Shown: positions 1-64,000 of the stretch, piece after piece
How positions within the stretch are numbered: the stretch's first letter is position 1
Layout: every line of letters begins with the position of its first letter
Assembly: GCA_016748015.1 (NCBI GenBank)
Contig: JAAOMT010000675.1
Coordinates: 248,001 to 312,000, forward strand
DNA from: Geosiphon pyriformis uo1
Lineage: Eukaryota > Fungi > Glomeromycota
DNA: 64,000 nucleotides
Direction of reading: 5' to 3'
Position numbers and translations under genes: made by a program
The notes under the pieces: generated by a model
What the model saw: only the letters and a program-made list of their open reading frames with translations
The model's database searches: none
What the model was told of the DNA's origin: nothing

Positions 1-3000
1 TATAAAAAAAAATTGACAATTTTTTTTTATAATTAACAAAAATATCATTTTAATCAAAGTTTTTATTATAAATATACTTTAATATTAAGTTTTTATTAAA
101 AATAATTGACTTTTTAAATCTAATGCAAATTTAAATTAAAAAACCCAAAAATTAAAGATTTTATACTAAAAACAACAGATTAAAGTATTTGTTATTTGTA
201 ATACTTTCAACAAATAATTTAAAAAAGTCTTTTTATTTGAATTTAAAAAAAAAAAAACTAATTATCAAAACTTATATGGCACTTAATTTTTAGTCTAATT
301 AGACTAAAAAAACAGAACAACAGTTATTTAAACAATTATAATCAATATTATAGTCCGAAAATTCAAATTAACAATTTATATTAGCAACAAACAATAAATA
401 AACCAATAATTGATATGTTTTATACTTAAAACTATAACCAAAAAAACACTTCACATATATTTTATTAAAATATAAAGATTACAATAAAAAGCTTTTATTT
501 ATAAAAGTTTATATTTTATCAAAAAAAAATACAAAACTTGTACTTATTATTATTTTAAAATTTATTACAAAAAATAATTTAACAGGTTTAAGCAAAATAA
601 AAAATAAAACAATATATCTTGTTTTATATATAGAGAACTACTACCAAAAAATACAATTAAATTAATATTGTTATGAAAAAAAGAGTCTGTAATTAGATTT
701 ATTAATATATTCTTTTTATTTTCAAAAAAATAAAATAAAAAACTTCATTTACAATAGCTTACAACAATACTTTTAATGAATTTTACTATTATCTATATAA
801 TGCTGAAATAATTTATAAATTAATAATAATTTTAATTAATAAAAAATTTAAGAAGATATTTATTAAATAAAAAAAGCAAAATATATTAAATATATTATAA
901 AATTAGTTAAATTTAATTATGAAAATAAAATTAAACTTTATTATCTAATTTTTAATCATGTTTATTTTCTAAAAAACTTAAATTCAATAATTAAAACAAA
1001 TAAATATTTAGTTTTATAAGAAATATATTATGTTTTATAATAATTAATAATATTTAAAATACTATGTTTTTAATATACTATTATTAATTAAAGATAATTA
1101 AAATAAAATTAAATTTAAATCACACAAAACACAATTAAAATTCCAATAATTTTAATTTACTTTACTAAAAACCAATTTGTTTTATAATTCAAATTTCTGT
1201 TGATAACAAAACTATGTTAAAATTTTAAAAATTTACAATTATAATATTTAAATTTTTAGAATTATTTAAGTTTTCTTATTATATCTAAAAATCAAATTTC
1301 TATTAATAATTTGGAATTAAACTTAACCATTTTACCAGTTATTATTACAAAAAACAATATTTTAACAACTATTTTTTTTTTAATTTAAATAAAATACAAA
1401 ACAAATTACTATTTAGTAAAACTGTCTTAAATATTAAAAGCTTATTATTATTATATATATTAATATTAAATTAATAAATATTTTATTAAACTAATTTTAA
1501 ACAGTAGTTTAACAGATAACATAATTATTAAACAACTTTTAAACCAATTAAGTTGTTAATATTTATTATTGTTAATAGATTTACTAAAATTTTTATTGAC
1601 AAAATAAAAACTTTTTTTAAAATTAATAGTATTGTTGTATTTATTAAAGTTTTTATTATAAAAGTTCTATAATATTAAATCCTTATTAAAAATAATTAAT
1701 TATTTAAAATTTATGTTATTTTTAACTAAAATATATAAAAATTTTAATTAAGTTATAATAAATATTATATTTAAATATTAGTAATTTGTAATTATTTTTA
1801 AATAATTACTATTATTAAATACTATTATTAAATTAAAAATAAAAAAGCTTATAATTAAAACTTATTAAGTTTTATAGATTAATAATTTTTATATAAACTT
1901 ATTATTACTATTTATTTAAAAAAACAAAAATAAAACAAAAATAAAACAAAAAAAACCAATTGTTAATATTTTTTCTTATATATTATCAAACCAAAAAAAC
2001 ATTTCTATATGTATTTATTAGTATAAAATTCCAAAAATCCAAATTATCAATAATTAATACATATTATATTAACTATAAAAAAGTTATTTTTAATAAAAAC
2101 ATATTATAATAATAATAAAAAATAACTTACTATTATCAAATATTATTGTTGATTTTGTGTTTTAAAATAATTAATTAACCAAAAAAACATAATAAATAAA
2201 ACAATAACTTATATTTTATTTATAATATTATTTTAAAATATAAAAATAAAATCTAATAAATAATCATAATCAAAATTAATAATATTATATTAATACAAAT
2301 TTTTATAATTAAAAATATTTTTTAAAAAAATCTTACTTTTTCTAAATAACTCAAAAATTTTTCATAAATATTATTAAGTATTAATACTAGTTAAAAAAAG
2401 CATAAACAAAAACTTATAAGTTTAAATATTAAATTATACAAGTATTATTATATTTTATATTAATTTAAATATTATAATAAGTATAATTTTGTTTACAATT
2501 TATTATTATATATTTTTATTTAATTTTTAAAATTAATAAACCAATTAATAAAAAAAAAAATTTAGAATTAAATTTAACCTTAATTTAAATAATATTTTTA
2601 AATCTGACAAAATTTAATTATTGTTTTTAATATTAAGCAATATATTATGCTTTTAAACTTATTAAAAAAGCAAAAACTAAAATAGTTTAGCAATAATAAC
2701 AAAAAAATTATGTTTAAAAAAGTCTATAATACAAATATTAAATTTAATTTAAAATATTTTAAGCAAATATTAATAATTTTAAAATTAACATTAAAAATTT
2801 TAACAATAATAATAATACAATTAATATTGAAATTTAGTTTACTAAAAAAAAATAATGCAAAAAAAAAATAATTAATATAAAAAATATAAAAAGTATTATT
2901 ATTATATTATAAATAATTTAAAAAAGTTTATAAAATTAAACCAAAAAAAATAACATAGACCATATTTTTGTTTTTAATTTAAATAACTTAATTAATTTAA

Positions 3001-3947
3001 TAAAAATAAATAAATTATAAATTATAATAAAAAAAATGAATAGATTTAAATTTATTAAAAAAGTAAATAGTAAATATAACAAAAAAAATTATTAACTAAA
3101 AAAAAATAATTTAATTAATTATATTATTTTTATTTTATTATATTGTTATTATTTATTAAAAATACTTAAAAAAATCAAAACTAGCTTTAGATTTTTAAGA
3201 CAAAGTTAGCAATATATTAAAATAGAGTTATTATTATTATTAATATATATATACTAACCAAAAACATTCAAATTTCAATTCAAAAATGATGTAAATTTTT
3301 TAATTAATATTATTATTAAATATTTAAGTTTAGAAATTGAAAAACAGTTATTATTATATGTTTTAAACTTTTTATAATTGTGTAAATATGTGAATTTTAC
3401 ATTATAAATTTAGATAAAAACTAAAGAATATTACTTGTTTTAAACAAAACAGTTAAAAAAAATGAATTTGGAAAACTTGAATTTATTTTAATAGATGTAA
3501 ATAAAAGTACTACTCAATTAATATGTTAATATTTTTGTTAGTAAAAATAAGTTTGAAAGAATCAATATTATTTAATATTAAATTAAAATTGAAAAAATTA
3601 TGCCAATAAAGCAAAAAACATATTAAGTATTATTAACAACCCATTGGGTTATTTGACAGAATTTTAATCAAATATTAGACAATAATTTAATTTAATTATT
3701 AATGAACTTATAATTATTATTATTTATATTAATACCAAAAAAAAGAAAAAATTCACTAGGTTATTAAAAACTTAATAATATTATTTATGGTAATAACTAT
3801 TCAATTTTACACAGTCAAGAATTGTTTAATTCTTTCAGTAAAAAGAAATAATTTTTCATATTAAACTTAAACAATTGACAAATAGTTATAAGTTTAACCA
3901 ATAAAAAAAAGATAGTCTTTCTTTTAATTTCAGAATTTAATGTTATT
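1..3947 (+). mobile_element. Heavily decayed Ty3/Gypsy LTR-retrotransposon internal region(s): protease-like segments, dUTPase ghost and 5' part of RT, truncated at the EFNVM motif
   Basis: Residual RT motifs at 3600-3947 (PIKQK..., ...ELFNSF..., ...KIVF...SEFNVI = KTAF...EFNVM). Reverting G>A/C>T at 2722-2760 gives the dUTPase motif AHDTDAGFDLRYP. Two similar protease-like blocks (~30-210 and ~1430-1800) suggest more than one copy. Confidence 0.7.
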
Positions 3948-3949
3948 AA

Positions 3950-5883
3950 TTACACAGCTAAAATCTGGCCTTTGTTTTCTATTTATATTTTTATTTAATT
4001 CCAAAGTATAGAATGTATATTCTCCACCAAAGATAATTTTTATAAATGGATCGAACTAATAAACATAGTACTTGTTCTCAGTTTGTTTTCATTTTAATAT
4101 CAACAGAAGTTTTTCTTTACTAAGAGAAAAAAAATATAATTTATTAATATTCCAATAGATAATTCTTTTGTTTTTAAAATTTTCTGTAATACTAATACAA
4201 TAGCTTAAATGTAGTTAAATATGCGTCTAGCTTTTTTGCCTAATTCACTATCATTATATAGTGTAAAATTATAATTCAATTCGGAAAAATTGTTGCTTTA
4301 TAAAAGGTTAAGAGTGAATCTGGTAAAATGAGTCATGTAATTTTATATGGATTCGAATTAAGTACTTGTCGCCATTCAAAACTTGTAAGGACAAGACCAG
4401 CACATTACAATTATTGATAATAGGGCCCTAAAATATAATAAAGAAATTAAATTTAGTACATTTTTACAACAGATATTTTTGAACACTTACAACAATTCGA
4501 ATGTGTTGTTCCATATTAATTTTATTTCTCTCCACCACTTGCTATTAATTGTCTTTGATACTCCTTAAATTTTCTCAACATGTTAAACGTGCCTACTTCC
4601 ACTAAAATGCAAAAATAATATTCAAAAACATAACTTAAATACAATAAATAGAGTCAAAAGTTCAGTTAATACTATATACTTCATTTAATGAACTGAGTAT
4701 TATTTGCTGTTCTAATTTTTCTAGATTATCATGTTTGATTTCTAATGTTTCATTGGAATCACTATTATTGGAATTATTATTTTTCTGATGAAATTGTCAT
4801 AGCAAAAGCGAAAAAATTCAACAAGGTTATTCAAGGTTATCTTAGTATAAATCCTTAATAATTACATTTGATTTGCCCATTTAATTACTTGAATATTCTT
4901 GAGTTGTAGTCTCATAATTAAGAGTATCAACTAGTTTACAACACATATGATATATTATTACAGAAATTCAACATAGTTTACAAAACTAAGCATAAAAGCA
5001 AGCTTAATTATTATATAGTCAATGCCAAAAAACCTCCATATAACTCCTGAGTTCTTTATCATTTTGTTTTATATCAATAGATTCTGCCTTACTCTCTTCC
5101 AAATCATTTGTTGCTTCTTCTTTCATCACTTTAGGTATCATTAAACACGGTTTTTTAAATATCTGTAGATTTAACTCATCAATGAGTTCATGATTTTGTT
5201 GCTGACGAATGACATTGAGCAACTCCAGCCTGTTAATTTGTGATTTGTGCTTGACAACAGTCTTAAGAGCTAACGAGTGAGAACAGGTATAATTAACGAA
5301 TTCCTATTCAAAATGTAAGATACCTTTTTATTTTCTAATTCAGTTTCTAGTTCTCTTTCCAGCTCAACAATTCCCCAAAAGTTCTTCACTTCAGGTCCTT
5401 TCTAAAAAATAGTGTGGAATTAGAGTTGATCAATACGATGAGATTGAACTGTCACCACAGAGGAACACATAAGGATTACATCCCACAAGCACTTCTACAA
5501 CAGACAAATGAAGTGTAAGGAACAACACCCACCACAAAGAGGAACTGAAGAGGAATGACACCCCTATAACACCCTTTGTTGGTTGCACATCATCACCTAT
5601 GACAGTTCAGAAAAATACAATATAAAATGTGACAGACCTGTTGTAAAAGAAATTCTACAAGTTCACATTGCTCCTTAATATGCTCATCTTGCTTCTCTTG
5701 TTTCTCTTCTTTAGTAAGAAAGTTCCTTAAAAACTCTAAATATTTCTTTCGTAATATAGCTCACTTGAGTTTGGATTTGAGACGCAGAAAGGTTTCAAAG
5801 TCTTTAAAAAAATCAAGATATGACCATTGTAAATACGTGTACTATCGAAATATGAATTGATCGCGAGATTTCAAGGAAGACAT
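3950..5883 (-). pseudogene. Spliced fungal pseudogene of a Glomeromycotina multicopy family (N-terminal YF...WSY.DF and EVKNFW motifs; possibly Crinkler-like)
   Basis: ATG at 5883 gives MSSLK/LAINSYFDSTRI/QWSYLDFFKDFETFL...LLQQ|GT. The next exon is KGPEVKNFWGIVELERELETELENKK|GT. A further canonical intron (GTAAGT...TACTAA...TAG) lies near 4490-4428. There are multiple 1-bp indels and stops, and it contains ORF 5019-5222. Confidence 0.55.
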
Positions 5884-5989
5884 CGTCAATTACAGATAAA
5901 TGTACGCAAAATTTTTTCACAAAGAAAAGACACGCATCACGAGGTATTAGTCAGAAGGTCGTACAATTAAATCATGCATGCAGAAGTTG

Positions 5990-7759
5990 TGATAACAATA
6001 AGTTTTGATCATAACTATTTTGAGAAAAGGTAATGCGTTTCTTGGATAGGTTGCAATTGTGGTTGTTCAAAAAAGATCCCAAAAGAAAAGTTTGCTGAAT
6101 TACATGAGGCATTTCAAGCTCTCTCTAGATCCGAACAAGATATATTTTTAATGGCCCAACTGAAAGCGGTGGAGTGATAACTGCCAGTCGACATCTTAAA
6201 AAGAAAACGAATAAAAGAACTTTTTACTATTGAGATCGCAAAACGCCTCTGTCAGAAAACGTATCTCAATATGTTGGAAATTGGTCGCACTCACTTCGAA
6301 AACGTCAGAAATCACCTAGCGGCGAATGGATAATACCGCGCGTTCATGGTAATGTAAAAAAAGTGCCGCGATGGAAAACCAAAATAACCATTGATATAAC
6401 CGTTGCTACCGTTATGAAGAATTTTCTCGAAAACTATGCTGAAATCCATGGATTACCAAGTCCTGGTAGAAACGTCAACCGAATTACTCAATCGCTTACA
6501 CTTTTGCCAGCCGAAACGAGCTACAAATCGGTCTATCGCGATTTTATTGCGAGCCTCGAAAATGATAGCACGTTGAAATTGTTAAAATATGATGCATTTC
6601 GCAAGTTATGGCACCAATTAACGCCTTATATTCAAATTATGAGTCCACGAACGGATTTTCCAACATTTTCGGAATGGTTTACAGTATAATGCTCGCAAGG
6701 AGAAGAAGAAGAAGAAGAAGAAGAAGAAGAAGAAGAAGAAGAAGCAAGAGACTTACTAAAAAGGTACAAAGAACATTTAGTTAAGGCTAAGTTGGAGAGA
6801 AATTATTACAACAAAAATACGAAATTAGCAGAACAACAGAGGAAATTGGTGGATGAGCATTTTAGAACAAGAGGTAAAGCTGATTATTGTAGCGTTGACG
6901 CTACTGCTCATTACAGTTACGATTGGGCACAAAACGTTCACGTACCCCATTCCGATCAACATGTAATTGAAATTTATTACCTCAGTCCGTGTAAAGTGCA
7001 TTTATTTGGTATACAAGATGAAGCAGTACGCGAACAAATTAATTATGTTCTCGATGAGGACGAAATTATCGGCAAAGGTCCTAATGGCACGCTGACCCTG
7101 GTATTCGATGGAATAAAGAAATTGAATAAAGGTGAAAAACATTTAAAAATTACTTGTGACAACGCGGGTGGTCAGAATAAAAATAATGCTACCATTTGAT
7201 TTTATCTATATTTAGTAATTTGCGGTTATTATGAAACTATTGAATTAAATTTTATGGTACCTGGACATACCAAATTTAAGTGTGATGGTAGTTTTGGATT
7301 GAATAAAAACTATATCGCAAAACAACGGTGGATTGCGTGAATCATATTGTTGAAGTTGTGAAAAAATCGAGTACAGCGGGATTAAACAAGGCTCAGCGTT
7401 ATGACAACGGAAAAGGTTTTCAATATTTAGATATCAATTCTGTTTTAGGAATTTTCTTTAAGAAATTGAATGGTATGCAAAAGTATCAGCATTTTCTTTT
7501 TGAAGCAGCTCATCCAGGAGTTGTCAAAGCTCAGCTAGTTGCTAGTGGTGCTTATGGCGAATTTAATCTGTTGAAAACTAGAAAAACAAGTGTTTCCGAA
7601 ATTACCAAAGAAATTAAATCCTTTTCAATCCTAGTACTAAACCCTCCTCCATTGGACTACAAACGCCAAAAGTATCTTGACAAAATTATTCGCCCATTTG
7701 TCAGAGATGAATTTAAAGACATTTCTTGTCCCAAGCCAGTACTAAATGTAATCAAGTAA
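5990..7759 (+). pseudogene. Sola-like (DUF7869-type) DDD transposase, frameshifted and intronless
   Basis: The joined frames give CNCGCSKKIP...LCQKTYLNML...PRVHGN...SPRTD...SYDWAQNVHVPH...KGPN...ITCDNAGGQNKNNATI(TGA)FY...FMVPGHTKFKCDGSFGL. The D(SYD)-D(CDN)-D(GHTKFKCD) triad and the GQNKN motif typify this family. It includes ORFs 6363-6689, 6792-7199 and 7328-7759. Confidence 0.8.
6702..6743 (+). repeat. (GAA)14 microsatellite inside the transposase (poly-Glu)
   Basis: Perfect GAA repeat read directly, in frame with the downstream ARDLLKRYKEHLVKAKLERNYY. Confidence 0.95.
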
Positions 7760-7869
7760 TTTATATATTAAACAAAAAAATGTTTAAATAAACTTTATTA
7801 ATCGTACTAACGTTAAATAACTAAAATAAGTAATGAGTGTTCTGTGACTAACAATCCAGTAAACTTCTA

Positions 7870-9458
7870 TTTTTTCTCGTTAATTAATAAGTAAGTGCTT
7901 AACATAATAACAATAGTAAAAACTGTTCCTAAGGATTCAATTAAATTGTTTTTCTCTATTTATTTGGGCTTCTAATCTAGTTAATTCTTCCTTTTTGCTT
8001 TGCAATTCTTGTTCGTGCAGAGGAGTTCCACCAACATTTTTAATTTCTCATTCTTTTTGTTCAATCTCACTTCGTAATTGGGAAATTATTTGCTCCTTTC
8101 CTCAGTTTTTTTCTCTTCATTCTCTCAATGCTTGTTCTTTATGTTTAAGATAGTCTTTATCACCTCTTCATTTTAAATAGTAAGCTTCAGGATCTCTTAA
8201 TTTTTCAGCTAATCTTTCGTTTTCCATAGTCCCAACAAATTTACCGGCTTTATTAAGTGGTCTTCCTTCCCCGTGGTTTTTGCCTCATCATTTTTGCAAA
8301 GTGAATTTGGGAAACAGCACAAGAGTAATATTATCCTCTTTTCACTCTTTTTCTAGTTGACCCAATTCTTTCGTTTTCTTTTTCATTCATTAACTTATTT
8401 TCTTTCCCTACTTGCAGGGAATATATAAAAATCGTGGCAATTAATTTCTTCTTCCATTTTCTGCATGAGTTCTTGTAATACTTCGCCAAATTCCTTTCAA
8501 ATTGAGGGTTCTAGTGATAAGAATTCGTCATTTGAAACACGTTGCTTTGATTCAATAGTAGTGTATCCAAAAGCTATTTCATTGTGTAATCTCGCAATCA
8601 CTTTGCTTTTTCCAGCAATAATATTATCTGCGGTGGGTTGCAAAACTTTTTCAGTTAACTCTACTTGCTCGGGAGTGGCTGGTTTATACTCTTTTGCTCA
8701 ACACTCATTTCCGTAACTTTCTTTGTATTTTGGAACTATACGAGCAAAAAAATGAGGAGAGTTTGACCAGCAAGGTTTCCTGTTGGTATAAAGCGGAAGC
8801 CTGCAGGATAGTAAACTTCGTCTATCTTTTTCATAGTATCCTTATATGCTTTTTGCTTGACATCACACAATGGGCTTTTGCATTGGGACGAATATTGGCA
8901 AAAGTAAAAAATCTTCCTCTAAGTCGGATACATAGCAATCATACAAACCCTTTTCGCGAAGGACTACACTGTCACAGCCAAGGCAGGCTTCTTTACAATC
9001 AGATTTGAGACAAGCATAATTAGGTGTATTGTCTAAATTAAAGGTAAAATGTGTGGATTGCTCGCCTTTTTCAATTTTGTTTGAACAATTAGTACACCAA
9101 GAACAAACATGGTGTTTACCGTCTTCATAGACACTAACATCTCAATGAAGATAGATTTTACATTGGGGGCAAGTGGCGACAATTCTGTCTCACTTTCATT
9201 GGTCATGCTCGTTTAACTGTTTTACTCTTCAAGGCCAATCACCACCCTCTTTATTCTTAAATTTTTCTAGAGCTTCTCTAAAAATTCTCTTTTTGTTCCT
9301 TTCTCTTTTGCACATTTATTTAGTTCTTGTTGAACCATATTTTGTGCGCAATCTCAACAACAAAATTTGTCAGTTCTTTCTTCGGTGTTAGGTACTGGAA
9401 CTGAAAAATTATTTCCTTCCTTTGTATTTTTACAATTAAAACATTCTTTTTTAGTCAT
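7870..9458 (-). pseudogene. Genetic-code-4 (TGA=Trp) bacterial-type gene, probably MRE-derived: Cys-rich Zn motifs, tandem HIT-like domains, coiled coil and C-terminal TM; broken by small indels
   Basis: Frames 9300-8842 (153 codons), 8760-8395 (122) and 8386-7880 (169) have no internal TAA/TAG but 5, 2 and 8 in-frame TGA. Motifs are CFNC...FCCWDC, CPQC, HIT-like FTFANIRPNAKAHCVMSSKKH and AGQT/PHFFARIVPKY, and a hydrophobic tail LGTVFTIVIMLSTYLLI. No introns. Confidence 0.75.
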
Positions 9459-9700
9459 GATTACTTATTAATATAGTAAGTTTTAAGCAATTAAAAAAAA
9501 AAGCAAACTACCTATTTAATACAAAAAAAAAACTTTTAATTCACAGTGAGAGTCCGAAACATTAATACTGTGTTTAGAAATCTCATTAATAAAGCTGACT
9601 AAATGGTAAAATTTTTTGTCCAGATATTTTTGTCTTTTGTTTTGTAATGGTACATCATTATCCTGCTTTCTTTCTTAATATTTATTATTTTTCGTTCTTC

Positions 9701-9871
9701 TTAGTAAATTTCATAAGTGATTTTTTCTTTCTGTAGATATTTCTCGAGAATTTTGGTGTCATTCATTTTAAAAACGTATGAAGCAATTTTTTCTTGTCCT
9801 TTTTTTAGAATGCTTTTAATTGTGCTGTAATTCTTTGGTTCCATAATCGATTTAATGTAAATTAGTTTCAT
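9701..9871 (-). CDS. Small intronless 56-aa ORF (MKLIYIKSIMEPKNYSTIKS...LEKYLQKEKITYEIY), co-oriented with the code-4 gene and probably part of the same insert
   Basis: ATG 9871 to TAA 9701. K/I/E-rich composition like the adjacent gene. It has no Trp codon, so its code cannot be tested, and the TAA may be a premature stop. Confidence 0.4.
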   Translation of the reverse strand: MKLIYIKSIMEPKNYSTIKSILKKGQEKIASYVFKMNDTKILEKYLQKEKITYEIY

Positions 9872-9984
9872 ATTTATATTTTAATATAGATATAATCCTA
9901 TATTAAGCATATTGTAATTCAAGTAAAAGTCTATCTTAATCATATAATAAAAATATTACAACCGGGATAATCAAAATGTAGTCA

Positions 9985-10262
9985 AATTAACTTACAGCCA
10001 CACCAGCTTCTTATTTATATCACATAATCAAATCTTTACTTTGTCTGGTTTTGTTGCAGCATGTCTCATTTCAAACTAGATTGGCATTAGTAAATGGCCA
10101 TTTTAAGACTTTGTATAACTTTTGTGGTAGTTTGGGAACTATTTATCCAAATACTGCTACAGTAGAATCTGACTTTTTCAATTCTTGGATGAAAAAAGAA
10201 TGAACATAGATTATCTTTAACAGATTTTTCACTTGAGGGTATTATGAATTATAAATAGTTTG
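9985..10262 (+). mobile_element. C-terminal fragment of a hAT-related DNA transposase
   Basis: Translates (one frameshift, stops) as LYNFCGSLGTIYPNTATVESDF/SILG*KKNEHRLSLTDFSLEGIM. This matches the P.TA.VE..FS......R..L hAT dimerization-like region. Confidence 0.65.
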
Positions 10263-10849
10263 AGATACTTTCTTATCTTATCTAATATCACTAATTGGCA
10301 CAAATTTTTATTAAACATTTTTTTAATAAATTAATTATCTTATTAAGTAATAAATATTAAGCTATATATAGTAAAATAAAAATATGCCAAAATTAACAAA
10401 ATTAAGAAGACCTGATTTAATGTAAATTTTAATTTAAATAAGACTTTTTAAAAATTCAAACTTAATTTGTTTATTAAATTAATAATTGATTAAAACAAGC
10501 TTAATGTAAATATTAAAACCAATTTTTCAAAATTAAATATTTTAGTAAAATAATTGTTTTTATATATTAAAACCAAAAAATATTTTTAAAATATATATAA
10601 TAATGAAAATAATATGAAAATTAGTTTTTTGTAAATAAAAATAAGTTTAAATATGTAATATTTTCTAATATTAATCTTAAAAATTGTAATAATGTTTTTT
10701 AATATAATTTAAATTAATGATTTTTATTTTATTTAATTAGTTGTACTATTTTCAATATAATAAAAAATAAAAAAATTCAATTTAAGTATTGTTAAATATA
10801 ATTTTTGCTATATAAAAATTTACTTAGACCGATTAGCCATTATTTGATA

Positions 10850-11800
10850 TTATCCAAAATTGTGTTCATAAAATTGGGGTTATCATGAATGCTGGATGCT
10901 TTGGTAAAAAAAAGCACTTAATAATTGTGATCGGTTTTTTAAGAGACAAATTACCTTTTGGATAATTAAAATTTCCTCTTCTGTTTCATTGAACTGAATC
11001 AAACTCTATATCAGAATACAATGGAAAACCTTCTCGAACGATCTGGAAACCAGCTTGAATTCCTCTTTCTTGGATAAGTCAGTCAAAGGACCAAGAAGCT
11101 GCTAGAGTATCAGAAAATTAACGAATCACTTGTCTGATCAAACTTTAACTCCAGACCAATCAAATTGGATTCGAATGCTAATGATGTAATTCGATCAGTT
11201 TTTGTTGTTTATCTTGCGTGATTAACTTTATGGAAGAAAAAAATAATCCAGCAAAGGATCCAATAGGAAGTTCAATGATGGGCTTCAAGATATTAGAGGG
11301 GAAAGAGGCTCATAAAAAGCCACGAACTCAGTCCTCCCCAGGGACTTCCATGACCCACATACTGTGCCACCTGTCGGCTTTACATACTCTATCGCCTTCT
11401 CAACCAGATTAACCATGGAGTGCGCTGACACCCTCTGTTGGCCACATGGATTCACCAACAATAAATAACGTTCCTGCAATTCCTTCTGTAACCTAGAGGC
11501 TTTGGCGTACGTGTATCTGAAAAGATTAGCTTGATGCATCTTAATTCCTCGGCCAAAGCTGTATGAAAGTTACGTCTAATGTCTGTTGCAAAAGGTGGCT
11601 GCTTTCCGATCCATTAAATATCGCCGTTAACGTTTCCCCATGCATTGGGGTTCTGGTTCCAGTAATCTGAGAACAATCAAGACGTTAAACTTGTATTTTT
11701 CATTATACTGTGAAACAATAATAAAAAAACTTACCCGGATACTGCAATTTTGCGCGATCCTCACTTGAAATGTGCTTTAGCTCGAAGAAACGAGAGCGCC
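10850..11800 (-). pseudogene. Spliced fungal pseudogene of another Glomeromycotina multicopy family (YW..P..WG...H.AL..EL N-terminus)
   Basis: An intron (GTAAGT...TCTCAG, ~11734-11667) joins FFELKHISSEDRAKLQYP|DYWNQNPNAWGNVNGDI*WIGK...FHTALAEELRCIK. It has stops and frameshifts, and the 3' part fades into AT-rich DNA. Confidence 0.5.
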
Positions 11801-14800
11801 AGCAAAACGACAGTGTATAAACGGAGGAGACTACAAAGACGCAGAAGTGGGAGGGCTAAAATAAATTAGTGCTGAGGCAACAGGAGGCGGATCATCGTGA
11901 ATCACGTAAAATCAAAAAGAATGGAGCGATGGCGGTGACAGGGAAGAAGCTTGACAGGACGCGCATTGTGAAGAATTCTTCAGATGACGTCATCCCCAGT
12001 CGCTAAACAGCACGTTCATCAAATTCTGGCGAAGAGTTGATTTTGTCCCATAATAGGGGAACATTATTATAAATAATGCACATCAGTTATTGTTGATTGG
12101 GTGCATGCAGCAACAAATAATGATCATACATGTGATACGCATCAGAAATTATATGTCAAATTTACAAATATTTAGATGTATTATGATGCTCCTTTTTTAG
12201 AATCAATGATATCATATTTCTAAATTAATCGCACTATGAAGAATTTTTCAATTGATATTTTACGATGTAAAAAATGTAACAGCTAAAGAAAAGATTGAAA
12301 TTTGTTTATTGAAATTTTTTTGTATCCTCTAAAATTTATATAAAATGGGGGTTTTTAAAGCTTAGTAAAAGAATTTTTTACAAAGGACGAATATGATAAG
12401 TGTCGTTTTCACAGAAATTTCTCCTATTAATTTCATGAATTCAAAAATAGAGCAGTACAGCTATTAATACTATCGAAAGATTAAGATATCAACGCCCCTC
12501 GTTTCATGGTACTAATTCAAAAATAGGAGAAACAAATTCATGAGGATAGTTTCGAAGGAAAGCTTTCAAAAAATGTATCGGCTTTTGTTACACAGCGTAT
12601 AAGTAGATATTGATAATAATAATATAGCTTATGAAGTTATATATTTTTCTTCAATGTTATGTATAAAAAAGGGGAATTTAATGGTTGTTTGTGTGTGTGT
12701 AGTTAAAATTTCTTGTTTGTTTTTGTGGTATGAGGTTAACGGATTTTTCAAGTTTAAATCTTTAAGGTTGAAAGAGAAGATGGCGAAAAACAAGAAAAAG
12801 GTTTACGTTGGTTAGTCTGAGTGATAGACTTACAATCTGTTTGTATATGTCTCAAAATGTACTAATTGTGTTTGTTTATTTATTTCAATGATATGTTTTT
12901 CAGGAGATCCGAACACCAAATAATCGTGGCGATACGAGGCCGCTCCTGATCGGATGAAAGTTTCCTGGGATCTGTTATGTGATGATTTCCGTAAAAATTT
13001 GTTGAGAAGAGAGGTGCCATGTTGAAAGAGGTGATTTGTGTTTTAGGGTGATAAAATAAAATGATCAGAGTGATTTAATATATATCGACAATCATTAGCC
13101 GGTTTGTCAAAGATCATCCGAGAATTTGGCCTATCAGAGGGAAGCATCGAGACCATGAACCACCTTTTCAATTCTCAATCGAGCTTCAATATGTCGTCAC
13201 ACTCGACTGGTTCAAACACCCAACATCCGATTGCTCGCTACCGGGTGCCAAAATTAAGTTGCTTCTATTTGGTTCATTAATCAAAGGATAAAAGAAAGCC
13301 ATATAGAATACTGAATGTCTTTCTTTCTTTCTTTCTTTCTTTAGATTATATCGATTGTTCTTTTTTGGGTATTGATTAAAAAAAAGGTAACCGTTTCCAG
13401 AGAGATGAAGAGTTTATGGAAGGGAATATAAATTAAGGGTAAGTAGGGGTAAAAAAAATGTCTTTTGTATTGCGGTAATAGTAATATTATTATAATTTTG
13501 GGCGATTAAAAAATCGCGACAATGCCAGAAAAAATTATAAGGTTTTAATTATAAAATTACAAAAAAAGAAAATGTCCAAATTGTCCATCTGAAAAGTGTC
13601 GATATTATTGGATTAGGAAACTGCGGGGAGGAAATGATATTGCATTGTTGTTCTGAATGGAATTTCAATGGTGGGTTCGAATGATAATGCACGATATATA
13701 AGATTCAGAATTAAAAGATGGGAACAGGGAAAAGTTTATATAAATGGAAAGATGCGTGTAGATTAATTTCAATGACCTAGAATAATGAAATAGAATGTGT
13801 TGAGAAGATGGTTTTAAACAATCTCTACTGCTAAACTCCGAATATAGTTTACTAGTGTTCGTGAGAAGGGGGTGAATCATGGTCAAAAAAGGATAGAAGT
13901 CAAGCAGGCAATGCTTATAAATAGGGGCGGTACATAGCCCAGTCAGATTTCATGAAACTATGCAGCGAGGAAGGATCGGGTTTAGAAGTTTGAAGATGAG
14001 AAAAGGGCATTTTCATTGGAATTACCAAGTCATAAAGAACTTGAAAAATGTCCACTTCAAACTCATACTACGACCCTATTTTGTCAAGAGATGGTATTTT
14101 CCAAGGGAAGTGGAAGGTGATCATGCACCCAAAAACCCACACCCAATTTTGATCAGGGAAATACATGTGAAAACAGGGTTGCCTGCTTATGAAAAGGCCG
14201 TGTTTTAATTAACTGCTTTCTTTTTTTTTGTTCTTATTTCTTGTATTGCTTAAAAATTGGGCTAATAAAAATAGATAAAAGTGGTGGGATTTTACTTTAT
14301 GGGGTATTTTTGGGTGTTTTATAACAGATTCTCTCAACTACATAGGTATTTGGGATGGTGCCTGTCCTTTTTTCAACTTTTTCACTAAATACCTTTCTTC
14401 ACCCAATGTAAAACTTTTCTTAGCATCAAACAACATCTGCTGTTTTCAACATAGTTAAGAATTACAATGTGGGAGATGGATGAATAGTAGGAAGTAAGAA
14501 AGATAAATTCAGGACTAAAGCAAATAAACTTTGAAGCCAAACTAAAATAAAATTCTATAAATTTGTTCATTCAAAGAGCGAGAGCAAATATCTATTAATT
14601 CCTTGTCAAGGGGAAAAGAAATGCAAAGACTTATTTGAGCTTTGGGTTGTTCTTTTGTCCGAGGACAAAATAGATTCTTATGTTGATTAAGGACTTTCAC
14701 GAAAACGCTAAGCAAACTGATATTGATGAGTTAGAAGCTAGTAGGGGAAAAATATAAAACCGATAAAAAAGGATATTTTAAAGGGTAAAGTTGATAGATA

Positions 14801-15046
14801 AGAGACTTTTGGAAGAGGAATAGAAAGGGAATATATATATCTACATAATTTTCTACATAAATTCTGAATTTGCAAAGTTCGTTCCGCCCGTTTGTGTTTC
14901 ATTCCAATTTGTAGTTGATAACGAAGCATATTCGATCCATTAATATGCATCCATTTGCCAGCCAATCCATCAGAGTGGAATTTTCAATACATCAATTACC
15001 ACAACCATTAGAAGCAAGATAAGAAGATACTCATCATCGCACAAGC

Positions 15047-16541
15047 TTAAAATGATGTGGTAATGTGCATTGGGATATGCATGGCATAAGCTTTCTTGTG
15101 GGCGGAACTACCTCGATAAGCTTTAGAGGGTGAACGGTAAGGAATATCAATTCGTTGTTTGGTGGGTGAGAGGCAAGGAGATGAAAACGATGAATTTGGC
15201 ATAGTTGTAGAGTAAGATGGAGGTGGAGCAAGAAGTGGAGTAACAAGCGATCGACAAGAAACAAGGCGAGCTTCAAGGCTCTGTTGATATAAATTAATCA
15301 AAGCAAAATTTTTAGCGTCGGCGGAAGAAATTTTAAGCCAAACCCGGGAGAAACGTAAAAGTTTTCCAAAATTTACCTTTACCCTTCCAACCATCTCTTG
15401 AACCATTAAAAGAGGATTAGAGTGTGGCGCGGTTGGTGAAGTGGGGCTTGGTAAATCGATCGACATTGCTGATCCTGGTCGTGAATAAGGACGTTGAACA
15501 GCATTAACCCGTGGAGGGCCAAATTCGCCATCCTGTTTATTTTTTAGAATAGCCATTTCAATAGTGGCATCTAGGTGAAAAGGAAGAGATGATTTTAGCT
15601 TGTGCAGCTTAATCTAAGAAACAAATAACTTGAAAAAAGCAGAATCCAAACCTCTTAGCTCGTCTTTTAGTCGTTGTACTTGTACAATCAATTGGTTTTT
15701 GCCTTCCAACTCGTTCTCAAGCAATACATTTTTCTCAATTGCTTTGCTGAATTTACTTTCCAAATCTTGAAGAGAAGACTTGGTCGCTCTAATGAAAATA
15801 TAAATGAAAATAGTTAGATCATCTGTTAAACACAATAAATTTTTATCAAGAATCAAAAAATTATTTGTCGTCGAACCTTTCTGTACGTTCCAAATCATCG
15901 TTATTAACTTCTACCTCTCTTTTTTGAACCTTCAATTTTTCTGACAAGGTTCGCAGGCTCTCAAGCTCTTTTTGCATTTGAGCACTACTAATATTGGAAT
16001 CGGACCGGAATTGATAATATTTTTGCTAGAATTAAAAATAATAAAAATATTGAGATTTTGACTTAATAATTATACGATCCCAACGATTACGATAAATAGT
16101 GGATCATTAGGGATCGACGTGTGGCTTATTCTAATTTATATCCCATCTCACCTTCCATTCATCAATTTCATTCTTCAATGTTTCATTCTTTGCTTTTACA
16201 TCTTTGAATCGCTTTTCTGATTGTTCGAGCTCTCGCTCCAGTTCCTCTTCAAACTCCCTAGAGGATTGTTGAAACTCTTCAAGCGTAGCTTGTGTCTCTG
16301 CTAACGTTGCTTCCAACTCAGCAGCACGTGCTTTGTAATGTGCAAGCTCTTCGTGTATGGTTTTGAAAGTTCTTTATGGGAAGGTAAAGAAAAAATGGAT
16401 GAACAGGTAAGTAATTTTCGCCATAGGTAAAGCAGTAATCAAAAGGTTTTTTTTTAACCTTCGTGATGTCTTGGACAAAAACTTTTTTTTAAAGAAAAAA
16501 AATATATATTTGAACTTCAAGTTAACTTACTTTCCAGCCAT
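15047..16541 (-). CDS. nudE: Nuclear distribution protein NudE/NDE1 (dynein-LIS1 regulator), 6 exons
   Basis: Exons 16541-16531, 16371-16152, 16025-15877, 15788-15652, 15570-15377 and 15280-15047 are all GT-AG and in phase. The protein is MAGKTFKTIHEELAHYK...LEEFQQSSREFEEELERELEQ...EVNNDDLERTERATKSSLQDLESKFSKAIEKNVLLENEL...VQRLKDELRD...SLEARLVSCRSLV, which are hallmark NudE motifs. Confidence 0.93.
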
Positions 16542-19500
16542 GTTTTTTTTTGTTTAAAATTTAAATTGTAGAAAATAAAAAAACAAGTTTCACTGGGAAC
16601 ATGTATTAAAGGAAGAAAGAATATTGTGTTGATAATAAAAAAAGGAGGAAAGATTATAGATGAATAGAGTCCGGTTCAAATTTGGGGTGTTTCACTTTAT
16701 CTGTTTAAGTGAATCAAATGTACTCTTTGAAATAGAAAAAAATTGTTTCGCTGTTCGTCGTAAAGAATAATAAAATGAGACTTAAGTCTTCGTTTCCTTA
16801 ATTTCAATCAAATTAGCGTGTGTACCGAAAAAACCTAGAAATAACACACAGGGTGACAATAATTTTATTAAGGTGGAACAGTCAGAGTATTTGTGCTCTG
16901 TTGCTCTCACTAGCTCAACCCAATTATAAATTTTGTGGGTGTGTGAGTGATATATCATAATTCCAGCAAGAATCACTATATATATTGATATCGATAGCTA
17001 AGCCCTGAAAAGGAGAAGCAGCATAATACATGCAATAGTACAAGAGAAAGACTTGAAAAAAAATTACAATATTAAAAAAAATAAAATACGCGCGTATATC
17101 ATCAATCAGCATCAACAGCAAAATCATGATTAAGTTAGGTAAAACTAAAAGATGAAAGTACTAATTTTAATCATTTTAAAATAAATTGTTGGTAATATAA
17201 AGATGATTAGGAAGCTAAAAAAAGCAGGTGGGGTTTTTGTGTATTGGTTGTGCAAAGAAGCAAAACAGACATTAAAGTCACCAGATCAGGGAAGAGACGC
17301 AAGAGACACAGGTATGACATTACATGCAAGGAGTTATAATAGATTATAAGAGGCGTTCTAATTTTTGATACAATAAAAACAATCATCTTTTTTGTTTAGG
17401 TGAGGATAGACATGTCTTTTGGCTGAATTGAAGCAAAAGTTCGCAGAATGCCGCAAGGTTTGAATAAGGAGCTATGGATCCGAGGTGAGTGGATAGGTGG
17501 GCAAGCAGGCAGGGAGGGCGGCAAAAAAGTTTTAAAAGTATGGAGAAATCATAATGGTAAGTTTACCTTCATTCGGAGGGAGGGGCGTAGAGGGAAACGT
17601 AAGGATAAAAATACTTTTAGATGTCATAGTTGATCAAAAAATGGGAGAGGGTCAATGTTGTGGTTGATTCAAGGGATATACTTGTATGCGTCTGGATCGA
17701 TGAATCAATGACGAACAATGAAAGAATGAATAAACGGTTGTAAAGTTGTCTCACACAATTTTTTTTTTTGCGAGAAATATATTTTTCTTGCCATTTTTTA
17801 AAATTTTAGTAACTGCCGGGAATTCGTAATATATTAAGATTAAAATTATAAACTTTATACCTATACCCTTCCCTTTAGAGTCAAAGTTAGAGATTCAAAT
17901 TTGGGTACCAATCAAAATTCCCTCAGGCTGTACATATACCCAACCTTCAATGGCAAAACTATAGCAGGCGGGCAAAAAAGTAAAATGGGGGTGGGGTACA
18001 TATTGTACACATTGTTGCATCCCCAATGCTTTTATCCCTTTCTTTATTTCTTCTTTTCTATCTATCTCCAAATCTGTTGTAAAACTAAAACTTCACTAAT
18101 CGATGTGACAATAAAATTCTGCCACGGTTTTAATCGCTATTTGACTGTTGATATTCACTGGGAAAAAAGCTAAACTTTGTAAGCCAAACTTTTCAATAAA
18201 CATAAGGTTACACGCACACGACTTATTGTATTCAAGACGTCAATGTTTGAAAGGTTTCGATGAACCATTGTTTAAAATTGGCCCCAACTCGCAATTCTTT
18301 GGGGATTGAAAATGTTCCAACGCGAAATGCAAGTCAGCAAGAGGAAAAACTTGTTTAACAGTAAACATTGGGGATCAAATCAATGTGAAATCCCAAATAA
18401 TCGACCATTTATGGTATTTTAATTGTATTTCATTATAAGTGGACTTTTGAAGAAATACCAAGAAATTATTATAATTTGAAATGACAGCTTTCATTTCGAA
18501 TGGCTCATGAAAGAAAGCCTAATTTCGTTTTCTCGTCTCGGCCAACCGCTTATTTGATGAATATGGATCAAGCTAGCATTGATTGTGCATTAGGATAGGT
18601 ACAACAGAATCAGGCAGCACTAAGTATGGTTATCAAAGGTTGGAAATGGAAATCAAAAAGTCGATCTATATCAAAAATGCGGGGAAAAGACTGAATAATC
18701 TTCATGAGCCAAAAGTCTCTCCTTTTTGTTGATAACAGTCGCCCATCCAAAAACATTTACTCAACGATTCCTTGTAACAGTGAATGTGATAACTTTTAAG
18801 AATCACTTATTTCTTTTCATTATGCTATAGATAAAATTTGCTCTGTACTGGCGAAGAGCAAAGTGCATTGAATGACTTCTTTTTTGTAACCTGTGTGGAG
18901 AAATTTTCCTTTTTGGAAATTGGTTCAAAAAACCTACTGGACTTTTTCAAGTTTTTTTCAACCTGTCTAAATCATAGTTTAAATAAATTATTGTCAAAAA
19001 TTTTTGTCTGTGCATATTATTATCCAATCCTGAAAAACTGATAAAATCTTATTCATTGGCTTTTGTACTGCTATTGTTCAATTAATTAACTCAAAAATTG
19101 TGACAAACAATAGCTTTTATTATTTCCAGAATTTTCTTTAGTAAACAATCACGCAAGATGATTTCTATTGATCTAGATTTTATATTTTAAAAACTTGATC
19201 TATTTCAAATTTCATTGAAATTTCTTGATTGCTTTCGAATAATAATTATATATCAAAATTATTAATTATTTTGAATTTTTTTTTTCAAAAGCTTGCATTT
19301 TTTAATTTAATAAAATAATTTGAACTTAATCATTAAAATATTTTATAATCTATTTTAATATTGATATTTATTAGCAATTTATTAGTTTTTTAATATTTAT
19401 TGTATTAATAAAAAATAGGTATTTAAATAAATTCACAAAATTAAAATAATTACTTAATATTATTTATCAAAGTTTATTTTAATTCTTATTATTTGTTTTA

Positions 19501-22350
19501 ATAATTAATAAAATTATTATTTATTTATTAAAAAATATATAAAATATATTAATATTAAATTAATATTTGTTTTTGCTAATAAAAAAGTTGTTACAATTTA
19601 AAAATTATTAAATAAAATAAAAAATAAAAATACATAATAATATATATATATATATATTATTTTATAAAACTTTAAATTATAAAATAAATATTATATAATA
19701 AATAATAAATAATATTAATATTAAACCTTTTTTTAAATTTTATAAATTTTATATTTATAAACAAAGCAAAAAAACAATTGTTATTTTTATAATATAACTA
19801 AAAAAAATTATAATTAAAAAGTTTTCTTAATAATAAAAGTATTTTTTTAATTAAAGATTATTTTTTAATTAAAATTATAAAAAATACACCAAAAACAATT
19901 TTAGTATTATCATAATTATTATTAAAATTTTAAAAATTTTTATCAACAAATTATTAATAAAATTATTGTTATTTTTTAATTATTATTTTTTAATAACTTT
20001 TATTATTAACTTTAATAATAAATTATTATTTTTTAAATACAAGTTTTGTGTTTTTTAAAAATATAAATTTATTATTATTATTTTATTAATTTAATTTAGA
20101 TAACAACAATTATAATATATTTGGTTATATTGTTTAATAAATTATTTTTATTAAAAAAACAAAGCAAATTATATTTTAACATAAATTTTTATTTTAAAAA
20201 TTTAAATTAATATCATAAAAATCAAAGTAATATATTTTTTTTAACCAAATAATTTTTATTTTAATATTGCTTTTTTAAATTATTATTTTTTATTATTTTA
20301 TTATGATATAACTTAATTATTTATTATAATTTAAATTTAAAAATCTTATAATTATAATTTATATATTTTTACATATATTAATTATATAAATTAATTAAAA
20401 TTATAAACTTAAAATTTAAGACTAATTTGTTAAAAAAATTTTGAATTAAGACTTTATATTATTTTTTTTATATAATTAAAGTTTTTTGAGCAAATATAAA
20501 TTAAAAATAAAATTGTATTAATATTAATCTTTTCAGATATTTCTAATATTATTGATTATTTATTTAATTATTGTAAATTGTAAATTAAACTTCAAAAAAT
20601 TTATTACAGTTTTCTGTTAAGTTAAAAATTAATTTAGTAAACAATTTTTTAACTAAATTAATAAAAATTTTATTAAATTGTAATATTATTATTATAAATA
20701 ATTTATTTAGTATATTTTATTTTGGTTAAAAATAGTTTAATATCAAATATTTAAGTATTTTTTTTATATTATATTATAAATTATTTTTAAAAAAAATTTG
20801 ATATGATATTTGGTAATTAATTTTTTTTTTTTTTTTATTAATATTTAACGAATGAGACCCAAATGCCATTTATTATTAAACATAATTATATTTTTAATTA
20901 AAAAATATTTTGTTATTAAAAAAGTTAGATATAAAAGATTTTGTATTTTATTGATTTAAAATTATTGTTAATTTTTTTCAAATTAATAGTTTATATATGG
21001 TTGTTTTTATTGTTATTTAAAGTTTTTATTATTAAAATATTTATGATTTAAACTGTTTTTTTGTAATTAAAAAGTGTTTAATAAAAACAGATTTAAATTT
21101 TATTAATATTTTTATAAATAATTATTTAAAATGAAAAAATTATTATTTACAGTTTTAGTTATTAATAAGTTGATTTTTTTAACTTAAATTAAGCATAATT
21201 TTAATAAAACACTAACATAAAATTCCAAAATTAAACAAAAAATTTGTTTTTAAATAGTAATCTAATTAATAAAAATTAATTAGTTATTTTAAAAATTTTG
21301 TAAATATAATAAATTAAATTATTGTTTATAATAATTATAATACTAAAATCCAAGTAATTAGAATTTAATTTAAAAATAAATTTTTTTATATTATTAAACT
21401 TATTTTTAATTCAAAATTTGATCTGATTTTTTAATTTTGTTTTTGTAATAATAAAAACCAAATTGTTTATATTTTTATATTACATATAACAATTTTTATA
21501 CTAAATTAATTATTGAAAAAAAATATATTTACATTGCTTTTAAAAAATATTTTATTTAATTTTAGTATAATTATAATAATAAAGTTTAAAAGCTTAAAAA
21601 TATTTATTTTAAAACTATTTAATTAAATAATAATATAAACAAAAACACTAAAATTTGCAAATAATACATTAATAATTTTTTTAAAAGAAATTATTTAAAA
21701 TTATTTTAGAATTAAGAATTAGATTTACAAAAAAAGCAGTATTTTCAAAAAAAAACAACAAAAAAATATATTTAATTTATTAAGTATTAGTAAAAATTGA
21801 TTAAAAAAAACTTTTAATTTTTTTAACTTGTTTAATTATAAAATTGTTAATAAAAACATTATTAAAAATATTTTTTTAATATAAAGTGTTGTTAAATAAA
21901 ATAAATTATTCTTTACAAATATTTATTTATAAAACTTTTAGATAAAAGTTTACATTTTAACTTAAAATAACCAAAATATTTACATTTTTTATAATAAATT
22001 TAATTTAATTTTGTTTAAAAAAAATTTATATTATTACTAATAGAAATTAAATTATTAATTAGCATAAAATTATTCTTATAATTTTTATTATTAATTAATA
22101 TATATTATTATTTCAATTTATTACTTAATATTTTATTAAATTATTAAATATTATTATCTAATTAATAATTTAATTTGTATAATATACAAATATTAAATAT
22201 AATAATTAAATTATATAATATCTTAAATTATATAATACTTAAAAATATTTAAAATTTTAATAAAATATTTAATATTTTACCAAAATAATTTATAAAAATA
22301 AAAATAATTTATAATTTACCAAAATATATGTTTAGTTTATTAAAATATTA

Positions 22351-23203
22351 TTGCATAGACTGGGTTGTTACGGCGAAGGTGTGGCATCCTGATTCTCATA
22401 TGCTTGCTGGGTTCACTAGCCGCACATCCTCAACACTTCGCACTTATGTTATAAAGGCTGTGCACAGGAGGTTGCCGGTGGCAGTAAGGAAGAGGTTGTA
22501 TAATAAGTGCTACCCTAGTGTGTTGTGTTTGTTTTGCGATAAGGTGGAGTTCTCTGACCACATTTTTACTTGTGTTCATGAGTCTGGCATTCGTGGTAAG
22601 ATTTTGGTGGAGGCTTCTGCCCGTTGGTCAGCTTTGGCTAGTGGTTCCTCTGCTTCTGCTGTGTTGTGGGTTTTGTCTCAATGTTCCATTGATGTTGGGC
22701 TGTACACTTTGGTGTGCAAAGGGTTTGTGCTGGAGGAGTGGTATGGGGAGGCTTGTGATGTTTTTGAGAATAGAAAGGTGGCCACAGCTTAGATTGTTGA
22801 TTATGTCAGGTTTGTTGTTGGATTACATCGTGCTAAAGTATGGTTGGCTAGAGCCAGCCACCGGGTAGTGATGGAGAAGGCTGGTCTGATCTGTGATGTT
22901 GGTGTTGTTTCTGAGCTCCCGTGTGGTGTGTCTTCGGTTTTGTCTGATGGTATTGTAAGATTGCTTGGTTGGCCAATTCCTTTGCTGTTAGCTTTGGTCG
23001 TCGAAAGCCTTATTGTTTCTTTTCTGGTCTGGGTGGCAGTGTGCGGGTAGTTATAGATGTGTAGTGTTGTCTTGTCTGGCCTGAGTGGCTAGCCACATGT
23101 AGAAAGTGCATGAGTTGCATTTAGTTTGAGCCTCTTAGTTTGGTTCTATGTACTAAATAGCGATTGGGCTGCACTCATTAAATGGGTTAATAAAAAAAAA
23201 AAA
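22351..23203 (+). mobile_element. 5'-truncated young LINE (ORF2 C-terminal CCHC zinc finger, 3' UTR and poly-A)
   Basis: KVWHPDSHMLAGFTS...HRRLPVAVRKRLY...CLFCDKVEFSDHIFTC is homologous to the 3' end of the full-length LINE. Poly-A at 23192-23203. Candidate TSD AAAATATTA (22342-22350 / 23200-23208). Confidence 0.9.
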
Positions 23204-23304
23204 TATTAACAAAAAAATTATAAAATAGTATTATAATAAATTATATAAAAAAAAGTTTTTTTTTAAGAAAATATATCTTAGTTTAAAATTATTTTTTAAT
23301 TATT

Positions 23305-26300
23305 ATGAAAGTTATTATTTTGTTAAAAAAACTCTTTGTCTTTTTAATTTTATGATCATAATTAAAGCAAAGAGTAAAAAAGTTGTATTTGATATTTTTC
23401 TTAAGATATTTAATAAAGTTTCAACCAAAAAAGCTCTCTTTGTTGTAAAAACTATTACACAAAATATCTTAGAAGCTTTTTTTAAATATTTATAATAAAA
23501 AACTGTTTTTAGTGATTTTTAAAACATCTTTTTTATCTTTGGCTGATTTTTTATTAATCAAAATCCTTTTAAAAAAACACACTTAAATTAGTTTTAATAT
23601 TATTTTTATTTCTTTAAAAAGCTCAAAAATTTTTAATAACAGATTAGTTAACAAGTTGGTTTTTTTTCATAGTTTTTATATTAGATGTTGTTAGCATCTC
23701 TTTTTCAAAAAATAGTCAAAAAAATCAAAAGTTCAGAAAAGTAGAAACAGTTATTTGTCTTTGTTATTATTATACCAAATTTTTTTATAGTTTTTAATAA
23801 GATCTTAAATGAAAGCTTTATTGTATCAATTGGCATATTATCTAAGATAAACCAAAATCAATTACTGGTTATATTATCAAATATAATCTTCTTCAACAGA
23901 TCATTATTGGTTTTAAAAGCAAAACAACAGTTTTTTGTTAGATTATTTGTTCTTAAGAACTGGGTTAATTAAATGGAAACTGATTCAATTTTTTTCTTGG
24001 TTTCTGGTGCTATTTTTAAGATTAAATTGGTTTATGTTAACACTGTATTTTAGTCTATACATGGTTTTTTGAATGCAAAGTTAGTATTAAAAGACAATAT
24101 AAAGCTTTTTTGTATGAAATTTGCTTCTTAAGAGTTTTTAAAAACTGTTTTTTTGGTTGAACTTACAAGCTTTGTTTGCTTTGTTGCTTTCAAAATTGCC
24201 AAATTTTTGGTGGTTTTTAAGACTAATTCTTCTTTTGCTGCTGTTATATTACATAATATATTTTTAAGTGTATTTGTTGCTAATATTAAGATAGCTTTTA
24301 ATGTATTTAATAAAGTTGTTTATGTTTTACTGAAGTCTGTTGACATTTGACAATATGTAATTGCTTATTTTAAGAAACTGAACTCTGTTGTTTCCATTTT
24401 AAATTATTGGTTAGTTTTGATAAATAAGAATAATATTAGGATCTTCTCTTTAGTAAATCAAAATAAGACTATTCTGTTTTATAATAAGTTTAAAGCCAAG
24501 TTAATTAATCTTTCTTATAATTGTATTGTCTTTGAAATCAATAATATGATTTTTTAAGTTGATAGTTGGACATGTTTTATTCCTTGCTCTCTTAATTTTA
24601 GTTATTGTTCCTAGTTTGTTCTGGTTATATTTAAATTTCAAATTGATTTGAATGCTGCAATTGTCAAAACTAGTATATTGAAGAAATACTGTATTTAGTA
24701 AAAAACTTCTGGAAATTAGCATTGTTTTTGGTGCCAGAGTTTGGATTATCTGGCTTTAAATTGTAAGATGCTGTTACTGGAGGTTTTTGGTTTTTTCTTA
24801 GCTCTTGTATGTTTATTGTAATGCTGTTAATTCACAACTATGGGAAGTGTTTGAACCTCCAATAACTGAATTTATCTTCAAATTATCTCCTATAATTTGA
24901 ACTGCTGGGCTTATAAGTGGAATGACCAGTTCTGTGCCAGTTGCTTTGTGTAGTTACGTTGTAGTAAACCTCAACTTTTTCCCAGGAATTGCTCGTCTGA
25001 AAGCTCACTAAAAATGTGTAGTTACTTTGCTGTGAAAGTCAACTCTTCTACAGAAATCTTGTCTGTAGGCTACTCTAATAATTATAATAAAAAAATAAAA
25101 GAAAGAAAATAAAAAAAATGTAAAAGAAATAAAATTTTGTCAAGGGAAACATTTTCTATCCAGGCCTGAAGTCACCAACAGTTTACTGAAATTGGTAGCT
25201 AGTCAATTTTAAAACATTAGTTGGGTTTTGGGGATTTTCCAAGTGCAATAATTAAAGAATTTGGTTTTTCAAATTATTTGGTATTTATTTTTTTTGTGTA
25301 TATAGGAATGGTTCTAAGTAATAAATCTAAAGTAAGATACATTTTCTCGAAGAGAGAAGCTTTTTTTTTATACAACTTGTCATAACACTATTCTATGAAC
25401 TTGAATTTTGCTCTTTTCTACAATTTTGCTGAACTAAAGATATATTTTAGTGAATTACAAGTTATTTTTATGAACTATTAAATATTTCGGTAAACTATTA
25501 ATTATTTCAGCAAATTTCTACAAATTTTGGCAAACTTTTGAATGTTATATATTTCAGGGTATTGCATGATTAATCATTGCACTTAGGTTATATTTGTGTT
25601 ATGTACAAATTGGGTTATTAATTAAATGATAATTTTGGATATTTTGCTAATGTAATAAGTGATAATTTGAAACAATAATATATGCTAATTAATGATAAGA
25701 TTTATAAGGGTAATTTTATGTTAAACAATATCTCTAATTTTGTCTGGTAACAATGTCTTTACCTCTTTTTTTTAAAGTTCTTAAAACTTTTGTTTTTTAT
25801 GTTGTTAATAACAAGTTTTATATTAAAACTACTGTTTTTATGTCTTTTTTGAATTCTTGTCTTTTTGTTAATTTAATTTTTTCTGTTGGTATAATATCTG
25901 ATAATTTTGTGATTTCTTTTCAGTTGTTTTTTTTAGAATCTGAATTGGTCAAACTTTCTGCTTTGGTTAATTTTATTGTTAAGCCAATTAGTTCTATAGT
26001 TAAAGTGTTTAAACAATTTGTTAATAAAAATTTGGATTTAGGTAATGTTTTTGGCTTTAAAGTCAAGGAAGTTTTAGTATATATAAATATTTTTAGCAAG
26101 ACTATTGATAAGCTGAAATGAGAAATAGTGGCTTTAAAAACTAAGTATAGCTTTAAAAATATTAATATGTCTGACTCTTATATAAGTTTGTCTTCTGTAA
26201 ATAATAATGTTTTTTTTAATTTAATGTCTCTTTGGAAATATAAATCTAATGCTATTAAGACTAATGTCTTAAAAACGGCTAAATAGCTGGTTAAATTAGT

Positions 26301-26513
26301 TATTAATAATACTATATTATTTGAAATTATTCAAAAAATGTCTTTTTTGAGTAAGTTTTCTTTTAAAAATATCAATATAATATAGTTTAAACTGATTTAA
26401 ATAACTGATTATATGTAATAAGTCTGTAAATTACACTTAGTTTGGAACTCTTAGTTTGATCAAAAGTATTATGTAGTGATTAGATTATACTTATTAAAAC
26501 TTAATAAAAAAAA
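23305..26513 (+). mobile_element. ORF1-only (HAL1-like) non-autonomous retroelement with LINE 3' UTR and poly-A, interrupted by a solo LTR
   Basis: Decayed ORF1-like frame (RRM-like segments such as WLVLINKNNIRI, and a zinc-knuckle remnant CFWCQSLDYLALNC at ~24723-24764). It is followed directly by a tail at 26390-26513 that aligns to the LINE 3' UTR 23075-23203. There is no ORF2 in between. Confidence 0.7.
24825..25752 (-). mobile_element. Solo LTR (928 bp) of the Gypsy family at 60420-64000
   Basis: Termini TGTTA...TAACA. 4-bp TSD ATGC (24821-24824) / ATGT (25753-25756). The reverse complement matches the 3' LTR starting at 63592. Confidence 0.85.
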
Positions 26514-27637
26514 ATTATAAATTAATTTAATAAAAATATTCTTTAAAAATTAACAACTTTTTTATAATTATTACTGTTTAAAATTTACAAATTCTAACTA
26601 ATATTTTGAAATTAATTAATTATTAATTTTAGTAATTACTTAATTAATTTTAAATTTAGATTAAAAACAATTTATTTTATATTTTTATATATTTTTTTTT
26701 TCTTATATTATTAAATAATTTATAGTCAAAATTTTCTGTAAAAAAGTTAATTTTTATAATAAAATAATTATATATTATTAAAAAACTTACAAACAAAATT
26801 TTTGCAAAAGGATTAATATTTATTGTAAAGTAATTACACAAAATAATTGGTATAAAATTAATTATTTTATTATAAATCTAATAACAACAATAATCCAAAA
26901 TATAAAAAAATATTTTGAAAATAAATTAGCTTATTAAAAATTTATCAGCTTTTATTAACAATAAAATTAACAACAAAACAAGATTAATAATATTGTAAAA
27001 AATAACAAAAACTTTTAATATTATTATTAAATACAAAAATACAATATATTTAATCCAAATTTTTTTTGATTTAAAACAAACAGTTATATATTTTATCTTA
27101 ATATTAACAAATATGTAATTAATGATATATGTTTTTTTACTAATATTTTTTAACAAATTACTAAAATTATATATTATAATATTTTAAATTAATTTTTTAA
27201 TAATTAAATTATCTAATTTTTATTAGTTTTAATTATATATACTAAGTTATTTTTTAATTAAAACTAATTACTTAAATATTAATAAATTAGCTTAATTTAA
27301 TTTGATAAATTTTACTTTAGTTTTTTGTTATAGTCTAATAAATTATTATTAGATTAATACTATTTAATCAAACTTAAACAAAACTAAAATAATTGTTTTC
27401 TTAAATGTATTTATAAAATTTTTTTAATTATTACAGTTTAATATAAATAATTTTTTGTTTTTTAAGATTACTATTTACTAAAAAATTTTTCATTAACTAA
27501 AATTTTTTTTTTTTATTTTTTTTAATAAGTGAGATCCAAATGCGACCTAGTGCTATACATCATATAAATGATCTAAACTAGGTGCAAATCATGCAATTTC
27601 TACACGTGACCAGCCACTTGGGCCAGTCAGGACTACA

Positions 27638-30600
27638 CTATACATCTATATGCACAAAAACTGGATCTCCAATACCTGAAAAAAATGGACAAAACTTACG
27701 AAACCCAAAACCAACTCCAAAAGCCTCAGCCACCCCCAGCAACCTGACCACACCAGCCGAAAACACTATAGGCAAACCAGAAATTGAAGCAGGAGCGGAG
27801 CCATCACGTGGAATCAAACCGTGCTTTTCCATAAATGCTCAGTGTTTGGCCCAGACCAACCAAACATCTTTCCGAAACGCTAGACAAAACTCATGCACAA
27901 AGCTCACAATCCTCTTAGCACCCTTCTTAGAATCTTTAAAGACCAAAACAGACTCACGAAACCATTTATCGAAAACAAAGCCCTTACACAGAGCAACACC
28001 AACCCCAACCTCAGAAACACAAGAAGCCAAGGCCTGTAAGACACATAAAGAAGAGCAAGAAAGACCAGAAAGAGCCTCCCAAGCTGAAGCATGTGCGCCC
28101 AACAAATGAGCATGGCCGACAGCATCCTGAGGACACGAAAAGACATGATCTGAGGTTTCAACGTCACCACAAAACAGACAGACCACATTGGGGTATCTCC
28201 TATCATATAAACATTTGCACACAACAACAGGAAGCCGATGATGGAGAGCCTTCATAAAGTAAGTACAACAGTCTGCTGTGCACATGTTGGTAAAACCGGA
28301 TGCCAAGTGAGAATCGGGGTGCCACACCATAGAAAACATAGACCAATTGATATTAGCATGCAAACTATTATCCACAATATAAGAACCCACTCCAATCTCC
28401 CAATGAGCTTGATGAACTGACCGGAAAACATCACAAATAAAGTGTCTAGAATTACCAGAAACTGCCGTATTACCAGCACATAAAAAACATTTACTGACTA
28501 AATAAGGTAGGCACCAAGCAGAGAGAGCAGCATCTTTGGTGAGTGCATTAGCACGCTCATTGCCTGAGACACCTGAATGACCTTTTACCTTAACCCAATT
28601 CACATCCAAATTCTTTTGATGAATGACGGTGGCAATGTGACAACGCTCGATCCAACAGCGGTTCCTGAAATCCAGACAAACCAGTAAAGACTCTGACCTA
28701 CATGCATCCAAAGCAGCCTGGCTATCTGAGAACAAGTCAATTGAACGAGAAAAAGAAACACACTCAAGGGCCAAAGCTATGACTTGTAGTTCTGTCAGAG
28801 TAGAAGAAACCAAACCAGACACCCCAACACCCAAACCCAAGTTAATGTCCTCAAAAAAAACAGCAGCATCTGCTCTCATGTCAACAGTGCCCAGACCAGA
28901 AAGAGACTCATCCGTATACACAGAAAGGCGGGCAGCATCAATGGTTGGCAAAGTGTCACGAATCACACCAAAATCACGAGAAAGATGAATATCAGACACA
29001 GCATGACCATCCACCAAAGAAGAACTTGAGGAGAGAGGCACAACGCTACCAAGAAAGCGAACAGAAAGATTAAACCAGAAAGGGACTAGGCCACGAGGGT
29101 CCAGCCTCTTCCAACGCTTGAAGATCCCCCAACTGAAAACATCACCATTACAGTCACGAAGCTGTTCCACGAAAGCAATTCCATAATGCCTGAGTGAAGA
29201 GATATACTTGAAAAAACAGGATTTACCAAGAACCAAAGACATAGGAGTACTGCACTGATGACAAAAAGCACAAGCTAGAGGGCCTCCCAAAGACAAATCA
29301 CACCCAGAAAAAATGTGAACCACACCTGCCAAAAAATTATCCGAGGGACTGATACCAACATGAGCCGGAAACAGTAAGGGATGACAAGGACGCCAGTTGA
29401 GAACCTGGAGGTCATGAGACCTATAAGAAAACAAGCGACCCAAGACACCAGTAGAATTTGCAAAAGCAACAACGGAGGCCAATTTACTCTCAGCTTGGAT
29501 CTGTTCGAAAGTTTTTAAATTGTACAAAGAGGGGTGATGAAGTGCATCACTGGGGAAATCACATGGCAATCCAGACTTAAACTTTAAGACCTTGCATACC
29601 AAAGCATCCCATTTACTACAAACACCAACAGAAACAAAACTGAACTGAGTTCTGTAGCTGATGATGGGGAAAAGAACTGCAAACACCAAATATGCACACT
29701 GTTTGTCCGAAATCGCCTTTCTCAAAACAAGATTCACAAAAAACCGTACATCAGCCTGAGTTTTAGCCAAGCTAGGCTTCAATAGACTCTTAGAAGACAA
29801 AAAAATACCCAAATAGCAATGAGATTCCCCTCTCTTGGCAATGGAAATAGGCACACCACTGATAGTTAAATGAAGATCCAGCACCCAGCAATTGATGAAG
29901 ATGGCCACCGTTTTGTCATTGTTCACAGAAATATCGTTAAACTTAAAAAACTCACTAGCAATATCAAGAATGCATTGTGTAGCAGCCTGGCTGCTACCAA
30001 CCCAAATAGTATTATCGACAAAAGCGCCAGCAGCAAGAAATGAAAACAGCCCAGCTTGAGGATCCACTCGGCCAGTTCTTAATATGAAATGAAAATTCAA
30101 CCTGTAATCATACATACTATTTTGTCTCTTGACCTCGCACAAAAGTGAATCATAAAAAATATGCCAGAGAAGAGGCAAGAAGACTTCCCCCTGATCCAGC
30201 CCATTATGGACACAATATCTGTTAGTCAAGCCAAAGTCAGTCATCACTCTGTTGACGTGACCCTTGTGAATACTGCCAAAAAATCTAATAAACCTGTCAC
30301 ACATTTTGATCCTGACTAGACTCTTCCTAAGATGTTCCCAATCAACCGAATCATAAGCCTTGCACATGTCCTGTAAAACCAGCCAAAGTTCACGGTTCTT
30401 CTCCAAGGCATCCTCAACCACAGAACTGATAGCAAAAATGGGAGATTGCGTCGTCGTATCCTTCAAAACTGAAAAATTGTTCCCACGAAGAACATCAAAA
30501 GTGCTGCAAGCCAGAGAGATCCTATCTGAAAAGATCTTGGAGAGAATCTTGCGGGCTGTTTCAATTAAAGCTATAGGACGGGTGTTCGTTAGAACTCCCT

Positions 30601-32326
30601 CCCATTCATATGGTTTAGGAATCATCGAAACCCAAGCTTCTCTCCAAGGCCCAGAGACTGACTTGTCAGCCAAACAGAAATTCAAGAGCACTAAAAGCAT
30701 ATCCAAAACAGATTTGTCACAATGTTTCCATAATTCGTTGGAGATACCAGAAAGACCAGCCACTTTTCCATCAGAAAGATCCTTAACAACAGCTGACAAC
30801 TCATCAAAACTAATCAAACGCATGACATCAGAGAAAGCACCATCGAACACGTAATCCAGAGGCCGATATTAATGAGCCCAATTCTCAAACAAGTCAGACA
30901 CCACCTCACGTTTCCTGGTCCATCTCTTCATAATTTTGTCCACCTTAGACTTAACCAAAACAGGCTCTAAAATCAACTTATCTTCTACAACCAAATGATC
31001 CAGGACCACCTTGCAAAAAGGATGCTCCAAAACACTCCTAATGGTGTAACCCTTGTTCAGCTCAAAACTCTCCATCCTCTTACCAATAGCCTGTTTGATC
31101 GAGGATTCCTCAGCGCACTTGGATTCCACTAACTTGAAGGAGCGGTATAATTTTCTTGCTTTGGCCAGCACAGAACAAATAAGATCAAAATTAGAACCTG
31201 AAAGAAACAGAGACTTAACCACCGATGCACCAGGGGAGTCAAGTCTGTGCCACACCTCCAACAAAGAAGCAAAACCATCACTAAAAGCCAAACGCGAAGC
31301 CTTAACCAACTTAGAAACCAGCAGCTCCAGCTTGTGAAACCTAAAAGAAGTCTTGGTAAACACGTCATCAAAATCTTTGAACCATTTTTTCTTAAATGTA
31401 CCACCCACTGAAAGAACCATAATCTTGTGAACAATGTCCCACATAGCATCCACATCTGCAAATCTGACTGCCACACCAAAAACATCTGAGAACATAGAAA
31501 CATTAGCAGCTGAGACATCCCTGAACTCCAACCACTTAGCTTTATTGGCACTTTTGACGTCAAACTTCCAACAGTCTTTATTCACTTGCTTGTGAAGAGA
31601 ATTCAAACGTGTATCCAAGAGCCCACCCAAACCCAAATCCACTGAAACAGCTTGTTGGTCCATGTCAAAATGCTCACTGACATTCAAAACTTCATGTCGC
31701 ACTATCGCATTGACAAGACTCGAGGAGACAAACACGTAATCAATAGTTTTCTTAACACCCCTAGAATTTTCCCAAGTGGGCATTTTTGCAGCTGCACTAC
31801 CAACTAAAGAATTGACCAGACCCAAATCAAAGCATCTTTTGAAACTTGCACTTTTATGAGAGCCGTTTTTATTAAAATCGCCACTGAGAATAATGAAAAA
31901 AGATTTGTTGACAGTCTTTGCAATGAGAAAATTGACTTCACCAGCCTGAGAGAACTGAACCACCGAAGAAGCACCAGCATAAAGCCCCAAAATCAACACA
32001 GAAAGTTTGCTCTTGAAAAGTAATTTAATGGAAAGGAGCCGACCAGGCACCTCAAAAACCTTGCACACATGACAAGCCAAAGAAACGTCCATGATAACAG
32101 TAACACTTGCACCCAAGTGACCGGAGTCCAAACCAGAAGAGAACACTCGGACACCATCAAACTTGTCCGCAATCCATGGACAAACCTTACTCTTTAATTT
32201 CGTTTCAGTAATGATAGAGACCAAATTGTTCATTTCCTTATGCCACCTAATAATGTCCTCTTGCTTAGCGGGATTGTTCATGCCCCTGACGTTACATGTA
32301 GCAACTTTCCAGACTAAACTGCTCAT
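27638..32326 (-). pseudogene. LINE ORF2: apurinic endonuclease, reverse transcriptase, RNase H, C-terminal CCHC finger
   Basis: APE motifs TCNVRG, ETKL, GDFN, IDYVF. RT motifs RPIALI, QDMCKAYDSV, GLDQGE, AFVDNT (DD>DN), YLGIFL. RNase H motifs YTDES, ELQVI, SDSQAA, WVKVKGHSGVSGNERAN. CLFC-x7-H-x3-C finger. Premature stops at 30869-30871 and 27839-27841. Confidence 0.93.
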
Positions 32327-34115
32327 TGAGTGAGGGGTAGAGACACCGAAAGTGCACCCATACTATCCATCTTGGCCGAAAGGCCTAGAACTGTCTCCAT
32401 CAGACACTTCATGCTGTCTTCCAGCTTAGACACTGAAGATATATCAAAAGACACCACTCCGCAACATTCCCACTACTAGTGAACACACCTGAACCCTCAC
32501 TTATCACTACATCCACCCCTTGATCCTGTGATGAAGGGGTCACCAATGGCTGACATCCAGGGCTAGGCTGGGGAACTGTTGGCCCGAGTACATCCAACCT
32601 CTTAGCCAGCTTACCAACTTGCTCCGTGAGGCTGGTGAGACTGCGCTCAAGAGCGGCAAACCTATCGTTGACTTCCATTGCAACCAGTTGGGATGGCTTC
32701 ATTTCTGAAGAGGAGCCATTATTCACCACAACGTTTTGACTAGAGAGAGGGGGCGGAAAACACCCGCGAGCAATCTTTGCCTAAGAGAGACCACCAAAAG
32801 AGACCGGACGGGCAACTGGAGCCAAGTGTTTGGCATAGATGGTTGCTAGCCTGCTTTTATCCGTATCCGAGAAAACCCTATGCAGCAAACTACCAGAAGA
32901 TAATTTCCCACCAACTGCACAACCCAATGACGTGTGACCCAATTTCTCACACTTGGCGCATTTAGCAGAAATGAGGCGAGACCAGCAGAGATTGGTGTTC
33001 CTGAGTACTGGTGTGGTTCCCACAGCAGCATCCAATGATTCAGCAGAGTCGAAACAAACAACAGCACACCTGGCCCGAGCATACATAACAGAATGACGAT
33101 CAATGACACACGTTTTCTCACCCACAGATCTAACAAAGTCCTAAATATCATGAGTGTTGGTCCCTATCGGCAATGTATAGAGCAGTGCCCTATGTTGGTC
33201 CCTTACATCCCATGCTTTCTTGTCTGAATCAGCCCTAGCCACACGTACAGCATCTTTCCCGATTAAAATAAACTACTCAGCTGCGACCAAATCAGCCTGA
33301 TCCAATTGTTCGAATTCCACCATCGCCTTCTGCCACAGCCTGATTAACTGCATCTTGATCGCCTTAATAACTTCAAACTCGGATAGCACAGCGCGCACAG
33401 CCTCAGCCGATGTTCCAATTGGAATTTCTTTTATGACCACAGCCCAATCTGATCGCTCAGATGATCTCTTAAGATCAATGTTTACCATAATATTTGCACC
33501 AGTAGCCTTTTCAGTGGCTTTCATTAGACTTGATTCGGAAGTGAATGTCACTCTGATGATATCTGAAAATTTTGAGGGAGTAGATGCCCCCCCAAAACTA
33601 TTAATTCCAGAAAATAATTTCCTCACCACCACAAGTTTTTCCTGAGAAGATTTGCCAGCCACTTTATCCAAGCCAATATCCAATGCGAATGACTTCCTGA
33701 CCAGAACATTGACCAAATTTTTCATAGAAGAAGGGAGCTCAAGAGGAGCATCCGAGAAAACACCATCATCACTACCAACTTTTGAGAAGTCAATCTTTCT
33801 CAATGGCTTGCCCAACGCCTTCTTGGTTTTAACCTTCAAACTCGTGGGCATCTGATCATAATCTCTACCAGCCAGAGCTCCACCATCACCATAATCAAAG
33901 CTGGTTTCCTCCACCAGACACTCCTCTTCCATATCAACACTCTCAGACTTAGTAGTGTCCCCAGTCTCTGAACTCCATGAACAAACACCAGGAACTCCAA
34001 CAGCAATCCCTCCATTATCAACACCCTCTGCCAACGCACCTCTCTTCCTCTTTTTTCTTGATGCAACTGCCTTAAAACCACTCTCAGAACCAGAAACTTT
34101 AGCAGTTTTTTTCAT
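32323..34115 (-). pseudogene. LINE ORF1 (RRM-like nucleic-acid binding, CX2CX4HX4C knuckle, coiled coil)
   Basis: Knuckle CAKCEKLGHTSLGC and coiled coil RFAALERSLTSLTEQVGKLAKRL. TAG stops at probable Trp codons (33273, ~33141, 32781) and one frameshift near 32460. The reconstructed end ...SLPLTQ-TGA overlaps the ORF2 ATG. Confidence 0.88.
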
Positions 34116-35700
34116 AACAGCAATAACAGAGCCAACAGTAGCCTCGTAATCGAAGAACGGTTTTGATTTATCGTACTGAATGGTAAAAAACTTCTTTCGA
34201 AAAAACTTTTAACTCTTTTTTTGGGAATTTTGGACGAAAGAGAGAAAGAAGTTATTTAATTTTTTAACTAAAATTATAGTTTTATTTATATTTTTTTTAA
34301 AAATAAATATCAATTAAATAATTTTTTTAAATTTTAAGAAAGTAATAGTTTTTTTAAACAAAAAACAATTTTTTTAATTATAGATAAATTAATATCCAAA
34401 ATATAGAACTTTTTAATAAATATTTTTACTTTTTTTAATTAAATTAAGATTAATTTATTTTTGTTCTAAAATAATAATTTAATATAAAAAAAGTTTTATT
34501 TTTTTTATTTATATTAAAATCAATTATATTTAGTAAAACACTTTTTTAGTTATTAATATTTTTTAGTTATTAGTATTTTTTTAAAAAAAATTTATTTTTA
34601 TTACCTATTTTATATTTATTATAGTTTTTAAGAATTTAAGAATTTTTTAATTAAATCTGTTTTTATGTTTACAAATTGTTTAGAATTAATACTTAAAAGT
34701 AACTTAATTTTTAAATCTGTTTTATTACTTAAATACTTAATATTTTCAATTAAAATTTTTGATTTTTGTGTTAAGTTATTATTAATAAAATTAAAAACAA
34801 TATTTTTAGCTAATTTTTTATTATTATAATATTACTTATAATAATTATTAAATTCAAAACAAAAAAATTTATATTAAATAAAATAGTAAAAAATATAATA
34901 AAATAAAAACAAAAAAGTTTTTTATTTAAAATATTATAAAATATTATAAAATATTAAAATTTTTACAAGATATTTTGCATTATTAAAAATATATTAAATA
35001 TAATATTTAATTTTGTTATAATTATAAATATGAAAAAATTTTGTGTTTTAAATAATAACAATAAAAACATATTGGCTAATTTTAATTTAAATTGGTTTTT
35101 AGTTATATTTTTTAATATATTAATTTTCAATTAATTTTTGCTAATCTTAAAAACAAAACAAGACATATTTTTATACATGTTTTTATCTAATTATATTATT
35201 AAGCTAAAGATCAAATTAATCAGATAAAAATAAAATTAACTGTTTTTTTTTTGTTTTTTGGTATTGTTTTTAATAATATATAAGAAATAATTATTGATTA
35301 TTAAAAATTTACTAAATAAATAGTTTTTACTTTAATGTTTAATATCTTTTTAAGATTAAATTGGTTTTTATTAAAATTGTATTTTAGTTTATATATAAAT
35401 TTATTAATATTAAATCTGTATTTAATAATAATATAAAGCTTTTTTATATAAAATTTGTTTTTTAAGCTTTTATATACTATATTTTAAGCTAACTTAATTG
35501 TTTTATTTCTTTTTTTACTTTTAAAATAGTTAAATTTATAATAATTTTTGAGTTTTTTTTTTTGCTATTATTTTTTTATATGCTATGCTTTTGAATGTTT
35601 TTATAACTAATATTAAAATAATTTTTAATGTTTATAATATTATTAAAGATTTTTTTTCTTTTTTTTGTTGTTATTAATATTATTTTGCTATTAATTATAT

Positions 35701-36553
35701 TGTTAATAAAAAACAATAAATTTTTAATAAGCTAATTTAATTTTTAAAGTATTTTTTATATTTTAAACTATGTATATTATTAAACTTATTATAAAATAGC
35801 CAATTCTATATTAATTATTTTATGTAATTACTTTGTAGTAAAAATAAATTTTTTTACAGATATTTTTATTTGTAAACTTTTTAAACTATGTGTAATTACT
35901 TTGCTATAAAAGTTAATTTTTTTACAAAAAATCTCAATTATAAATTATTTAATAATATAAAAAATAAAATAAAAAATAAAAAGTAAAAAATTAAAAATTA
36001 TCTTTGGTTTAAGTATAAAATTGATTAAGTAATTATTAAAATTAATAGTTAATTAATTTTAGAATATTAATTAAAATTATGAATTTTTAAAAAAGTTTGA
36101 TTTTTAAGTAAATTTTATTAAATTAATTTGTAATTACTAAATAATTATTAAGAAAATAATTTTAAGAAAAAAAATATTTTTTAAAGAATAAAATTTTTTT
36201 ATATAACTTATTATAATACTATTTTATAATTTAACACTTTTTTTTGATAATTTTTTAATTAACTAAAAATATATTTTGTTGTAAATTATTAATTATTTTA
36301 AATATTTTATTAAATTTTTAAGTATTTTGGCAAATTTTTAAATATTACATAGTTTAAAATATTATATAATCTAATTATTATAATTAGTTATACTTATATA
36401 TTATACAAATTAAGTTTATTAATTGAATAGTAATATTTAATAATTTAATAAAATAATAAATAATAAATTAAAATAATAATATATGCTAATTAATAATAAA
36501 AATTATAAAAATAATTTTATGCTATTTAATAATTCAAATTTTTATTAATAATA
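35701..36553 (-). mobile_element. Decayed solo LTR, same family as 24825-25752
   Basis: Begins TGTTAATAAA and aligns by eye along its length with 24825-25752 and with the reverse complement of 22032-26960. Confidence 0.65.
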
Positions 36554-36762
36554 ATAATAAATTTTCAAAGTTTTATTAAAATTTGCTAATATTTTATAAT
36601 ATATTATTGTTTATTTTAAATTTTTTAATATAATTACAGCTATTTTAATATATTAATTAGTTTTAATAAGCAAAAATAATATTAGAATTTTTTTTCTAAT
36701 TATATAATTTTTAAAATCAGTAAATCAGTTTTTTAAATTAATAATTATTTTTATTATTATTA

Positions 36763-39700
36763 TTTTTTTTTTATTAAATACAGTCTAACTACTATTTAAC
36801 ATATAAAAATAAATAAGTAAATCAAACTAAAGATAGTTTATGTATCTTTTATATATAACTAGTTATTTGGACCAATCAAAACAACATTACACATTTATAA
36901 AAACTTCTGTACTATTGTTTATATCAAAAAAAAAACATAATCTACACAAACCAAAATTGACAACAAAAGATTCAACAATACTAAGTAAACAAATTATCTT
37001 TTTAAACAAAAAACTAAACAAACTACACAACAAATTAAATACCACTTTCATATTATAGACCAAACCACTTTTTTTTATATTAGCTCTAAACTTAGATCTT
37101 AATAATTATAACTTACTATAATATTCATTAATCAAATAGTAAATAAAATTAACTATTATAAATTTTACTTTTTTTAATTACCAAAAACTAATATTATCTT
37201 ATTCATTTATTTCTTAAAAACAAAATTCTTGTACAAAACTACATAAATACCAATATTTAAAGCTTTTGAAAAAAAAGTGCTCAACACTAAAGATAATAAT
37301 GCAAAGTAATCTTTTACCAAAGATTTCTATAGCTTAAAATAACCAAAAAAAATATCAAAATACATAAAAGCATTTTTAGAGCAAGTAAAAACATAATTAG
37401 ACAACTTAATATTATCATACATCAAACACAAAATGTTTAAGTAATTTTTATTATAAAGTTTTTTTACAAACAACAACTAATAATCTCTTGTAAATAGGTT
37501 TTATTAAATATATGTATAAAGCAGCTGACTTTTTACTAGTAAATTCAGTTAACATATAAGAGTTTAGATGCCAAACTGAGATAATACATTTCTAATCTAT
37601 GTACTAAATAAGTAAGTTATTTAAAATCTTTACACTAGAACTCACTTTTTATTAAGCATAACAAATAGTTTGATAGATATCACAAACAAAATAATAAGCA
37701 TTGTCTGAAACTATTTGATTATCTGCCATTAAAATTTTCTTATAAATTCTAATAGAAAGAACCAAACATAACTATATAGTAGCACAAGTAAAAGCATCTA
37801 TTTAATCATTGTCTAAATCTTTAAAATAACTTTTTATCTTTATCTATTTTACAGAAATGTTTTTTAGCTTAATTAAATTAGCAATATGACATTTTTTTAT
37901 CTAATATCTGTTTTGAAAGTCAGACTGACAAAGCTTAAGTTTCAATATGTACATATTTATAGCTGCTTGGTTATTTGTATACAAAACTACTGAACAAGAC
38001 AAGAAAACATATTTCAAGACCAAAACAATTGCTTATAGTTTTAGTAATATTAAAGATAATATTTTATGCATCTCTATATTATATTTACTTTAATATTAGA
38101 GAAGTAACTCACTGCTTTACTAATTATCTTTGTTGTATTCAAATCTCTCAATAAATTATTAGTATAAATATTAATTTCTCTAGATTACAATTTATGTAAA
38201 TGCTTATAAACATTTAAAAACTCATTTGAGCTAAAAAAATTTGAATAAACTAGATTGGTAGCAGTCTTATTAAACTTAACAGAAAGATTGTTTATATATG
38301 CTAATGTTCTTCTAAATTATAATAGTATTAGATTTCTTGGGCTCAACTTTTTTTAACATTAAAAAGTTTTTTAATTCATAACCAAACTATGTTTATTCAA
38401 TAAACAGTCTTCAAAGACAAAACCAAAATATTTCAAAAAATACACTATATCAAAATAATAAGCATTTCCCAATATTTTAAACATTAAAAAATAGCCAGAC
38501 TTACAAAATACACTAGACAAATTATTGGCCAAAAAAACTTTGATGTCCAAAAAAATTCTAATAATTCTTATTAGAAAATTGTTCATAATATTAATTTTTA
38601 ACTTGACTGAATACTACAAAAAATTTAGAGATATCTACTTAAAACTTGCAAATTAAAGCACAGTATTTAAATAATTAGCCAAGAATCTCAGCAGTATTAA
38701 AAAATTCAACCACCAAAACTACTTTGACTTCTGTCTGTATTTGCTTAAGAAACTTCAGACTATACAGAAATAAATAATATAAAGTCTCATTAGAAAAATC
38801 TCTTGGCAGATTGGCTTTAAATTTGAGCCTTTTTCTTATCATAATATTTTATTTATGATATATACTCTTAGATATAAAACTGAACTGTATTTGGTAATTA
38901 ACTATAAGCTACAAAACTGTTAAAACTAAATAAAAGAACTGTTTATCTAACAATGCCTTTTTGAAAACCATATTTAAGAAAAATCTAATATTTGAATGTG
39001 TTTTAGTAAGACTTAGCTTGAATAAGTTTTTTATTAACAAAAAAATGTCCAGATATTTATGAGATTTATCAGACTTGACCACAAAAATCAGTTAGTTACT
39101 AATGCACAAAAAAGTCTTTATCACTTTTTGGTTAATAAAAATAGTCACTATTTTATTATTATTATTAATAAAAATATTATTAATTTAGAAAAATTCACTT
39201 ACAATATCCAAAATATACTGCATTAATATCTGACTATTCTTTATTTATATTGTATTATCAACAAAAGCACCAGCTGCAAAAAATGAAGAAATACTTCTAT
39301 TAATTTTTAACCTGTTTTTTTTGTCACAAAATTAAAGTTAATTTTATATTCACACAAATATTTATATTTTTTAACTTTATACAACAAAGAATCATAAAAA
39401 ATTCTCCAAAAAAGTAATAAAAAAACTTCACTCTGATCCAGCCTATTATGAACTATATAGCTATTTGAAAGACCAAATTAGTTATTATTCTGTTAACTCT
39501 GTTTTTATAAATATTTTCAAAGAACTTAATAAACCTATTACACATTTTGATACATTCCAAACTAGATTTCAAATGATATTATCTGACTAAATTATAGGCT
39601 TTGCACATATCTTGTAAAACCAACCAAATTTCTTGACTCTTTTTTAAAATATTTTTTACTATTAAACCAACAGCAAACACAAAGAACTAAATTGAAGTAT

Positions 39701-42700
39701 TCTTTAAGACTGAAAAATTATTATTATAAAAAACATTAAGCTTGCTATAAATAAACGAGATTTGATCTAATAGAACTTTGAACAAAATTTTTCTTATAGT
39801 CTTAATTAATGTAATAGACTGTATATTAATTAAAATACTATTCTATTCATAAAGCTTGAGAATTATTAAGACTTATGTCTTTTTTTAAAGATTTAAAATA
39901 TCACCAAGTTTAAAACAAGAATTTAGTAAATCCAAAAAAACATCTTATTATTTTATCACTATAGTGTTTTTATAATTTATTCAATATGTCAGAAAAACCA
40001 ATGGCTTTTTTATCAGGTAATTTATTAATCATTAAAACCAATTTTCCTAGACTAATGTTATTTATTACACTAAAGAAAGCATTATTCTTTACATGCCCCA
40101 AAGAAGCATATTGATAAGCTTATAAATTAAGCAGAATCAAAGGAATCTTCTGCTTTCTTGTTTATTTTGTTATAATATTGTTCACTTTAAACTTTATCTC
40201 ATTTGGCTCTAAAATTAATTCTTTTCTAACTATCAAATAATTCAAAACAATCTTGCAAAAAAGTCGTTTTAAAACACTTTTTATTATGCTACCTTTATTT
40301 AAACTGAAATTTTCTATTTACTTCTTAATTGCATTCTTAATAAATATACTTTTGACCACTTTTAATTTATAATATTTTGATTTATAATATTTTGATTTTC
40401 AATAATTTTTCTTAATTCTTAACAAATATTCAATAATCTTTGTTGGTTCTATACTATTATGAAACATAATAATAACTTTAAAAGTTATAGTATTATTAAT
40501 AATTGACCAAATTCTAACAAATTGATTAAAATTAAATGTTTTATTTGAATTCAAACTCTTTACTATCTTAGCAATCAATAATTTTAGCTTAAAAAACTTC
40601 AAAGATTGTTTGTTTTTTAAGCAGTCAAAATTACAAAACCAATATTTAAAGAACATCTTATTGGCCAAATTAACTATAACACTTTTTAATATCTTCTACA
40701 TTTTACACAAATTTTTTTTATTCTTTGCATTTACAAAATTACTCATTATTCTTAATGACTTAGCAGAAAAACAATCTTTGAAATGCATTTATTTGGCTTT
40801 ATTTGTATTCTTAATTCAAAACTTTTATTAATTCTTATTAATCTGTTTGTAGACAGGTTTTTTAATTTAATTGAGACCATAACTGTCTTATAATTAGTAT
40901 TAAAAAACTCAGATACAGATACAATCTTACACCCAATAATTGCTAAAAACAGACTTTTACTCATGAAAATATAGTCAATAATTTTTTTTATCTCTTTGGA
41001 GTTGCTTTAAATAATTAACTTAAATAAAAAATGTCCACTTAATAAATTAATTAAACTCATATCTAAACACTTCTTGAAACTTGCATATTTTTTAGAACTA
41101 TTTTTATTGAAATCACCACTCAGAATCACAAAAAAACTAGAACTAATTATATTAAAAATAACTGAATTGACATTAAAAGCTTAATTAAACCACATTTTGG
41201 CTAATATACCAATATATAGACCCAAAACTATAACTGAAAATTTGTCTTTAAAAAACAACCAAATTAAAATGATTCTACTAAGAACTTTTTCAACTTTTAA
41301 TACATGCAAAACCAAAAAACAGTTTATAACAACAGCCATTCTAATACCAAAAATATTTTTTTCAATGTCTAATGTAAAAATCTGAATGCCATTAAACTTA
41401 TTTTTAATCTATAGCTTAATATTAAATCTCAACTTAATTTTAATAAGATTAGAAATTATGTTGTCGGATTTTAAATACCAGTGAACAATATTCTTTTGTT
41501 TTGCCAAATTGTTCATATCTCTAATATTATATGTAGCTATTTTTCAGATAAACTTGTTTATTAAAATAAAAAATGTACTAAAAAACTTGAATTTACATAC
41601 AACCAATTCAATTTCTCTAAAATTAAGCCAACAAAAACTTCAAAAGCTACTAATTTTGATTCCAATCTATCTGTTTTAGTAATAAAAATATTTGAATTAC
41701 TTAAACTTAAATCCAAAACTTTGTCTTTCATTACTAGAAAAAAAGAAACAAAAAGCAACTAAGAGTTATCTAAAACCATGTTTATATCTGATTTCAACAA
41801 TGTTGACACAAGAACTACTAAAAGCAAAAATTAAAAATTGAACATCAAAGGCATTTGTTCTATATTACTCAGTTGTTACACAATACCAAAAACTTAAACA
41901 GCCAAAAGCTTTAGGGAGCACTCCAAAAAAGCTAAATAAACATTAATTAAAGGATTGTTTTAATTAGCCAAAAAATTTTTTTTCTTATAGAAAACACCAG
42001 AAAAAGACAATTCAAAACCAGAATTGAAGTTATTATTATCAGAAAAAAAACAAATAAAACCACTTGTGTCTATAATTTGCCACTAAAAGCAACAAAATAG
42101 GAAATAGAAATATTTTTCTTCATGTATAGCTTGGCCAATTGAAGATAATTTGCATTTAAAGCAGATCTTTTAAATATTTTTAAAGACTTTAAAGTAAATG
42201 CATTTGGTGCATTACACTTTAAAGCAGAATAGCCAAATTTTTCATACTTTTTACACTAAATCAAATTTATTTTAACCCAAGCAAGTTTTACACTACTAAA
42301 AATTAGCTTTGTATAAAAAACAGATTTAAGTTCTTTTTCTGATTTAAAGCCAACTATAACACAGCAAACATTATTGCCAATCTTGAATAAATAATTGATG
42401 ACACAAGTTTTCTTATCAGTCTCTTTCAAAAAACACCAAAATTATAAACTGTTGTTTCTACTAACAGAGTAAACAAAAGCATTCTGAAATGATCTTTTAA
42501 CATTCAAGTTTTACAGTCTTTTATAGTTTTAGCTATATATACCAAATTTTTTCCAATTAAAAATAACTATTTTTTTGCCAACTAATCTGCTTGTTCTAAT
42601 TTGGCAAATTCTATCACAGTTTTTTGTTACAGCTTAATTAATTATAATCAGATTGATTTAATTTGTCTAAATTCAGATACTATAACAATAATCATTTCTT

Positions 42701-44370
42701 TTAACATGTCTATAAGAATTTTTTTGATTACTACAGCTTAATTTGAGCACATTTTTGTCTCTTAATATTGTTATTTATAGAAAATAGGAATTATAATAAT
42801 AGTTAAAATAGCCAATCAAAAATAGGCATAGTAAAAAGAAAAATTTTAGGATTCCTTTTAAGAAATTGCAAAATTCCAGAATTTTTTCAAAGAAATTGAA
42901 GAATTTCAAAAAATCTTGTATAACATAAATTATGTATATATAGCAAGAGTATTAAAAGCAAAAAAATTATTGAATACAATTCAATTTAGTTCAGAATAAC
43001 AATATTTCTCTTTTTAAAAATAGTTTTCTATGACTTAAAGTGGAATTATATTAATATTAATAAAATATCTAATTAATATTTAATCCATATTATTATTGCT
43101 TGATTAAAAATATTAATTAGTTTTACCACTATTAACACTTTATGTTGATAGAATTCAATACTTAACCATACTAAACCAATAGCTTTTAATTATAGCTATT
43201 GACAGAATACTAATTTTTTATTTTTTTTTTCTTATTTTCTTTAATTTTTTTTTGTTTCTTTGTTGTTTACTAATTGATTAAAAAGATTAAACACTAAGTA
43301 TTTGACATTAAAAATAGTCTGGTAAAAGATTTGAAAACAAGAATAAAAAACTTAAGAATAGCTTACCAAAAAGGCATAACTGTTAGAATAAACTGGCCAC
43401 CATATTGAAAAAAAAAATTTACAGAAAAAACTATCAATTGAATCTCTGTCTATTATACAAAAGACTTAATCAAAACCTTTAAACTTTAAAACCTTCAGAA
43501 ATTACCAACATTTACCAGCTATTGAGCATTAAATTATGAGTTTATTATTTGTTCTAACATCCTAAATAATTACTTATAACAACATTATTGTTTATGATGA
43601 TCTATTTATTTCAGCCAATAATACAGCTTTCTTTATACTTTTTTCAGATGTAAATATTAATTAGATAATCTTTTTAAATTTTGAAAGAGTAGTAATCTTC
43701 TTAAAACCATTAATTGTTAAAAAAAGTTTTCTAATCACTTGAGTTTTTGCTGTCATTAACTTTTTTTTAACTACTAAAAAATTAATGTTCAAAGCAAAAA
43801 ATATTTTGACAGCTACTTTCACCTAAGTTTTTATTATTTTAGGATCAATTTACTTTTTTTTAAAAGAGAGATTAAGAAAAAAAAAAAAAGTTCTTTGTTT
43901 TTATCTATGCTATAATCAATTAAATTAATAAAAGAGCCACAAACTAGACTAGTATCCACTCTTTTAGCTTTAAGAGTATTCACTGTTAAGCCAAAAAAAG
44001 AACCATTTTCAATACTAACTAAAACACTATTATCTTCACTATTATTAAACTTATTGTTTATATCTGAATATATATTACTATTAACACTAAATTTGATTAA
44101 AAAAATATTTTTTTTATTACTAGAATGCTTAATATTACCAATAGAAATCTTTTTCTTTTGGAAAAAAAAACTTTTAACAAAACCATGAAGAATTCTATTA
44201 AGTACTTTTTTTTTAAACATAATACTACTTGCAGTAGCTATTAGATTTACTACAAAGAAATTATTTGCTTAAAAAATATTTACAAGAAAATAACAAGAAA
44301 AAATAAAAAACTTCTTTTTTAAAAATATGCTTTTTAGAATATTTAGAATATAAAAGAAAAAAAAGTTATC
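36763..44370 (-). mobile_element. Decayed full-length LINE related to 27503-34254
   Basis: Poly-T at ~36763-36772. Recognisable RNase H, RT (39262-39285 FFAAGAFVDN), APE and ORF1 remnants in order. 5' UTR end at ~44370. Confidence 0.85.
42769..43581. mobile_element. Solo LTR (813 bp) of a second family, inserted in LINE ORF1
   Basis: Termini TGTTAT...ATAACA and 4-bp TSD ATAT/ACAT. Removing it restores ORF1 collinear with 57815-57900. Confidence 0.75.
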
Positions 44371-45787
44371 ATAAATTATATTTAATTTAAAGTTAATAAT
44401 TATATTTGTTTTATTTTTTATTTTTTATTTTTTAATTTTGTTAAATATCTTTATTATTTTTGATTTTAAAATTGATTTAAATTTTGCTATTATTAAAATT
44501 AATAATTTAAAAAAATATTGTATTTAATAAAAAATTAGTATTGTTTTAAATATTTAAAATTAAATTACTTAATAATAGATTATAAAAAGTTTTTTTTTTT
44601 TTTTAAGTCTTTTAAAATTGTTAAGTACTGTTTTATAAATATTAAGTCTTATATTAAAATATTTGTTTTTTTACTTTTTTTGTTTTTGTTTTTTTGGCTG
44701 TTTTTGTTTTTTTTGTTATTATTATTGTTAATTTAATAGTTTTTTTTAATTGGTTTTTCTAAAATTTAATTTAATTTAATTAACTGTTTTAGTTAAGTTT
44801 ATTATTAAGTTTATTAATAATTTAATTATTGTGTTTAAATAATTTTTTAAAAATAATTATGATTTTAATTAATTGTTTATAAATAAAATTAAAAAGTTGG
44901 CAAAATATATAAGTATTTTTAACAAAATTGTTAATAAGTTAAATAAAAAAGTGATAAAATTAAAATATAATATAATATAAAAAATAAACTTAATATATTT
45001 AAATTTAATATTAATATATTTATAATTAAAAATCCAGATTATTTTAAATATAAAAAAGTATTTAATAATTTAATAATATTATAAAAACATAAAAATCTTA
45101 AAAAAATAATTTGATTTTATAAAAACTATTAAGTAGTTGACTGATTTTATTTTAGATAATTGAAATAATTCAAAATGTTTTTTTAGATAAGTTTTTTTTG
45201 TAGTTTTAATATAATTTAATCTTAATTGATTTAAATAACTAGTTATATATAAAAAACATAAGCTATATTTAATTTAAAATCTTATATAATCGTATTATAT
45301 TAAGTAATAATTGAATTGTATTTATTAAATAAAATAAAAATAAAAATTTTAATAAAATATTAAATTATAAAATCTATTTAAAAACAATATTTAAAATATT
45401 ATTAATACTATTAAACTAATAAAAACATTAAAAAATTAAATAAAACCAATATTTTATTTTTTATAAAAAAAAAACTTTAAATCATAAAATAGATTAAAAA
45501 ACACCAAAAAAACACTAATTTTTAATATTTAAAAAAATTAAATACATTATTTTTAAGAGAAAAAGTTGTTTTTAGTTATTTTGGCTTTTTAGTTGTTTAA
45601 ATAACAATAAAAAAATAATAAATTAATTATTAATTTATAATTAAAAATTTTAAGATTTTTTATAATAATAATAATTATATTAAAATTTTTTTAATATATT
45701 GTTTTAAAAGAACTTAAATAAAGAACAAATTTTATTTAAAGTCAAAAATAATACTTTTTTAAAAACTTTAATATTATTTTATTAATT

Positions 45788-45789
<2 letters not shown>

Positions 45790-45830
<41 letters not shown>
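45790..45830. repeat. (AAT)n microsatellite, about 13 units
   Basis: Read directly from the sequence. Confidence 0.9.
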
Positions 45831-45832
<2 letters not shown>

Positions 45833-46620
45833 TTATTAAAATTAGTACAAATTAATATTTGATTAATAAAATTATTGTGAAAACAAAAAAATTATGTTTT
45901 AATATAAATATATAATATTTATTTCAAAAAGTTATAAAAACTAAAATAATATAATTTTTTAATATTGTTAAATTTTTTAATATTAATATTAATAATTAAT
46001 TATTATTAAATTTTTTTGGTTTAATATTTATTGTTTTTTTTTAAAAAAAAAATTGCATATTTAATGTAATTTAGCTACCAGCTATTTTTATACAATATAA
46101 TTGTTATAGATTATATAACAAATTATGCATAATTAGCCATCTAAGTTTTATTGGTTTTAAGTTTTGCTTTTAAATACAATATAAAACTGCTTTGTTTAAA
46201 CCTTGTATTTTTAAAAAAAGTGAAAATTTCAAGTTTTTAGACATGTTATCAAAATTTAAAAACCTGTTTTTTATGCAGTTTCATCAAGTCTAGTTTGGGT
46301 ACCATGCATATTTTTACAGTTTACCGACAGAAAATAATGCACATCGATGTGTGTTATTGTTTTCTTTATACTTACTGGCAGGACAAAGTTGATATAACAC
46401 AAGGACAATATAATTTTATTGAAAGGAGACAGTAAAGATAAAATATTCTAAGTTGAATTAATTTGTCACAGCGAAATTTTGGGTGGATTGAGTAATTTAT
46501 CATGTGATCTAGTCTAGATCTTTTCTCCCACGAACAGTCCATAAATGTTGTGAAGAACAAGGAGAGAATATAGGGGGCATAAATTAGAAGACTACAATTT
46601 TTTAAATTGAAATAAATATC

Positions 46621-49007
46621 TTAACCACACTCTCCTTCCACATCACATTCTTCTGGCTCCTCATCATCACTTCCATCGTCTGGACTAGGAGGTTCAGATT
46701 TTCCGGTATTATTTTTTCCTAGTCTCTTTTGATACCCTAACTTCAAATTTACCAACACAGGATCATAGGTTTGCTGACGACGGAGTTTCAATAATTCGAG
46801 AACAGGATCAGAGGAACTTGCTACAACATGCGGCTTTGTGGATGAATCTTTAATGCTATTTTTCTCTTCTGCTTCCTTCGCAGCTGCGGCTGCATTTAAT
46901 TCGATATGCTGTTGCTCAAAGATTTTCTTGGCCTCGTGTTGCACAGTAAGCATGTCTCGTTCTGCAACTTTGGTTGTTTCTGTTAATGATTTAATCGTGA
47001 TTAATACGCTAGCCAATACCTCTTTGTAAATTTCAGATTCAATGTTGGCAAAGAGGGTGATTGCCTCGGCTGCAATATCATCAATTTCCTTGGCATAGTC
47101 CTCAAATTTCTTCTTTTTAGCTTTTTCATGTTTCTTGATGGATTCTCGAATATCATTCTTTGCTTCAGAAACCAGCTGAGTTAAAAGGCTCTCGGTTTCT
47201 TTTTTGTGATTTTCTATTTGTACTTTGAGAGTTTCTAAAGAATTTTCAGCATCCTTTCTGGCCTCTTTAGCCTTCTCTTTAAGTTGATCCAAAGCTTGTT
47301 TGGCAAATATAGTAACAGTTTCTTTTTTGTCGGATATGTTCTTTTCCGTATCCTGCTTCATTTGTTGCGTGAGTTGTTCAATTTTAAGGACATGTTCGGT
47401 ACTCGAACTCTTGATAGTGTTCGGTTTAATCATAACAAGATCCAGCGTGGTATTTTTGATATTTTCGACGTTAGTTTTGAAACTCTCGATATTATTTGAA
47501 ACATGATCTTTGAGCTTTTTGAGATTCTTTGATACGGCTTGATGAAGGGCAATTGTAGCAGTTTCAATGCTCGCCAATTCAGCTGCTTCTTTGGCTTTCC
47601 TCGCTTCCTCGGCTTTACGTTCAGCTTCCAATTTGGCTAATCTTTCGCGCTCTGCCTTTGCTTTACGTTCAACCTCCAATTGGGCTAATCTTTCGCGTTC
47701 TGCCTTTGCTTTACGTTCAGCCTCCAATTTGGCGAGTCTCTCCCTTTCTACCTTTGCTTTACGTTCAGCCTCCAATTTAGCGAGTCTCTCCCTTTCTACC
47801 TTTGCTTTACGTTCAGTCTCTTCTTTAATTTTCCTTTCTGCTTCCTCCTTTGCTTTTCTCTGGGCCTCTGCTTTTCTTTCAAGTTCTGCCGGGAACATGG
47901 TATAATAAATAAATTCCCAACCCGAAAGAATCGGAGGCTTGATTTGTGTTTCAAAAGTTGGAACAATTTTATGGATGTAGGTGTCTCTAATCACTATGAT
48001 AGTGTTATAGACCGTAGGGTCAATGTAGTCATTATAGAGGACAACAAGAGTATTCCATGATTTATTAACAAAGGATTCAAGGTTCTTTTGATACCAAGGT
48101 TTGACTGTTTTCTCGTTATACTTGGATACCCTGGCATATGCTAATGAAGCCTGATATTGGAAACGGTTCCAATAAGGATTTAAAATTTTGATCATCTCTT
48201 GATACGCTGAGTCAACGTGTTCTTTGACATATTCGTTATATAGCTCTTTAGATATTTCCCAGGCCGAAAGAGCAGGTGCGTGAACATAGTCGAAATAATA
48301 TGTTTTGACAATCTCGACCTTAGGCTGAGCAAAATCTAAGTAAGGTTTAGCATTACTTTCATACTGCAAATATGCCGAAGAGACCCATGGTTGTCCATGG
48401 TCGTTATAACTTTGCTTGAGTGTTTGTAAGGTTGGTTCATAAAAATTATCTTTAAGTAGGATTATCTTTGGTTCGATGTATTTTTGGAAAAGGTCATGGT
48501 GGATGATATACTGGGATATGCCATTTGAGCAAACGTAATTATTGAAAGGGGTTTGTTCTTTGATCGACCCATCCCCACAAGCAAATACCACATAAGATAT
48601 GTAAAATACGAAAAAGTTTTCCCAAGTAAAAATCCGACGTATAAGTCCTGGACTTTTTTCTTTCTTTTTAGCCTTCAAAGATTCAGATATTAAAGAATGT
48701 CAGTTGTGCAAGGGGAGAGGTGATATTTAGAAAAAAGTAGACTTACTATATTCACTTTCTTATTAACCTGAGTTTTAGGCTAAACATAAAAGGGAAAAAG
48801 AACCAAAGTTCAGACTTCTTAATTGTCACTTGGAAATATGAAAGAAGTTCCAACGCAACTGACCTTTGTTTGTTTGTGTGGAATAGCACTCTCAGGTTCA
48901 CGGATTAATGACGAATTCTTTTTACCGTTAAGTTGAACAGTACTGCCATTCACTTCACTTTTCGCCATCGGTTTCTTACTCTTTTTACTCTTTTTGCCTT
49001 CTCCCAT
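46621..49007 (-). CDS. Single-pass membrane, long coiled-coil protein of ~742 aa, tentatively SHE10/OSW7-like; 3 exons
   Basis: Exons 49007-48864, 48779-48747 and 48672-46621 are GT-AG, phase 0. Basic N-terminus, TM FFVFYISYVVFAC, Cys pair, Tyr/Pro-punctuated amphipathic helices, E/K/R/A repeat, coiled coil and acidic tail. The family name rests on architecture only. Confidence 0.82.
47612..47815 (-). repeat. 48-bp coding tandem repeat, ~4.25 units (ERKAKVERERLAKLEA)
   Basis: GCTTTACGTTC recurs at 47612, 47660, 47708, 47756 and 47804. Confidence 0.95.
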
Positions 49008-50814
49008 GATGTATAAAATTCATAAAAAGTTATGAAGGTTTCAAAATTTCACAAGTATCAAAGTAACTGTAGGTTTTAAAGATTGTTGATATATTTATAA
49101 ATTTATCAAAGCCCAGTTGTACGATTTTCCAATTGACAAATATAATATCACCGAAAAAACTGCATGATAGTGCTTATCAAATTACCTTAAAGAGTCTAAG
49201 TTTCTTTGGCCACTAGAATCTTCAGTAATTTTTACTAAATAGAAATGAACCGTGATATCCACAGGCGTGCCCAAAGTAGTATGTAAATTCAAACTTTTTT
49301 CGTGGAAAGAAAAGATCAAACACAAATATTTAGGCAGAATTGCTTTGCAGGTCTTTTGTTAATAAAATTGAATGAGTTGGAATGATTTAATAGGTAGAAC
49401 TGGTTTTTTATTTGGTATGTTTATGTATGTGTATTATGCAGCAAAATGAAAGATAGTTTCGGAATGGACAATGAAAGATTTTCGATTTAAAAAATGTGTT
49501 CTTTTATGATTGGCTCACGGATTAACAATGCCATTGATTACAAGATTTTCCGAGCCTCAATTATAATGATAATCTATTCGAAACATGGCTCTACGAAATT
49601 ATTTTTCCGGTCTTGTTTTATTGTTTGTTTGCTTATTGATTTTCCCGAAAAATATTATTGCGAAATTTAGTTCTAATTTTATAAATAAAATAAAGATATG
49701 AACTCAAAGATTCCAATATAAACAAGAAAAAATATTTTACACCAGAATTCCAAAAGAATATAAGACTTTTAAATATGAAAAAATCAGTTATATTGTAAAT
49801 TATTCTTATTGCAACTATTATAAGAAAATGTTTTTTAAAATAGTTAAAATCTGTTTTTCTTTTTCTAAAAAACAAGACTTTGGTTTTTTTTGTTTTCTTT
49901 GATGTTTTTACCAATTTTGTATTATTAACATTAATTATAATGTTAAAATTTATTTTGGTTGTAAACAAGAGTTTTTTTTTGTTTTAAACAATAATAATAG
50001 CAATACATTTATTGAATTTGTTTTAAATTATTATTTAATTGTATTAATTAAAAAAATATAATTTTGATTAATTATTACTAGTTGTAAAAACAAAACAAAT
50101 TATGTTTTAATATTATTACTTAAATAAAAAATAGCAAAAATAATAATAGTTTTAATTGACCAATTAAATATTAAAATTATAAATATTAGAATACCAAGAA
50201 TTTTAAATATATTAAAAGAAATTTTAAAAATATTAGAGATATTAAAAATAATAAAAAATATTAAAATATTTTATATTATTAAAAATAAATATATATATAC
50301 AAATAATAATAATTAACAAAAAATATCTAGTTATTAAACAATCAAGAATTAAAAATTATTTTTATTTTTGAATTAATATTATTTTAAATAAAAATTATTA
50401 TTTAAATTCATAAATTTAAAATACTAAAAATATAATTAATTTTATTATTTTAAACCAATAGTTTTTGATTATAACTATTAATAAAATGTTATTTTTTTTT
50501 ATTGTTTATTTGTTTTGTTGTTGAATTAATTTATTAAAAAAAAATAGTGCAAAAAATATGATATTACTTATAATTTAATATTATAAGTATAAAATTAAAT
50601 CAAAAAATTTGGATAATTAACCAAAAAAGCAAAAACACTAAAATAAATTTGTCAAAAAAAATAAATAAAGTTAAATATTAAGTATTAAAAGTTATTATAT
50701 AATTAAATATTTGTTTATTATACAAAAAACTCTATTAAAAAACTTTTAATCTTCAAATATTTCTATTATATAATAGTATTAAATTAAAAAAATTTATTTT
50801 ATTATATATATATT

Positions 50815-53800
50815 TTTTATTATGTATTTAATAAATATAATTTAACTACTATCTAAAATTACAGAATTATATAAACTTTTATATTAAGTATGGCTTATGT
50901 TTTTTCTATATATGACCAATTACTTAAACCAATTAAAATAACACTAAGTACTTAAATTATCTACAATTAAGAAGTTATACAAAAAACTAAAATATATACT
51001 AGACAAATAAAAATATAGACCAAAACAAACATGAATATCCAACTTAATACCAAAATTGTAAATTATCTTAAAAGACCACAAAGATATTAAATCAGATATA
51101 GCTGATATTACAAACCTATCATATAGTAAAAAACTATGGTTTTTATAATGTATTTTTAGTTTAGCAATTAGTAATTACATAGTAAATCTGTAACTCTTAG
51201 CAAAAACTTGGACCAAATTGATAACCAGTGATGTACTATTAGAACTGTCATCCAATAGATATACTGTATTAGCAATCTACTTTTTTATTATAAAGTTTTT
51301 GGCTAGCAATATATATAAATAATTAGAAAATTCAGTCTTATATAAAGATCAGATTATTACATTGTTAATAACACATATACTCAACAAATTATTTTATATT
51401 TTAATAGTCTTTAAAATTAAATTTCTTCTAGTGTTATCATTATGGATGCAAAAAAATATGTAACCAGAGTTTTCAACCAACTTATATCTAATACACAATA
51501 TGCTAGAATATCTTAAATCATATAATCTCTTTCTTTTGGCTACAAGTAATTAATAATACAAGATCTTTATAAAATAAAACTGAAAAATTACAAAAGCAGA
51601 ACTGGTAAATTTAGATTAAATCTGATCATCAAGATACCAGACATTAAATGTTTTATTTATATTAATTATGTTACATATAGTATTATCTACAATATTATCA
51701 GTATATTTGGAATTTCAACCAATAAAACTGATAGCTTCAAAAAGACACTTAATAAAATAACAAACATTTTCAGAAACAAATTTGTTTTTAATAGTATTAT
51801 CCAAGTAGAAAAATCAATCCAAGTTATAAAGAAACATAATCAAAAATGTGATAACATAGAATAATATGAAAGAATACAGAATAATTCATAATAACTTAGG
51901 ATAACACAATACAAAACATGAAAACATGATATAATACAAAAGAACTAATCAAACTTAGGATAATTAGTAATAAATTAGAGAAACAAAGCAATAACAAAAA
52001 TAGTAAACAATAATTAACAATAACAAATGATCAAAAGCAGTTTTGTAAAACTAAGAGAAATATATAAAAAAGAGTAGTTATAGAAGATAAAAAGACAGGC
52101 AGATAGACAAAAATCAACTTTCTTTTATTTATATCTGTTATATATTTCTTGTTATATCATATATCTTATATTACTAAAATAAAGAAAATATTAAGAAAAC
52201 CAAAATTCACATCTATATAATTCCAATACTCATGTATTTTAGCTGAATTAATCTTGTTTTTACCTTTGTTTTTGGTCAGATGTTCTTAGTATAAAACCAA
52301 CTTAAACCAGTATAACTTGGACCAATTACTCTTAATCATAACAATTAATGATACTAATTTCTCCTCTTTTATTTTTTTTTATAAAGCAGCAATATAGAAA
52401 AATTAACTTTTTGAAAATAAATTTCATAATAGCCTGGTAAAAAAGAGAAGCTCCTCTTAGAATTAAATATTAACATTATTTTATTAGCTTACCAGAAAGA
52501 CAAAAAGATATTACCAGATCTTAGCAACTGTGCTTAACTAACTTAAAAAAATAGCTTACATACATGAAGTTGTAACATCACAAAATCATCTCTCTGTGTC
52601 TTATAACTAAAGAACTTCATGAGTAAATTCACATCAATCAAAAAAACTTTTAGAAACTAATAACATTAACATATTAAACAAGTCTATTAACAGAAAACCT
52701 TCAAAAGCTTTCTAGAAATTCAAATTTTAAACACCAAATATTACCACTATATATCTTTAAGTTTATCTGTAAAAACAGCTAAATAGTGACATGACACTTT
52801 AATAAAAAGTGTAAGATTAAAGATGATGATAGTATTGGCAAAAAAATCAGTATATTCATTGCCAACAACTCTAAAATAACCATTAATCTTGTTTTAATTG
52901 ACTGAAAAATTCTTTAATATAATAATCTGGTAAATTTGGTTTCTTTCTATCTAGCATTTAGCACAAAAATTAGAACTGATAATTTTATTAATTAAGATAC
53001 TCATATCTATTAACACTTGGCTATTTGTAAACAAAGTAATTGAGCTAAACATTAAAACACATTTCAAAGTAAGAGTGATGGCTTGCAGTTCTGTCAGAGT
53101 TAAAGAAAGCAAGCCACATACTTTAATTCTTATATTTACATTAATGTTCAGAAAATAGGTAATAGTACTATTATAAGCATAAATAGATTCCAAATTTTTA
53201 ACTAAACTATTCATATAAACAACTATGTTATTTGACTTATTTTTTATAAAACACTCATTAACATATCTAAATTTACTAAAACAATAACCAGAAGAAAGAT
53301 AAAAAGCCAAAATATTATTATTAACTAAGCCACTATTCTTAATGAATTTAACCAGCAAATTAAATCAACTAGAAATTAGACTCCTGAAATCCAGTTTTTT
53401 TCATTTGCAAAAATTGCTCTATGTAAAACATTTGCCATGACAATACAAAAGTTGATTTGCAAAAATAATACCAAATTTTCTCAGTAATTTCACCACTTTT
53501 ATATATTTTTTTAAGTCCAAATATCTGTAATAGTGATATTACTATTAATATAGAAAACATTTAACAAGTTATTGTTTAAGGATAACTTACACAATGCCAG
53601 AGTATTAGTTACACTGACCAGAAAGCAATTCACAAAATTAATTAACAATGTGATCAAAAAACATAGAAGTTGTTAAGACATTTAACTAATAGCTTGCAAA
53701 TCTATTGTTCTGTGTTCAAACAATTTGCCAAAAATGTCATTTGAGTTGACAAAAACTACCAAATTTGTTAAAAAATTTTTGGTTTGCAATTATTTAAATA

Positions 53801-56800
53801 ACTTAAGATCATACAACTCAAAATAAAAAATAACTTTATTGGGAAAATTTTTAAGTAAATTGGCATTAAGCTTTAGTTTTTTTTTAATATTTTGTTTTAT
53901 TTTTCACACATATTTACTGAAGCATGACTAAACTGTAATTTGTAACCAACTATAAGTTGTAGAACAGCAGACATTAAATACAGAAATTGCTTATTAGATA
54001 CAGCTTTCTTTAAAACCAGATTTGTAAAAAACTTAACATCTGACTAAATCTTGCCAAGACTTGATTTAAAAAAACTATTAGTAGATAAAAAAATGCCCAA
54101 GTATCTATAAAATTCATCTTTCTTTACTATAAAAATGTTTAAACTACTTATTAACAAATAAAAAACTTCTACTTTTTAATTAATAAGTATAGTGACTGTT
54201 TTATTCATATTAATAAAAATATTATTGATTTGAAAAAATTCATTAGCTATGTCTAATATAGCTGAATAATGAACATACTATTCTCAATCCAAATTGTGTT
54301 ATCCACAAAAGTATTTGCTATTAGAAAAAATATTTTGCTACCTTTAAGATCTTGTTTATCAGTCCATATAAAAAATTTTAAATCTAACTAATAATTATAC
54401 AAATTATTATGTCTTTTAATTTTATAAAGTAAAAAATCATAAAAGATTCTTTACAGCAATGGCAAAAAAACCTTACTTAATCCAGCCTATCATAAACAAT
54501 ATACTTTTTGGTAAGTCTAAAATTTGTTATAATTTAGTTAGTCTAATTATTATTTATATTCTTAAAAAACTTAATAAAATAAAAACATATCTTAATCTTA
54601 GTTAAACTGTTTTTTAAGTGGTTTTATTTAACAAAATCATATGCTTTATCTATATCTTAGAGTTACAGTTTTTTGTTCTTTTCCAATACATTCTTAATAA
54701 CAGAACTAACAACAAAAATAGGAATTTGAATAGACATGTCTTTTAAAACTGAAAAATTATTACTACTCAAGACTTCAAAGTTACTACAAACCAAAGAAAT
54801 CTTATTTAAAAAGATTTTAGATAGAATTTTTTGGGCTGTTTTAATTAAAACTATTGGCCTGGTATTCATAAAAGTTTTTTTTCAATTGTATGACTTTAGT
54901 ATTATAGAAACCCAGATCTTTTTTTACTGTATAAAAATTATATTTAACACCAAATATACATTGAAAATATCTAACAAATCATTCAGAACTTGCTCATTAT
55001 TATGTTTCCAGAGCTTATTAAAAATATCAAAAAAACCAGTAGTTTTTTTATTAGATAGATTTTTAACAACTTGCAAGAACTTATCAAACTTAATATTACA
55101 CATAATTTTTGAAAAGACATTATCATTAATATGCTTTAAAAGTACATATTAATTGGAACATTGATTAGACAAAACATTAAGTATTATGTGCTTTTTTATT
55201 TATTTTTCCATAATTGCATTAATTATAAATTTGATTTTACACAGCTTTAGAATTAATTTATTATTAATTACCAAGTAGTCAAGTACTACCTTTTAAAATA
55301 GCTGATTCAATATATTCTTAATTATTTTTTTCTTATCAAAACAAAAATTTTTCATACATCTGTCTATAGTTTTTTTGATAAGCTTATTTCTAGTAATCTT
55401 AAATTTATAATACTTGAATTTATAATACTTGAATTTATAATACTTTTTTTTGATTCTTAACAGATAATATAAAATTTTCTTCAAACTTTTGTTATTATTA
55501 ATCATAATGCCCACTCCAAAAGTTTTTTTCTTGTTAATGATAAGCCAAATATTAATAAAACAATCAGTTTTTGAATCTTAATTTAGTTTTAAGCTCTTCA
55601 CAATTTTGGCCACCAATAACTCCAACTTAAAAAACTTTAATAATTGCTTATTTTTTGAATATTTAAATTTATTGAACCAAAATCTAGAAAACACCTTATC
55701 AGCAGAATTTATTACTATTTTCTTTATGATTTTTCATATAGTATTTAAATTGCCACAACATTTTGTACTATTGAAATCAGCCAATTTTTTTAAGAATTTG
55801 TTCAATGAGCACTCTTTGAATTGTAACTACTTACTGATTTCAGCATCTTTAATTTTGAACTTTCATTTATTTTTATTAGTTTATTTATATTTATTATTAA
55901 GATAAACATTTAGGAAACTATTCAAACCAATTATGACTGAAACTGTTTTGTAATTAGTATTAAAATACTCAAACATATTGTTAATCTTATGGCCAATAAT
56001 CACAAATTTTAGGTTTTAGTTAACAAAAATAAAATTAATAACCTTTTTAACACTCCTAGAATTGTTTTAAGTAGAAATCTTGGCTAATAAATATTTATTA
56101 AATAAATTAATTAAGCCTAAATTCACACAAAACTTAAAACACACACTTTTTTTTGAACTGTTTTTATTGAAATCTCTACCCAATATCACAAAAGTGGTAA
56201 AATTAATAGTTTTAACAATAAAAAAATTAATTTTTAATGCTTAACCAAATCTAATTTTAACAAAAGCATTTGCATACAAGTTCAAAATTATAACTGATAA
56301 TTTACTCTTAAATAAAAACTATACTAAAATAATTTAACCAAAAATTTTATTTATCTTTAAAACATAAAAAGCCAAAAAATTGTTCATGATAATTGTCACA
56401 CCAGCACCAAAAAAGCTTTTATCTAAATTAAATATAAAAATTCTTATTTTATTAAACTTACTTACTATTCATAACATAATATTAAATCTTAAATTTGTTT
56501 CTGTAATAATAGAAATTATATTACTTAATTCAATATACTAATAAACTATATTTTCTTGTTTAGCAAAAATGTTGATATTATAAACATTATATGTAACAAA
56601 TCTCCAGATCAAATTAGTTAATGAAATAAGACAACCACAGATAGATTTAAGCCAGCACATAATTAATCTAATTTTATCAATATTAAACTAATTAAAACTT
56701 CAAAAACCACTATTTTTAATTCCAAGCTGCTCACTTTAGTGTTTAAAATTTTCAAGCTACTCAAACTTAAATTCAAAATTTTTTTATTCACAACTAAAAA

Positions 56801-58512
56801 AAGAAGAACAAATAATATAATTAAGTTATCCAAAATTATATCTAAATTCAGATTCGAATTTAATAATATAAACACAGTAAGAAAGAAAAATTAAGAGGTA
56901 AACACCAAGAGTATAAGATCTATAAAGCTTAACTTATGCACAATATTAGACACTTAGTTAGCCAAAAACTCCAAAAAATATTCTAAAGAGACCAAACAAG
57001 CATTTAAAGAAAAGTTATCTGATAAAATAGAAGGAGATTTCTTATTAAAACCTAAAACACCAAGAAAAAAAGAGCCAAAACCAAAACCAAAAAACAACTT
57101 GTTAAAAACAAAAGCTGTTAAGACTATTTAAATCCAGAACTTGTCATCAAAAATAGTAAAATAAAAGATAGAAACATTTTTTTTGGCATACAACTTGGCC
57201 AGCAAAAGACAATATTTATCTAAAGCAAACTTTTTAAATATTCTTAAAGAAGAAAAGATAGAAAAACCAAAAGCATTACACTTTAAAACAAAATGACCAA
57301 AACAGTTATATTTCTTATATTAAACTAAATTCATTTTAATCCAAGAGTATTTTACATTACCAAAAATTGGCTTTATGTAAAAAACAGATTTTAGCTTTTT
57401 TTCTGATTCAAAACCAACCACAGTATAGCAAACTCTATTGTCAGTTTCAAATAATTAATTTATAATACAAGTTTTTTCATCAGTTCCTTTTAATAAAGCA
57501 CTAAGATTATGAATAGTTGTTCTCATAGACAAAGTAAACAAAAGTGTTCTAAACTAATTTTTTAATATTCAGACTTTATGATCTTCCACAGCCTTTGTCA
57601 CAGGAATTAAATTTTTCTTAATAAGAAATAATTACTTTATCACTAATTGATTAGCTTAACTTAATTTAGTGAATTCTACTATAGTCTTTTATTATAGTTT
57701 AATTAGTTGTAATTAAATTAATACCACTTAATCAAATTCAGAGAGAACTGTAACAATTATTTTTTTTAGTGTATCTATAAGAATTTTTTTAATAACTATG
57801 GCCTAATTTAAATGAAATTTTTGTCTTTTGACATTGTTGTTTATAATAATTTTTTTATTTTTAGCTAATAACATGGCTTTTTTCATACTTTTTTCAAATA
57901 TAAATATTAATTAAATAATTTCTTCAAATTTTGAAAGAATAGTAACCTCTTCAAAACCATTGACTAATGAAAAATTTTTTCTAATAAACTGAATTTTTGC
58001 TGTTATTGATTTTTTTTTACAATTAAAAAATTAATATTCAATGTAAAAAATTTCTTAACAAGTATTTTCACTTAAGTTTTGGTAATTTTAAAATTGATTT
58101 ATCTTCTGTTCAATAAAATACTAAGAGAAAGTAGAAAAAATCCAATTTTTTTATATATATTAAAATCCAAAAAAAGAGCCAAAAACCACAGCAAGAGCTA
58201 CTTTTCTAATCTTAGGAATGATGACAATTAAACCAAGAAGAAAACCACTACTAATACCAGTTACAGAATTACTATATTTACTATTACTAAAATTATTATT
58301 CATATCTAAAAACATACTATTACCAAAATTAAACTTGACCAAAAAAATAAGTGCTTTCTTTTTAGATATATTATTACTTGAAGCAGTTTTCAAATTTATA
58401 ACAAAAAGATTATTGAGTTAAAAAATATTAACAGAAACAACAAAAAAAAACAAAAAACTTTTTTATTAAAATTATGCTTTTTGGAGAATTTGGAACATAA
58501 GAAAGAAAGAAA
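50815..58512 (-). mobile_element. Decayed full-length LINE (third copy)
   Basis: ORF remnants RPIVLIKTAQKILSKI (54663-54869) and LTELQAITLTL (RNase H, 52951-53358), then APE and ORF1 in order. The 5' UTR end ~58500 matches 34230-34254. Confidence 0.85.
51847..52800. mobile_element. LTR-like insertion (~0.95 kb) interrupting the LINE just downstream of the RNase H core
   Basis: LINE collinearity breaks at ~51845 and resumes at ~52830. Size and composition are like the solo LTRs; termini and TSD are not resolved. Confidence 0.45.
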
Positions 58513-58519
58513 TTTTTTT

Positions 58520-58998
58520 ATTAATTAATAATTTAATTATATTATAATTTAAAAAGTTGAATTAATAATATAAAAATTAAGCTATTTTTTTAAAAAACAT
58601 TGCCAGTTTTATAATACTTAAAAATTATTATTATTAATTATTAAAAATTTTTTAAGTTAATAGTTTCTACTTTAAAATTTTGGTTTTGTTAAAATTAAAA
58701 TAACTTGTATTAAAACTGTATTTTAATTATTATATTAAAAATAATATTAGATTTTTTTAAATATTATTATTAAGGCAGAATTTTTTTTATTACTTTTAAA
58801 ATTACAAAATCTGTTAGTGTTTAATAAAGTTTTTGGTGTTAAAGTCTACTGGGTTGTGACAATATATCATTATTTTATTAGTACTAATATGAATTATATG
58901 ATTCCTAATTTAGCTTAAACGGCTAGTTTTATAGATATTAAGTATTAGGTAGTAGTTGGGTCACACTCGGTTAAAGCAATAATAATAATAATAATAAT
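58520..58998 (+). mobile_element. Fragment of the ORF1-only element with a LINE-type 3' end and (TAA)n tail
   Basis: 58670-58760 resembles 24010-24110. 58900-58977 resembles the LINE 3' terminus and is followed by (AAT)7. Confidence 0.45.
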
Positions 58999-59047
58999 TT
59001 TTTTAACGATCCTTACACTCACCAAGCCTCGGTTTCTGTCAGCAATA

Positions 59048-60419
59048 ATGACGAACTGTGAAAGAGCGCTTTTCTCGGGCGAATGTTTCGGTAAGTCAAA
59101 AATTCGCAGTCGTTTTATGGTTTTCGCGGGAAATGGCAGTTATCTTACCTTTACTTTCGCGTTGGCAGAATTCTCAGATTATTTCGCAAAGAAGTCGACT
59201 TTCTGTTGTAGATGGATGAGAAAGGAGACAGATAGGCAAGATGGCAAATGTTTCCATGAATCGCTAGATGCCGTCATTTATCGCTCTAGGAACTTTTTAG
59301 CGGAAGCAAGCGACAACAGCTTGGACGATATGCAATCTTACGCTAAGACTACGATGAACGTAGGGATTTCTATTAATAAACACAAGGGGAGTGTATTTTT
59401 CTGCGAGTCCAGTGGCATGAAAGCTGCAACCGACCAGGCCCGTTATGGAGTTCGGGCTTCAGAACATCTTTTTAGCCATAGGCTCGAGAGGCACGGCTGA
59501 CTCCGTTATGGATAGTCGTCTTGGCACAGAACTGCTCGCACATTTGGTAGGGGTCGCTATGGAACTAAACTTCTCCTAGAAAAAGTTCCAAAGGACATTC
59601 GCGAATGGTGGATGCTTGCTAAAACCCGGAGCGTACATCAATATCTGAAAGAACATGAGGCATTTACCATGGCAAAAGACTCCTTGCCCTAAGTCAGTTA
59701 ACATGTGATATGTAGTTGAGCAGCCAGAGGAGATTGTGGACGAATTCTCTTATAATGAAATAGCTTCTAAACAGGTTGAATGACTGCAGCTCGTAACGAA
59801 ATAACGCGGAAGAGATTTTGGGAAGTAGACGGTATCCCAACTCCGAAGCGACGAGCCATAGGCCAAAAAACCTCAAAACTGGGAGCATCGGTTCCTCCCT
59901 CGTCATGAAACGACGAGAGCACATCATCAGATACAGAATACTGCCCACAAACCGTGTCAAATCCCATCCGAGGTTGGCTGCATTTTACATTTCTCGGCGT
60001 CATTAAATATTGGCAATGGTAATTAATAGGACGAATTTTAGGAAGAAGAGTCTGAAGGCTTGGAATCGGATCTGAATTTATCCCAAGGTATGGTTGTTTT
60101 GATTCATTATTTACATCAGATTTGGTATTTTCAGCTCACCATGTATTTGTATGTCTTTAGTATCGAAAATGAAGATTTTAAGGACTAATGAAGAAATCGA
60201 GAATCGCAAGGTATCATCATTGCAATTGGAGTTCTTCAAAAAGTCCTATCAGAAAATGAAACAATGCCAGAAGTGGGTTTTGGCAAGTGGCATATGTGTT
60301 GAGGACATCCTGTTAAAACATTGCATCTAATCGCGGGAGTCGCCGCTACATTCATGGGTGATTGACCTAAATGATTATGAAGTGGTGAGTTTATTCAAGT
60401 GCGAGTTGCGGAGGTCAAG
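59048..60419 (+). pseudogene. CpG-rich spliced pseudogene of a Mucoromycota multicopy family (KW.L.SG..VED.L...HSW(V/I)ID motif), 3'-truncated at a junction with Gypsy RT
   Basis: 60262-60400 reads KQCQKWVLASGICVEDILLKHCI*SRESPLHSWVIDLNDYEVVSLF. Upstream segments are DYFAKKS and KVPKDIREWW. An intron GTATGG...TTTAG lies at ~60088-60160. Many indels. Confidence 0.55.
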
Positions 60420-63400
60420 GATTGCCCTAAAACAGTATTTACCACCCAGAAAGGGAACTACAAGTTTAATGTAATGCCTTTTGGACTTTGCAATGCATCA
60501 GCAACATTCCAACAACTCATAAATGTTGTTTATGAAGGACTTTTATGGCAGTTAGTAGTTATCTACCTCGACAATACTGATGTCTACTTTTTAATGTTTA
60601 AAGCTTATTTGGTCTACTTATAAGAAATATTTCAATGATTACGAAAAGCAGGATTAAAATTAAATATTGCAAAATGTTATTTTGAAAAAACAAGTTTGGT
60701 TTTTCTTGGCCATATTATTAGCAAAGATGGAGTTAAGCCAAATCAGGAAAAATCAGTGCTGTACAAAACTTCAAAGTTCTTCAAAACATTACTGAATTGA
60801 AAGGATTTACTGAATTAGTCTCATATTATAGAAAGTTTATCAAAAAATTTTCTGAAATTGCCAAACTCTTCAACTACTTAACCAACAAAGATATAAAATA
60901 TCAATAAACTCTAACTCAACAAAAAGTCTTTGATACTTTAAAAAAATTGACAACAGCTCTAATTTTCACTTATTCTGACTTTAACAAATAATTTCAGTTA
61001 ACTATTGATGTTTTATATACAACATTTGATACTATTTTATCATAATTAGATAACAATAGCAATAAACAAGTTATTGTTTATGCCAACAGAATATTTAAAT
61101 TCACAAAACTCAAATATGGCTCTACTAAATTAAAAACAATAGCTGTTATCTAAATTCTCAAATACTTTCAACAGTACCTACAAGAAAAAAAAGAATTTAA
61201 TATTATTACTAACAATATTGGTCTCAAATAACTTAACAAAAAGAACTTAGAACTTAATATTAAACAATATCAATAAACTGACTTTTTAGCCAATTATAAA
61301 TATATTGTTTATTACAAATCAGAAAAATTATATACTAATATAGATAGTTTTTTAAGAATAAAACAAAATTAAAAATAACATCACAATTCATTAACTTAAC
61401 AATAATAATTAATAACCAATAGATTTTAAAAATTACAACAACATTAAAAACTATCTGAAGACTCTGATCATATTAAAAAATTGGTTTTCAGTCAAAAAAC
61501 ACCAATTATAATATTAAGCAAAACAATATTTTTTATATTACAACAAAATTTACTATTAAAATTGCCAAAACTTAAACAACTTACTCAGATTAGTACAACA
61601 AACTAAAAAAAACAATTTTATATAATATATATACAAATTTATTATTAGTACATTTAGGAAGAGATAATATAATTCAAAAAACACTTGAATATTATTTTTG
61701 GCCACATATGTAAAGAGATATTTAATAATATATAGAATCTTATAATAGTTGTTAAAAAAGAGAAAAACTTGTTTTACAAAATCTTTAAATTCAATCAAAG
61801 TTGGATAACTATTTAACAAAATAGAAATTAATTTAGTTGAATTATTATCTATTATAATTCAAAAAAACTGTTATATTGTAATTATAATGGATTATCTTAC
61901 CAAATAGCTTGAAGTTAGAGCTATTCAATAAGCAGATGCAAAATTAATAGCAAATTTTATTTATAAAAACATTATTTATAAACATAGATGTTTAATTAAA
62001 CTTTTATGTAACTAAAAAACACATTTTGTAAATAACTTGATATAAGAAATTTACAAATGGTTTTATATTAAACAATTCTTATTATTACTTTACTATTTCT
62101 AAACAAATAAATTAATAGAATAATTTAACTGAACATTATGTGAATTATTAACCAAAGTCTTAACTGATTTTGAGCAAAAATAAAGTATATTTATTCTATT
62201 AAAACAAAATACAACAAAGCACATATTATTTGATTTAACTTGTGAAAAAACAGCAATATTTTCAATTAATCTTATCATAGAAACATACTCAATACAACCA
62301 ATCACAAAAGAAAACTTTTAAGAAACACTTTAAAAAAGAGCTTATACTTTTTTTAGTATATTAAAAAAAAACCAATAAATTGTAATTACTTATATTAAAT
62401 ATTTTTAAGCTTAATAAAAAAATAACATGATAACAAATTGCCATCTGTTATTAATAAATTTAAAATTAGAAATAAAGTTTTCTTACATAAAACTAAGATT
62501 AAAAAACAATAAAATAGAAAATTTAATTATAAATAGAATAGACTATTATATATTTACAAAATTATAGACAATAGATTATACAAATTAAGACTTAATAATA
62601 AAATCTTAACAAAAATTGCACATGAAAATTAATTGAAACACCATTATTTCAAAACCAATCTTAAACCATTAATTTTACAAATTAGTACATATTTCTCTTT
62701 AATTAATCTTAAAGATATTCTCTAAAATTTAATACTAATAATTATAATAAAACAATAACTAAACCAAAACATTTAAATTATTTATTATATTAGTATTTTT
62801 TTTAAAAATAATACAAAAACATTAAACAAAATAGAAAAATAATTGCCAGAAAATACCCAATTTAAAAATATATAAAACTTTTATACTAAAAATAATTTTT
62901 TTTTTACAAATATAAAAATTTTTTTATAACTTATAAATATTTTAAAAATTAATAATAGCTTTAAAAACACTTTTTAACTTATCTATGATAATTAATAGAA
63001 GTTAAATTAATTATATTTAGAAAAAAACTACGAATTCAATAGTAAATAACTTATAAAATTATTATTTTTATAGAAAAAACACGAAAATTTTTTTGGAATT
63101 TATTTATCTGAACTTTTGAAGCAAGCTCTAAAAGAAAACTTATTATTTATTTTTATAAACATTTTTTCAAATGCTATAATACAACAAAAATTTCAATTGT
63201 ATCTTAATAAAAGCAGTAAATATATCCTTATTTATTAATATTTTCAAATTAGAAAAACACTGTACCAATAGAAACTAAAACTTAAAGCAACCAATTTTAC
63301 TTTCAAAGTCATATAAAAACAAATACACTATGAATTTAAGACAACAACTGGACCAACAAATATGTAATATAAACTTAGAACAGCTTTTAGATTCTACAAC

Positions 63401-64000
63401 TTACTCAATATTTATAAAAATATCTAACAAAATTTAATACTTTAACCAATAAAGATTTAATATATTAACAAGTTCACAGAACTGAAATTTCAATAATTTT
63501 CAGACCAAATTATTTCAATAATACTGAATTATTATCTAGATATTATAAATAGTACTTAGACTTTAATAGAGTTTAGTCTTAAAAAAAATTATGTTATTAG
63601 TAGAATTTAGTTAATAATTAACATAAAATTACTCTTATAAAATTTTATTCTTAATTAGCATATATTATTATCAGTTTAATTATTACTTATTATTTAATCA
63701 AATTATTAAATATTACTATCTAATTAACAACTTAATTTATACAAATACAAATATAATAATTAGATTATGTAATATACCAAACTTTATAACATTCAAAAAT
63801 TTACTAAAATTTGTAAAATTTTGTAAAATAATTTAATAGTTTACCAAAATAATTTGTAGTTTGTAGAAACAACTTGTAATTTACTAAAATGTATTTTTTA
63901 TTTATTAAAATAATAGCAAAAAAAAAATGTAAGTTCAAAGATTAAAACTATAACAAATTATATAAAAGAAGAACTTTTTTTTTTGAAAAAATATATCTTA
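60420..64000 (+). mobile_element. 3' half of a decayed Ty3/Gypsy element: RT, RNase H, integrase, extra ORF, PPT and 3' LTR
   Basis: DCPKTVFTTQKGNYKFNVMPFGLCNASATFQ...VIYLDNT...FLGHIISKDG...LVSYYRKFIKKFS, then RNase H and integrase remnants (MDYLTK*LEVRAI). A-drifted PPT at 63581-63590. Confidence 0.88.
63592..64000 (+). mobile_element. 3' LTR, running off the window end
   Basis: Starts TGTTA after the purine tract and matches the reverse complement of solo LTR 24825-25752. Confidence 0.8.

Follow-up and report, generated by a model that had tools for sequence, protein, structure and literature searches.

How does DNA that appears to read TGA as tryptophan come to lie in a standard-code fungal nuclear genome? 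We addressed this question at a locus of Geosiphon pyriformis, within a stretch of 64,000 nucleotides (the window). An earlier note on this DNA had counted by hand 16 in-frame TGA against 2 TGG, without internal TAA or TAG, in a set of minus-strand frames, and this count was reproduced exactly: frames 9458–9264, 9300–8842, 8760–8395 and 8386–7880 contain 1, 5, 2 and 8 TGA codons, respectively, and 2 TGG between them, with TAA or TAG at frame ends only. Base composition predicts 11.4, 8.1, 7.0 and 4.5 TAA/TAG codons in the four frames and, frame by frame, just 1, 3, 9 and 154 of 20,000 shuffles were free of them. Hence their absence is far from chance. The standard-code open reading frames of the window (a 1003-aa gypsy ORF and a 685-aa ORF) have no in-frame TGA. 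The remaining TGA-only open frames, at 10.1–19.5 kb, were non-coding in appearance and were set aside.

The extent first proposed for the segment, 7870–9930, proved too small. The parent unit spans 6024–10067, and its alignment with other genomic copies identifies it as a decayed, 5′-truncated copy of a Sola2-like (Pfam DUF7869) transposon with terminal inverted repeats (TIRs), the Sola label resting on the flank pattern. The left part of the unit is a 5′-truncated transposase pseudogene on the plus strand (6024–7756); at least 47 genomic copies align with it, each starting exactly at position 6024. Its translation yields open pieces at 6129–6686, 6690–7382 and 7307–7756, with frameshifts and a GAA/GAG repeat expansion at ~6692–6753. 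DUF7869 scores 47.9 bits in the window copy, against a maximum of 66 bits among intact copies, and three acidic positions of the transposase (YD-W-AQN, CDN and KCDG) recur unchanged in Geosiphon, Rhizophagus, Gigaspora and an endobacterial copy.

At the other end lies the right terminal repeat region (9675–10067), of which there are at least 56 genomic copies and which recurs, inverted, at the opposite end of complete copies. On the minus strand the outer end at 10067 reads GAGACATG CTGCAACAAAACCAGACAAAGT, and the terminus GGGGCRKR-CTGCAACAAAACCAGACAAAGT is common to more than 40 ends, that at 10067 included. Family units are 5–7 kb in size and fall into several diverged lineages; in five complete copies the TIRs measure 280–430 nt. 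Nearly every terminus is preceded by ATAT, AAAT, ATTT or AATT, beyond which the flanks are unrelated. The window copy has AAAT (10068–10071, read on the minus strand) directly outside its terminus, a candidate AWWT-type 4-nt target-site copy, and AATT stands at either end of copy L034. The tetranucleotide ATAT hardly varies and is a palindrome, such that flank comparison gives the same picture for a duplication and for a terminal tetranucleotide; no empty insertion site was found for family copies. A simple inverted-repeat search within the window found no left end; this copy is cut short at 6024. In copies on many Mb-size contigs the internal order is the same. The left-arm genes of these elements are of standard-code eukaryotic types, Crinkler and kinase among them, with no TGA in ~100 Trp codons; one portion of every element thus acts like standard-code DNA. 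Right-arm cargo genes other than the one described next have 5–10 TGA each.

The TGA-rich frames had been taken for two co-oriented genes. Alignment with copies L010, L011, L012 and L013 shows instead that they are fragments of one gene of ~558 codons on the minus strand (9458–7880), here called passenger B, broken in the window into pieces at 9458–9270, 9300–8845, 8760–8398 and 8386–7883. At least nine indels are responsible, in keeping with the small-indel erosion proposed in the earlier note: 1-nt indels near 9303, 8919, 8762, 8422 and 8377, a 3-nt deletion near 8788, and larger deletions of ~55 nt (8844), 22 nt (8358) and 11 nt (7932). The best copy (L013:5982–4309) is a single frame with 19 TGA, 0 TGG and 1 TAA. 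Promoter and terminator scans of 7700–9700 gave nothing exceeding shuffles, and the stretch was found in no RNA run.

Comparison of copies shows how TGA is read. Both TGG and TGA serve as Trp codons in the window transposase, and among transposase copies the two swap at three of five conserved Trp sites. The CDWDEC motif of another cargo gene ('A') has TGG for its Trp in L026 and TGA in L017, copies of passenger B align TGA opposite TGA, TGG or aromatic codons, and a soil homologue called in the standard code has W where L010 and L013 have TGA. Alignment of the TGA codons to Trp had been set beforehand as a check, and the swaps at conserved Trp sites bear it out. As judged from these alignments, TGA means Trp in the transposase and in the right-arm cargo, which supports the earlier view that the segment as it stands would be untranslatable in the fungal cytosol.

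Moreover, substitution patterns indicate that the transposase and passenger B evolved under purifying selection. Differences among intact transposase copies fall 13/12/73 by codon position, with dN/dS of 0.058–0.074 at dS 0.29–0.67; the window transposase gives 0.16–0.22 against intact copies, and passenger B 0.13–0.34. Some 40 near-full-length soil copies of the transposase have 2–5 TGA each and mostly no other stop.

Passenger B is predicted to encode a tail-anchored protein of ~558 aa that combines a HIT domain with Cys-rich zinc ribbons and a coiled coil, its membrane anchor lying at the C terminus. When short TGA-free pieces from the window copy, L010, L013 and L108 were searched against Pfam and NCBIfam, no significant family was returned, and so the HIT assignment came solely via a longer homologue, P0319, which is 81% identical to the passenger B piece of L108. 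P0319 matches PF01230 at 38.4 bits (cut-off 21.5) and, in the PDB, 6af2 (E 1.8e-9) as well as the Ap4A phosphorylase 3ano; the nearest clusters in the ESM Atlas are bacterial HIT families. The triad is degenerate: H-F-Y-M-R stands opposite H-L-H-V-H of 6af2, and the window lineage has H-F-F-A-R, neither being the HxHxHxx histidine triad with its nucleophilic middle His. Passenger B thus probably keeps the HIT fold without being a HIT hydrolase. As a guess at its role, it might be an accessory factor that binds nucleotides or DNA ends at the bacterial membrane.

The window copy resides in the nucleus. Separately assembled Logan contigs of run X1, which comes from this organism and may be the very sample behind the assembly, cross the junctions at 6024 and 10067 without a mismatch, and depth in that run is close for passenger (114–298) and flanks (70–150), confirming the integration into a fungal chromosome claimed at the outset. 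The flanks are unique fungal DNA. Other family copies are located on Mb-size contigs, and one lies on an 84-kb JGI contig with fungal genes on either side. No co-transferred bacterial neighbour or housekeeping genes were found at the locus. A bacterial SSU model run against the whole assembly matched only 18S-like sequences (≤536 bits) and fragments on one contig, C703; with no bacterial 16S gene found, the assembly holds no endobacterial contig.

Where, then, are the element's relatives? Close ones occur in assemblies of other mycorrhizal fungi and on 103 contigs from soil metagenomes. In the tree the code-4 sequences form a monophyletic clade (SH-aLRT 94), within which several lineages are interspersed with soil sequences. 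Standard-code Gigaspora and animal sequences fall outside it; beyond the clade, the nearest relatives of the transposase are the standard-code sequences of Gigaspora, Rhizophagus and animals. Clade I, sister to the window's clade II, includes a copy (P0313/L119, ~50% identity) present in two Ca. Moeniiplasma glomeromycotorum metagenome-assembled genomes (MAGs), on 125-kb contigs with restriction-modification genes on both sides. This copy has TGA at aligned conserved Trp sites, and is frameshifted and without recognisable TIRs or cargo. The soil contig L098 carries a complete TIR-bounded element with TGA-rich genes on its flanks. In genes of Mollicutes-related endobacteria (MRE) neighbouring the element, ~76% of Trp codons are TGA. 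Just two code-4 genomic contexts came to light; both have an endobacterial look, and host-derived LRR-HET and LRR-kinase genes are recoded to TGA there.

These endobacterial contexts belong to clade I; clade II was found in fungal or uninformative flanks only, and no copy of it in endobacterial genomes within search reach. Two pattern scans with transposase alignments, run over 185,579 genomes of bacteria and archaea, found no relative, and a search for endobacterial homologues of passenger B, made with its TGA-free pieces apart rather than with full-length code-4 proteins, found none. The MRE origin proposed in the earlier note is hence upheld in part: the sister clade in Ca. Moeniiplasma chromosomes makes a Mollicutes-related endobacterium the best candidate for the code-4 host, but neither clade II nor passenger B was found in such a genome.

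Could the fungus itself maintain the family? A purely nuclear transposon whose host reads TGA as Trp, by a suppressor tRNA, context-dependent read-through or other recoding, would need no endobacterial stage. The contexts of clade II, the precise ends and AWWT flanks of complete copies in nuclear DNA, the dozens of copies in several lineages mixed with soil sequences, the standard-code eukaryotic left-arm genes and the few TGA of the transposase all fit such an element. However, 19 TGA in the 558 codons of passenger B, and 5–10 in other cargo, are beyond leaky read-through; host and gypsy ORFs avoid in-frame TGA; and avoidance of TGA by the left-arm genes would be pointless if the host read it as Trp. 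tRNA genes, and with them suppressors, were absent from both the window and 11 element copies, and the sister clade uses the same code in real endobacterial chromosomes. We consider nuclear decoding unlikely. The nuclear copies might alternatively be seeded from another code-4 reservoir, be it an endobacterial plasmid or phage, a different Mollicute or some other code-4 microbe of mycorrhizal fungi. Soil and rhizosphere metagenomes abound in pieces with identities of ≥90%, on contigs that are short and without host assignment, the flanks of clade II elements being too short or uninformative for naming the host genome; together with the lack of clade II copies among endobacterial genomes within reach, this leaves room for such a source. 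Nothing positive speaks for another code-4 host, though, and both code-4 contexts found look endobacterial, which makes this quite improbable.

Code 4 is also the code of fungal mitochondria, and transfer of mitochondrial DNA to the nucleus is common, so that a NUMT-like insertion of mitochondrial or mitochondrial-plasmid DNA has to be weighed. It is very improbable for a TIR transposon of 5–7 kb whose copies, at least 47 of them, fall into several diverged lineages, whose relatives sit between bacterial restriction-modification genes and whose depth is close to that of the nuclear flanks rather than organelle-like. Nor was any copy found on C703, a putative mitochondrial contig and the sole one where bacterial-type SSU matches, all fragmentary, occurred. 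A single insertion of endobacterial chromosomal DNA, as the earlier note had envisaged, would account for the code-4 signal itself, as would an assembly chimera or contaminant. Yet the segment is carried as cargo by a eukaryote-type transposon present in many copies and ends in the family's precise terminal repeat, it is repeated with its neighbours in the same internal order on many Mb-size contigs, and no bacterial housekeeping gene is attached to it. The X1 contigs that span both junctions without mismatch, at a depth close to the flanks, and an assembly without a bacterial 16S gene leave this account the slimmest of chances.

On balance, we think it reasonably probable that the window holds a dead nuclear insertion of a Sola2-like family kept by selection where TGA means Trp, most likely in MRE. 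A cut-and-paste (DDD) transposon, with transposase and right-arm cargo written in genetic code 4, would be kept intact somewhere that reads TGA as Trp, the fungus's Mollicutes-related endobacteria being the likeliest place; copies landing in nuclear DNA, untranslatable by the host, would decay as the window copy has done. For the window's own clade, too, an endobacterial stage is the likeliest explanation of the sequences at hand, with the active copies of clade II presumably living in endobacteria. Counted against an endobacterial home are the clade II contexts, the MAG copy without TIRs or cargo, the negative scans and the TGA-free left arms. Precise-ended nuclear integration would also need transposase in the nucleus, of which a protein made in a bacterium is no obvious supply; this too was counted against the endobacterial reading.

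A more tentative proposal, to which we give well under an even chance, is that the element is a two-language shuttle, its transposase and right-arm cargo expressed only in endobacteria and its left arm carrying standard-code fungal genes free of TGA. Transposase released from wall-less bacteria lying free in the cytoplasm, or the element itself, might then make the exact-ended insertions in nuclear DNA. If this is true, the family would permanently serve to carry DNA in both directions between symbiont and nucleus, across many mycorrhizal fungi of the world's soils.

Accounts of gene flow between Glomeromycotina and MRE have mostly concerned single genes passing from host to bacterium; gene exchange between these partners was reportedly documented in 2015 by Naito and by Torres-Cortes. 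A search of the accessible literature found no paper describing such a code-4 transposon family in fungal nuclear DNA. Here a eukaryote-type transposon family is recoded to the bacterial code and selected in that code, yet has dozens of exact-ended copies in fungal chromosomes and is seen in soil metagenomes of many studies. That the whole family writes Trp as TGA, like the Mycoplasma-like endobacteria of the fungus, points to mobile DNA passing between symbiont and host nucleus. The family thereby offers a concrete vehicle, open to testing, for the movement of DNA across kingdoms, in which the TGA/TGG ratio of each gene is a built-in marker of compartment and residence time. It also matters for annotation: gene callers fragment such genes or invent introns, and screening for endobacterial 'contamination' risks throwing out nuclear DNA or retaining bacterial DNA in error.

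Among known systems, the HIT superfamily (PF01230) comprises Hint, Fhit and Ap4A phosphorylase, and aprataxin, a DNA-end enzyme, combines HIT with a zinc finger. Passenger B resembles aprataxin, in architecture only, in joining HIT to putative Cys-rich zinc-binding motifs; unlike HIT enzymes it lacks the nucleophilic His and has in addition a long coiled coil and, at its C terminus, a membrane anchor. The Sola superfamily of DNA transposons was reportedly described by Bao and colleagues in 2009. Sola2 elements have 4-bp AWWT target-site duplications (PMC3627910, Bao and Jurka 2013), and the Geosiphon family resembles them in its TIRs, its probable cut-and-paste type, its 4-nt AT-rich AWWT flanks (ATAT, AAAT, ATTT) and three conserved acidic transposase residues. 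As in Sola2-Fanzor chimeras, cargo varies at one end. Unlike Sola2, the Geosiphon element has long TIRs (280–430 nt), a sister clade in a bacterial chromosome, and a transposase and right-arm cargo in a TGA=Trp code inside a standard-code nuclear genome. Since the transposase is ultimately of eukaryotic type, a round trip is implied. Like Wolbachia inserts and NUMTs, the window copy is DNA for another translation system that lies dead and decaying in a host chromosome; unlike them, it is no random fragment but part of a defined mobile element that has exact ends, falls into several lineages with dozens of copies between them and is found also in other host species and in soils.

We translated the minus strand between 7700 and 10000 with TGA marked. 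The four frames described in the earlier note as genetic-code-4 DNA hold 16 TGA and 2 TGG codons, with TAA or TAG at frame ends only, and so reproduce its count exactly. Base composition predicts 4.5–11.4 TAA/TAG codons per frame; 1, 3, 9 and 154 of 20,000 shuffles of the respective frames lacked them. Elsewhere in the window, long ORFs in the standard code (two of gypsy type with 1,003 and 485 aa, and one of 685 aa) contain no in-frame TGA. Given the rarity of such shuffles and these TGA-free ORFs, the TGA signal is local and real, and the observation of TGA-only frames is confirmed.

The proposed integration into a fungal chromosome held both at the junctions and in depth. Logan contigs for this organism's run X1, assembled separately from the published genome, span 5500–6074 and 9853–10900 with 0 mismatches, bridging both junctions, a check that is not fully independent as X1 may be the assembly's source sample. 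Word depth is 70–150 in the flanks and 114–298 over the passenger stretch, with 1,700–3,300 over the adjoining transposase and 1,100–1,450 over the terminal repeat, which fits a few-copy nuclear insert within a high-copy family. No bacterial 16S gene was found in the Geosiphon assembly.

The stretch is part of a transposon. Across the Geosiphon assembly (128 Mb, 792 contigs) it has about 8 copies at the DNA level and at least 14 at the protein level, and the segments on either side are far more repeated (at least 47 genome copies of 6024–7731 and at least 56 of 9675–10070). In complete copies the second segment recurs inverted at the opposite end, and these terminal repeats of 280–430 nt bound elements of 5.3–6.8 kb. 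The window copy lacks the left arm and left repeat, since homology to all other copies begins at 6024. Its transposase carries a GAA/GAG expansion of about 15 Glu codons (6692–6753) where other copies read KEEEAKD, and read contigs break there. N runs interrupt the transposase at L020:~5240–5850, L024:~3700–6140 and L025:~3700–6150, where open frames of more than 1,000 aa are spurious.

When aligned with four other copies, the frames taken in the earlier note for two co-oriented genes prove to be parts of one ORF, passenger B. The erosion by small indels proposed there is borne out, as at least nine (about 55, 22, 11 and 3 nt, plus several single-nucleotide ones) break the window copy. In the most divergent copy, L013 (65% DNA identity), passenger B forms a continuous 558-codon frame (19 TGA, 0 TGG and a single TAA). 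That copy lies in a complete element (L013:970–6198, about 5.2 kb) bounded by TIRs with ATAT at both ends; no recognisable transposase was found in this element, which is probably non-autonomous, and a non-LTR retroelement with RNase H and RT motifs borders it on the right. The passenger B protein begins with CxxC-rich zinc-ribbon motifs, followed by a central HIT domain shown through the soil homologue P0319 (38.4 bits against PF01230; E 1.8e-9 against PDB 6af2); in the ESM Atlas, its neighbours belong to HIT families of bacteria. A coiled coil follows, then a C-terminal hydrophobic helix (…ISLGTVFTIVIMLSIYLLI) by which the protein would be tail-anchored. The histidine triad reads H-F-Y-M-R or H-F-F-A-R and thus lacks the nucleophilic His, and passenger B may not be a hydrolase but an accessory protein that binds nucleotides or DNA ends. 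Against the copy L010, the passenger region (7860–9480) is 91% identical (dS 0.22) whereas the adjoining transposase (6024–7731) is only about 84% identical (dS 0.67), a gap that suggests exchange of cargo modules between element backbones by recombination.

The assignment of TGA to Trp bore up under alignment. Three of five conserved Trp positions in the transposase vary between TGA and TGG among copies, and the Trp codons of the CDWDEC and LLWE motifs in cargo family 'A' are TGG in L026 and TGA in L017. In alignments of passenger B, a TGA codon stands opposite TGA, TGG or an aromatic codon, and at positions that are TGA in L010 and L013 the standard-code gene call of P0319 gives W. Intact Geosiphon transposases differ 13/12/73 by codon position (dN/dS 0.058–0.074, dS 0.29–0.67), and divergent copies of passenger B give dN/dS of 0.13–0.34. 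These patterns indicate that TGA means Trp and that both genes were under selection. Neutral decay after insertion would give the higher values of the window copy (0.16–0.22 for its transposase against intact copies; 0.54 for passenger B against L010). In heavily AT-mutated copies such as L012, TGA has turned into TAA.

The family extends well beyond Geosiphon. A profile-free search of 1.8 billion proteins returned 3,223 relatives. Where identity exceeds about 55% the hits are short pieces, which is what gene callers ending at TGA would produce; their sources are Geosiphon, Ambispora leptoticha and metagenomes, and a named search also turned up Diversispora eburnea and Gigaspora rosea. A metagenome scan yielded 103 soil contigs with transposases 55–97% identical, about 40 near full length with 2–5 TGA each and usually no other stop; passenger B adjoins the transposase on two of the 103. 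Cargo families 'A' (MNNQN…, tail-anchored) and 'C' (one coiled-coil and one Cys-rich gene) also recur on soil contigs. Soil and rhizosphere runs from 17 studies (X2–X20) contain element pieces at least 90% identical; summed depth over transposase and terminal repeat is high there and Geosiphon itself rare, so near-identical elements must reside in other, commoner hosts. On an 84-kb JGI contig an element of the family sits between the fungal genes HLH/DUF2014 and Ctm1. In more distant relatives, from Rhizophagus clarus, Gigaspora margarita and animals, the aligned Trp positions never show TGA and are TGG where the residue is kept.

Relatives also occur in endobacteria. Two Ca. Moeniiplasma glomeromycotorum MAGs carry the annotated homologue P0313; on their 125-kb contigs the transposase, nearly full-length with one frameshift, is flanked by restriction-modification genes of types III and I. 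The aligned conserved Trp sites are TGA in this copy, and TGA makes up about three-quarters of Trp codons in neighbouring bacterial genes. A quick LG+G4 tree unites the code-4 sequences (SH-aLRT 94) to the exclusion of those in the standard code from Gigaspora and animals. Within this group, clade I comprises the MAG copy together with four contigs from soil and one from Ambispora. Clade II (support 99) takes in all Geosiphon copies, 44 soil contigs and the contig of fungal context; the Geosiphon copies are interspersed with soil sequences. On soil contig L098 sits an element of the MAG copy's clade that is complete with its TIRs; its TGA-rich neighbours (a GmrSD-like start, an HVO_A0114 wHTH gene and an LRR-HET gene carrying 7 TGA) we take to be endobacterial chromosome. 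Another clade I soil contig has two genes in the TGA=Trp code, one for a small SprT-like protein with HExxH (L035:2929–3495) and one of 819 codons whose product weakly matches Lon_C (L035:3630–6086). Scans of bacterial and archaeal genomes and of metagenome-contig flanks found no clade II element in a bacterial context.

Two codes coexist within a single clade II element. Crinkler, kinase and other genes to the left of the transposase show 0 TGA across about 100 Trp codons, whereas the transposase has about 60% TGA and right-arm cargo 85–100%. These eukaryote-type genes lie at L017:1386–3096, L019:4355–5725, L066:6756–8927, L069:390–2696, L121:6313–8322 and L122:7715–9345. Only 25–55% identical where transposases are 70–85% identical, they are either recent nuclear captures or kept readable for the fungus. 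At the position of passenger B, other copies carry different cargo genes, of families 'A' and 'C' and likewise in the TGA=Trp code (L017:5449–6378, L024:6641–7678, L026:5723–6700 and L027:6315–7922). On a Ca. Moeniiplasma contig, an LRR and protein-kinase gene (L119:18911–20941; 16 TGA, 5 TGG) is eukaryote-like and fully adapted to code 4, illustrating the effect of long bacterial residence on Trp codons.

In the simplest history, a fungal Sola2-like transposon would have entered endobacteria and been recoded there under AT pressure, its descendants re-entering fungal nuclei many times. Some observations sit awkwardly with this history: the failure to find clade II in a bacterial context, the TGA-free left-arm genes, and the precise ends of the nuclear insertions, which call for transposase in the nucleus. 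A purely nuclear life of the family, with TGA decoded there, is a less likely alternative, hard to square with 19 TGA in a single cargo gene, with TGA avoidance in adjoining left-arm genes, or with the elements themselves, of which 11 copies were scanned and gave no tRNA gene. Of the earlier interpretation as an integrated endobacterial fragment, the code, the decay and a likely endobacterial connection stand; the insert is instead cargo of a multi-copy TIR transposon.

The window copy is a dead relic, and the interest rests with the element family. Read through one TGA, its 1.7-kb gene scores up to 66 bits against Pfam DUF7869, and the transposase keeps three acidic residues within conserved motifs. 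ORFs upstream of elements on two soil contigs (L066:2–799 and L039:3–911) start MDLLP…(F/A)(S/A)GTDPG…, which appears to resemble the first RuvC motif of TnpB/Fanzor, proteins known as Sola2 passengers (PMC3627910). The terminus GGGGCRKR-CTGCAACAAAACCAGACAAAGT is common to more than 40 ends, and outside it stand ATAT, AAAT, ATTT or AATT and then unrelated flanks; the window element ends on the right at 10067 with AAAT directly outside, and in the element at L034 AATT flanks both ends. Duplications of 4 bp with the pattern AWWT have been described for Sola2 transposons (PMC3627910), and these 4-nt sequences, as candidate target-site copies, fit that pattern.
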